Assembly (NCBI RefSeq): GCF_036365525.1
Contig: NC_090399.1
Location: forward strand, 13,143,558-13,207,557
Direction of reading: 5' to 3'
Length of the DNA: 64,000 bases
Origin: Heterodontus francisci
Lineage: Eukaryota
Each line of letters opens with the position of its first letter. Positions within the stretch are counted from its first letter, which is position 1. Position numbers and translations under genes: made by a program. Of the stretch, positions 1 through 64,000 are shown in pieces. The notes under the pieces are model-generated. The model saw only the letters and a program-made list of their open reading frames with translations, was not told the DNA's origin and ran no database searches.

Positions 1-590
1 CTGAAAGGGCTTTGATAAAGTGCCACATAGTAGGCTTCCCAAGGAACAGAAGGGACAATGACAGCGACAGCATTCATACAAAGTTGGCTTCAGTATCAGG
101 AAACAGAAGTGGTGAATGGTTGTTTTTCAGACAGAAAGAGTTTCCCAGAAGTCAGGAATGGACCACTGCTTTTCTTGATATATATTAATGACTTAGACAT
201 AGGCTCAATTTCAAATTTTCAGAACTTGATAAGTCTTGTGAACTGTGAGGAGGATAGTGATAGACTTCAAGAGGACATAGATAGGCTGGTGAAACGGGCA
301 GACATGTGGCAGATGAAACTTAATGAAGAGAAGTGCAAAGTGATACATTTTGGCAGGCAGAATGAAGAGAGGTGATATAAACTAAAAGATATAATTCTAA
401 AGGAAGGTCTGAAACAGGGAGACCTGGGGGTATTTGTGCATAAATTCTGAAGGTGGCAGGGCAGGTTGAGAAGGTGTTAAAAACGTATACAGGTTTCTGG
501 GTATTCTAAGTTGAGGCATAAAGTACAAAAGCAAGGAAGTTATGATGAACTTTTGTAAACCACTAGTTTGCCTTCGGCTGGAATATTGGA
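1..590 (+). mobile_element. Degraded CR1-type LINE ORF2 (RT) fragment
   Basis: ORF 58..375 contains GPLLFLIYINDL, RLQEDIDRL..W and KCKVIHFG, typical of CR1 RT; broken frame. Confidence 0.85.
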
Positions 591-782
591 CTGGATTTTA
601 TTATCCCGCCTCCAAGAGTGGTGGCGGGTGCACAGAATGGCGGCAGTAGCAACTGTAAGGTTGGAACTGTGCTGCGGCGATTACGCAGTGCGCAGCTATT
701 TGGCATAATGACGCGGCCGTCCCAACAAATCACGCGGTGGGGGCAGCAATGGCGATGCCGTTAATGGTGTCTCCTGATGTTA

Positions 783-2500
783 GATTGCAGAATTCCCTCC
801 TCCAACACTATCCAGCTGCTGAATTCCCTCCTTCCCTCCTCCTACAGTATCCACTTGCAGAATTCCCACCTTCTCTCCTCCAACACTATCCACTTGCAGA
901 ATTCCCTCATTTCCTTCTCCTACAGTATCCACTTGCAGAATTCCCTCCCTTCTTCCAACACTATCCACTTGCAGAGTTCCCTCCTTCCCTCCCAGTTTCC
1001 ACTTGCAGAATTCGCTCCATCCATCTTCCAACAGTAACGACTTGCAGAATTTCATCCTTCCCTCCAACAGTATCCGCTTGCAGAATTCCTCCCTTTCCTC
1101 AAAGGGTATTCACTTGCAGAATTCCATCCTTTCCTCAAATGGTATTCACTTGCAGAATTCCATCCTTCCCTCTAACAGTAGCCACTCACAGAATTCCCAC
1201 CTTCCCTCCAAAAGTATTCACGTGCAGAATTCCCTCCTTTCCTCGAACGGTATTCACTTGCAGAATTCCATCCTTCCCTCCAACAGCATCCACTTGCAGA
1301 ATTCCCTCTTTCCTCAAACAGTATTCACTTGCAGAATTCCACCCTACCCCCAACACTATCCACTTGCAGAATTCCCTCCTTCCCCCAACAGTATCCACTT
1401 GCAGAATTCCTCCCTTTCCTCGAAGGGTATTCATTTGCAGAATTTCATCCTTCCCTCCAAAAGTATCCACTTGCAGAATTCCCTCCTTTCCTCGAACGGT
1501 ATTCACTTGCAGAATTCCATCCTTCCCTCCAACAGCATCCACTTGCAGAATTCCCTCTTTCCTCAAACAGTATCCACTTGCAGAATTCCTCCCTTTCCTC
1601 GAAGGGTATTCATTTGCAGAATTTCATCCTTCCCTCCAAAAGTATCCACTTGCAGAATTCCCTCCTTTCCTCGAACGGTATTCACTTGCAGAATTCCATC
1701 CTTCCCTCCAACAGCATCCACTTGCAGAATTCCCTCTTTCCTCAAACAGTATCCACTTGCAGAATTCCTCCCTTTCCTCGAAGGGTATTCATTTGCAGAA
1801 TTTCATCCTTCCCTCCAAAAGTATCCACTTGCAGAATTCCCTCCTTTCCTCGAACGGTATTCAGTTGCAGAATTCCATCCTTCCCTCCAACAGCATCCAC
1901 TTGCAGAATTCCCTCTTTCCTCAAACAGTATTCACTTGCAGAATTCCACCCTACCCCCAACACTATCCACTTGCAGAATTCCCTCCTTCCCCCAACAGTA
2001 TCCACTTGCAGAATTCCTCCCTTTCCTCGAAGGGTATTCATTTGCAGAATTTCATCCTTCCCTCCAAAAGTATCCACTTGCAGAATTCCCTCCTTCCCTC
2101 CAACACTATCCACTTTCAGAATTCCTTCCTTCCCTCCTCCTACAGTATCCACCTGCAGAATTCCCTCTTTCCCTCAAACATTAACCACTTGCAGAAATCC
2201 GTCCCTCTTCAACAGTATCCACTTGCAGAATTCCCTCCTTCCCTCCAACACTATCTACTTGCAGAATTCCCTCCTCTAACACTAACCACTTGCAGAATTC
2301 TGTCCCTCTCTTCAATAGTATCCACTTGCAGAATTCCCTCCTTCCCTCCAACAGTATCCACTTGCAGAATTCCCTCCTTCCCTCCAACACTATCTACTTG
2401 CAGAATTCCCTCCTCCAACACTAATCGCTTGCAGAATTCCATCCCTCTCTTCAATAGTATCCACTTGCAGAATTCCCCTCTTCCCCCCAACAGCATCCAC
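783..2500. repeat. ~36-bp minisatellite (CAGTATCCACTTGCAGAATTCCCTCCTTCCCTCCAA-like) with a 179-bp higher-order repeat
   Basis: TTGCAGAATT recurs about every 36 bp; diagnostic CGAAGGGTATTCATTTGCAG at 1421, 1600, 1779 and 2028. Confidence 0.95.
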
Positions 2501-2739
2501 TAGCCGATTTGCCTCTTTCCCTCACAGCTGCAGATTTAGCTGAACGACAACAAATCCACAACCATTGACAGTGGATAACTTACTTAACCTTTGCAGGCGC
2601 CAATGGCTCTCACCTCGGTGGCACCAGATTTTCATAGATGGGAAAGTGAAGGCACAGGAGTGTTGCACATCTTGCATAAGATTGTGGACGCCTGGTCGGA
2701 TTGCGGCAAATTAGATACAACTTCAGGCAAAACAGTATG

Positions 2740-3220
2740 TAACAGAAAAGATTTACAAGAATGGTTCAGGGATAAAGGACTTCAGTCGCATGAATAGATT
2801 CCAGAAACTGCAATTGTTCTCCTTGAAGAGAAGTGTGAGAGGGGATTTGATAGAGGTGTTTAAAATCACGAGGAGTCTAGACAGAGTAGTTAAGGAGAAA
2901 CTGTTCCCATTGGCGACAGGGTCGAAAACCAGAGGACAGAGAGTCAAACTGATTGGCAAAAGAACCACGGGCAGCATGAGGAAATCTATTTTAGGCAACC
3001 AGTGGTTACAATCTGGAATGCACAGCCTGAAAGGGTGCCGGAAGCAGATTCAATCATGGCTTTCAAAGTGAATTGGATAAGCATGTAGAGGGGAAAAAAT
3101 GCAGGGCTTTGGGGGAAAGGACAGGGGACTGGGACTCCCTAAATTGCAGTTGCAGAGAGCTGGCATGAGCTCAATGGGCCGAATGGCCTCCTTCTGTGCT
3201 TTAACATTCTATGATTCTGT
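2740..3220 (+). mobile_element. CR1 LINE 3' end fragment
   Basis: LFSLKRSVRGDLIEVFKI motif and 3' tail GGGCCGAATGGCCTCCTTCTGTGCT. Confidence 0.85.
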
Positions 3221-3229
3221 GCTTTACTG

Positions 3230-5460
3230 ATAGCTTCAGTGCTAGCTAACAGGCTCTCATGAAGGACCCTATCAAATGCCTTCTTGAAATCTATATAAAT
3301 AACATCCATAGACATTCCCCTGGCCACAACTTTAGTCACCTCCTCGAAAGATTAATTCAGGTTTGCCAGGTATGATTTACCCCTTTACAAATCCATGCTG
3401 ACTCTCTCTGATCAGCTGACAGTTTTCAAGGTGTTCAGTTTACCTATCCTTAATTATACCGTGGTTCTGACAACACCTTTCTTGAAGTGCAGAGTGACAT
3501 GCACAATTTTCCAATCTAGAGAAACGGTTCCTGAATCGAGAGAACTTTGGAAGATTATTGTTTGGGCATCTACGATGTTCTCACCTATGTCCTTTAACCC
3601 TGGGGATGGAAAGCATCTGGTGCTGGGGATTTGTCACCCTTTAGTGCCATTGTTTTCTTCATTACAGTTATTTTTCTTACATTAATATTGGTTAGTTCCT
3701 CTCCCTGATTGACTATTAGTTTCCTTGGGACGTCTGTCATGCTGACCTCTTTCGGTGCTGTAAATATTGACCTGACGTAATTATTCAACTTGTCTGCTGT
3801 TTCCTCAATTCTATTGATAATATTGTAATCAGATTTTAAGGAGCCTCCTGACCACCCACCCTCTTTTTATCAATGTAATTGTAAAAACAATTGTGTTGAT
3901 TTTGATATGGCTTGCCAGTTCCTTCTCATGCTCCCTTTTTATAGCTCTTACTATCTATTTTGTCACCCTTTGTTCTTTGTATCTTTCCCATTTGCCAGGT
4001 CTGTGCTATTTTTTGCATTTCCGTAGGTCCTTTTAATTTTACGTTATCTCTTACCTCTTCAGTCGTTCATGGCTGTGTTTTTGACAAGGAGAGCTCTTGC
4101 CCCTTAGGGTATAAATGTGTTCTGTATTACACTCTGTTCTTTCTTGAACACCTCCCACAGATCTTCTGTTGTTTCACCCAACAACAGATTTGCCCAGTTT
4201 ACTGTAGCCAGTCTCTGCCTCATGCCACTGATGTCAGCCTTCCCTAAATCTAGAACCTTCGTCGCTGTTTTGTGCTTGTTGGTTTCAATAGAACTCGATC
4301 ACATTATGGTTACTATTAGATAAATGATCACGTTCTATAAAGCTGTTAACTAAATCTGGCTCATGACTCATTACTAAATCGAATATGGCCTGCCTCGGTT
4401 GTTGGTTCTCGGACATATTTTTGCAGAAAACCTTTCAAGAAATTCACTGTCTTTCTGACATGTGCTCGTCTGGTTGTTCCAATCTATATGAAAATTAAAA
4501 TCTTATATTAATACCAATCTGCCTCTGATACATGCTTTCCTAATCTCTGCATTTATGCAATATATCAATTCACAGTTGTAACCCAGGACTCTATACACTA
4601 CTCCCACTACAATCTTAAATCCTTTTCTATTAATTCTACCCATAAAGTTTCCACTCTCTCATTATATCCTCTCCTATCATTGAAGCAATTTCATCCTTAA
4701 TCACTAAGGCTATTCCTCCACTGCAGCATTTTCCCTACCGTTTCTGTAGACTTTATAACCAGGTATATTTAGTTCCCAGTCCTGACCATCTTGCAGCCAT
4801 GGTCAATAATAGCTACCATGCCATATGCACACCTCCGAAGTGAATTTGTCCCTGCAATTTATTCAACTTGTTGCTTATGCTCTGTGTGTTTGTGTAAAGA
4901 ATGCTAACCCGCCCTTCAGCTCCCATGTTATACACACAATCCTTATTTTTCTCTCCTGGTTTAATTTCTTCATATCTTTTAGTTTTCCTTTTGTCTGTTT
5001 TGCTTAAAGCACAAATTCTGGCTGTTACTCTACTATCTTTCCTTTTGTTTGTATTTGAACTGTTGCTACTACCTTTTTCCACCTGAGTACCACTCCCCTC
5101 ACTCTGCCTGCCCTATTTATTAGTCTAAAGTCCTTGTGACTGTTCTGCAAGGACTTTGGCCCCAGCCCAGTTCAGCTGTAGCCCGTCCGAATGGCACAGT
5201 TCATTACTGTCCCAGTATTGGTGCCAGTGTCCCATGAAATGGAACTCCTCTTTCCTTCAGCTGCACATTCACCTCCCTACTTTGCTTGTCCCTGTACCAA
5301 TTTGGACGGGGTCCAGGTAATAACCTTGAGGTCCTGTCCATTAATTTATCGTCTAGTTCCTGGTACCCTCCAAACAAGACCTCTTGCCTACGCCTACCTA
5401 TGTTGTAGTCCCAACATGGACCACTACAACTAGATTCTAATCCTTTCTCCCACACCATTC
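3230..5460 (-). mobile_element. Old degraded CR1-type LINE (APE/RT remnants)
   Basis: DVIYIDFKKAFDRV (3139..3339), DKSPAPDAFHP (3594..3788), and ILYTNTQSISNK resembling the APE N-terminus (4813..5082). Confidence 0.7.
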
Positions 5461-5566
5461 CTCAAGCCACGTGTTCACCTGAAATGTGTTCACCTGAAAT
5501 AAAAACAGAAAATTCTGGAAATGCTCAGCAGGTCGGGCAGCATCTGTGGACAGAGAAACAGTTAAT

Positions 5567-6324
5567 GGTCGGAATTTTACGTTGAGGCGGTGGCCCCACC
5601 CACTGGCTGGCTATAAAGCCGAGAGAGCCCATCTCTGCTGGGCCTGGAAGTCCTGCAGCTATTTTGTGCGGCCCAGATCCGTAATTGGCCTTGGTCGAAA
5701 CTTTTGCCCCTCTGAGGCATGTTGGCCTGCCTCTAGAAATGGCAGCCAGTTAGAGGGTTGGCAGCTCTTCAGTCCCAGTAGCGTCACTGGGAGTGGTGGT
5801 CACTGCTGGGTCTGCATCCAGCGGGAAGAGGACAGTGGACGTTGGCCTTCAGGAGGGTAAGTACGGCTTGGGCCTCGCTGGGGACAATTGGCCGGGCCCC
5901 AGCAATGGGGGTGGGGTGAGAGTCGAAGAGCAGAGCAGGGGGTGTAGTTTTAGCAGGGGCAGGCCCGTGCTGCTCGATCAGGGAGCCTGATCAGGAAGGC
6001 CTCCCCCCCATAGCCTGTAAGGAAGGCCGCCAGGTAGGTGGTCTCTGCAGGTGCTGAAGTACCCGTCTGCCACTAGAAAATTACCAGCCACAGCGGGAGG
6101 AGGTCCTTGCGTAGCAATTAATTGACCACTTGAGGTCTTCATTTGGCTTGGGGCGGATGGGTCTTTTGCTAACTCCCCCGCCGCTGATAAAATAGCAGTG
6201 GGGGGCGGGGGGTGGAGGTAGTGACGGTAACGGCATTCCCCCGCCTCCCACTCGATTTTACGCCTCCCCCCACCTCCAGCCCCGCTCTGGCGGGTAGGGG
6301 GCCAGGGGGCAAAAAATTCCGTGC
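5567..6324. mobile_element. GC-rich non-autonomous DNA element (MITE-like, possibly PIF/Harbinger) inserted in a Penelope-derived repeat
   Basis: Termini GGTCGGAATTTT / AAAATTCCGTGC (10/12 inverted match); host repeat resumes at 6325; possible decayed 3-bp TSD. Confidence 0.5.
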
Positions 6325-8498
6325 AGCGTTTCTGGTCAATGATTTTTCATGTCTGTTAATAGCTTATTAACAAAACTTGAGGTGCACTCTCCTCCCTGTG
6401 ATGTTCTGATTTTATTTCCAATGCCAAATGATTTTGCACATGTAAATGAATGTGGAGAGGTGCTTTTAAAGGGGCTCCTTAATTTCTGGTGTAGAATCTC
6501 CAGAGCAGGCTCTGCACCTGCTAATATCCGCTTTTACAAGAATGTGTGAAAATCATCGTAATTTTTGGGCAATCATCCTTCCCTTCCCCAGAGCCCATTG
6601 AGCTTCACTGCAGCTTATTGTTTATGGCGCAAGTTGCAGTGCTGTTGTGACCCTCTGTAGTGGTGAACATCTCAGTGTTGCACCCGTAAAATCCCAGCCA
6701 GAGTTACCAGGCTGCATTTGCGGGCCGCGCGCGCGGGGCCCATGACGCGGTAGCTCATTACCATGTCCGGGGCGGCCGCCCCATCCCGCCGAGGGCGGGG
6801 AAGGGGCGGGTGGGCCGTCGCCGGCAATGGCGCCCGGCACCAACGCGCAGGTGCAATTTTTAAATGGCTTACAGCTGTAAGTGAGCATTTAAATTTTTAA
6901 AGGGCCACTTACTGTAAAGTTTAAAAAATGGATGGAAAAGTCTTCCCATGCCCTCTCCCAACGAACCCCCCCCCCCCCCCCGCCCCCAAAGCTCAAACAC
7001 TATGTCCTTTACCCTTTCCCATCACTCCCCCCTCCTCCCCCATCAACCAAGCTGGGGAGTTTGACCCCATTCTTCCCCTCCCACACTGAGAAAGGTTCCT
7101 CCTCCCCACTTCCCACAGGAGTCGCGCCTCGTTTCCCCAAAGGCCGCCCAAATGAAGATACAAACCTGCTGGCAGAATTGCTGCGGCCTGCATGGTAAGT
7201 AGCCGTTTACATATTTTAAAGTGGGTCCCGTCGCTGAGCGGCGGGGCGGCCCCCACGAGGCCTCGCCGCCGAGATCGATACGGGGCCTCCTCCGTTGCAA
7301 TCTTCATTGATTCCCAACCCCTCCCCCCCACCATTCCCGGTGTCGGAGAGGTTTTAAAATCCAGCCCGTTAACTCTGCTTCTCTCTCCACAGATGCTGTC
7401 TGACCTGTTTGAGTTTCTGTTTTTATTTTAGGGGTAGGCTCTTGTTAGTTCAGTAAGGTTACAGTAGCAAGAGTTTGTCTTTGACCACCTCGGTAATCTG
7501 CGGGACCAGAAATTGTACGTGTAAAGTCACACTCCGGCTTTTCAAACTCCGAAGAGAATTGGATATGTGTTTGAAAAGGAAAATAAAACAGCAGGGTAAA
7601 GAGCTGGGGGTGGGGTGGGGTATGATTGAATTGCAATCGCTCTGTCAAAGAGCCAGCACAAGCACAATGGGCCGAATTGCCACTTTCTATCCTCTGTGAT
7701 GTATGGTGGCATGACCAACTTTATTGCTAATAGTTAAGAGTTTAAAAATACAAGTTTTCTTTGTCATGATGGGAAAGAAATATAATGCACTGGGTATCTG
7801 CTGAAATTTGTGTTCAGTTTCTGGATTAAGTGTTTACAGGCCTGGATTCACCAGCTCGGTGAATCAGAGCAAGTTTGTTCACACATAAAGTCACCCCCAT
7901 CTTCAAAGCCAAGAGTGACTTATTAAAATTCACCAGCAATAAATCCGTGCAAATTCACACACTTCAGATTAAAGAGTTTGATGGCATTTCTAGGTATGTT
8001 ATAATGCAGGACTACATCTTTTGTTAGAAATAGGATGATTTTGCTGTTTTTAGGGAGGCGATAATTATTGCTGATAATGTGAAGTTTATTAGATGAGTTT
8101 GCATTTTCAGCAGGTTGCCTGAGGAAGTAGTTGATTTTTGTTTTAGGCAAGATGTCTCAACCATGTGGCCTTTGGTTTGAAAGTTTCTACAATCTTATTA
8201 AAGAGTAAAAAATAAAATCGAATCTATTTTTAAAAATTAGTAATTTTTCTAATTAATGAGGTTCCACTATAAAGTGAAAATATACCACTGTCGCAAACGC
8301 CAACCTTTTCGGAATGCAGTTAAAAATTACGAGAAATACTTAAGATTAGGGCAGTGACCGGGAAAAAATACTTAAATAAAAACGGAAAAAGCTGGAAATA
8401 CTGAGCAGGTCAGGCAGCACCTGTGGAGAGGAACAGTGACCTATCTCCTCCCCTTCGCACTTTCTTTTAAAACGTGACTCTTGGATAAATTATTTTCT

Positions 8499-8514
8499 GA
8501 CTCTGAAAAAAGCC
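8499..8514 (-). other. Degenerate histone 3' stem-loop (orphan)
   Basis: Minus strand GGCTTT-TTTC-AGAGTC pairs fully with two G-U wobbles; purine-rich CAAGAG about 16 nt downstream. Confidence 0.4.
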
Positions 8515-8579
8515 GCTGACTTTTTAAAAATTTCACAATTTAATAAATGATTGGGGGGTGATTTGCTTCCCACTGACTC

Positions 8580-9130
8580 TTTACGAACATGTGAATTAGG
8601 AGAAGTTGACCATTCGGCCCATCTCCGCCATTCAATAAGATCATGGCTGATGTTTGTGTCTCGAATTCCACTCTCCCATCTACCCCCCCATACCCCTCGA
8701 TTCCCTTGCCCAACACAAATCCATCTACCCCCGCCTTAAAATTATGCAATGACCCTGCCTCCACCACCTTCTGAGGCAGAGAGTTCTAAAGTCACACAAC
8801 CCTCCGAGAGAAAACATTTCTCCTCTCTGTCCTAAAAGGGTGACCCCTAATTTTAAAACAGTTTCCCCTAGTTTTGGGCTCACCCACAAAAGGAAATATC
8901 CTCTCCACAGCCACCTTGTCAAGATCGTTCAGGATCTAATGTACCTCAATCAATTCTCCCCTCATTCTTCTGTGAGTCTCCACAGTGAAAACAAGCCCAG
9001 TCTGTACAACCTTTCCTCATAAGACAACCTGCTCATTCCAGGTATCAGTCTAGTAAACCTCCTCTGAACTGCCTCCAATGCATTCACATCCTTCCTTAAA
9101 TAAGGAGCACACAGTATTCGAGATGTGGTC
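8580..9130 (-). mobile_element. CR1 LINE 3' fragment
   Basis: MVEAGSLHNFKAGVDGF ORF remnant and CR1-like 3' UTR. Confidence 0.8.
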
Positions 9131-9194
9131 AACAGAACTGGTCATTGACCTGAAATGCTGATTGTTTCTCTCGGCACACAGATCGGCTGAACAT

Positions 9195-11545
9195 TTGGGG
9201 AAGAGACTGTTGCCCACCTTCTTCTGAGATGTGCCTTTGCAAAGCAGGCGTGGAAAGAGATGCAGTGGTTTTTGTCGAGGTTCATCCCGAACAGCTCCGT
9301 AACACGGGAGTCTGTGCTCTACGGGCTGTTCCCAGGGATGTATTACCAAGGTAAACATCAACTGCTGCTGGAGAACCATCAACTCGGTGAAGGACGCACT
9401 TTGGTCTGCCTGAAACCTGCTGGTCGTCCAGAGAAAAGAATTGTCCATGATCGAGTGTTGCAGACTGGCACATTCCGTGGTCCAGGACTACGTGCTGAGG
9501 GACGCGCTAAAGCTTGGGGCAGCTGCTGCAAAGGCTCAGTGGGGACCGGCCACTGTGTAAGGTCCTCCCACCATAGTGAACCGAGGGGCTGGACCCATGG
9601 GAAACCCCTCGGGCTCTATGCACCAAAAACGTTTTTTACTATTTAGAATTAGAATTAGAATATTACAGCGCAGTACAGGCCCTTCGGCCCTCGATGTTGC
9701 GCCGATCATCTGACCTACACTATTCCATTTACATCCATATGTCTATCCAATGACCACTTAAATGCCCTTAAAGTTGGCGAGTCTACTACTGTTGCAGGCA
9801 GGGCGTTCCACGCCCCTACTACTCTCTGCGTAAAGAAACTACCTCTGACATCTGTCCTATATCTTTCACCCCTCAACTTAAAGCTATGTCCCCTCGTGTT
9901 TGCCATCCTCATCCGAGGAAAAAGACTCTCACTATCCACCCTATCTAACCCTCTGATTATCTTGTATGTCTCTATTAAGTCACCTCTCCTCCTCCTTCTC
10001 TCTAACGAAAACAACCCCAAGTCCCTCAGCCTTTCCTCGTAAGACCTTCCTTCCATACCAGGCAACATCCTAGTAAATCTCCTCTGCACCCTTTCCAAAG
10101 CTTCGACATCCTTCCTATAATGCGGTGACCAGAACTGCACGCAATACTCCAGGTGCGGCCTCACCAGAGTTTTGTACAGCTGCATCATGACCCCGTGGCT
10201 CTGAAACTCGATCCCCCTACTAATAAAGGCTAACACACCATATGCCTTCTTAACAGCCCTATTAACCTGGGTAGCAACTTTCAGGGATTTATGTACCTGG
10301 ATACCAAGATCTCTCTGCTCATCTACACTACCAAGAATCTTCCCATTAGCCCAGTACTCTGCATTGCTGTTACTCCTTCCAAAGTGAATCACCTCACACT
10401 TCTCCGCATTAAACTCCATTTGCCATCTCTCAGCCCAGCTCTGCAGCCTATCTATGTCCCTCTGTACCCTACAACACCCTTCGACACTATCCACAACTCC
10501 ACCGACCTTCGTGTCATCCGCAAATTTACTAACCCACCCTTCTACACCCTCATCCAGGTCGTTTATAAAAATGACAAACAGCAGTGGCCCCAAAACAGAA
10601 CCTTGCGGTACACCACTAGTAACTAAACTCCAGGATGAACATTTGCCATCAACCACCACCCTCTGTCTTCTTTCAGCTAGCCAATTTCTGATCCAAAGCT
10701 CTAAATCACCTTCAACCCCATACTTCCGTATTTTCTGCAATAGCCTACCGTGGGGAACCTTATCAAACGCCTTACTGAAATCCATATACACCACATCCAC
10801 GGCTTTACCCTCATCCACCTGTTTGGTCACCTTCTCGAAAAACTCAATAAGGTTTGTGAGGCACGACCTACCTTTCACAAAACCGTGCTGACTATCGCAA
10901 ATGAACTTATTCTTTTCAAGATGATTATAAATCCTGTCTCTTATAACCTTTTCCAACATTTTACCCACAACCGAAGTAAGGCTCACAGGTCTATAATTAC
11001 CAGGGCTGTCTCTACTCCCCTTCTTGAACAAGGGGACAACATTTGCTATCCTCCAGTCCTCCGGCACTACTCCTGTCGACAATGACGACTTGAAGATCAA
11101 CAACAACGGCTCTGCAATCTCCTCCCTGGCTTCCCAGAGAATCCTAGGATAAATCCCATCTGGCCCAGGGGACTTATCTATTTTCACTCTTTCCAAAATT
11201 GCTAACACCTCCTCCTTGTGAATCTCAATCCCATCTAGCCTAGTAGGCTGTATCTCAGTAATCTCCTCGGCAACATTTTCTTTCTCTACTGTAAATACTG
11301 ACGAAAAATATTCATTTAACGCTTCCCCTATCTCCTCTGATTCCGCACACAACTTCCCACTACTATCCTTGATTGGCCCTGTTCTAACTCTTGGCTATGT
11401 AATGCCAATGTACATTGAATTTAAAATGGAATGGCAAGAATTGCGAGTCGCTTCATGCTTTTCTGTACCGAAGAAATCTGCTCCCTATTGTTCTTTCTGA
11501 AATTTGAAATGTTTTGTAATGTACTTTTGTAATTTTATGAATAAA
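9195..11545 (+). mobile_element. Tx1/L1-clade LINE 3' end, interrupted by a CR1 at ~9643..11393
   Basis: ETVAHLLLRCAFAKQAW (zinc-finger-like C-terminus) ...VQDYVLRDALKLG; AT-rich 3' UTR with AATAAA and an A-tail resumes at 11394..11545. Confidence 0.65.
9643..11393 (-). mobile_element. Young 5'-truncated CR1 LINE with intact RT-to-C-terminus ORF (9715..11352, 545 aa)
   Basis: [30 protein letters not shown] and KFADD motifs; short repeated 3' tail (TAGAAT on + strand). Confidence 0.95.
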
Positions 11546-11959
11546 ACATATTTTTGGAAAAAAATTATTCCAGATTTCCACCATCTGCAATATTGTGCTA
11601 CGAAAAAAAAAATTACTGGTTCTTAATAATTTATCAACAAAAAAGAAACAGATTTCCTTTTTTCAGTCTTTAGATAAAAAGTCTAATCAGTAAAGAGTCA
11701 CATTGAATCTAGATTTTTAAAAATAAAATGTGACTCTTTTCAGAGTTTCAGATCTCCTCCTGAGCCGGAGCTTTACTGCCCTCCTCCGGGCCTTTGGCTA
11801 ATTTCCTGGGCTTTACCCGCTGGCGTTTGCCTTTCCCGGGGCTCCTGGCTGCCTTCCTCCCCTTAGGGCTTCTCGGTTTGTGGCTCCCCTTCGCCCCCTT
11901 CCTGCTGCGGGCGGTGCTGGATTTCCTCATCTTCCTGGGTGCGACTCTCTTCTTGGGCT

Positions 11960-14900
11960 AATAATAATAAAAGCAAAACACTGCAGATGCTGGAAATCTG
12001 AAATAAAACCAAAAAGGTGCTGGAAATACTCAGCAGGTCTGGCAGCATCTGTGGAGAGGGAAGCAGAGTTAACGTTTCAGGTCAGTGATCCTTCATCAGA
12101 ACTGACAAAGATTAGAAATGTAATAGGCTTTAAGCAAATAAAGCCTGGGTGGGGCAAGAGTTAACAAAAGGGAAGGTGTTGATAGGACAGAGGTTCACAG
12201 AGAATAACTGACAAGAAGGTCATGGAGCAAAGGCAAAGGGTGTGTTAATGGTGTGGTGAAAGACAAAGCGTTAGTGCAGAGAGGGTGTTAAATGACAGAA
12301 TAATGAACAGCCCTGGCAAAAAGCACCAAACATGAAAAAAAAAGTGGGCAGACACATGGTAAAAAAATGAATGACGAAACAAACTAAAATAAAAAGTAAA
12401 ACAAAAAATTAAAACTAAAAATAAAAAGGGGGCCTGTCATGCTCTGAAATTATTGAACTCAATGTTCAGTCCAGCAGGCTGTAGTGTGCCTAATGGGTAA
12501 ATGAGATGCTTTTCCTCGAGCTTGCGTTGATATTCACTGGAACACTGCAGCAAGTGCAGGACAGAGATGTGGGCATGAGAGTAGGGGAGTGTGTTGAAAT
12601 GACAAGCAACCGGAAGCTCGGGGTCCTGCTTTCGGACTGAATGCAGGTGTTCTGCAAAGCGGTCACCTAATCTGTGTTTGGTCTCCCGAATGTAGTGGAG
12701 ACTGCATTGTGAGCAGCGAATACAGGATACTAAATTGAAAGATGTACCAATTAAATCGCTGCTTCACCTGGAAGGAGTGTTTGGGACCTTGGATAGTGAG
12801 GAGAGAGGAGGTAAAAGTGCAGGTATTACACCTCCTGCAATTGCATGGGAAGGGGACGAGGTGTCAGGGGTAATGAAGGAGTGGACCAGGGTGTCATGGA
12901 AGGAACGATCCCTTCGGAAAGCTGACAGGGGAGGGGAGAGGAAGATGTATTTGGTAGTAGCATCACGCTGGAGGTGGCGGAAATGGTGGAGGATGATCCT
13001 TTGGATGTGGAGGCTGGTGGGGTGGAAAGTGAGGACAAAGGGAACCCTGTCACAGTTCTGGGAGGGAGGGGAAGAGGTGAGGGCAGAGGTACGGGAAATG
13101 GGCCGAACACGGTTGAGGGCCCTGTCAACCACAGGGGTGGGGTGGCAATCCTCGGTTGAGGAAAAAGGAAGACATATCAGAAGCCCTGTCATAGAAGGTA
13201 GCATCATCAGAGCAGATGCGTCGGAGACAGAGAAACTGGGAGAATGGAATGGAGTCCTTACAGGAGACAGGGTGTGAAGAAGTGTAGTCGAGGTAGTTGT
13301 GGGAGTCAGTGGGCTGATAATGGATATTAGTAGACAACCTATCCCCAGAGATGGAGTTAGAGAAGTCGAGGAAGGGAAGGCAAGTGTCAGAGATGGGCCA
13401 TGTAAAGGTGAGAGAAGGGTGGAAATTTGAAGCAAAGTTGATAGTGTTTTCCAGTTCCGGGCGGGAGCAGGAAACGGCACCGATAGTCATCAATGTATCG
13501 GAAAAAGAGTTGGGGGAGGGGGCCTGAATACGACTGGAACAAGGAATGTTCAACATATCCCACAAAATGACAGGCATAACTAGGACCCATGCGGGTACCC
13601 ATAGCAACACCTTTTACTTGAAGGAAGTGAGTGGAGTTGAAGGAGAAGTTGTCCAATGTGAGAACAAGTTCAGCCAGGCAGAGCAGGCAGAGGAGGGTGG
13701 TGGTGGATGGGGACCGGTTGGGCCTCTGTTCCAGGAAGAAGCAGAGAGCCCTCAAACCGTCCTGGTGGGGGATGGAGGTGTAGAGCGATTGGACGTCCAT
13801 AGTGAAGAGGAGGCGGTTGGGGCCAGGAAACTGGAAGTTGTCAAAATGACGTAGGGCGTCAGAGGAGTCACGGATGTAGGTGGGAAGAGACTGGACCAGA
13901 GGTGAAAAGATAAAGTCAAGATAGGAAGAAATAAGTTCAGTGGGGCAGGAGCAGGCTGAAAGAATGGGTCTGCCAGGACAGTCCTGTTTGTGGATTTTGG
14001 GAAGGAGGTAGAAGCGGGCTGTCTGGGGTTGCGGGACTATAAGGTTGGAAGCTGTAGAGGGAAGATCTCCAGAGGAGATAAGGTCACTGACAGTCCTGTG
14101 GACAGTTGCTTAATGTTCGGTGGTGGGGTCATGGGCCAGGGGGAAGTAGGAAGAAGTGTCTGAGAGTTGGCGCTGAGCATCTGCAAGGTCGAGGTCGGTA
14201 CACCAGACAACAACAGCACCACCCTTGTCTGCAGGTTTGATCACAATGTCGAGGTTAGACCTGAGAGAACGAAGTGTGGCAAGTTCAGAGGGGGACAGGT
14301 TAGAGTGAGTGAGGGGGGCAGAGAAATTGAGATGGCTGATGTCTCGCTGACAGTTTTCAATGAAAAGATCAAGAGCGGGTAATCGACCAGAGGGAGGGGT
14401 TCAGAGAGGAAGAATGCTGGAGGCGGGTGAATGGGTCTGCTGGTCGGGGGGGGCGGGGGGGGGAGGACTCCTGGTTAAAGAAGTGAGCATGGAGGTGAAG
14501 GCGATGGAAGAAGAGCTCAACGTCATGCCGAGAGCGAAATTCATTGAGGTTGTGGCGTAAGGGGATAAAACGGAGTCCTTTGCTGAGTACAGAACGTTCA
14601 GAACGTCAGAGAAGGGAAGGTCAGAGGGCATAGTGAAGACACGGCAAGGGGTCAGATCAGAAGGGGTGGGGTCAGAGGGAAGTGAAGGTGAAGATGGGTT
14701 TGGAAGGGCATTAGTCCCCATCAGCTGCTGGAACTGCCTTCCGTAACACCTGAAAGGAGGAAAAATAGGTTTTTGTTAAAACGTCGGATAAGATGAAGGA
14801 TGAAATGAAACTGTGGAGTAGAACAGCTTTGAGATAAGGTGAGGCGGTGCTGCGGAGAGAGAGGTCCAGTGTGTACATGTGGCAGTGCATGGCACTGAGT

Positions 14901-15160
14901 GTGGATTTCAGGATGCTGCGAGAACAGCAGTCCGAGGAACGATACATTTCTCGGTGATATCTGTAATCCTGGGTCGATTCAAAATATGAAGGATGAAACT
15001 TCAGTTGGAATCCACGTGGAATAAGTCGGAGCTGGAGACAGTTGCTGAGGAAGGAGATGTGGCTGTGAAAACAAGTTTTGGAAGATACTTTATCAAACAC
15101 CAGGAGGTAAATAGAAAGCAATGAAGGTGAACAAGGTAAAAGAGACAAACGAAAATCCCA
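11960..15160 (-). mobile_element. Penelope-like retroelement (RT plus GIY-YIG endonuclease), degraded
   Basis: DVQSLYTSIPH, GVAMGTRMGPSYA, FRYIDD, PFLD and YLDYTSSHP motifs; NLVSCIRCSQC..YIRETKHRLGDRFAEH (GIY-YIG remnant) at ~12640..12735; terminal repeat at 11960..12110. Confidence 0.9.
12067..12103 (-). ncRNA. Minimal type I hammerhead ribozyme motif in the Penelope terminal repeat
   Basis: AGTT-CTGATGA-AGGATCACTGACCT-GAAA-CGTT-AACT: intact core, 4-bp stem I, palindromic ACGU stem III as described for Penelope-like element HHRs. Confidence 0.7.
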
Positions 15161-15203
15161 CAGAACCATAGAAAACATACAGCACAGGAGACCGTTCAGC
15201 CCG

Positions 15204-15543
15204 TTTAGTTTAGAGATACAGCACTGAAACAGGCCCTTCGGCCCACCGGCTCTGTGCTGACCATCAACCACTCATTTATCCTAATCCGACACTAATTCCA
15301 TATTCCTACCACATCCCCACCTGTCCCTATATTTCCCTACCACCTACCTGTACTAGGGGCAATTTATAATGGCCAATTAACCTATCAACCAGCAAGTCTT
15401 TGGCATATGGGAGGAAACCGGAGCACCCGGAGGAAACCCACGCAGACACAGGGAGAACTTGCAAACTCCACACAGGCAGTACCCAGTATTGAACCCGGGT
15501 CGCTGGAGCTGTGAGGCTGCGGTGCTAACCACTGCGCCACTGT
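15204..15543 (-). mobile_element. HE1-like V-SINE
   Basis: tRNA-like head, V-domain TGTGTGGAGTTTGCAAGTTCTCCCTGTGTCTGCGTGGGTTTCCTCCGGGTGCTCCGG, CR1-derived tail. Confidence 0.85.
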
Positions 15544-15544
15544 C

Positions 15545-16350
15545 CATGCTGGCCCCCTGGTAATTGACTTCTCCGCTTGGGGAAACAGGTCCTTCCTGTC
15601 TACTCTATCTAGGCCTCTCAAAATTTTGTGCACCTCAATTCTTGAGTGTTGTTGGATCTGGAGTCACAGAACCATAGTAAAGTTACGGCACATAAAGAGG
15701 CCATTCATCCCATCGTGTCTGCACCGGCTGAAAAAAAAACGAGCTGCCCATTCTAATCCCACTTTCCAGCACCTGGTCTGTAGCCTTGCAGGTTACAGAA
15801 CTTCAGGTGCATGTCCAGGCACCTTTTAAGTAAGTTGAGGGTTTCTGCCTCCACCACTGATCTGGGCAGTGAATTCCAGACACCCACCACCCTCTGGGTG
15901 AAAAACTTTTTCCTCATGTCCCCTGTAATCCTTCTACCAATCACCTTAAATTTGTGCCCCCTGGTAATCGACTTCTCCGCTAGGGGAAACAGGTCCTTCC
16001 TGTATACTCTATCTAGCCGCCTTATAATTTTGTACACCTCAATAAAGTCACCCCTGAGCCTCCTCTGTTCTAAGGAAAACAGCCCTCGCTGATCCAATCT
16101 TTCCTCATAGCTGCAACTTTCGAGCCCTGGTAACATTCTTGTAAATCTCCTTTGTACTGTCTCCAGAGCAATTATGTCCTTTCTGTAATGTAACCAGAAC
16201 TGTAGGTAACACTCCAGATGTGGCCTAACCAGTGTTTTATACAGTTGCAGCATTACATCCCTGCTTTTGAATTCTATACCTCGGCCAATAAAGGAAAGCA
16301 TTCCATATGCCTTCTTCACCACTTAATCTATCTGTCCTGCCACCTTCAGG
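15545..16350 (-). mobile_element. CR1 LINE 3' fragments
   Basis: ORF 15753..16322 with LYKTLVRPHLE and RLRGDFIEVYKI. Confidence 0.9.
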
Positions 16351-17886
16351 AACCTCGTCCCTCCTCGGCTTCTTCTCCACCCGGGCGGCCTCGTCCTTCT
16401 GCCCCTTGCTGAGCTTGAAGGAGCCCGAGGCGCCGCTTGCCCGTGCTCTGCACCAGCGTGCCTTTATTCACCAGGCTCCGGAGCGCCTGCTTGAGCCGCC
16501 ACTTGTTCCCGGCCACGTCGAAGCCGCTGCGGCACCTCTCCTCCTGGCCAGCTGCGGGGGCTTGGAGCCCTTCCTCTTCCTGGCCGGCAGGATGTCGCTC
16601 ATGGCTGGGCTTCGGGAGCTTTTCCCTCTCTCTCTCTCTCTGTCGGGAAATGAAGAGTTTCCAGCAGCCGCCGCTATTTAACCGGGTGAGCCGGACGCTG
16701 CAGTGTCAAAGACAACTCCAGGGTCTCCCCCAGCCCCCAAGACCAGGACCTGGGGGGACATCTCAAACCCTTAAAATCTTCCCAAAAAACAAACACATTT
16801 ACACCGGGAGATCCCTTTTTAACAAACCGTGGACCAAGCTGAAGCCTTTCCAGACATTTTAATTCAGGACAGTTGTTCAAGTCTGGTTCTTATAACAAAT
16901 TCACACAAAGGTCTCCTCCAGCTCAGCTTAAAACACCTGAAAACAAAACACACCAGAAAATTAAGCCGCCTTCTTACCAAAGTATATGTCACCTTAGAGC
17001 GATTCTGTATTTCCAGAGGGGCTCTCTCTCTCTCCCCCCTTTAAAATCCTGGTCACTACGTTTGATGAAAAGTTTCCTCAAAAATTTGAGCGTTTCTCCA
17101 TCTCTTCCACTGTGGGATATCCTGGGACGTGTTGTGACTTCAAATGCCATTTGTAAATGCAAGTTGGGCAGATTTCAAATAAATAAATAAATAAATAACC
17201 TCTTACCTCCCCATCATGTTCATCTCTTCCTCGTACAATATCTTCAGGATCTAAACACGGCGTCGCTTGATAATATTCTTAGATTCATATTTCCCCCCAC
17301 TTTTCCCCCACCTACAATATTGGCGGTCCGGCAACAAAGATCTTCCCTGAATACCTGGATTTCAATATCAGAGTGAATCCTTCAACTGAAATCCTTGTTC
17401 TCAAGACATGTTGGAGTGAGAGTTCTTCATTGGGCGTCACTTGTCCCATTCCCCTGTGCATTTCCCAATGTCTTCATGCAATCTTGAGTCGAAGTAAAAA
17501 GCGTGATATGAAACATATTTCATGACGAGAGCACACCGGGTGCAGTTTGGTTAGACCTTGAAAGATTAATTTGGCTGAAATCAGCGACTGCAAACGGAGA
17601 TAAGAGGCTCTCATTGATGATTTAATTTGAAACTGGGACCCACCTTACATTAGACTACAGGGAGAGCACTCTCAGCAGAGTATTAAACCCAGGAAACGAA
17701 AAACTGTCTTGCAAGAAGCGATACAGTGGATCATCTACATCTATGGGCAAAAGTCCCCAGCTAGTTATCGGCTGCAGGTAGATGGTGGATTCATGCTTAA
17801 CTATTGAGTTAACTCAGGAATCTGACATTGTCGTATTTTGCGAAGTTAGACACGATTAATAGCCCCACGTTCAGACCTTGTTAAGT

Positions 17887-17902
17887 GGCTCTTAAAAGAG
17901 CC
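17887..17902 (-). terminator. Histone 3' stem-loop of H2B
   Basis: GGCTCTTTTAAGAGCC on the minus strand, about 50 nt after the stop. Confidence 0.95.
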
Positions 17903-17951
17903 GTTGGACGGTTTTCTACTGTCAAGTAATTGCAAGTTTCTTTCTGGGGCT

Positions 17952-18359
17952 CTACTTGGAGCTGGTGTATTTGGTGACCGCCTTTGTGCCCTCGGAGACG
18001 GCGTGCTTGGCCAGTTCCCCCGGCAGCAGGAGGCGGACGGCGCTCTGGATCTCCCTGGAGGAGATGGTCTGGCGCCTGGTGTAATGGACCAGGCGGGAAG
18101 CCTCGCAGGATATGCGCTCGAAGATGTCGTTGACGAAGGAGTTGATGACACTCATGGCCTTGGAGGAGATGCCCGTGTCGGGGTGGACCTGCTTCAGCAC
18201 CTTGTAGATGTAGATGCTGTAGCTCTCCTTCCGGCTCCTCCGGTGCTTCTTGTCGCCCTTCCTGGACATTTTCATCGCCGTTTTCTTGGACCCTTTCTTG
18301 GAAACGGCGCCTTTGGCGCCGGCGGCCGTGACACTGGTGGAAACAGCGGCGGTCGGCAT
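17952..18359 (-). CDS. H2B: Histone H2B variant, 135 aa, extended N-terminus ([17 protein letters not shown]...)
   Basis: Histone fold [15 protein letters not shown]...[23 protein letters not shown]; first ATG at 18359; TATA, octamer and stem-loop present. Confidence 0.95.
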
Positions 18360-18442
18360 TTGCAAAACTCTTCCAAACTGCTCCGCCTCCACACTCAAAT
18401 CGCCTCGCAGCAGCTATTCCCCCTCCCGCCTCAGCTCCTCCT

Positions 18443-18497
18443 TATATATAGGCAGTGCCATGCTAATGTGGGATTGCAGCTCACCCATTCCAATTGG
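18443..18497 (-). promoter_or_regulatory. H2B promoter: TATA, octamer variant, CCAAT
   Basis: TATATATA 18443..18450; ATTAGCAT (minus strand) 18460..18467; CCAATTGG 18490..18497. Confidence 0.8.
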
Positions 18498-18986
18498 CTG
18501 CTCTGCCAGCACCAGGTCAGGTCCTGGGACGACCCAGGGTAACGGAGAAATGTAGCACCCTTGGGCGATGGCAACAGTTCCTCGTTTCCCGGGGGTTTAA
18601 GCAATACCGAGAGCCGGGGGCACAACTTCGAAAGAGTTAACTTCCAAGAAACGGGGCGGCGGGAGGCTGTTCCACAGGCTCCAGTCGAGAGCAGACGCTG
18701 CTCATCCCATCCGAGTTAAAACACACACCCAGAGCCAACAAAGCTCGGCGAATCGGTGCGATCCTAAAATCGATTAATAACCAATCAGAAGTGAAGTGAA
18801 GTGAAGAGAGAAAATGACCAAAATTAATCTTGCAGCGGGTAAAGGAAAGAGAGTCATTGGAATGTATATAAAAACATGCAGGAATGGGTTAAAAGGAGAC
18901 TACAAAAAAAAAAGAGGAATCATTGCAGATGCATAAACTACTAGAAAACACTTCTTTTCAGTACAGTATCTGGAGAGAAGAAGCAG

Positions 18987-19023
18987 AGTTTACGTTTCGG
19001 GTCAGTGACCTTTCAGCAGAACT
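18987..19023 (-). ncRNA. Hammerhead-like motif in a Penelope-derived repeat (core variant CUGCUGA)
   Basis: AGTT-CTGCTGA-AAGGTCACTGACCC-GAAA-CGTA-AACT. Confidence 0.5.
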
Positions 19024-19357
19024 GGCAAAGGTTAGAAATGTCAGTACTTTTTTTTAAAAAATCAGTACTTCAACATTAAGAGGGCAGTCAGAGAGAATTA
19101 TAAAATGTCAAAGGGCTGGAAGCATGGAAAAAGCACAAGATGGTAAACTTTCTGAATGAATGCTTCCACATTTTCACGAACATGCTGCCTCCAAACTGGC
19201 TTGGTTTGTGAAGCTGGAAGCTTGGAGAATGGTGACTGGGTCAACCAGGCAGTTATCGCATCTACCAGAGCGAGAGCTGGATGTTCAGCACCAGACAGTT
19301 CATTGAAAGAGCGACCACACGGTATTTATATTGATTTCTCTTTTTGAAGGTGGTGGT

Positions 19358-19373
19358 GGCTCTGAAAAGAGCC
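19358..19373 (-). terminator. Histone 3' stem-loop of the H1-like gene
   Basis: GGCTCTTTTCAGAGCC followed by ACCAC and an AAAAGAGAAA downstream element. Confidence 0.95.
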
Positions 19374-19415
19374 TTTTTTGTTCACTTTGATATATTTCAC
19401 ACTCGGATTCCGCCC

Positions 19416-20066
19416 TCAGGGTTTCCCGCCTTGGACGGTGCCCTCGGAACTGCTTTCCCCTCCCGGCTGTTGCTCGGCCTCCTGCCCACCGGGCGGACCG
19501 GCGTCTGGCGCCGGCTCCCTGGCCGCTTTCCGGGGCCGCCCGACCCCCCTCCGGGGACCGGACCTGCCGCCGGTTCCCTTCGCGGCCTTTCGCCGGCCGC
19601 CGGCGGTGCCGTTCTTCTTCCGCCTGACCGGCTTGTTCTTCTCGGCGGGGGTCCTCTTCTTCTCCCTCTTAGCGGTGCCGCCGCTGGCGGCCGCCCTCTG
19701 CTGCCCGCCCCGGGGGGCGGTGGCAGTGAGGGCCGGGCGGCTCTGAATGTCCTGGCGCTGCCGGTTGATCTTGAAGGAGCCCGAGGCCCCGGTGCCCGCC
19801 GTTTGCAGCAGCGAGCCTTCGTTCACCAGGTTCCGGACCGCCTGGTTCACCCGCGAGTTGATCCGCGGCACGTCGTAGCCGGCGGCCGACAGCGCCTTCT
19901 TGACGCCGGCCAGCGACAGGCCGCGACGCTCCCGGGAAGACGACACCGCCTCCAGGATGTGCCCGGCCATGGTGGGCGCGCCCACCTGCCGCAGCTTGGG
20001 CGGGACCCTCCGCTTCCTCGGCTTCCTGCCTCGGGTGGGGCCTTCGGCCAGATCACCCGAAGCCAT
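19416..20066 (-). CDS. Arg-rich histone H1-like protein, 216 aa, stem-loop type
   Basis: Winged helix ILEAVSSSRERRGLSLAGVKKALSAAGYDV...LVNEGSLLQTAGTGASGSFKIN; TATATA at 20278..20283; CCAATTGG at 20362..20369; stem-loop. Confidence 0.9.
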   Translation of the reverse strand: MASGDLAEGPTRGRKPRKRRVPPKLRQVGAPTMAGHILEAVSSSRERRGLSLAGVKKALSAAGYDVPRINSRVNQAVRNLVNEGSLLQTAGTGASGSFKINRQRQDIQSRPALTATAPRGGQQRAAASGGTAKREKKRTPAEKNKPVRRKKNGTAGGRRKAAKGTGGRSGPRRGVGRPRKAAREPAPDAGPPGGQEAEQQPGGESSSEGTVQGGKP

Positions 20067-21235
20067 TTGGTCGCTGCCGGCGGCGCCTTGCCTTCTCTTC
20101 CCCAGCGGCTGCTCCGCCCTCCTCGCCGCGGGGACCGAAGCTGCCGAGCGGGCGGCGGCGGCGGCGCCTTTTCAAAGCTCAAGGCGGACGTTTTAGAGGC
20201 GAGTCCTCCCACGGGCAGAGCCGGCGCGTGCTCCCAGGGAAGGGGCGCTTTGCAGCTTCCTCGCTGTGACTGCAAAATATATAGAATAATGTAAACGTCC
20301 CGTTTGCTTGCAAGGTCTGCAAACCTTCACTGCCCACCACCCCCGCCGTGCGCGCAAATTTCCAATTGGGTTGAATTCTTCAAATCTTCAGACCCTCCCC
20401 ACCTTCCCCCAGCTGCTGCATCCAGGACACGCACCCATACAGTCTAAACTCTCAACTCCCGCTTGCCTTACCCCGGTTGCATCAATGGGTTACTTTTTAA
20501 AACATACCGCGACCGGATTAAAAGGTGTATTTTTTTTCTTTCCTGTTTATTTACTCAGCGTGTAGCAAAGGGTCTCTACTATAGCGCCTTTCACGACCAC
20601 AGGACCTGCTAAAGCTGTTGACAGCCAATGAAGCACTGTCTGCAGTGTCGTCACTGTGCAACAGAACTCATGATCAAAGCGACAGACAAGTCTCCTGATG
20701 AAAGGAAGGTCATTTCTCCAGCAAACACAAATATGTGCGTAAAATCGATCATAGTTATTTGCAGCAATCTGGGCTCCACTCGTGATTGACAGGAGAATTA
20801 CCCAATCATCTCCATTCTGGCCGGAACTTGTAGTTTCACCATATGCAACTGAAGAGTACAGCAAGATATTTGTTCATTTCATTCATGTTCATTCATAAAA
20901 TAAAATGGGACGCAGGATTATATTGACGTTGTGGCGCAATGCGAATAAGATTTTAAATTTAATCCCAAATTGATAATTAATATTCATCATGGGTTAAGTA
21001 TATTGGTGCAAAGTTTGCTGCAACCCAGCATAATTTACAGTTTACACCACGGAGATGAGTTATTCCCTTGGGCTTTGCTTGCAGCATCAATACAGTTTGC
21101 TTGATTAGTCCACTTCTTCACGCGTACATGCCCATTCCCGCAGATCATTCAGGCATCGCTGGAACTTTTTGGAGTTCTTGGGAGAATATCAGAACTACAA
21201 CGTACAACATCTATCTCCCTCCAAAACAGGTATAC

Positions 21236-21335
21236 CGTTCCGAAGAAGGGTCACTGACCCGAAACGTTAACTCTGCTTCTCTTTCCACAGATGCTGCCAG
21301 ACCTGCTGAGTGATTCCAGCATTTCTTGTTTTTGA
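21236..21335 (+). mobile_element. Penelope-derived terminal repeat with hammerhead-like motif (core CCGAAGA)
   Basis: GTT-CCGAAGA-AGGGTCACTGACCC-GAAA-CGTT-AACT followed by the TCCACAGATGCTGCCAGACCTGCTGAG repeat. Confidence 0.65.
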
Positions 21336-23628
21336 TACCGTTTTGGATACTGTTGAGGGAGATGGCTCACCAAGGCAAGGCAGCAGAAGCCAGGTTCATG
21401 GCACTGTGGCTGGCTCTGCTGTTCGGAAGGGCGGGAAAAAGAGTGGAAGGGCTATAGTCATCGGGGATTCGATTGTAAGGGGAGTAGATAGGCGGTTCTG
21501 TGGTCGAAAACGAGACTCCCGAATGGTATGTTGCCTCCCAGGTGCACGGGTCAGGGATGTCTCAGATCGGCTGCAGATGTTCCTGTGAAAATGAGGGATA
21601 GAAATGGCAAGATTAGGGAACCATGGATGGCAGGTGAAATTGTGAGACCAGCTAAGAGGAAAAAGAAAGCATACATAAGGTCTAGGAGGCTGAAGAAAGA
21701 CGAAGCTTTGAAAGAATATCGGGAATGTAGGACCAATCTAAAATCAGGAATCAAGAGGGCTAAAAGGGGTCATGAAATATCTTTAGCAAACAGGGTTAAG
21801 GAAAATCCCAAAGCCTTTTATTCATATATAAGGAGCAAGAGGGTAACTAGAGAAAGGATTGGCCCACTCAAGGACAAAGGAGGAAAGTTATGCGTGAAGT
21901 CAGAGAAAATGGGTGAGATTTTAAACGAGTACTTTGCATCGGTATTCACCGAGGAGAGGGACATGACAGATGTTGAGGTTAGGGACAGATGTTTGATTAC
22001 TCTAGGTCAAGTCGGCATAAGGAGGGAGGAAGTGTTGGGTATTCTAAAAGACATTAAGGTGGACAAGTCCCCAGGTCCGGATGGGATCTATCCCAGGTTA
22101 CTGTGGGAAGCGAGAGAGGAAATAGCTGGGGCCTTAACAGATATCTTTGCAGCATCCTTAAACACGGGTGAGGTCCCGGAGGACTGGAGAATTGCTAATG
22201 TTGTCCCCTTGTTTAAGAAGGGTAGCAGGGAAAATCCAGGTAATTATAGACCGGTGAGCCTGAAGTCAGTGGTAGGGAAGCTGCTGGAGAAGATACTGAG
22301 GGATAGGATCTATTCCCATTTGGAAGAAAATGGGCTTATCAGTGATAGGCAACATGGTTTTGTGCAGGGAAGGTCATGTCTTACCAACTTAATAGAATTC
22401 TTTGAGGAAGTGATAAAGTTGATTGATGAGGGAAGGGCTGTAGATGTCATATACATGGACTTCAGTAAGGCGTTTAATAAGGTTCCCCATGGTAGGCTGG
22501 TGGAGAAAGTGAAGTCGCATGGGGTCCAGGGTGTACTAGCTAGATGGATAAAGAACTGGCTGGGCAACAGGAGACAGAGAGTAGTAGTGGAAGGGAGTTT
22601 CTCAAAATAGAGACGTGTGACCAGTGGTGTTCCACAGGAATCCGTGCTGGGACCACTGTTGTTTGTGATATACATAAATGATTTGGAGGAAAATATAGGT
22701 GGTCTGATCAGCAAGTTTACAGACGACACTAAGATTGGTGGAGTAGCAGATAGTGAAGGGGACTGTCAGAGAATACAGCAGAATATAGATAGACTGGAGA
22801 GTTGGGCAGAGAAATGGCAGATGGAGTTCAATCAGGGCAAATGCGAGGTGATGCATTTTGGAAGATCCAATTCAAGAGTGAACTATACAGTAAATGGAAA
22901 AGTCCTGGGGAAAATTGATGTACAGAGTGATTTGGGTGTTCAGGTCCATTGTTCCCTGAAGGTGGCAACGCAGGTCAATAGAGTGGTCAAGAAGGCATAC
23001 GGCATGCTTTCCTTCATTGGACGGGGTATTGAGTACAAGAGTTGGCAGGTCATGTTACAGTTGTATAAGACTTTGGTTCGGCCACACTTGGAATACTGCG
23101 TGCAGTTCTGGTCGCCACATTACCAAAAGGATGTAGATGCTTTGGAGAGGGTGCAGAGGAGGTTCACCAGGATATGGAGGGCGCTAGCTATGAAGAGAGG
23201 TTGAGTAGATTAGGATTATTTTCATTAGAAAGACGGAGGTTGAGGGGGGACCTGATTGAGGTGTACAAAATCATGAGAGGTATAGACAGGGTGGATAGCA
23301 AGAAGCTTTTTCCCAGAGTGGGGGATTCAATTACTAGGGGTCATGAGTTCAAAGTGAGAGGGGAAAAGTTTAGGGGGGATATGCATGGAAAGTTCTTTAC
23401 GCAGAGGGTGGTGGGTGCCTGGAACGCGTTGCCAGCGGAGGTGGTAGACGCGGGCACGATAGCGTCTTTTAAGATGTATCTAGACAGATACATGAATGGG
23501 CAGGAAACAAAGAGATACAGACCCTTAGAAAATAGGCAACAGGTTGAGATAGAGGATCTGGATCGGCGCAGGCTTGGAGGGCCGAAGGGCCTGTTCCTGT
23601 GCTGTCATTTTCTTTGTTCTTTGTTCTT
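21336..23628 (+). mobile_element. CR1 LINE with an ORF1 esterase remnant joined by internal deletion to ORF2 RT
   Basis: AIVIGDSIVRG...CCLPGARVRDV (SGNH/GDSL-like ORF1), then RT ORFs 21528..23761; (TTTGTTC)n tail. Confidence 0.92.
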
Positions 23629-24112
23629 CGATATATTGTGGGGAAACCCCAATTGCTTGGTGAGATGTTGGAATGCAACTGTTACTGGTCCTTTTTATTC
23701 TTCTGTATTGAATAATTTAATGCCCTCACGGTGGTGTTGGAAGACAATTCAAAGATGGTAAACCCATTATAGTTGTAACATAATCCTTTTATTATGTTTG
23801 ATCAGGTCCAGATACATGCAATGTCTTTTGAAGTGGCCACACAGAGCAATAAACACAAGTATCCCATTTTCCTCTGGCTAGAGACATGACTTTGTTGGTC
23901 CTTTCAATGCTGGCTGTCTCTACAAATTGTCAATGAAGCTCAAGATCGTTATATTTCTCCAGTCGCGTATGCCACCCTTGCTGATTCATTATGGCATGAC
24001 AAGTGTTATTGTGAATAAGAGCCATGAGCAAGGCCAAAGAAGCAACAGCAACAAGAGGAAAATCAACAAGAGAAATATCTTTTTTATGCAGTGAATGGTT
24101 AGTATTTGACAT

Positions 24113-24300
24113 TCAATCATGGCTTTCAAAAGGGAATTGGATAATTATCTGAAGAGAAAACAATTTCAGGGCTATGGGGTAAAGGCAGGGGAGTGGACCT
24201 AAGCGAGTTGCTCTTGCACAGGGCCAGCATGGATACATCAGGCCAAAGGGCCTCCTTCTGTGCTGTAGCCATTCAATGATTCTATGATTAGAGCATTCAA
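24113..24300 (-). mobile_element. CR1 3' end fragment
   Basis: CR1-like 3' UTR (GGGCCTCCTTCTGTGCTG on the + strand); strand uncertain. Confidence 0.5.
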
Positions 24301-27300
24301 TAACTCCCACATACTTCCAGATGGTCAATTTGTTTATCATTAAGCATGCAACTAATCATCTTAACCACAACTAAAGTAGGTCAACACTGGTGACCCCAAC
24401 TGGAATAGCCATTATTTGTATGGGTGCTTTGCTTTGCTAGGCTTGCACTAGGTGTTAATATTCTCTCTTGGAGCTTTCTCTTAATGTAGAGATCAGGTGT
24501 TAGTTTTCATAACAAGTTGCTAAGGACAATCCAGGTTTAGTTCAATTTTAATATGCTTTTTAAATCAGATTGTTTCGAATTTGCAACTATTTAGTTTGAA
24601 AATGCAATGGATTTTGCTGCAAGTAGGAGCAAATCAGGTCCACATGTGTCACTACTCTGTTATAAGTTTAGTGACAACCTTTACAGGATGACGTAGAAAA
24701 AAGATCGATCTACAGGGCTACAAAGTACAAAGGAGCCTTGACAGAGGCATTGAACAAGCTTCTTATGTGAACTATCCATTATTATGTAGTGCTATTTCAT
24801 TAATGACAAGGCAAATCTTCTGGAGACATTTGGGAAACTGAGAAAGAAACTTGGGCTACATTCCCCAAAAGAGGCAATGGTCTTAAACAGTTAAGGACAT
24901 GTATAAATTAGATCTAAAAGGAGACTGGTGAACACAGAGGTACTGATGAAAGACATAGCAGAAAAGAAGGCCTTGGTAACGATTTTTGGGTTAGTCTTGA
25001 AAAAAAAACTCTCTTTGAACATTATCTATGTGGATTCACTCTGTCCTTTACTTTCTTGTCACTCTTTTACCATATTGATGCATTACCAAACTATATTATT
25101 CCTCATAATTGTGACATATTACTGTTTAGATTGCACGCACCTAAACCACTCAACACATCCTTTAGCATCAAAGTGGTCTTCAGGAAGTTTTCATCCATGA
25201 CTGATAAGCCTCTTGTAAGCAAACTGAACAAGGTGAATGTAGATCTGTAGCTACTATTACGACCAAGGCAGGAGTAATGCACTGTTAATTCAGTCCCACT
25301 ACTCCACAGGCCACAGCATATTAGTAAATGTCCCCACCTACCGGAAATTAGACAAACCTAAACACTTTATTTATCCTACAGAATACATCACACCAAACCA
25401 CATTCCTTTAAACAACAGCAAAATTAACTATTTATTAATAAACCAATTTTTAATGAAAATGAGATAAATACAAATGTATGAAAAGATTCTATAAATCCTT
25501 AGTCTTCCTAACCCTCATGAACATGCAGACGTTCAATTACCAATGGTTAATGGGGGAAAATAGATATATTGATTTTACAATGGCTCCTTAGGAATAATAA
25601 AATAACTGGGTTGTAGCTTCTGGTAGGATATTTCTGGATCAGTGAGGTGTCCCAGAGTCGAATAGTTAGATGCCACTCAAAGTCTCTCCAGGCAATTTTG
25701 ATAAACAGTCTGTAATGGATATTCAAAGGTATTCAAAGCAATTCCTCTGCAGTAGGCATCACACAGATCTTTCAGCATCAGATCTATTTCAATTTTAAAG
25801 TAGCAGTGTTACAGTAGAAACTTTCTTGAGATTTCAGGAATTACAAAAGGCCACAGGACTCACACTTGAGGCAGAGAATTTCCAGTGACTAGAGACAATA
25901 GGAATTTTGCTACCTTCAACAATGCAGGCTTCCTGTCAGCAAAGGAGCCTTTCTCCACAAAGAGCAGCAACTCCTCTTTCTCTGGGTCTTTTCCTTTCTC
26001 TTCAGGTAGACACAGCACCAAGAGTTTTAGCTCACATTCAATAGATTTGCAACTTCTTCAAAGGTCTATAAACCTCATGAATAAATTAGAATTTTACTTG
26101 ATACAGGAATTATTTTTCAGAAGAGTTTTCTGGGCTGTATTCCTGGCCAATCTCCAGCAGTAACTGAACAACCCAAAAGTGAAACTAAATTTTCAACAAC
26201 AACCTAGTCACAAGATAGTCTTAAAACTTTCTGGTTGCTTGGATACAAATTGTCTTGCAGCCTGCACTTCAAATACCACAACACGTCTCTGCAGTCACTG
26301 TTCACACCATTTCCTCAGTCATAAACACAAACAGACCTCTTAGTTTAAAAAAAAAACAACGAAACTCTTATGAGACTAAACATATGCAAAGAATCGAGTT
26401 GCTTGTCTCACAGTCAAGGTAAATAGAATCTGTTTCTATGATGTTTCGATATTGGAAGAATGTTTATTTAATGAGTATGCCTGATACACTTTAAACGTGA
26501 CTGTGAAATGGGAACAGGGGGAATAACAGCTTATGTAGGAGTTCCGTATTCTCCATGTTGCAGACTCCAAAGAAGCAAACAGGATAAATCTCCAAAGGTC
26601 AAAAAAGTCACTTCTGGTAGCTACTAGGCAAGGACATCTGAAACTAAATCAGACTAATGTCAGACTAGAGCTATATACACATATACGTAGAAATAAAGCT
26701 ACCGGAAGACTCCTGCTGTATTAAGACAGTAAGGCCTGTTATTGTTTTTCACCTGCCCTTCAAGTTAGATTTGAACTGCCAAAAACCAAATGGAGAGGGA
26801 AGAATAGCCGACAGGGAGGTTAGGTGTGCCTTGTTGTTGAAATATAGACCTGATATATCCATGCTGGAAACAAAATGCTCGATTAAATAAGTTTTAGTCT
26901 TTAATCCAATAACTCCTGACACTCCTTCCTCTGCTTCTGGGAGTGGATGGATTGAGGGGCATACAAACAGTGGCAAGAAAAGACCCCCTAGTCTATCCAG
27001 CCTGTCTCACTCAATTCTAATATCTTATGCATTACACAAAGCAAACTCCACCCCAACTGGAAGCTATATGGTCTCCTGGACGAGGCAAAAATGCAGATAA
27101 AAACCTAGGTCAATTTTTGAAAAAGAAATCTTCTCTCTGACGGTCTAAGGTGTCCGGGACATCGTTCTCCAATAGAACCCTAACCCTAAAGTCTACACAA
27201 CTCGAATTCATGAAACATTTTGCAGCATAACATATTGTAACCGCTCTAGACACCGTCTTTGAACCTAAACGTGAAAGATGCAAGACTAGGAAATGCAGAG

Positions 27301-28217
27301 ATGTTGCCCTTAAATGACACTCATAGTGACCATTTTAATCAATTGTCTTCACAGCCTCAGTATCAAAGACTAACCTATCCCAGGATATTTCTCAGTGCTA
27401 CGTCTTGAGATGAAAAGTCTCAGCTGATTTCTTTTATAAGGCTGGGCTTGATGTCAGTCGACCCATGTCTGGAGACAATTATATTTCCAGGCTTTGCTCG
27501 ATATTTGTGGGTTTCCTTGCCAACTTGATCACCGTGGCCACGTTACATAGGATTACATAAGATATACGACACAGTAACAGGCCATTCGGCCCAACCCGTC
27601 GCTGCCGGCGTTCATGCTCCTCTCGAGCCTCCTGCCATCTTTCCTCATCTAAATTCATCATCGTCACCCTCAATTCCCTTCTCTCTCATATGCATGTCTA
27701 CGTTCCCCTTATATACATCAATAAATAGCGTTATGTAGGTAAAGGTCTTTGCTGGTATTGTAAGTTACCAAGAGGACTGGCAATATCCTGGCTTCATTTG
27801 GTTTGTGCTGTTGCAGTTGGCATCTAAAAATTTTAAAATGGTACCAATGGTTTCAGCGTGATACCATTTGAACGATATGGTCACAGACTTGACCCATATC
27901 AATGGAGAGAAAAGTGAAGCTGGCCAGGGGATCTGACTGAGATTTGCATATTCTAGTCTAGTTTGGTGTGGACAAAAATACCCAGTTAACTATCAAAGGC
28001 TTCATTATGTTATTTGCAAAATAAACCTTTAGAGCAGGGATCAAGGACGTCCACCATAATGAGCACTTCAATGCATTTGGAAGTGCTTTAGACCCAGTGA
28101 TCATGCTGCCTATTTGATTGATGATCATTTTTTTTTTGGATGAGGGAGAGGCGAAACTTTCCCTCCACGAATTGTAACTATGCAAATTTACCAATAGTGA
28201 GAGTGATTATATCTGGC

Positions 28218-28300
28218 GGTGAAATTTGATTTCGGCAGGGGCGCAAAACGGGCGGCCCGCTACCACCTGTTTTACGCCCCGGCGGAAGTTGAATTTCACC
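28218..28300. repeat. Short palindromic (hairpin) MITE-like element; a half copy lies at ~31220..31252
   Basis: GGTGAAATTTGATTTCGGCAGGGGCGCAAAAC ... GTTTTACGCCCCGGCGGAAGTTGAATTTCACC inverted arms. Confidence 0.6.
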
Positions 28301-29500
28301 CGGTCTCTAATGGTGCTAGTGAAGTAGTGAGGCATGCACAAGATCATCAGATGTGCTGTTACTGGACTGGTGAGACCTAATGCTCGAGGGCAGGTTAGGC
28401 TTTTGCAAGGTGGGGGGGAGGAGGGATGAATATTGATGACTGCAACACGGCAGCGTCACACACAAACCATCTTAAGTCACTAACCATGTGTTTTTGCTGG
28501 GTGTAATGATGTGGCAGTGGACAGATGCAGAGCATGGATAAAATATAGGACCATTTGACTGGTCTCCAATTTGAATCACCTTTCTCTTATTTATTCCTCA
28601 CATCAATCATGAAATTTGACCTTATATTTGGGAGGCTGACTCCAGGTGGTCTTTCACACGGATAGCCTTTTATTTGAGGTTTAGTCATCCTTAGTTTATA
28701 ACCGGTTCCTGCCACCTAATGGAGACATGACAAGGCCAAGAGACCGAAAAAAATGAAAGGGCAGATGCTGACATGTTCTCGCCCGACAGTTCCCTGTCCA
28801 ATGTTCACATGATAGCTGTTACTGTCTCAGTGTAGGTTAAACTTACGGCAAAATTGGCCTTTTCTCAGCTTAAGGGTGGCTGTTTCCACTTATGATCTTC
28901 GAATTAGATTTTTGTTTTGATTTAATTGATCTACTGTACAGAAGCACAATCCAAAATCCATGGAGCTATCTAATTTATATGGATTTCCTACTCCTGATTC
29001 TGGCGAATGACATCAGCATGTCAGCAAATCACTATAATTACGAAGTCTATAAGATATTAAGTTTTAAAGCAGGGTGAATGAGGGAAAGGGTTATTTTTTT
29101 AAGCCGTCAGGAAACTGCAGCGCTCAAAGCATGGGAGGAAAAAAAAACTTGGGAATGACTTAGAAACTTTATCTAATGCGACGGGACACTAGACCTGTCC
29201 TGGGTGAATGAACCAAATAAAATCAGATGATTTATCATCAGTCCTGCCGAATAGTCACTAGGAGAAAAAAAAACCCAGTTCAATGCAGCCTTTTTTCTCA
29301 GGTTAGAAGCTAAATAATTGGACTTGTATTTGGTTAATTTACGTGACCATGGGGGTTTTGATGAAAGGGTCGGTGAATGCAGGACGAGAAAGGAAACCTA
29401 ATAAATAACTGGCCAAAAAGGGGCTGCACTAGGCTCACTTGTTTCCACGTGTGATTTAAAGGACCAACAGACGAGCTCATAAAATGCCTTAATTTCCCCT

Positions 29501-29506
29501 TTTATT
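29501..29506 (-). terminator. Putative polyadenylation signal of the second H1-like gene
   Basis: AATAAA on the minus strand about 100 nt after the stop; no histone stem-loop in between. Confidence 0.6.
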
Positions 29507-29608
29507 AAAATCAAAAAACTTTCTTTTAACACGTGTCTGGTACATTATTTTTTTAAGATTTCTCGTGTAAGCATAATGTGTGACTTGTTCCAGCCTCCTG
29601 AGTACGAA

Positions 29609-30304
29609 TCAATGGCTCAGGGACGAGCCGTTCCTCCGCTCGGCTGAGTGTCTGGGTGATGGGTCGGGGGTTTTGGTGGAGTCAGTCGTGGTTGTGGTGC
29701 GTGTCGGCCGCTTGGTCACCTTCCTAAACCTGGCGTCCTTTCGGAAGGCAGCGGGGCTTCTCCCCCGCCTGCCCGTCGTCCTCCTGAACCTTTTGGCCTG
29801 CTTGGGGCGCACCAGGGCTTTCCTGGCCGGCCTCCTGACCAACAGCCTCCTGCGCCGGTTCCTCCTGGCCCCCGAGAAAGAGGCCGCCGCCACCTTCCCC
29901 TCGGTGGCCGCCTTCTCCGGCTTGTTGTTGCCGCCCGGCCTGACCGAGCCCGAAGCGCCGCTGCCGGCCGTCTGCAGCAGCGAGCCCCGGTGCGCCAGGT
30001 TCTTGACCGTGCGGCCGAGCCGCGACGTGTTGCGCTCCGGGCTGTAGCCGCTGGCCGACAGCAGCTTCTTCATGGTGGTCACCGACAGGCCGCGCCGCTC
30101 CTTGGTGGCCGCCACCGCCTTCATGATCTGCTCGGCCACCGTGCAGCCGAACTTCTTGTGGCGGTAGGGCCGCCGCTTCTTCTTCACCGCCACCGCGATG
30201 TCCAGCACCTCGGCCTCATCGGGCGGGGGCGGGGGCGGGGCCGGCGGCGGCGACGAGGCCACCGGAGCGGGTCGGTCCATCCCCGCCGGCTCGTGGTCCA
30301 CCAT
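29609..30304 (-). CDS. Arg-rich H1-like / protamine-like protein, 231 aa, no stem-loop
   Basis: TVAEQIMKAVAATKERRGLSVTTMKKLLSASGY...LAHRGSLLQTAGSGASGSV winged helix; RRNRRRR tail; first ATG at 30304; TTTAAA box at ~30399..30405; CpG-rich. Confidence 0.85.
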   Translation of the reverse strand: MVDHEPAGMDRPAPVASSPPPAPPPPPPDEAEVLDIAVAVKKKRRPYRHKKFGCTVAEQIMKAVAATKERRGLSVTTMKKLLSASGYSPERNTSRLGRTVKNLAHRGSLLQTAGSGASGSVRPGGNNKPEKAATEGKVAAASFSGARRNRRRRLLVRRPARKALVRPKQAKRFRRTTGRRGRSPAAFRKDARFRKVTKRPTRTTTTTDSTKTPDPSPRHSAERRNGSSLSH

Positions 30305-30989
30305 GCGGTTAGGCAGTCGCTCAGTCAATCGCTCCGCACCTCTCCTCCCGCCGGCAGCCAGGGCTGCAATGTGGAGGGCGGCCGCCGGCTCGGCGCTACT
30401 TAAAGCCGCGGTGCGGACGCGGGAGACGCAACCCGCCCGCCGGCCCGCCCGCCTTGTGCTTTCTCCCCGCCGCCAAGAGGGCGCCGCGCGCGCAAGATCG
30501 GGCGCCGGCGCCGCCGCCGCCCGCCCCCACCCCCGCCGCGCTGCCACCCGCCGCCCGGGCAGCGCCTGGCGGCTGCCAGCAGGCGGCGGGTTCCGCCCGG
30601 ACGGCGAAACCCGCCCGGGAAGCCGGCCCGCCCCCGCCTTTTTTGCGCTTCCCCGGTCAGAATGCGGCGCCGACCCGCTGCTTTCGCCCCTGTTCCGCCG
30701 GGAGGTTGCAGGAGCCGGGTCGCCCTTGCTATTGCAGATGGACCCGTTGTTCCAGCGCGTTGTGGGACGTGGGAGGTTCCTGTTAAGTCTGGTCTCAGTA
30801 GCACAGGTAGGTTCCTTACATCAGGAGGGATTTTAACGGCGGGCTTTTGCCGCAAGGGAGTCGATTTTGCGGTTTACGGTTTAGCATCAGCCCCGGGTAA
30901 TTCATCTCATTTGGGTTGCTTTGCACATCAGCAACGCAGAGTCTGGACTATTCAACTACCCTTTCCTTTACCCAGCCTCAAGAAGTTAG

Positions 30990-31190
30990 TAAAAGCAAAA
31001 TACTGCGGGATGCTGGAAATCTGAAATAAAAACAAGAAAGTGCTGGAAATACTCAGCAGGTCTGGCAGCATCTGCGGAGAGAGAAACAGTTAATATTTCA
31101 GATCAGAACTGAGGGTCACTGACCTGAAACATTAACTCTCCTCTCCACAGATGCTGCCAGACCTGCTGAGTATTTCCAGCATTTCTTGTT
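30990..31190. repeat. Head-to-head inverted pair of Penelope-derived terminal repeats
   Basis: TGCTGGAAATACTCAGCAGGTCTGGCAGCATCTG followed by its reverse complement, with a partial hammerhead at the centre. Confidence 0.75.
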
Positions 31191-31287
31191 AATAAATTAG
31201 TGTTAACTTCAAGAATTATTGTGAAATTCAACTTCGGCGGGGCACAAAACGGCCGATTTTACTTTCCAATGACCCTTACATGACCTG

Positions 31288-31467
31288 CCAGACTTGCAGG
31301 TTGATAGGTAAATTGGCCATTGTAAATTGCCCCGAGTATAGGCAGGTGGTAGGAGAATGGTGGGGAATGTGGGATTACTGTAGGATTAGTATAAATGGGT
31401 GGTTGATGGTCGGCACAGACTCGGTGGGCCGAAGGGCCTGTTTCAGTGCTGTACCTCTCTATGACTC
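31288..31467 (+). mobile_element. HE1-like SINE 3' half
   Basis: AGACTTGCAGGTTGATAGGTAAATTGGCC...GGGCCGAAGGGCCTGTTTCAGTGCTG. Confidence 0.8.
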
Positions 31468-31798
31468 TTAACTTTTCATCAGGATGTTCAGCTTCTTCTC
31501 CTGCGCCCTTAGACAGAAGCTACCTGTATCTAACCATGAATCCTTTTACCTAGTCTCCAACCACTATCTCTCGGTTGTATATTTTTCTTGTCTGTATTCT
31601 ATTGTGGTGTAACAGTCAATGCTTCTCTCAACTTCTCGATTCTCCTCAGCTTCGCATACACCAATCTGCAGTTGAATCTTAGTATTTAAAGTGACCTCTC
31701 TCTCACCTCCTGGCAGCTGCATTCTCTGACGGATTTGTGTAGCACTTCCATTGCTGCCTGGGCTCTACCGAAACAGCGTGGCGAGGGGCACTGCTAGT

Positions 31799-32168
31799 TA
31801 AAGGCATGCTCAGGTCTGCAAATAAAACCCCCCCGACTCTATAAAACCACATCCGACCCAAGCCCGACCCGGCCCGAGTCCTTCCATTCTTACCCCCGCC
31901 TGACCCGACCCGATCCAACCATCAGGTAACTTACCGTCCGTTTTTCACTCTGTTGCTGATCTGCACAAGCTTAAAATAGCTGGTGCAAAACCACCTCTCT
32001 CGTCAAACAATTACATTAACAGGGGAGCCACTTACCTGTGATGGAGCGTGTCCGACCTGGCCCGACCCGACCCGACCCCGAATGTCGGACCTGGAAGTGC
32101 AACACCCGACCCGAACCCGACACATGTCGTCGGGTCCCATTGGGTTCAGGTCGGGTAGCAGGCCTTTA
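31799..32168. mobile_element. hAT-type non-autonomous DNA transposon (MITE)
   Basis: TIR TAAAGGCATGCT / AGCAGGCCTTTA (11/12); 8-bp TSD-like CTGCTAGT / CCGTTAGT; internal CCCGA repeats. Confidence 0.7.
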
Positions 32169-32169
32169 C

Positions 32170-32760
32170 CGTTAGTTCTGCAGCACAATTCTTCAGGGAT
32201 GTTGTCAGGGTCCATAGCCCTAGCTGCGTCCAGTGCTTTCAACTGTTTCTTGATATCATGTGGAGTGAATCGAATTGGCTAAAGACTGGCATCTGTGATG
32301 CTGGCGACTTCAGGAGGCCGAGATGGATCATCGACTTGGCACTTCTGGCTGAAGATTGTTGCAAATGCTTCAACCTTGTTTTGCACTGACGTGCTGGGCT
32401 CCCCTCACCCCCCCCCCCCCCCGCCCCCCCACCTCCCCTCAGTCATTGATGAGAATGTTTGTGGGGATTCCTCCAGTTAGTTATTTGTGCATCAGATGTG
32501 GTAGCTTTGATGTAATGCATTGCTTGTGGGATCACTTAGCTCTTATTATACGCTGCTTCTGCAGTTTAACATGCAAGTAGTCATGTTGCAGCTTCATTAG
32601 GTTGCCACCTCATTTTTAGATATGCCTGATGCTGCTCCGAGCATGATGGAAATGGTAGTGAGGAATATGCTGGGCCATGTGTTTAGATTGCGGTGGAATG
32701 CAATTTTGCTAGCTATTCTAATCCCACCCGGAGTGAAGATGATTCTTGGCCACATGGATT
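32170..32760 (-). mobile_element. Old fragment of the second LINE family (CR1/L2-group)
   Basis: MKALDAARAMDPDNIP; homologous to 57900..58450. Confidence 0.6.
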
Positions 32761-32851
32761 CAACTTAGTAATTGGATTTATATTACATTGGGGTTTCCCG
32801 TTATCAAGCGATCTCGAATCCGTAAGGCATGCATCTTTTCTAACAATTGAT

Positions 32852-32867
32852 GGCTCTTAAAAGAGCC
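32852..32867 (-). terminator. Histone 3' stem-loop of H4
   Basis: GGCTCTTTTAAGAGCC; GAAAAGATG downstream element. Confidence 0.95.
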
Positions 32868-32889
32868 TTTCCGCTGTGGTCATCAGTTT

Positions 32890-33294
<405 letters not shown>

Positions 33295-33389
33295 TCAAAT
33301 GACATCGCGCGATAATTGGCCTTCTCTCCGTCAAAACGTTACACTCAATGTTTCAAACATGCAGAATAAACATAGTTTAAACTAGTCTT

Positions 33390-34015
33390 CAGTACCTTGC
33401 TCTATGGCAGCGAGGCCTGGACAACGTACGTCAGCCAAGAGCGACGTCTCAATTCATTCCATCTTCGCTGCCTCCGGAGATCAGGTGGCAGGACCGTATC
33501 CCCAACACAGAAGTCTTCGAGGCGGCCAGCATCCCCAGCTTATACACACTACTGAGTCAGCGGCGCTTGAGATGGCTTGGCCATGTGAGCCGCATGGAAG
33601 ATGGCAGGATCCCCAAAGATACATTGTACAGCGAGCTCGCCACTGGTATCAGACCCACCGGCCGTCCATGTCTCCGCTTTAAAGACGTCTGCAAACGCGA
33701 CATGAAGTCCTGTGACATTGATCACAAGTCGTGGGAGTCAGTTGCCAGCGTTCGCCAGAGCTGGCGGGCAGCCATAAAGGCGGGGCTAAACTGTGGCGAG
33801 TCGAAGAGACTTAGCAGTTGGCAGGAAAAAAGACAAGCGCAAGGAGAGAGCCAACTGTGTAACAGCCTCGACAAACAAATTTCTCTGCAGCACCTGTGGA
33901 AGAGCCTGTCACTATAGAATTGGCCTTTATAGCCACTCCAGGCGCCGCTCCACACACCACTGACCAACTCCAGGCGCTTACCCATTTCTCTCGAGACAAG
34001 GAGGCCAAAGAAGAA
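33390..34015 (+). mobile_element. RTE-clade LINE 3' fragment
   Basis: RWLGHVSRMEDGRIPKDTLYSEL; same family as 44869..46044. Confidence 0.9.
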
Positions 34016-35260
34016 ACAAAGAATAATCTGTTGATCTATAGTAGACTTAAAAAATCCGCGATGACACGAGAGTAATATGCATAACTTTTATGGAAAACAC
34101 ATTTATTCTGACATACTAACAACACAATAAATGCATATTTTAAAGCGAATCTCAGACTCATATTCGCATCTTGAGGTTCAAATTCAAAAGTAAATGCCAG
34201 AGGAGTATCACCAAAAAAAGTAGCACAAAACACCACAAATTATCTTTCGTTTTCCTCGCTCTCCAAGAATAATAATTTCCTTCTCCCTTCCAGCAACTAC
34301 CCTTTTTCCCTTACATGTACTGTACTTTCTAAAGGAAGAAACTTAACTCTCAAGATATCAGTTGAAGTGAAAATAACTGGGCAACTCTATTATTGCCAAT
34401 GTAATTTTTAGCATGGCATCTTTACTTGCCTTATTGCACAGCTCTAGAACTCTTTTTTTCAGTTTATTGTTGGCCGCACCATCCTGGTTTTCATGAAAAT
34501 CACACATTTCAAAAGCTAAAGCTGCTTTCAAGTAGCGTGGCTTCCTCCTTTGAAAATTTGGACAGTTTTACCAATTGACCTCTCAACTCCATCAGGATCA
34601 ATTCCATCCAGAACTTGAATAGAACTTCCAACTCCAGAGAGGTCTTCAATCACTGTCATTGTGATCCTGAAGTGGATATAAGGAAAACAAAAGTTTGACA
34701 TTATTTAGGCATGCATTCTTACATCTTTAACACCATATCTCAATATAACGTTTTGGGCTTTCTCTGTTTTGTTTAAACTATTGTGGCAGATTGTCCCTCT
34801 GATTTTCCCTGCCTTGTTCCTCCTGACGGCCAAATACAGCATTTCTCCTGCATCCTCAGCGATTGACTCAAAATTCGCTGCACTGCCTCCCAGTCTCTAA
34901 TTCTTATCAAGGACCTGGATTTGGTTGAATTTCGTGTTCTGTGGCCTTTCTTTCCTCCTCTACAGGCGCTTAAAACCGTATGTTACATAACCACTATTCT
35001 TGTATCAACACTTCCCTTCAACCGTGGGGCTCTAGCCCTTGGTGACCTAGATGACACATAAAGGGAACACCCAAAAACATTTCGACGTGGATTGCAGGTC
35101 GGTTAGAAACATCGAGAAACTGGCAAGAAAGTTTTAAATATGTGTAATTGTATGTTTTAAAAGATAAAGATGCTTGATTTGACATGCACATCGCTGTGAA
35201 ACAAAAGAAAAATATAAGAATAAATGCTACCATTTCATTATTGACATCTGCAATTTAGGA

Positions 35261-35406
35261 ATTAAGGTTAGGATCAATGGTTAGAGCTTAGTGGTTAAGG
35301 TTAGGAATTGAGACTAGGGTGTTAGGTTTAGGAGTTAGTGGTTGGGGTTTTAAGCGTTAGGATTATTGGTTAAGGGTTAGCGGTCAGGATTAAGTTTAGA
35401 TTTAGA
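35261..35406 (+). repeat. Degenerate (TTAGGG)-like simple repeat
   Basis: Recurrent GGTTAG/TTAGG/TTAAGG units. Confidence 0.6.
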
Positions 35407-35674
35407 AATGGCTCTTAACAATGCTGTTGTCACTAGACGCCTCCACCAAGTAAACCAGAATGTGGACACACTTACACTAACTATTACGTTATCAGGCAAC
35501 TGAGAATGGAGCTTAAACTATATTAGTCCATATAACTTAATTTAATGCATCCAAACTGTTTTTGTACCATGTTTATTTGGTTGAGAATGAAAGTGCTAAG
35601 TGTCTGACCTAAAAGTTGATGTTCAGTTTCTCTTTGTTGCTACGAAATTCTCATTGTCATGGAAAAATTATAGT

Positions 35675-36200
35675 CAGAGGGACCTTGGTGTACTTGTCCA
35701 TAGATCACTGAAGGCAGCAGCACGGGTAGATAAGGTGGTTAGGAAGGCATAGGGGATACTTGCCTTTATTAGCCGAGGCATAGAATATAAGAGCAGGGAG
35801 GTTATGACGGAGCTGTATAAAACGCTAGTTCGGCCACAGCTGGAGTACTACGTACAGTTCTGGTTGCTACACTATAGGAAAGATGTGATTGCACTGGAGA
35901 GAGGGTGCAGGGGAGATTCACCAGGAAGTTGCCTGGGCTGGAGCATTTCAGTTTTGAAGAAAGGCTGAAAAGGCTGGGGTTGTTTTCCTTAGAGCAAAGA
36001 AGGCTGAGGGGGGACATGATTGAGGTATACAAAATTATGAGGGGCACATATAGGGTGGATAGGAAGAAACTTTTTCCCTTCGTGGAGGTGTCAATAACCA
36101 GGGGTCATAGATTTAAGGTAAGGGGCAGGAGGTTTAGGGGGGATTTGAGGACAAAACATTTTCACCCAGAGAGTGGTTGAAATCTGGAATGCACTGCCTG
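35675..36200 (+). mobile_element. CR1 LINE 3' fragment
   Basis: RLGLFSLEQRRLRGDMIEVYKI. Confidence 0.9.
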
Positions 36201-36710
36201 GAGTGGGTTCATCAGCAAAACTTCCCGGTAAAAATCTGGGTCCTTCAGCAGATTAGCTCTAAACATCCCAGTGAAAAGGTTTCCCAGACCAGCCCTGCAG
36301 GATCTGCGAGATTTGCAACATCCCAGAATTTAGGGACTGAGGGGCAATTTTAGGTGTGAGGACATTGCAGCTGAAATCGCACTGAGAGCACTGCTACGCC
36401 CGCTGCTTTATTTTTTTTATAAATATAACTTCAGCACAAGTGACACAATGAACCGTTTGGGAAAGGTGGACTGCAATGCTGGCATCGAGTTAGTATTTTC
36501 AGAAAAGGAAACGATGCCAATGCCGACGGAAAACACGGTGCAACGGCAAGAAAGGCGCCTGACAATGAAGTAAAATGCGTTGAGGAGAATTTAAACAAAA
36601 AAAAATGCTTCCTTGTATTGTTTGTTCCTGGGTGTTGAAATATGCTGGCCTATTAATGTGAGTCAAATATTATCATTGTGCAGCTGCCTGGTTTTGCCTC
36701 TGCAGACGTG

Positions 36711-36876
36711 CATTGACGCCATTGGTTAAATCAATGCTGCCTTCTGATTGGCTATCGCTGAACAGTTTTGGGGACATTTTCAATCCGCTTATGCAAATGA
36801 AGTTTCCCGATTACGTCACAAACGGTTTGCCGTTGGCCGTTGGGATTATTTGAATTTTCAAAACTGCGCACGCGCA
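36711..36876. promoter_or_regulatory. Orphan promoter-like motif cluster
   Basis: ATTGG 36721 and 36747; octamer ATGCAAAT 36791..36798; CRE-like TTACGTCA 36811; CHR-like TTTGAA 36849; NRF1-like TGCGCACGCGCA 36865..36876. Confidence 0.55.
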
Positions 36877-36946
36877 TGAGTTGAACTGCCCAAAGAAGTT
36901 GTCAAAAAACTGAAATATGTTCAAAACATTTCTCCAAACTTGTTCA

Positions 36947-37257
36947 TTATTTTATTTATTTAGAGATACAGCACTGAAACAGGCCCTTCGTCCCACCGAG
37001 TCTGTGCCGACCAACAACCACCCATTTATACTAACCCTGCAGTAATCCCATATTTCCTACCACCTACCTACACTAGGGGCAATTTATAATGGCCAATTTA
37101 CCTATCACCTGCAAGTCTTTGGCAGTGGGAGGAAACCGGTCACCCGGCGAAAACCCACACGGTCACAGGGAGAACTTGCAAACTCCGCACACGCAGTACC
37201 CAGAACTGAACCCGGGTCGCTGGAGCTGTGAGGCTGCGGTGCTAACCACTGCGCCGT
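36947..37257 (-). mobile_element. HE1-like V-SINE
   Basis: Homologous to 15204..15543. Confidence 0.85.
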
Positions 37258-37489
37258 CACTGCTAAGGATCAAATTGCCAGCAATACACCTTTATTATTA
37301 TTGAACTTCAGGAGGGATTTTCTCCTCCCCCGTGATCTATATTTAGTCTAAGCCCTTTGCCCCATATTCTGACTTTGAAACACTTTGAAGTGGCATTCAG
37401 AGCACACCAGGAAGTTACTGATCCTTCTCTTTCTCCAATGCCTTCAAGTGTATGGTCGCTACGCAACTCCATGGCTATTTCCTACTTCA

Positions 37490-38010
37490 TAGAAAATCAT
37501 ACAAAGTTTGAGGCACAGAAAGAGGCCACTTGGCCCATCGTGTCTGCGCGGCTGTAAAACGGGTCACCCAGTCTAATCCCACCTTCCAGCATTTGGTCCG
37601 TAACCCTGCAGGTTATGGCACTTGAGGTGCACATCCAGACACCTTTTAAATGAGTTGAGGGTTTTTGCCTCTACTCCCCTAACAATGACTCCATCCCACT
37701 TTCTGGGTGAAAAGATTTTTCCTCGTTCCCCCCTATAAACTTTCTACCAATTACTTTAAATCAATGCGCCCTCGTCACTGACCTCTCCTAAGATGAATAG
37801 GCCCTTCACCTCCATTCTATCCAGGAACCTCACAATTTTGTACATTTCAATCAGATCTCCCCTCAGTCTTCTCTGTTCCAAGGAGAACAACCCCAGCCTA
37901 TCCAATCTTTCCTCACAGCAGCATTTTTCCAGTCCCGGCAACATCCTCATAAATCTCCTCTGTACCCTCTCTGGTGCAATTATATCCTTTCTGTAGTGAG
38001 GTGACCAGAA
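37490..38010 (-). mobile_element. CR1 3' fragment; continues at ~39577..39760 beyond the inserted LINE
   Basis: ORF 37756..37950 with LFSLEQRRLRGDLIEMYKI. Confidence 0.85.
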
Positions 38011-39576
38011 CCAGCTGATTCAATTCACTCCATGTGTTATCAAGAAATGGCTGAGGGCACTCGATACTGCAAAGGCTATAGGCCCTGACAATATTCTGGC
38101 AATAGTACTGAAGACCTGTGCTCCAGAACCTGCCGCGCCCTTAGCCAAGCTGTTCCAGTACAGCTGCAACACTGGCTGCAATGTGGAAAAATTCCCAGGT
38201 ATGTCCTGTACACAAAAAGCAGGACAAGTCCAACCTGGCCAATTACCGCCACATCAGCCTACTCTCAATTTTCAGTAACGTGATGGTAGGGGTCATCAAG
38301 CAGCACTTGCTTTGCAATAACCTGCTCAGTGATGCTCAGTTTGGGTTCCTCCAGGGCCACTCAGCTCATGACCTCATTACAGCCTTGGTTCAAACATGGA
38401 CAAAAGAGCTGAACTCAAGAGGTGAGCTGAGAGTTACTGTCCTTGACATCAAGGCAGCATTTGACCGTGTATGGCATCAAGGAGCCCGAGCAAAATGGAG
38501 TCAATTGGAATTGGGGGAAAACTCTCTGCTGGTTGGAGCTGTTCTATGGTCCTAAAGGAAGATGGTTGTGGTTATTGGAGTTCAATCATCTCAGCCCCAG
38601 GAGTTCCTCAGGGTAATGTCCTAGGCCCAACCATCTTCAGCTGCTTCATCAATGACATTCCCTCAAACATAAGGTCAGAAGTGGAGATGTTCACTGATGA
38701 TTGTACAATGTTCCGCACCCTTCGCGATTTCTCAGATGATGCAGCCTGTGTAGAAATGCAGAAAAACCTGGGCAACATTCAGGCTTGGGCTGATAAATGA
38801 CAAGTAGTATTCACACCATAAAATTGCCAGGCAATGTCCATCTCCAAGAAGAGAGAATCTCACTATCGCCCCTTGACATTCAATGGCATTGCGATCGCTG
38901 AATCCCCCAATACCAACATCCTGGGGGTTACCATTGACCTGAAACTGAACTGGAGTAGCTATATAAGCTACAAGAGCAGGTCAGAGGCTAGGTATCCTGC
39001 GGTAACTCACCTCCTGACTCCCCAGTGCCTGTCCACCATCTAAAAGGCACAAGTCAGGAGTGTGATGGAATACTCTCCATTTGCCTGGATGGGTGCAGCT
39101 CCAACAACACTCAAGAAGCTCGACAACATCCAGGACAAATCAGCCCGCTTGATTGGCACCTCATTCACCACCTTCAATATTCACTCCCTTCATCGACATA
39201 CGGTGGCAGCAGTGTGTACCATCTACAAGATGCACTGCAGCAATGCACCAAGGCTCCTTAGACAGCACCTTCCAAACCTGCGACCTCTACCAACTAGAAG
39301 GACAAGGGCAGCAGATGCATGGGAACACCACCACATGCAAGTTCCCCTCCAAGTCACACACCATCCTGACTTGGAACTATATCGCCGTTCCTTCACTGTC
39401 GCTGGGTCAAAATCCTGGAACTCCCTTCCGAACAGCACTGTGGGTGTACCTACCCCACATGGACTGCAGTGGTTCAAGAAGGCAGCTCACCGTCACCTTC
39501 TCAAGGGAAATTAGGGATGGGCAATAAATGCTGGCCTGGCCAGTGACGCCCACATCCATGAACAAATTAAAAAAAA
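38010..39576 (+). mobile_element. Second LINE family (CR1/L2-group RT), 5'-truncated, A-tailed
   Basis: NYRHISLLS, LDIKAAFDRVWHQG, GVPQGNVLGP and FTDD motifs; 3' end GGGCAATAAATGCTGG...A-run. Confidence 0.85.
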
Positions 39577-40309
39577 GGAACTGCGCACAGTACTCAAGTT
39601 GTGGCCTAACTAATGATTTATATAGTTCCAGTATAACCCCCCCCTGCTCTTATATTCTATACCTGGGCTAAGAAAGGAAAGGATTCCATATGCCTTCTTA
39701 ACCAGCTTATCGATCTGTCCTGCTACCTTCACTCCAAGGTCCCTCACTTCCTCTGCACACTTCCTTTAAAATCTTACACTCCTCCCCACAACATTTAGTT
39801 GCCTCAGGCAAGGTCATCAACAAAATTCTTTCTAACTGTAACTGTATTACGCAAACTCTCCCTGACCTCTTTCAAGGCACTGCCTGGTTATTCACTCTGT
39901 CCTCCTCTACCTTCTCTCTGTCATCCGCCTTCACTGGGTTGACCTCCCTTGGTTCCACTCCAATCCAATGTGTCCTACTGCAACCAGCACATCCCAAATA
40001 TCTTCCTCCTGGCTTGGCTAACCCAAGCTACATGACTACATGCTTTTTCTCATTGGCATCATCCTTTGACTTGTGTGTCAGCTTCCATGTTTATACCAAA
40101 GCCCATTCTCTAAGAATTGCTCCTTAGGTTCCATACCAACCCAGTCTGGCTGTTTGTTCATCCTGAATTTAATGCCATGTTCTATAATGCTTCGAACCCC
40201 ATTATATATGCACTTTCAGGGCTATCTATTCTTCCCTATTGTTTTAGGTCCTTCCTTTTCACTACTACTGTTGAAAGAAACCCTCATCTACACTTTTGTC
40301 AACTTGGTT

Positions 40310-40720
40310 TGTTGGTAGCAGCACTTTCACCTCTGAATCAAAAGGTTCAAACTCCACTCCTGAGGCTTAAGTGTACAATCTAAACCGAGGCTTCTGTGCA
40401 GTACAGGGGGAATGCTGCACTGTTGGTGCTGCCGTATTACAAATGAGATGTCAAACTGAAGAGCCGTCTGCCTGTTCAGGTGAATAGAAATGATCCCATG
40501 GCACTATTTGAAGAAAAGCAGGGGTATTCTCCTGGTGCCCTGGCCAACATATATCCCTCAGACAACATCAGCAGAATAGATTATTTTCTTAGTGTTTTGT
40601 AGGGTCTTCCTTTGTACAAATTGGCTGTTGTGCTTCTTTACTAAAATGGCAGTGACTTCACTTCTGTTCATTGGAATGCTCTATTGACATGATGGGACGA
40701 TGTAAATGCAAGTTCTGTCT
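40310..40720 (+). mobile_element. DeuSINE-like (SacSINE1-type) SINE
   Basis: Deu-like core GATCCCATGGCACTATTTGAAGAA...GCAGGGG..TTCTCCTGGTGCCCTGGCCAA. Confidence 0.65.
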
Positions 40721-41589
40721 TCCTTTCTTGTTACTTTCTGGGTTGGCTTTCACATCATTGTTTTTTATTTGTTCACAGAATGTGGGCGATGCCAGCAAAG
40801 CCACATTTTATTGCCCAACCCTAGTTCCTCTGAGATTGTGGCAAAGAGCCTTTCCTTGAACTGCACTAGTCCTTGTGATGATAGTGTTCCCTTGACAGTG
40901 TTAGTTGGGAAATTCCAGGATTTTGAACTAGTTATGATGAAGGAACAGTGGTGTATGTCCAATCAGGATGCTGCGTGACTTTGAAGGGAACAGGGAGGTG
41001 CTGATGTTCCCATCATATCAATAATTTATCCTATGGTACATCGCAGGGATGAGTGGTGCTGTTGGAGTAAGCTTGGCGAGTGGATGCTGTGTAAACTGTT
41101 GATAGTACAACAGTGATGTCTGCATTAGTTTTGAATGTCATTCCCAGAGGTGAAATTCCAATCCCTTCCGTTACCACTTAGCTATTGATCAGCCATGCAC
41201 TTACTGAATGGTGGAACAGACTCAAGGGGCTGAATGGCCTACTCCTGCTACTACTCCTTTGGTTCTCTTGATGTCATCAGTATCCAGATACTATCGATTT
41301 CAGTCTTGAACATGCTCAATGATTGAGTTTCCACAGTCCTCTGGGGTAGAGAATTCCACAGATACACCACCCTCTGAAGAAATTCCTCCTCACCTCTGTC
41401 TAAAATGGTCTGCCCCTTATTCTGAGATTAAGTCCCATGGTTCCAGTACAGGGGGAACCAGCCAGGGGGAATATCCTCTCTACATCCACCCTGTCATGCC
41501 CTGTAAGACTTTTGCAAGTTTCAACAAGATCATCTCTCATTCTTTGAAACTCTAACAAATACAGGCTCAGTTTCCTTCCTAGGGAAGGG

Positions 41590-43680
41590 CACTGACAAAA
41601 TTATTAGAACTGAAAGCTGACAAGTCCCCAGGTCCTGATGGGGCTTCATTCCAGGGTTATAAAAGAAGTGGCTGCTGAGATGGTGGGTGCACTGGTTTTA
41701 ATTTTCCAAAATTCCATAGATTCTGGAAAGGTCCCATCAGATTGAAAGACAGCAAATGTGACTCTGCTATTCAAGAAAGGAGGAAGACAGAAAGTAGGAA
41801 ACTACAGGCCAGTTAGATTAACATCTGTCATAGGAACAAATTCTGGAATCTATTGTTAAAGAGGTTATAGCAGGTCTTTTAGAAAATCACAATGCAATCA
41901 GGCAGAGTCAACATGGTTGTGTAAAAGGGAAATCATGTTTAACTAATTTGGAGAGGGTGCAGAGGAGATTCACCGGGATGTTGCCTGGGCTGGAGCATTT
42001 CAGCTATGAAGCGAGACTGGATAGGCCAGGGTATTTTCCTTAGAGCAGTGAAGGCTGAGGGGAGACCTGATTGAGGTATACAAAATTATGAGGGGCATAG
42101 ATAGGGTCGATAGGAATAAACTTTTTCCCTTAGCGGAGGTGTCAATAACCAGGGGGCACAGATTTAAGGTAAGGGGCAGGAGGTTTAGAGGGGATTTAAG
42201 GAAACATTTTTTCACCCAGAGGGTGGTTGGAATCTGGAACACACTGCCTGAAGAGGTGGTGGAGGCAGGAACCCTCACAACATTTAAGAAGTATCTAGAT
42301 GAGCAGTTGAAACGCCATAGCATACAAGGCTACGGGCCAAGTGCTCGAAAATGGGATTCGAATAGATAGGTGCTTGATGGCTGGCTTGGACACGATGGGC
42401 CGAATGGCCCGTTTCTGTACTGTACAACTCTATGACTCTAATTGAGTTATTTGAGGAAGTAACAAGCAACGTCGTTAAAGGGGAACCTGTAGATGTGGTG
42501 TACTTGATTTCCAGAAGGCATTTGACACGGTGCCACATCAAAGGTTACTGAACAAAATAAGAGCTCATGGTATAGGGGTAACACATTAGCATGGATAGAG
42601 GATTGGTTAGCTAACAGGAAACAGAGAGTAGGCATAAATGGGTTGTTTTCAGGTTGGCAAGCTGTAACTAGTGGAGTGCCAGAGATCAGTGCTGGGGCCT
42701 CAACTATTTACAATCTGCATCAATGACTTGGATGAAGAGACAGAATGTATGGTTGCTAAATTTGCTGATGACACAAAGATAGGTAGAAGAGTAAGTTGTG
42801 AAGCGGGCATAAAGAATCTGCAAAAGGATATAGATAGGTCAAGTGAGTGGGCAAAGATTTGGCAAATGGAGTATAATGTGGGAAAGTGTAAACTTGTCCA
42901 CTTTGGCAGGAAGAATAGAAAAGCAACTTATTATTTAAATAGAGAGAAATTGCAAAACTCTGAGATGCAGAGGGATCTGAATGTCCTTGTACATGAGACA
43001 CAAAAAGATAGAATGCAGGTACAGCAAGTGATTAAGAAGGCAAATGCAATGTTATCATTTATTGCACAAGGAATGGAATATAATAGAGATGTTTACAGTT
43101 GTATAGGGCATTGGTGAGATCACATCTAGAGTATTGTGTACAGTTTTGGTCTCCTTATTTAAGAAAGGATATAATTGCATTGGAAGCAGTTCAGAGAAGG
43201 TTCGCTCGACTGATTCCTGGGATGAGAGCGTTATCTTATGAGGAAAGGTTGGACAAGTTAGGTCGGTATTCATTGGAGTTTTGAAACATGAGACGTGATC
43301 TTACTGAAACATATAATATCCTGAGGGGACTTGACAGGGTGGATGTTGAAAGGATGTTTCCCTTTGTGGGAGAGACTAAAACTAAGGGGCACAGTTTAAA
43401 AATAAGGGGATCTCCCATTTAACACAGAGATGAGGAGGAATTTTTCTCTGAGGGTTGTGAGTCTGTGGAACTCTCTTCCCCGGAGAATGGTGGAGGCAGG
43501 GTCATTGAATGATTTTAAGGCAGAGGCAGACAGATTCTTAACAAGGGAATCAAAGAGTATTGGGGGTAGGCACGAGCGTGCAGTTTAGTTCACAAACAGT
43601 TCAGCCATGATGTTATAGAATGGCAGAACAGGCTCGAGGGGCTGAATAGCCTACTCCTGCTCCTAGTTCCTATGTAAGAA
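41590..43680 (+). mobile_element. Degraded CR1 ORF2 with a younger CR1 3' piece inserted at ~41950..42437
   Basis: [22 protein letters not shown] and FFTQRVVGIWNTLP remnants. Confidence 0.85.
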
Positions 43681-44698
43681 GCCATCAAGGGTGAAAATGG
43701 ACCTGATCAGGAACGTAAAACAGACAGAATTGGATTTAGCAGCCATTAGTCAACAGGCCATTTATTCAATTCCATTGAAGTCAATTGGGCAGGGTGCATA
43801 ACAGATGCAATATTACGTTCCATGTCCCATCCAGTTTCACCCCATTAAGTAGGTAAAAATGCTTGTAGTCCTGAGTGTGAGACAGGCTGGTGCTGCCGCC
43901 AATATGAATGGCAGCTCCTAGGAATCAGGAAACGAGGTATAGTTAGAACAAAGTTAGTCTCTTTCTTGATTAAAACAATTGGCAAAAGAACCAGAGGGGA
44001 GATGGAGACATTTTATAACACAGTAAGTTGTTTTCGTTTGCCCAAAAGGGCGATGAAAGCAGATTCAATAATAACTTTCAAAAGGGAATTGGAAAAATGC
44101 TAGAAGGGGCAAACATTGCAGGACTATGGGGAAAGAGTAGGGTACTGGAACTAATTTTAAAATTCATTCAAAGGGCTAACATAGCCATGATGGATCTAAT
44201 GGCCTCTTTCTTCATTGTGATGATGGATTCTCCTGTCACTTCAACAGACGAGTGTTCAGCAAGGGGACTGGTTATTCGTCATCTAGGTTGGTGTTTTCTC
44301 ATATGTGATGTTAAACCAAATCTTGATTTGCAGATCCCATTGCAAGTATTACATATGAAGTCACTTTGAAGGGATGGGTCTTAGAGAAGTGATGTGAGAA
44401 CCACTTGGTCTTTGTTTTGAAACAGAATCCATGTTCTCCACAAAACCTGTGGGTGAGCCTGCTGATTTCTTTTTAAATTGTGGGCGTCGCTGGCTAGGCC
44501 AGCAGTTGTTGCCCAAATGCTGAGCTTGCTTTTGCCAGGCGATGGGCAATTTCATCATCCAGCATGGTATTGTTGGAGAGAATACTCCCAAGATAGCAGA
44601 ACCTCTGATCTCAGTTGAGGGGTGTATTGTTGATTGTGATCATGGGGTCTTGGAGTTTGTGGCCCAGGGCAGGAACAAGATCTGTCTTTTTCAGAACT

Positions 44699-46137
44699 TA
44701 TGGGTTTCCGCCGGGTGCTCCGGTTTCCTCCCACAGCCAAAGACTTGCAGGTTGATAGGTAAATTGGCCATTGTAAATTGTCCCTAGTGTAGGTAGGCGG
44801 TAGGGGAAATTGAGGGAAGGTGGGGATGTGGTAGGAATATGGGATTAATGTAGGATTAGTATGAATGGACCCCTTTCCTATCCTGAGTGGCATGAAACAG
44901 GGCTGTGTTCTCGCACCTACACTGTTTGGGATCTTCTCCCAGCTGCTCTCACATGCGTTCAAGTCTTCAGAAGAAGGAATTTTCCTCCACACAATATCAG
45001 GTGGTTCAACCTTGCCCGTCTAAGAGCGAAGACCAAAGTACGGAAAGTCCTCATCAGGGAACTCCTCTTTGCTGACGATGCTGCATTAACATTTCACACT
45101 GAAGAGAGTCTGCAGAGTCTCATCAACAGGATTGCAGCTGCCTGCAACGAATTTGGCCTAACCATCAGCCTCAAGAAAACAAACATCATGGGACAGGACG
45201 TCAGAAATGCTCCATCCATCAATATTGGCGACCACGCTCTGGAAGTAGTTCAAGAGTTCACCTGCCTCGGCTCAACTATCACCAGTAACCTGTCTCTTGA
45301 TGCAGAAATCAACAAGTGTATGGGAAAGGCTTCCGCTGCTTTGCCCAGACTGGCCAAGAGAGTGTGGGAAAATGGCGCACTGACCCGGAACACAAAAGTC
45401 CGAGTGTATCAAGCCTGTGTCCTCAGTACCTTGCTCTACGGCAGCGAGGCCTGGACAACGTATGTCAGCCAAGAGCCAATTCATTCCATCTTCGCTGCCT
45501 CCGGGGAATCCTTGGCATCAGGTGGCAGGTCCGCATCTCCAACACAGTAGTCCTCGAGGCGGCCAACATCCCCAGCCTATACACACTGCTGAGTCAGCGG
45601 CGCTTGAGATGGCTTGGCCATGTGAGCCGCATGGAAGATGGCAGGATCCCCAAAGACACATTGTACAGCGAGCTCACCACTGGTATCAGACCTACCGGCC
45701 GTCCATGTCTCCACTTTAAAGACGTCTGCAAACGCGACATGAAGTCCTGTGACATTGATCACAAGTCGTGGGAGTCAGTTGCCAGCGATCGCCATAAAGG
45801 CGGGGCTAAAGAGTGGCGAGTCGAAGAGACTTAGCAGTTGGCAGGAAAAAAGACAGAAGCGCAAGGGGAGAGCCAACTGTGTAACAGCCCCGACAACCAA
45901 TTTTATCTGCAGCACCTGTGGAAGAGTCTGTCACTCTAGAATTGGCCTTTATAGCCACTCCAGGCGCCGCTTCACAAACCACTGACCACCTCCAGGCGCT
46001 TACCCATTGTCTGTCGAGACAAGGAGGCCAAAGAAGAAGAAAGAAGTATAAATGGGTGGTTGATGGTCGGCACAGACTTGGTGGGCCGAAGGGCCTGTTT
46101 CAGTGCTGTATCTCTAAATAAATAAATAAATAAATAC
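44699..46137 (+). mobile_element. HE1-like SINE split by an RTE insertion
   Basis: SINE body 44699..44868; tail resumes at 46045..46137. Confidence 0.8.
44869..46044 (+). mobile_element. RTE-clade LINE, 5'-truncated, with an 11-bp TSD
   Basis: LLFADDAAL and LLYGSEAWT motifs; (GAA)n tail; TSD AGTATGAATGG (44858) / AGTATAAATGG (46045). Confidence 0.9.
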
Positions 46138-46139
46138 AT

Positions 46140-46450
46140 ATTGTATGGCCAAAGCATCCCGAGGCTTGGGCAAAGCAGTCAACACGCAGCTGGATGTCCT
46201 CCGGAGTGTGTGCTATGAGAGCACAGTCGTCAGCAAACAAGTGTTCACTTATTAGCTGATCTTTGATCTTTGAGTGAACCTTGAGCCTTTGCAGATTGAA
46301 GAGGTTGCTGTCTGTCCTGAGCTGAATTTGTATTGCATGTCTAGCTCGTTGAGTGCATACAAGAGCATGGTGGAAAAGTAGATGGCAAACAGTACTGGAG
46401 CCATCACGCAGCCGATGTGCTCTATGATTATATAGTTGCAAAAGCGAAAT
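46140..46450 (-). mobile_element. Older RTE-clade fragment
   Basis: LFNLQRLK...HLFADDCALIAHT. Confidence 0.75.
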
Positions 46451-46629
46451 TGCACCTTCTGCTCATAGGCATGATCATCTTAATTGCACCAGGGTTGCCT
46501 TGCTTACTATCCCTTTCATAACTGCATCAGTCTTATTGATCACTTTGAAGTCCCCAAAGATCCCCACACTAGCATTGATTTAGTGAGGCATATCGGGGGA
46601 GGCGGGGGTGGCTTAACAGGGCTAGACCA

Positions 46630-46820
46630 AAACAAAAGCAAAGCACTGCCGACACTTTGGAAATCTGGATAAAAACAAAAAGTGCTGTCAATGCTCAGCA
46701 TATGGGGAGAGAGAAACAGAGTTAACGTTTCAGGTCTGAGGACAGGGTCATCGATCTGAAACGTTAACTCTGTTTCCCTCTCCAAAGATGCTGATTATTC
46801 ACAGCGTTTTCTGTTTCACT
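46630..46820. repeat. Inverted pair of Penelope-derived repeats with a hammerhead-like core on the + strand
   Basis: CTGAGGA (46736..46742)...GAAACGTTAACT, flanked by inverted GAGAAACAGAGTTAACGTTTCAG arms. Confidence 0.6.
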
Positions 46821-46909
46821 TATTATTCCAAAAAGTACTTTTCAAGCTCCAGCCATGTGCAGACCATGTGCTTGTGGTTTTCCTGAAACAGTGAACGATA
46901 CAGCGAGCG

Positions 46910-47037
46910 TTTCTGATTGGCCAATTGGTATCCATTGTTCTGAACTCATAATGGAGACTTTCAATTGATGCGCTTTGGACCAATAGGAATCCGTCACCCT
47001 CTGATCCCTCATTTGCATACGCCGAGCTATTAAATAA
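46910..47037 (+). promoter_or_regulatory. H2B promoter: CCAAT boxes, octamer, TATA-like
   Basis: ATTGGCCAATTGG ~46916..46928; CCAAT 46980; ATTTGCAT 47011..47018; TATTAAATAA 47028..47037. Confidence 0.85.
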
Positions 47038-47085
47038 GGCGTTCAATGAACCTTTCCTCACCACAAGCATTCTCGTTGATCAGGA

Positions 47086-47466
47086 ATGCCTGAAGCGGCG
47101 TCCAAGGGAATGGCTCCCAAAAAAGGGCCAAAGAAAGCAGCCACCAAGAAACGGGTCAAAGGTGAGAAGAAGCGGAGGAAGGCTCGGAAGCAAAGCTACA
47201 GCATCTACATCTACAAGGTGCTGAAGCAGGTCCACCCCGACACGGGCATCTCCTCTTCGGCCATGAGTGTCATCAACTCCTTCGTCAACGACATCTTCGA
47301 GCGCATCGCCTGCGAGGCTTCCCGCCTGATCCGCTACAGCAAACGGCAGACCATCTCTTCGCGTGAGATCCAGACCACCGTCCGCCTCCTGCTGCCGGGG
47401 GAACTGGCCAAGCACGCCGTCTCTGAGGGCACAAAGGCGGTCACCAAATACACCAGCTGCAAATAA
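47086..47466 (+). CDS. H2B: Histone H2B variant, 126 aa, two Cys
   Basis: H2B fold with ERIACEA and C-terminal YTSCK; octamer promoter and stem-loop. Confidence 0.96.
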
Positions 47467-47503
47467 AGCGTCTCAGTAGTCCACCTTAAAAACACAACCC
47501 AAA

Positions 47504-47519
47504 GGCTCTTTTCAGAGCC
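47504..47519 (+). terminator. Histone 3' stem-loop of H2B
   Basis: CCAAA-GGCTCTTTTCAGAGCC; purine-rich GAAGGGAG downstream. Confidence 0.95.
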
Positions 47520-47850
47520 GCTCACAATATCCAGAAGGGAGTGTTCCTCAGTTCTTGCTGATGACAATTAAGCGCCTCAAATCATGAAACTCGAATGATC
47601 TATCCCCCTTTCCTCGACAATCCGCGGGCTGGAGTCTGCCTTCATTTTACCGCAACTGTTATTAGCGCCTCATTTTCCCACTTCAGATGTTTTGTAATTA
47701 ATGTATTTTCGTGAACTTGCATTGTAATTCCTGATTTAATACACATGTATACATATATAAAAATACAAAATAATTAATCGTCACCGTCTCTTTTGTGCAA
47801 AACATTGATCTGAAAAAGCTCCAGTGAAATTAAATCTCCACAGGTGCTGA

Positions 47851-48660
<810 letters not shown>

Positions 48661-48698
48661 ATCTCAGCCTTTAGCTATATCCGAGTAACGAAACCAAA

Positions 48699-48714
48699 GG
48701 CTCTTTTAAGAGCC
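48699..48714 (+). terminator. Histone 3' stem-loop of H3
   Basis: CCAAA-GGCTCTTTTAAGAGCC; GAAAAAGCTG downstream element. Confidence 0.95.
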
Positions 48715-50229
48715 GCCAAATCCGTAGTTGAAAAAGCTGTAATACGGAAATAATTACACGTCAATATGCTGCTTAAAATTTAAAACACCGGAAACTAGGG
48801 TTATTGATTTAAAAAAACAAAGCATATTTAAGCACAAGTCACATATCCTGTCGTACTTGCGACAAGTTTCTCCATCCAATTACAATGTTCCTCAACCCCA
48901 CCATATTAGAAGTTATTAAATGTTTCCCCAACCCGCTCAGGCAGTACATTCCAGACCATAACTCGTTGCATTAAAGGAATTGTCAATTTCCCCTTTGTCC
49001 TATTGATGCAAGGAAATTTCAAAAAATAAATTTAGACCACGCAAATATCACGAGGAAATGACAGACATTCGGCCCCTTGTGCCAGTGATGGCTCCGAAAG
49101 AGTTTCACTTCCAATTCCCCGCCCTTTTCCCATATTTTCTAAACGTATTCGTGCAAGGACAAATCGCCATTGAATTTTACAGATTTTGAACAGAAGCTAT
49201 TCCTCTGAAAGCTGCCCACAATGTCCCCAATCCTTGTCATAGAGATATATATATATATGCATACACAATATTTCAAATATTTATCCTCTTAAAAACTTAT
49301 TTTTTCTTTCCTCCGCTGTTTCTGGCAGGACTTAACTTCAGAGGTTAAAGCAAATAAAAATCTCAAAACTGCGGATCCTGGAAATCTGAAATACAATCAG
49401 GAAAAAGCTCAACACACTCAGCAGGTTTGGCAACTTCTGTGGAGAGAGAAACAGAGACCTTTCTTCAAACAGAATTTAACGCCGAGGCAGACGGAGACCT
49501 GGTTTCTCCTATACAACTTTTCCAACAGTTTATTTAGGAGGGAGTGGGATATCTCAGCACGGTTCAGTATCTGGTGAAATTTGACCAACTGCCTAAAAAT
49601 ACTGAAACTTTTCCTGTGAATGGGATTTGACCCCACAACAGAGGAGAATAAAAATTCCTGAGTGCATGTTTAACATCAATTTGTCACAGTTCCAGCAAAC
49701 TCCATAAAAAAATCAACATTGCAAAAATGCATGCACAACAATCGGGGTTCTTTCCAAATTTTAGGAAATGGGAAATGCACCGGATATTACCGACACCCCT
49801 TGCGAAGCCGTTGTTGCCGCCAATTTTTAAAAATGCTGCACTTGACACAAAACATTGGAATTAGAAATTAAAATCTGCCCGCCGGGATTTAATGTTAACG
49901 GCTGTGGAAATCTGGACGGCAGAGGTGGGTGCAAACTTTCAAGGGCAATAATAACTAAGTGTGATTAGGAAAAATAGTTACTCAAAACATGAGTCTTTAA
50001 CTTCAGTGAAATATTTTGCATTTAGTTTGGTGCTTTATCCATATCCTGCAATCGTCCCAATTGTCCCCCGCCTGGTATCCTAACTTTCAGGCGATTGCTC
50101 TCTTTTGCCTGAAAGGTGTGGCAGGCAAATACAAAAAAAAACCCAGAAAATACTGGAAACATTCAACAGTTCAGGCAGCGTCTTTGGAGACAGAGAAAAA
50201 GATGATGCGGAGGAAAAGGGGCTGAATGG

Positions 50230-50715
50230 AAATCATTCTAAACTGGTTAGGATTCAGCTGGAGGATTGTGTTCAGTTCCGGGCACCACACTTCAGGGAAG
50301 ATGTCCACGCCTCGGAGGTGGTGCAGAAGAAATGTATTAGAATCGTAGCAGGAATAAGAGATTTCAGTTACCTGGAGAGACTGGAGGAGCAGAAATTAAG
50401 GGGAGACGTAATAGAGACATTCAAAATAATGATAGAGCAAGTTGGGAGAAATTGTTTCCTCGGGCAAATGGGCCGGCAACCTGAGGTCATAGATTTAAAA
50501 TAATTTAACAAATAAGGGAAGGAAAAATGAAACATTTCTTCACACAGAAATTTGTTAAGATCTAGAGCGCACGACATGAAAGGGTGATGGAATTAGATTC
50601 CAGAGGACATTTCAAAGGACAATTGGTTATGAAGCCTTTGCAGGGTTCTGGGGATATGGGACTGATTTGAAAGCTTTTTAAAGAGCCGGCATCCTCAACA
50701 TGGGCCGAATGAAGC
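50230..50715 (+). mobile_element. Degraded CR1 3' fragment
   Basis: LEDCVQFRAPH and LRGDVIETFKI. Confidence 0.75.
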
Positions 50716-51936
50716 TTGATTTTTGATGACGGAGGACACAATGCAGGCAAGTTGCTTTTCTCCAAACTAATTGTGAGGGGAAGGAGGGCGCACTGCTGGA
50801 TGAAATAGCGCAATTGTTTTGCACAATGGGAGCCGAAAGGGAAGACACAGAAATATGTCGTTTACATGCTTGCACGACATCCAACCGTTAACAGCAATCG
50901 GTTTGTGTGGGGAAAATTGCGGCACAACGAAGCGAGATGAAATAGGATGATGTGAAGTAGTAACACCAACATTGACCAGTTGGGCCGAATGGCCTTTGGC
51001 TATGTTTTAAAACTGTTGTGTATGTAATTTCCAGCGCTCGCAATTCGCCTTCAGATTCTCTCCCATTGCTCCAAGTACCTCCTCTGATTAGCTGGGCCTG
51101 ACTTAAATCTCGCCATTTGTACGTTTCCCCTCCCCCGGTCCAGCCAAACAGGTGCCAGAACTTCAAAATTAAACCAAAACTGTCGAGAGTTTTCCTAAAC
51201 CCTGGGGTCATATTTGTGACAATATTGCGTTTATAAAGTTTAAGGCCAGATTGTAAGATTTGCAAGGTTTACTTACATTATTAAACCCTTACATTCTATA
51301 CCACTAGACTTCAGGAGGCAATTTTTTCCCTTTATGAAATATATTTCCTTCCTCTTGTGTAAATCAGAGCCCAACAATATGTTTATGCAATGTCACTTGG
51401 AATTTGTTGAGAACTCATGGACAACTTTAATAAACTCAATCTTGAACATATTGTTTTTTTGGGCGGGAAATGGAAATATGTTCCCTCACTTGCTTTTTTT
51501 TTTAATTAACTCTGTCACAGGGCTGTCTGTTCATCACGATCCCTCCTTTGGTCCGCAACCTTTTCCTTACTCTATCAGCCGGTGGTGTTGGTCGAGGCCG
51601 GACCGCAGGCCGGTGCGGACAGAGTGAGGAGGGACAAACTACCCCATTGGATCGCTCCTTTAGTTAATTGGCCACGAATTCCGACGAACTTGTCTAAAAA
51701 CAATGAAATAGTTCACATCCGCTTAATTATTTTCTTCGCGTATTTTTCTCTATATTATCCAACCTAGAAAGTTTAGAACCTGCCATTTAATTTGGAATAA
51801 ATCGCAAAGGCCGAGAAGTCTTCTGACGAATCCCAGTCCCCCTAAACTACCCGATTGGATCTCCCAGAAATTTGTTCAAAATTCAATTCCGAATGTAAAA
51901 TACTCTGGATCAAAGTCTTTTTAGAAAAAGGTGGGT

Positions 51937-51952
51937 GGCTCTTAAAAGAGCC
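51937..51952 (-). terminator. Histone 3' stem-loop of H2A
   Basis: GGCTCTTTTAAGAGCC-ACCCA; AAAAAGAC downstream element. Confidence 0.95.
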
Positions 51953-51989
51953 TTTGTGGTTTGTTGAACTACTTTTGTGATCTCTTCCT

Positions 51990-52382
<393 letters not shown>

Positions 52383-52450
52383 TCAATCACTGCTACTAAA
52401 GCTCTTTCTTCTAAAACTCCAATGAACCAAACGCACCCCTCGCTTGACCT

Positions 52451-52586
52451 TTTATACCTTCTGGCAAGCTCGGAAGCGGTCCCTTCTCATTGGCTAATTA
52501 ACATGCCTTTGTTCCTGATTGGCCTTTAATTTAAAAAAAACTTTTAGCGAATAGGAATCGACGCCTGATCCATCCTTCATTAGCAT
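52451..52586. promoter_or_regulatory. H2A promoter retaining the H2B-facing half of a bidirectional promoter
   Basis: TATAAA (minus) 52451..52456; ATTGG 52489 and 52518; octamer variant ATTAGCAT 52579..52586. Confidence 0.7.
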
Positions 52587-52589
52587 AAT

Positions 52590-54050
52590 CATAAAATCGA
52601 AGAATGGTTACAGCGCAGGTGGAGGCCATTCGGCCCGTCGTGCCCCTGCCTGTTCTCTGCATGGCTAACTCGCCTAGATCCACTCCCTGCCTTTTCTCCA
52701 GAGCCCTGCAATTTATTTCCTCCTCAAATAATTATCCAATTCTTATTTTGAATGCCTCGATTGAATCTGCCTCCTCCACATCTCAGGCAGTGCATTTTCA
52801 GATCCTAACTACTTGCTGCATAAAAAGGTTATCCTCATTTAGCTGCTGGTTCTTTTGCCAATCACCTTAAGTCGGTGCCCGCTGGTTCCCGATCCCTCCA
52901 CCAACTGGAACAGTTTCTCCCTATCTACTATGTTCGGACCCCTCATGATTTTGAACACCTCTGTCAAATCTCTTCGTAATCTCTTCTCCAAGGACAACAG
53001 CCTCAGCTTGTCTAATCTAGCCATATAACTGGAACCATTGGAACCATTCTCGGGAATCTTTCCTGCATTCCCTCTGATGCCTGAATATCCTTCCAAAAGT
53101 GTAGTGCCCAGAACAGGACACAATACTCCAGTTGAGTCCGAACCAGTGTTTTATACAGGTTTGTCATAACTTCCTTGCTTCTGGGGCGGCACAGTGGTTA
53201 GCACCGCAGCCTCACAGCTCCAGCGACCCGGGTTCAATTCTGGGTACTGCCTGTGTGGAGTTTGCAAGTTCTCCCTGTGTCTGCGTGGGTTTTCTCCGGG
53301 TGCTCCGCTTTCCTCCCACAAGCCAAAGACTTGCAGGTTGATAGGTAAATTGTCCATTATAAATTGCCCCTAGTATAGGTAGGTGGTAGGGAAATATAGG
53401 GAAAGTGGGGATGTTGTAGGAATATGGAATTAGTGTAGGATTAGTATAAATGGGTGGTTGATGGTCGGCACAGACTCAGTGGGCCGAAGGGCCTGTTTCA
53501 GTGCTGGATCTCTAAAACTAAAAGTAAAAAAAAACTACTCTCTGCCCCTATTGATAAAGCACAGGATCTCATATGCTTTATTAACCACTTTCTCCAACTG
53601 CCCTGCGCCCTTCAATGATTTGTGCACATATAACCCCAGGACCCTCTGCTCCTGCCCTCCATTTAGAATTGTACCCTCTCCCCATTCTTCCTACCAAAAT
53701 GAATCACTTTGCACTTTTCTGCGTTAAATTTCATCTGCCACTTGTCTGCCCATCCCGCCAGCCTGTCTATGTTCTCTTGGAAGTTTATCACTATCCTCCA
53801 AACAATTTACAATGCTTCCATGTTTTGTGTCATCCACAAATTTTGAAATTGTGCCCTGTACAGCCAAGTGTAGGTCATTAATATATATCAAGAAAAGCAG
53901 GGGTCCTAACACAGTCCCCTGGGGAATCACACTATATAGCTTCCTCAGGTCCAAAAAGTAACCATTCATAACAAATCTTTGTTTCCTGTCACTTAGCCAA
54001 TTTTGAATCCTTGCTGCTACCATCCCAGTTATTCCATGGACTCTAACATG
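52590..54050 (-). mobile_element. Degraded CR1 with a nested SINE
   Basis: PQGTVLGPLLFLIYINDL and KFVDD remnants; 3' tail near 52590. Confidence 0.85.
53183..53530 (+). mobile_element. Full-length HE1-like V-SINE
   Basis: GGGGCGGCACAGTGGTTAGCAC (A box), GGTTCAATTC (B box), V-domain, CR1 tail. Confidence 0.88.
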
Positions 54051-54394
54051 GTAACTTGTGGGGCACAGCGTGGTCTAAATATGTTCCCTCCAGATCAGTA
54101 AGAAAAACAATACATTCCAGCTGCAAATCCCATTTATTGATAATAAATAAAAACAGAAAATGCTGGAAATACTCAGCAGGATTGGCAGCATCTGTAAAGA
54201 GAATAATGGAGTTAACATTTGAGTTCCATGACCTTTCATGAGAACTCCAGTTTATTCAGTTTGTAAAATGAGGAAAGGAATGGACTTCCCAGCAAGACAC
54301 CAAACTGACAAGCAGATTGCGTTTAATGGTGGCTTTGATCTGAGGGATGCATGCTCGACAAAGTAAAAGCATTGGATAAAGCAATGCTGCATCA

Positions 54395-55160
54395 CCCAAC
54401 ATCATTCGTGACTCCTCAGATACTGAAGCAGTCCGTGTAGAAATGCAGCAAGATTTGGACAATATCCAGGCTTGGGCTGATGGGTAGCAAGTAACATTCG
54501 TGCCACACAAGTGCCAGGCAATGACCATCTCCAACAAGAGAGAATCTAACCATCTCCCTTTGACATTCAAAGGCATTACCATCACTGAATCCCTCAGTAT
54601 CAACATCCTATAGGCTACCATTGACAAGAAACTGAACTGGAGTAGCCATATAAATACTGTGGCTACAACAGCAGGTCAGAGGCTGGGAATCCTGAGGCGA
54701 GTAACTCACCTCCTGACTCCCCAAAGCCTGTCCACCATCTACAAGGCACAAGTCAGGAGTGTGACGGAATACGCTCCACTTGCCTGGATGGGTGCAGCTC
54801 CAACAACACTCAAGAAGCTCAACACCATCCAGGACAAAGCAGCCCTCTTGATTGGCACCCCATCTACAAACATTCACTCCCTCCACCACCAACGCACAGT
54901 GGCAGCAGTGTGTACCATCTACAAGATGCACTGCAGCAACACACCAAGGCTCCTTCGACAGCACCTTCCAAAACCACCACCTCTACCAACTAGAAGGACA
55001 AGGGCAACAAATACATGGGAATGCCACCACCTGCAAGTTCCCCTCCAAGTCACACACCATCCTGACTTAGAACTATATTGCCATTCCTTCACTGTTGCTG
55101 GGTCAAAATCCTGGAACTCCCTTCCTAACAGCACTGTGGGTCCCATGAATAAATAAAAAA
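54395..55160 (+). mobile_element. Second LINE family 3' fragment
   Basis: IYKAQVRSVTEYAPLAW; homologous to 38800..39576. Confidence 0.85.
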
Positions 55161-55324
55161 AAGAACATAAGAAGGAAGTTATGGTGAACCTCTATAAAAC
55201 ACTGGTTCAGCATCAACTGAAGTATTTTGGCCAATTCTGGGCATCACTTTGCAGGAAGGATGTGGTGGCATTAGAGAGGCTGCAGAAAAGATTTATGAGA
55301 ATAGAATGAGGGACATGGGTTAAA

Positions 55325-55692
55325 AAGAGAAAGACTTGCATTTCTATAGCGCCTTTCATGACCGCCGGCCGTCTCGAAGCACTTTACAGCCAATGAAGTA
55401 CTTTTTAAAGTGCAGCCACTGTTGTAATGCTGGGAAGGCAGCAGGCACAGCAAGCTCCCACAAATGGCAATGTGATAATGACGAGATAATCTCTTTTTGT
55501 GTTGTTGATTGAGGGATAAATATTGGCCAGGACACCGGGGAAACCTCCCCTGCTCTTCTTCGAAATAGTGCTACGGGATCTTTAACATCCACCTGAGCAG
55601 ATGGGTCCTCGGTTTAACATGTCATCCCTCAGTACTGCACTGAAATGTCAGCCTTGAATTTTGTGCGCAAGCCCTGGAGTGGAACTTGAACA
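55325..55692 (-). mobile_element. DeuSINE-like SINE
   Basis: Reverse complement of the 40310..40720 family (CTTCGAAATAGTGCTACGGGATCTTT). Confidence 0.65.
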
Positions 55693-55814
55693 TTACGCAG
55701 ACAGATTGGAGAAGCTGGGGCTGTTCTGCTTAGAGAAGAGAAGGTTGAGATGCAGTGCGTGGTTAGGATTTGGAATACATTGCCTGAGAGTGCGGTGGAG
55801 GCAGATTCAATATT

Positions 55815-56560
55815 TTTTTCTTAGTTATTTTCATGGGATGTGGGCATCGCTGGCTAGGTCAGCATTTGTTGCCCATCCCTAATTGCCCTTGAGAAGGTGG
55901 TGGTGAGCTGTTATTGAACCGCTGCAGTCCATGTGTTGCGGGTACAACAACAGTGCTGTTAGGAAGGGAGTTCCAGGATTTTGACCCAATGACAGTGAAG
56001 GAACGGCGACATAGTTCCAAGTCAGGATGGCGGTGTTCCCATCCATTTGCTGCCCTTGTCCTTCTAGTTGGTAGATGTTGCAGGTTTGGAAGGTGCTGTC
56101 TAAGGAGCCTTGTTGAGTTGCTGCAGTGCATCTTATAGATGGTACACACTGCTGCCACTGTGCATTGGTGGTGGAGGGAGTGAATGTTTGTGGATGGGGT
56201 GCCAATCAAGCGGGCTGCTTTGTCCTCAAGCTTCCGAGGTGTTGTTGGAACTGCACCCATCCAGGCAAGTGGAGAGTATTCCATCACACTCCTGACTTGT
56301 GCTTTGTAAATGATGGACAGGCTTTGGGGAGTCAGGAGGTGAGTTACTCACCACAGAATTCCCAGCCTCTGACCTGCTCTTGTAGTTGCGGTATTTACGT
56401 GGCTCGTCCAGTTCAGTTTCTGGTCAATGGTAACCCCCAGGATGTTGTCAGTGGGGGATTCAGCGATGCTAATGCCATTGAATATCAAAGGGAGGTGGTT
56501 AGATTCTCTCTTGCTGGTGATCGTTTTTGCCTGTCACATGTATGGTGTCAATGTTACAAT
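55815..56560 (-). mobile_element. Second LINE family 3' fragment
   Basis: MMEYSPLAWMGA ORF 55859..56287. Confidence 0.85.
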
Positions 56561-56892
56561 GTTACACCAGCACATTAGTTAAAGGAGTCAGTTATATTTT
56601 ACATTTTATACCAATGTATTAAAATAAATCAATCAGTCAAAATTAATCATGGAACCTTGCATGTATTGATTAAGTTACAGTATTGATTTTGTAATCTGCT
56701 GTGGTCAGAAAAGCTGGCTAATCATGTTAAGTAAAGCATTACAATCTCCAAGTAATCTTTTGTTAGTCCAAGGCTGAGAATCCTTAACAGGTAACATTAA
56801 TCAGGTAGTATCTTTTGGAACTAATAGAAGACAAAACAATATCTGAGCCAAAGTGTCTCAGTACTCTCAGTACTATTATAAAGTACTCCTTT

Positions 56893-57033
56893 ATAATAAT
56901 AAAAGCAAAATACTGCAGATGCTGGAAATCTGAAATAAAACAAGAAATGCTGGAAATACTCAGCAGGCCTGGCAGCATCTGTGCACAGAGAAGCAGAGTT
57001 AATGTTTATGGTCAGTGACCTATCATCAGAACT
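56893..57033 (-). mobile_element. Penelope-derived terminal repeat with a mutated hammerhead (GAAA to TAAA)
   Basis: Same repeat as 11960..12103; CTGATGA retained at 57023..57029. Confidence 0.7.
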
Positions 57034-57224
57034 CCTTTGTTCATGTTGCCCAGGTGTCTTATCTCAATTGAAAGTTGCAATTAAAAATCAATCCAATGAG
57101 GCTGGTAACAGTTCGAGCCAATTACCAAGCCAGCTTGCCTCTGAAAGGCAGGGGGCATAATGGTCAGAAAGGGGTTAAAACAGGAGTCGCATAAGGTTTT
57201 GATGTGCAGAAACGATAGAAAAAA

Positions 57225-58535
57225 TTACTTCAGTATTTGAGGAGTCGCGAATGGTGCTGAACATTGTGCAATCATCAGTGTACATTCCCACTTCTGACCT
57301 TATGATGGAGGGAAGGTCATTGATGAAGTAGCTGATGATGGTTGGGCCCAGGATACTATCCTGAGGAACTCCTGCAGTGATGTCCTGGAGCTGAGATGAT
57401 TGACCTCCAACAACCACAACCATCTTCCTTTGTGCTAGGTATGACTCCAACCAGCGGAGACTTTTCCCCCTGATTCCTATTGACTTCATTTTTGCTAGGG
57501 CTCCTTGATGCCATACTCGGTCAAATGCTGCCTTCATGTCAAGGGCAGTCACTCTCACCTCACATCTTGAGTTCAGCTCTTTTGTCCATGTTTGGACCAA
57601 GGCTGTACTGAGGTCAGGAGCTGGGTGGCCCTGGCAGAGCCCAAACTTAGCGTCACTGAGCAGGTTGTTGCTGAGTAAGTGCCGCTTGATAGTACTGTCA
57701 ATAATTTTGCTGATGATGGAGAGTAGACTGATGGGGCAGTAATTCGTTGAATTGGATTTGTCCTGCCTTTTGTGGACGGGGAATACCTGGGTAATTTTCC
57801 ACATTGTTAGTTAGATGCCAGTGTTGTAGCTGTACTGGGACAGCTTGGCAAGGGACATGGCTAGTTCTGGAGCACAGGTCTTCAGTCCTACAGCCAGGAT
57901 ATCATCAGGCCCATAGCCCTTGCCTTCATTCATTTCTTATATTGCATGGACTGAATTAGATTGTCTGAAGACTGGCATCTGTGATGGTCGGGTTCTCAGG
58001 AGGAAGCCAAGATGGATCATCCATTCAGCACTTCTGGCTGAAGACAGTTGCAAATGCTTCTGCCTTGTCTTTTGCACCGACGTGCTTGGCTCCCCCAACA
58101 TTAAGGATGGGGATACTTGTGGATACTCTGGTTAGTTGTTTAATTGCCCACCACCATTCATGACTGGATGTGAAGGACTGCAGAGCTTAGACCTGATCGG
58201 TTGGTTGTGGGATTGCTTAGCTCTGTTTGTCACGTGCTGCCTACTCTGTCTGTCAGGTAGTCCTGGGTTGTAACTTTACCAGGTTGACACCTCATTTTGA
58301 GGTATGCCTGGTGCTGCTCCTGGCATGCTGTCTTGCACTCTTCATTGAACCAGGGTTGGTCCACTAGCTAGATGGTAATGATAGAGTGTGGGATATCCTG
58401 GGCCTTGAGGTTACAGATCATGGTTGAATATCAGTGCTGAACTGCTAGGTCTGTTCTGAATCTATCCATTTAGCACAGTGGTAAAGCCACAAAACACTAT
58501 AGAGGGTGTCCTTAATGTGAAGACAGGACTTTGTC
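57225..58535 (-). mobile_element. Second LINE family RT fragment
   Basis: ORF 57175..57804 with LDMKAAFDRVWHQG, GVPQDSILGP and YTDD. Confidence 0.85.
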
Positions 58536-58589
58536 AAGCCAGGCTTGTTTTCCCTGCAATTTAGAAGAGTAAGAGGCGACTTAATTGAA

Positions 58590-58920
58590 ATATTTATTTA
58601 TTTATTTAGAGATACAGCACTGAAACAGGCCCTTCGGTCCACCGAGTCTGTGCCGACCATCAGCTACCCATTTTTATACTAATCCTACATTGATCCCACA
58701 TCCCGACCTTCCCTCAATTCCCTTACCTATACTAAGGGCAAGTTATAATGGACAATTTACCTATCAACCTGCAAATCTTTGGCTGTGGGAGGAAATTGGA
58801 GCACCCGGCGGAAACCCACGCAATCACAGGGAAAACTTGCAAACTCTGCACAGGCAGTACCCAGAATCGAACCCAGGTCGCTGGAGCTGTGAGGCTGCGG
58901 TGCTAACCACTGTGCCGCCC
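58590..58920 (-). mobile_element. HE1-like V-SINE
   Basis: Homologous to the other copies; (TTTA)n tail. Confidence 0.85.
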
Positions 58921-59031
58921 AATATGTAAGATGCTGAGGGGTCTTGACAAGGTGGATGTGGAAAGGATGTTTCCCCTTGCGGGAGAATCTAGAACGAGGG
59001 GTCACTGTTTAAAAATAAGGGGTCGCCCATT

Positions 59032-61353
59032 TATAGAATAGAATAGAATAGAACATTACAGCGCAGTACAGGCCCTTTGGCCCTCGATGTTGCGCCGACC
59101 TGTGAAACCATCTGACCTACACTATTCCATTTTCATCCATATGTCTATCCAATGACCACTTAAATGCCCTTAAAGTTGGCGAGTCTACTACTGTTGCAGG
59201 CAGGGCGTTCCACGCCCCTACTACTCTCTGCGTAAAGAAACTACCTCTGACATCTGTCCTATATCTTTCACCCCTCAACTTAAAGCTATGTCCCCTCGTG
59301 TTTGCCATCACCATCCGAGGAAAAAGACTCTCACTATCCACCCTATCTAACCCTCTGATTATCTTATATATGTCTCTATTAAGTCACCTCTCCTCCTCCT
59401 TCTCTCTAACGAAAACAACCTCAAGTCCCTCAGCCTTTCCTCGTAAGACCTTCCCTCCATACCAGGCAACATCCTAGTAAATCTCCTCTGCACCCTTTCC
59501 AAAGCTTCCACATCCTTCCTATAATGCGGTGACCAGAACTGCACGCAATACTCCAGGTGCGGCCGCACCAGAGTTTTGTACAGCTGCAGCATGACCTCGT
59601 GGCTCTGAAACTCGATCCCCCTACTAATAAAAACTAACACACCATATGCCTTCTTAACAGCCCTATTAACCTGGGTAGCAACTTTCAGGGATTTATGTAC
59701 CTGGACACCAAGATCTCTCTACTTATCTACACTACCAAGAATCTTCCCATTAGCCCAGTACTCTGCATTGCTGTTACTCCTTCCAAAGTGAATCACCTCA
59801 CACTTTTCCGCATTAAACTCCATTTGCCATCTCTCAGCCCAGCTCTGCAGCCTATCTATGTCCCTCTGTAACCTACAACATCCTTCGGCACTATCCACAA
59901 CTCCACCGACCTTCGTGTCATCCGCAAATTTACTAACCCACCCTTCTACACCCTCATCCAGGTCATTTATAAAAATAACAAACAGCAGTGGCCCCAAAAC
60001 AGATCCTTGCAGTACACCACTAGTAACTAAACTCCAGGATGAACATTTGCCATCAACCACCACCCTCTGTCTTCTTTCAGCTAGCCAATTTCTGATCCAA
60101 AGCACTAAATCACCTTCAATCCCATACTTCCATATTTTCTGCAATAGCCTACCGTGGGGAACCTTATCAAACGCCTTACTGAAATCCATATACACCACAT
60201 CCACGGCTTTACCCTCATCCACCTGTTTGGTCACCTTCTCAAAAAACTCAATAAGATTTGTGAGGCACGACTTACCCTTCACAAAACCGTGCTGACTATC
60301 TCTAATGAACTTATTCTTTTCAAGATGATTATAAATCCTATCTCTTATAAACTTTTCCAACATTTTACCCACAACCGAAGTAAGGCTCACAGGTCTATAA
60401 TTACCAGGGCTGTCTCTACTCCCCTTCTTGAACAAGGGGACACCATTTGCTATCCTCCAGTCTTCCGGCACTATTCCTGTCGACAATGATGACATAAAGA
60501 TCAAGGTCAAAGGCTCTGCAATCTCCTCTCTGGCTTCCCAGAGAATCCTAGGATAAATCCCATCTGGCCCAGGGGACTTATCTATTTTCACACTTTCCAA
60601 AATTGATAACACCTCCTCCTTGTGAACCTCAATCCCATCTAGCCTAGTAGTCTGTATCTCAGTATTCTCCTTGACAACATTTTCTTTCTCTACTGTAAAT
60701 ATTGATGAAAAATATTCATTTAACACTTCCCCTATCTCCTCTGATTCCACACACAACTTCCCACTACTATCCTTGATTGGCCCTAATCTAACTCTAGTCA
60801 TTCTTTTATTCCTGATATACCTATAGAAAGGCTTAGGGTTTTCCTTGATCCTATCCGCCAATGACTTCTCGTGTCCTCTCCTCGCTCTTCTTAGCTCTCC
60901 CTTTAGATCCTTCCTGGCTAGCTTGTAACTCTCAAGCGCCCTTACTGAGCCTTCACGTCTCATCCTAACATAAGCCTTCTTCTTCCTCTTGACAAGCGCT
61001 TCAACTTCTTTAGTAAACCATGGCTCCCTCGCTCGACAACTTCCTCCCTGCCTGACAGGTACATACTTATCAAGGACACGCAGTAGCTGCTCCTTGAATA
61101 AGCTCCACATTTCGATTGTGCCCATCCCCTGCAGTTTCCTTCCCCAGCCTACGCATCCTAAATCTTGCCTAATCGCATCATAATTTCCTTTCCCCCAGCT
61201 ATAATTCTTGCCCTGCGGTATATACCTGTCCCTGCCCATCGCTAAGGTAAACCTAACCGAATTGTGATCACTATCACCAAAGTGCTCACCTACATCTAAA
61301 TCTAACACCTGGCCGGGTTCATTACCCAGTACCAAATCCAATGTGGCATCGCC
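59032..61353 (-). mobile_element. Young CR1 LINE, 5'-truncated, same subfamily as 9643..11393
   Basis: APE end GDSDHN through RT (59719..61341); ORF broken near the 3' end; (TAGAA)n tail on the + strand. Confidence 0.95.
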
Positions 61354-61687
61354 ACAGAGATGTGGAGAGATTTTTTCTCTCAGAGGGTCGTTAGTCTTTG
61401 GAATTCACTTTTACGAAAGGCAGTGGAAGCAGAGTCTTTGAATATTTTTAAGGCAGAGGTGGATAGATTCTTGATAAGCAAGAGGGTGGAACGTTATCGG
61501 GGGTAGGTGGAAATATTCAATAATCAGTTCAGCCATGAACTTATTGAATGGCGAAGCAGGCTCGAGGGGTCGAGTGGCCTACTACTGCTCCTAATTTGTA
61601 TGATGGTATGTAAAAACTAGGAAGTTATGCTGAACCCTTATAAAACATTGTTTAGGCTTTGGCTGGAGTATGGTGTTCAATTCTTTG

Positions 61688-61995
61688 AGTGGCTTGCTGG
61701 GCCATTTCAGAGGGCAGTTTAGAGTTAACCACACGGGTTTGGAGTCACATGTAAGCCAGAACAGGTAAGGACAGCTGCTTTCCTTCACAAAGGACATTAG
61801 TGAACCAGATGGGTTTTTATGACCATCTGGTCATTTTCTAACCATCATTAATGCAACTAGCATTTTATCCCAGATTTATTAATTAATTGAATTTAAATTC
61901 CTCCAGCTGCCATGATGGGATGTGAACTCATGTCTCCAGAGCATTAGTCCAGGCCTTTGGGTTACTAGTCCTGCAACATTAATGGTATGCTATCA
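61688..61995 (-). mobile_element. tRNA-derived SINE of a third family
   Basis: Head GGACTAGTAACCCA...GAGTTCACATCCC and body CATCTGGTTCACTAATGTCCTT; family not named. Confidence 0.5.
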
Positions 61996-62019
61996 TCTCC
62001 TGGCGCCCTTTCACCTGTT

Positions 62020-63350
62020 TATCCAAATTTCTTTTGAAAGCTCTTAGTGAAACTGCTTGTACCACCGTTTCACGCAGTGCATTCCAGATCACAACAAATT
62101 TCTGATTAAAAAATGTGGCTTCTGGTTCTTTTGCAAATCACCTTAAATCTATGTCCCTTTTTTATCGACCCTTCTGCCACTGGAAAGAGTTTCTCTTTAT
62201 TTACTCTATCAATACTCTGCACGACTTTGGACACCTCTATTGAGTCTCCTCTTAAGCTTCTCTCTTCTATTGAGAACCACTCCAGCTTCTGAAGTGTCTC
62301 CACAATAACTGAAGTCCCTGATCCCAGATTCCATTCTAGTAAATCCTCTCGGAGGCCTGGACATCCTTCCTATAGTGTGGTGCCCAGAATTGAGCAGAAT
62401 ACTTTAGTTGAGGCCTAAGCAGTGTTTTATAAAGGTTTAGTATAACCTCCTTTTTTATAATGCTCCCATTGATAAAGCCGAGGATCCCACATGCCTTATT
62501 TACAAACCTGCCATCAAAGATTTGTGTACATACATCCCCCAGCCCCCTTGTCCCTCCACCCCTTTTAAAATCATTCCATTTCATTTATATTGGATCTCCT
62601 CATTCTGCTACCAAAATGTATCACTTCACATCTTAGTGTGAAATTCCATCCGCCATGTGTCTGCCCATTTTACCAGTCCATATCCTCTTAAAGTCTATTA
62701 CCACCTTCCTCATTGTTTACTATATTTCCAGATTTTTAAAATATCTTCAAACTTTGAAATTATGCCCTGCTTACCATGCCCAGGCCATTAATATGTATTT
62801 AAAAAGCAGCGTTCTCAATTCCATTCATGGGGAACACCATTGTATACTTCGGTCTTGTCTGAAAAACAACCATTCACCACTCCCCTCTGTTTACTAGCCC
62901 GGAATCTACTCTGTATCCATGCTGCCACTGTCCCTAAATCACATGGACTTTACTTCCCGTACAGCATTTTTGCCCCAGAATTTTTTTTAAAGGTTTCATG
63001 AAATTTATGTCAGAGTTCTACAGCGCAGAATCAGGCCCTCTGGCCCATCGTGTCTGTGCTGGTCATTAAGCACCTATCTATTCCAATCCCATTTTCCAGC
63101 ACTTGGTCCGTAGCTTTGCGTTTCAAGTGCTCATCTAAATGCTTCTTAAATGTTGTGAGGGTTCCTGCCTCTACCACACCTTCAGGCAGTGTGTTCCAGA
63201 GTCCAACCACCCTCTGGGTGCAATTTTTCCCCCCTCATTCTCCTGCCCCTTACCTTAAATCTATGCCCCCTGGTTATTGACACCTCCGCTAAGAGAAAAA
63301 GTGTCTTCCTATCTATCGTATCAATGCCCCTCATAATTTTGTATACTAAA
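62020..63350 (-). mobile_element. Degraded CR1 fragments
   Basis: LYKTLLRPQLKYSAQFWAP and SLRGDSIEVSKV. Confidence 0.8.
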
Positions 63351-63445
63351 TTCTGTATATCATTATGGTATGGAAGTAAGACAGCAATTAGGGACGTTCT
63401 TAATTACAAATACATTGCATTTTGCTATTCCATTGACGTAATTAG

Positions 63446-63715
63446 GGTGGCGCGGTGGTTGGTACTGCAGCCTCACAGCTCCAGTAACCTGGGTTCAGTT
63501 CTGGGTGCCGTCTGTGTGGAGTTTACAAGTTCTCCCTGTGACCATGTGGGTTACTGCCAGGTGCTCTGGTTTCCAGGTTGATAGGTACATTGCCCCTAGT
63601 GTAGGGATGTGGTAGGGAATGTGATTGGTATAGGGTTGGTATAAATGGGTGATTGTTGGTCGGCACCGACTCGGTGGGCCGAAGTGCCTGTTTCCGTGCT
63701 GTTATCTCCAAATTA
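63446..63715 (+). mobile_element. HE1-like V-SINE, older and internally deleted
   Basis: tRNA-like head, V-domain and CR1 tail. Confidence 0.8.
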
Positions 63716-63796
63716 AAGTCAATGAAACGCTTCACCCATCCCTTTAACCATTACCCCACTGTGCTTGAATTAAGCCCCTCTTTAGTTATTGTGTGT

Positions 63797-63812
63797 GGCT
63801 CTTAAAAGAGCC
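63797..63812 (-). terminator. Histone 3' stem-loop of the third H2B
   Basis: GGCTCTTTTAAGAGCC-ACACA. Confidence 0.93.
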
Positions 63813-63844
63813 GTTGTGTCGGTTATTTTTGTCTCATGGTCGAC

Positions 63845-64000
63845 TTAAGCGGAATTGGTGTATTTGGTGACCGCTTTTGTGCCTTCAGAGACGGCGTGTT
63901 TGGCCAGTTCCCCCGGCAGCATGAGGCGGACGGCGCTCTGGATCTCCCGGGCCGAAATGGTATGCCGCTTGTTGTAGTGAATGAGGTGCGAAGCCTCGGA
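63845..64000 (-). CDS. H2B: Histone H2B variant, C-terminal 51 aa (5' part outside the window; absent from the ORF track)
   Basis: Manual translation [51 protein letters not shown]; stem-loop follows. Confidence 0.92.

Follow-up and report, generated by a model that had tools for sequence, protein, structure and literature searches.

An arginine-rich linker histone gene in a horn shark histone cluster, with a decayed stem-loop inside its coding sequence

A linker histone H1 variant encoded in a histone gene cluster of the horn shark Heterodontus francisci represents, by sequence comparison, an old, single-copy chondrichthyan H1 subtype that includes the chimaera, and a record of how its reading frame captured the histone stem-loop can be read in the gene. 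Because the coding sequence has grown over the RNA signal that couples histones to cell division, the cells in which the gene functions are probably non-dividing ones, with developing sperm as the likeliest candidate. The family is apparently undescribed, as a literature search, with the subscription papers on dogfish spermatids and PL-I outside its range, found nothing on it, and shark germline linker histones as a whole appear unstudied in the literature searched. The variant is thus an old, single-copy candidate germline linker histone of sharks, and it displays in its sequence one exit of a replication-dependent histone gene from S-phase control, in which the ORF grows over the stem-loop. 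The window referred to throughout is the whole stretch of 64,000 nucleotides analyzed, and the features of the gene are collected in Table 1.

The H1 variant, its cluster and its lineage

The ORF encodes 35 Arg, 20 Lys and 1 Cys. These counts and the length of 231 aa had been given in an earlier note made from the letters of the DNA, together with a poly-Pro and acidic N-terminus, an RRNRRRR cluster, a Thr run and a wing ending in GSVRP, and all were re-obtained from the translated ORF. As a set of observations that note holds for the ORF, its composition and a downstream AATAAA, while its statement that there is no stem-loop needs correction. The Pfam Linker_histone profile (PF00538) matched residues 56-122 (E 1e-12, 48 bits vs. 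a cutoff of 22), and the protein has the layout of the linker histone H1 family, an H15 winged helix between disordered tails. Protamines are described as proteins of 50-110 aa with up to 80% Arg and no globular domain (passages of PMC13148410), a description that the shark protein, with 231 aa and 15% Arg, does not fit.

Table 1. Features of the H1 variant gene in window coordinates
Feature	Positions	Strand	Basis
CpG-island promoter region	30305..30900	-	GC 0.78, CpG o/e 1.1 over 400 nt
TATA-like TTTAAG, 100 nt 5' of ATG	30399..30404	-	Sequence
Single-exon ORF, H1 variant, 231 aa	29609..30304	-	Pfam; orthologues in 12 species
Poly-proline stretch, aa 19-28, in acidic N-terminal region	30221..30250	-	Sequence; most orthologues Pro-rich
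Family-specific conserved motif ahead of winged helix, aa 30-52, basic KKKRR core	30149..30217	-	Mean identity 0.81, 12 orthologues
Winged-helix domain, aa 53-123, replication-dependent H1 lineage	29936..30148	-	Pfam, bit scores, tree, alignment
Arg-dense tail segment, aa 147-186	29747..29866	-	16 Arg, 19 Arg+Lys per 40 residues
Decayed histone stem-loop inside last codons	29609..29634	-	16-nt core 29629..29614
Purine-rich stretch 14-23 nt past relic stem, place of histone downstream element (weak)	29591..29600	-	Purine fraction
Candidate poly(A) signal AATAAA, U-rich directly upstream, UGUA at -38	29501..29506	-	Sequence

The variant sits, as had been proposed, among seven other histone genes of the window: three H2B (the third truncated at the edge of the sequence), an H2A, an H3, an H4 and a second H1. 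Each of the seven has a canonical stem-loop, located 22-49 nt past the stop in the six measured. The second H1 (19416-20066, minus strand; 29 Arg, 17 Lys), also Arg-rich, carries its intact stem-loop 42 nt past the stop, has a near-identical copy on the same contig and has orthologues in Scyliorhinus and Heptranchias. The H2B genes (17952-18359, minus; 47086-47466, plus; 63849-64000, minus) differ from one another, and cluster mates of the first are auto-annotated as "gonadal-like". Variant histones may be common in this cluster. The H4 gene (32890-33201, minus) is unusual in having five substitutions relative to canonical H4 and a GC3 of only 0.47, with an intact stem-loop. Deletions mark a broken H1 of the Carcharodon/Hemiscyllium type (16331-16642 and 11733-11957, minus), which is split by about 4.4 kb of retrotransposon-like DNA. 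At positions 798-2520, a 36-nt unit is repeated in tandem about 48 times, with a frame of 584 codons open through the array, and the window contains no tRNA genes.

In a single-sequence search, 12 further chondrichthyan species, among them sharks, rays and skates as well as Callorhinchus, each yielded one close relative, all with an intact ORF, and a truncated model of S. torazame is a probable further member. Among the 12 orthologues, identity to the horn shark protein is 0.81 over residues 30-52, 0.84 over residues 53-86 and 0.49 over residues 87-123; the tails (0.15-0.25) evolve fast. In five of these species (Callorhinchus, Narcine, Hypanus, C. plagiosum and Heptranchias), the family member and another H1 variant are on contigs of equal length and so apparently together, which is not the case in the skates Amblyraja and Rhinoraja. 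A profile search of 1.84 billion representatives returned no non-chondrichthyan family member among the 19 further best matches with a name, in a listing with 100-odd others. This distribution over 13 species, the chimaera among them, describes a stable, old subfamily rather than an intermediate caught in the act. It also bears on the idea of a drifting duplicate with no special role, in which GC-biased change in a CpG island would have brought both the gain of Arg and the loss of an AT-rich stop. The GC3 of 0.91, the fact that AAG-to-AGG is an AT-to-GC change, the decaying wing and the broken H1 nearby would all agree with such drift; the ORF intact from chimaera to rays and the identity of 0.81-0.84 over residues 30-86 speak against it, and we regard it as very unlikely.

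The winged helix scored 65 bits to chicken GH1 and 55-60 bits to human H1.1-H1.4, vs. 19-27 bits to H1.0/H5, an order that was unchanged with the family profile. Matches to H1.10 reached 12-15 bits (E 0.3-3.6), whereas a canonical H1 control reached H1x at E 1e-10. On these scores the winged helix is not of the H1.0/H5 or H1.10 (H1x) type, and orthology to either, which the earlier note had named as a refuting outcome, was not found. No chain named H1.8 or B4 surfaced among the matches of the query or of the canonical control.

A tree was built from 57 named rows over 74 columns, after removal of two rows, the truncated model of S. torazame and a degenerate H1 of Heterodontus. This tree, which is without H1.0, H1.10, H1.8, HILS1, PL-I, scylliorhinine or any Lys-rich shark H1, placed the 13 family rows in one clade (support 98/92). 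This clade is nested among 37 chondrichthyan rows (98/96) comprising several subfamilies, and an Arg-enriched sturgeon/paddlefish pair is sister to the whole with weaker support (86/93). A single clade with mammalian H1t was rejected (AU p 0.021, for a single H1t row on a long branch). The clustered-type winged helix and the location in a histone cluster are those of a replication-dependent H1, and the proposed derivation from a clustered H1 is upheld by both bit scores and tree. The gene belongs to H1 and lies outside PL-I, H1.0, H1.10, H1t and HILS1. The 37 chondrichthyan rows form a radiation of Arg-enriched subfamilies, all without the wing Lys, to which the sturgeon/paddlefish H1 may be sister; the searches recovered no Lys-rich H1 from a shark. 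A separate curiosity is the teleost gene model P0113 of Lycodopsis pacificus (KAM6926517.1), which has three tandem H1 winged-helix domains.

The 3' end and the promoter

No stem-loop lies in the 3' UTR of the variant, where the best match within the first 150 nt past the stop has six mismatches, a background level; to this extent the earlier claim of a missing stem-loop stands. A degenerate element is found instead inside the last six codons, with five Watson-Crick pairs, a G·U top pair and the loop UCCC. Its alignment with the seven true elements of the window requires no gaps, it is the closest stem-loop match within 3.3 kb, and the stop codon ends exactly 5 nt past its stem. A replication-dependent H1 would carry an intact stem-loop 25-60 nt past the stop; here the relic is in the ORF and U3 of the loop is changed. 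None of the seven true elements has a stop at the corresponding codon. The purine fraction at the position of the histone downstream element is 0.62, vs. 0.44-0.69 in the true elements.

Several searches gauged how readily such an element arises by chance. A 26-nt covariance model built from the seven true elements only, run over both strands (128 kb), scored the relic above every other site outside its training set (14.4 bits, rough E 0.046). A weight matrix put it in joint third place among about 127,000 positions, and the five-pair pattern occurs eight times in the window, namely in the seven true elements and the relic. Shuffled sequences placed this pattern near the stop in 5/20000 and 9/20000 cases. 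The Rfam model Histone3, with which three of the seven true stem-loops reached the gathering score, did not report the relic at E<=10, and a 61-nt model with AT-rich flanks missed it. Two weak stem-loop-like sites elsewhere (8494-8519 and 35405-35430, both minus) have no histone gene upstream and are likely due to chance.

Probable traces of the same event are seen in other sharks. In both Chiloscyllium orthologues and in Pristiophorus, the last six residues are one base change from a translated stem-loop, and the horn shark protein is two changes away. By best-case back-translation from protein ends, one or two changes suffice to derive 4 of 14 family C-termini from a translated stem-loop, and none of 58 other named H1s comes within three changes at its end; a fit of Mobula (three changes) was left uncounted for its frame-shifted tail. 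The tails of rays, chimaera, Heptranchias and catshark contain no stem-loop peptide above background. Ray orthologues stopping at the first stem-loop codon, or read in another frame, would need three to five changes, like background.

Cleavage of histone mRNA occurs 5 nt past the stem, and regulation needs 25-60 nt between stop and element, according to passages of bioRxiv 10.64898/2026.10.14.759114. Changing U to C at the third loop position greatly impairs SLBP binding, as described in part of PMC4604434, so the relic of Heterodontus is probably dead and the use of poly(A) would be the natural outcome. The likely history is that the old stop was lost first and the switch to poly(A) followed. 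A different reading keeps the element at work: an inverted cell-cycle switch, in which the in-frame stem-loop blocks the H1 in dividing cells and permits it in spermatids. In dividing cells SLBP and U7 would direct the cut 5 nt past the stem, and 3'hExo, described as trimming to 2-3 nt past the stem (PMC4604434, in part), would remove the stop codon and so render the mRNA useless; in SLBP-free spermatids the transcript would continue to the poly(A) site and yield the Arg-rich H1. Pristiophorus and Chiloscyllium would still have a working switch, one that decayed in Heterodontus, and the gene would represent an independent route from clustered H1 toward a protamine-like protein in animals whose whole H1 radiation lost the dyad-binding lysine. 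We regard such a switch as improbable.

The AATAAA begins 102 nt past the stop, in line with the distance of about 100 nt first noted, and is only suggestive as a signal. The hexamer occurs by chance in 461 of 2968 AT-rich stretches of 110 nt (15.5%), the sequence downstream stays below the U/GU-richness looked for (U 0.40, G+U 0.60), and a UGUA upstream is also present at 21 of the 89 AATAAA sites in the window. A TTTT immediately 5' of the hexamer is found at only one of these 89 sites, that of the H1 variant. This U-rich run resembles a CPE and would suit a maternal H1 of the oocyte and early embryo, similar to B4/H1.8, with its poly(A) mRNA under cytoplasmic polyadenylation control; weak nucleosome binding would likewise suit open embryonic chromatin. 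The CPE-like motif was recognized post hoc, and real poly(A) sites often have a U-rich element upstream. With no sequence link to H1.8, although no H1.8 chain surfaced for the control either, a maternal role seems very unlikely.

The promoter differs from those of its neighbors. Its 400 nt contain nine GC boxes and no CCAAT, AC box or CRE, while a CCAAT box is present upstream of the other six complete histone genes of the window. A CpG-island promoter with GC boxes fits transcription that would be independent of the cell cycle. Promoters of this kind, without a CRE, are unlike mammalian post-meiotic promoters, which counts against a strictly spermatid gene. The CpG island spans 600 nt upstream, and a possible plus-strand splice donor near 30805 (within 30660-30830, plus) makes a divergent transcript possible.

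The same promoter, a CpG island with nine GC boxes and neither CCAAT nor AC box, could serve a somatic replacement H1 of non-dividing cells such as erythrocytes, neurons or quiescent tissue. In this case a cluster-derived gene would have lost its stem-loop, become polyadenylated and converged on H5/H1.0, in parallel to H2A.J. Precedents are described in passages of several sources: H5 is Arg-enriched, intronless and poly(A)+ and serves erythrocytes (PMC4584325), loss of the stem-loop is known for H2AJ, which neighbors an H4 gene and is expressed in senescent cells (PMC9526256), and in differentiated tissues polyadenylated mRNA is made from some clustered histone genes (PMC5100578). Decay of helix 3 and the wing across the family, with loss of the dyad-binding Lys, would however be ill-suited to a somatic H1 that compacts chromatin, as would the fast evolution of the tail (identity 0.15-0.25) and the low basic content. 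A somatic role is therefore rather unlikely in our view.

Arginine enrichment and decay of the winged helix

Arg accounts for 22% of the tail and Lys for 9%, and S/TPxK motifs are absent, in place of the Lys-rich, S/TPxK-bearing tail of a replication-dependent H1 (3-5 motifs in clustered vertebrate H1). AGR codons specify 16 of the 24 tail Arg, whereas the core histone genes of the window, of which five are complete and were counted, use them for 9 of 64 (p 4e-6), an excess that fits single AAR-to-AGR changes from Lys and bears out the suggested Lys-to-Arg shift. This shift is a property of the whole group. Every named chondrichthyan H1 scored has an Arg share of 0.34-0.72 among its basic residues, all 37 sampled chondrichthyan H1 domains come from Arg-enriched proteins, and canonical bony-fish and amniote H1s have shares of 0.03-0.16. 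The variant (0.64) is matched by its stem-loop-bearing neighbor (0.63), so Arg-richness does not mark the poly(A) gene. Given the enrichment across all chondrichthyan H1s sampled, Arg-richness is, on these comparisons, older than the 3'-end change and separate from it.

Within the winged helix, Ala113 replaces the wing Lys, Gly97 a helix-3 Lys and Val121 the wing Phe, and Cys54 stands at the domain start, a position where 11 of the 12 elasmobranch members of the family have a Cys. In 37/37 chondrichthyan rows the wing motif QTKG is without its Lys, and Lys or Arg occupies the position in 20/20 others. The wing Phe is gone in all 12 elasmobranch family members and is retained in the chimaera member and in 24/24 other chondrichthyan rows. 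Identity in the second vs. the first half of the domain is 0.56 vs. 0.83 in the family and 0.78 vs. 0.81 in its sister family. The wing Lys and helix-3 Lys positions of the chondrichthyan alignment are those that we take, by transfer of the H5 numbering, to correspond to K85 and K69. In H5, K85 sits at the dyad and K69 is a DNA contact, as described in part of PMC1963316. Two AlphaFold2 runs gave three helices at low confidence (pLDDT 55 and 60, pTM 0.17 and 0.23), and Foldseek found no matches with this low-confidence model as query; models this weak say nothing for or against a folded wing.

These features invite comparison with sperm proteins of the PL-I type. A true PL-I protein or precursor, the strong form of the earlier proposal, would displace the histones of spermatids, with aa 147-186 cut out as a protamine-like peptide. 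This segment does form a protamine-like stretch: 19 of its 40 residues are basic and 16 are Arg, in agreement with the Arg/Lys-rich tail stretch of 30-50 residues found in PL-I, and it is among the densest of 42 proteins scored, although other shark H1s attain a similar basic density with fewer Arg. The AGR excess, the Cys at the domain start and the winged helix itself would also agree. Wing decay is known from PL precursors, as the wing hairpin is described as dispensable in the fish PL-I of Mullus (PMC4584325, in part) and as lacking in a spider PL precursor (PMC11607694, in part). Descent argues otherwise, since PL proteins are described as deriving from the replication-independent H5/H1.0 lineage (PMC13148410, in part) and the shark winged helix is much nearer to clustered H1 (55-65 bits) than to H1.0/H5 (19-27 bits). 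Total basic content, raised in PL-I according to passages of PMC4584325, is 23.8% Arg+Lys in the variant and 21-25% in the family, vs. 28.8-32.1% in three canonical H1s and 22.7% in H1t. RS/SR repeats number only two, and no conserved cleavage site is visible in the family alignment. Dogfish sperm, moreover, already has short protamines without a winged helix. We consider a PL-I identity improbable on these grounds; what persists of the earlier interpretation is the clustered-H1 origin, the Lys-to-Arg shift, the protamine-like stretch and the conserved ORF, and what falls away is the tie to poly(A), the PL lineage and the basic content.

Predicted role and comparison with known systems

The reading we prefer, with about even confidence, is a predicted role as a replication-uncoupled linker histone of the male germline, similar to H1t/HILS1, rather than as a protamine precursor. 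The subtype would have originated inside the replication-dependent histone cluster before the chimaera/shark split, after which tail Lys changed to Arg, mostly by AAR-to-AGR point changes, and the S/TPxK motifs were lost, changes that are directly apparent in the tail. In sharks, the ORF would have lost its old stop and run through the stem-loop to end at the U7 cleavage position, a read-through that is shown for the horn shark gene and inferred from protein ends for the orthologues. The loop presumably decayed afterward in the horn shark gene to a form with little affinity for SLBP, and the transcript would end instead at the AATAAA further on, so that synthesis would no longer depend on S phase. 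As the wing has lost its dyad-contacting Lys and drifts together with helix 3, the protein may bind nucleosomes weakly and hold DNA mainly by its Arg tail. It would then most likely act as H1t and HILS1 do, in remodeling spermatocyte and spermatid chromatin ahead of the shark's own protamines.

In the ESM Atlas, the best match of the variant is a spermatid-specific H1 cluster (0.94). The stem-loop-bearing neighbor has the same best match (0.92), followed by two protamine-like clusters, so the Atlas does not single out the variant. These matches hint that the whole shark H1 clade resembles germline H1s. The neighboring H2B and H4 genes are divergent as well.

Clustered vertebrate H1s (H1.1-H1.5, chicken GH1) are the closest relatives by winged helix (55-65 bits), and the shark gene shares with them an intronless, in-cluster organization and, in decayed form and within its ORF, the remains of the stem-loop. 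It differs from them in its Arg share (0.64 vs. 0.03-0.16), in having no S/TPxK motif (vs. 3-5) and in the lost wing Lys and Phe. Mammalian H1t (H1.6) is likewise a diverged cluster member with few basic residues (22.7% for the single H1t scored and 23.8% for the shark protein), but it forms no joint clade with the shark gene, which has far more Arg. H1t also keeps a normal stem-loop. Judged against their descriptions, HILS1 (H1.9) and H1T2 (H1.7) are similar in their divergent winged helix and lack of S/TPXK (for HILS1, passages of PMC6069787) and are the nearest Atlas clusters by features. Both are described as mammal-specific orphan genes outside the cluster (PMC3380720 and PMC6069787, in part), and membership in this group fails since the shark gene sits inside one. 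H5/H1.0 and H2A.J resemble it in being intronless and, if its AATAAA is used, of poly(A) type, H5 also in its Arg enrichment and H2AJ in the loss of a stem-loop beside an H4 gene (PMC9526256, in part). The H5/H1.0 winged helix is distant (19-27 bits), and read-through of an ORF over the stem-loop is not described in the passages on these genes. Sharks themselves use protamines. The PL-I proteins of Mullus surmuletus, bivalves and tunicates share with it a winged helix, a disordered tail with an Arg/Lys-rich stretch, a decaying wing and a Cys at the domain start; by their descriptions they are set apart as H5/H1.0-derived and more basic. If the shark gene is indeed spermatid-specific, drift from H1 toward protamine-like proteins would have set out from clustered H1 as well, and not only from H5/H1.0.
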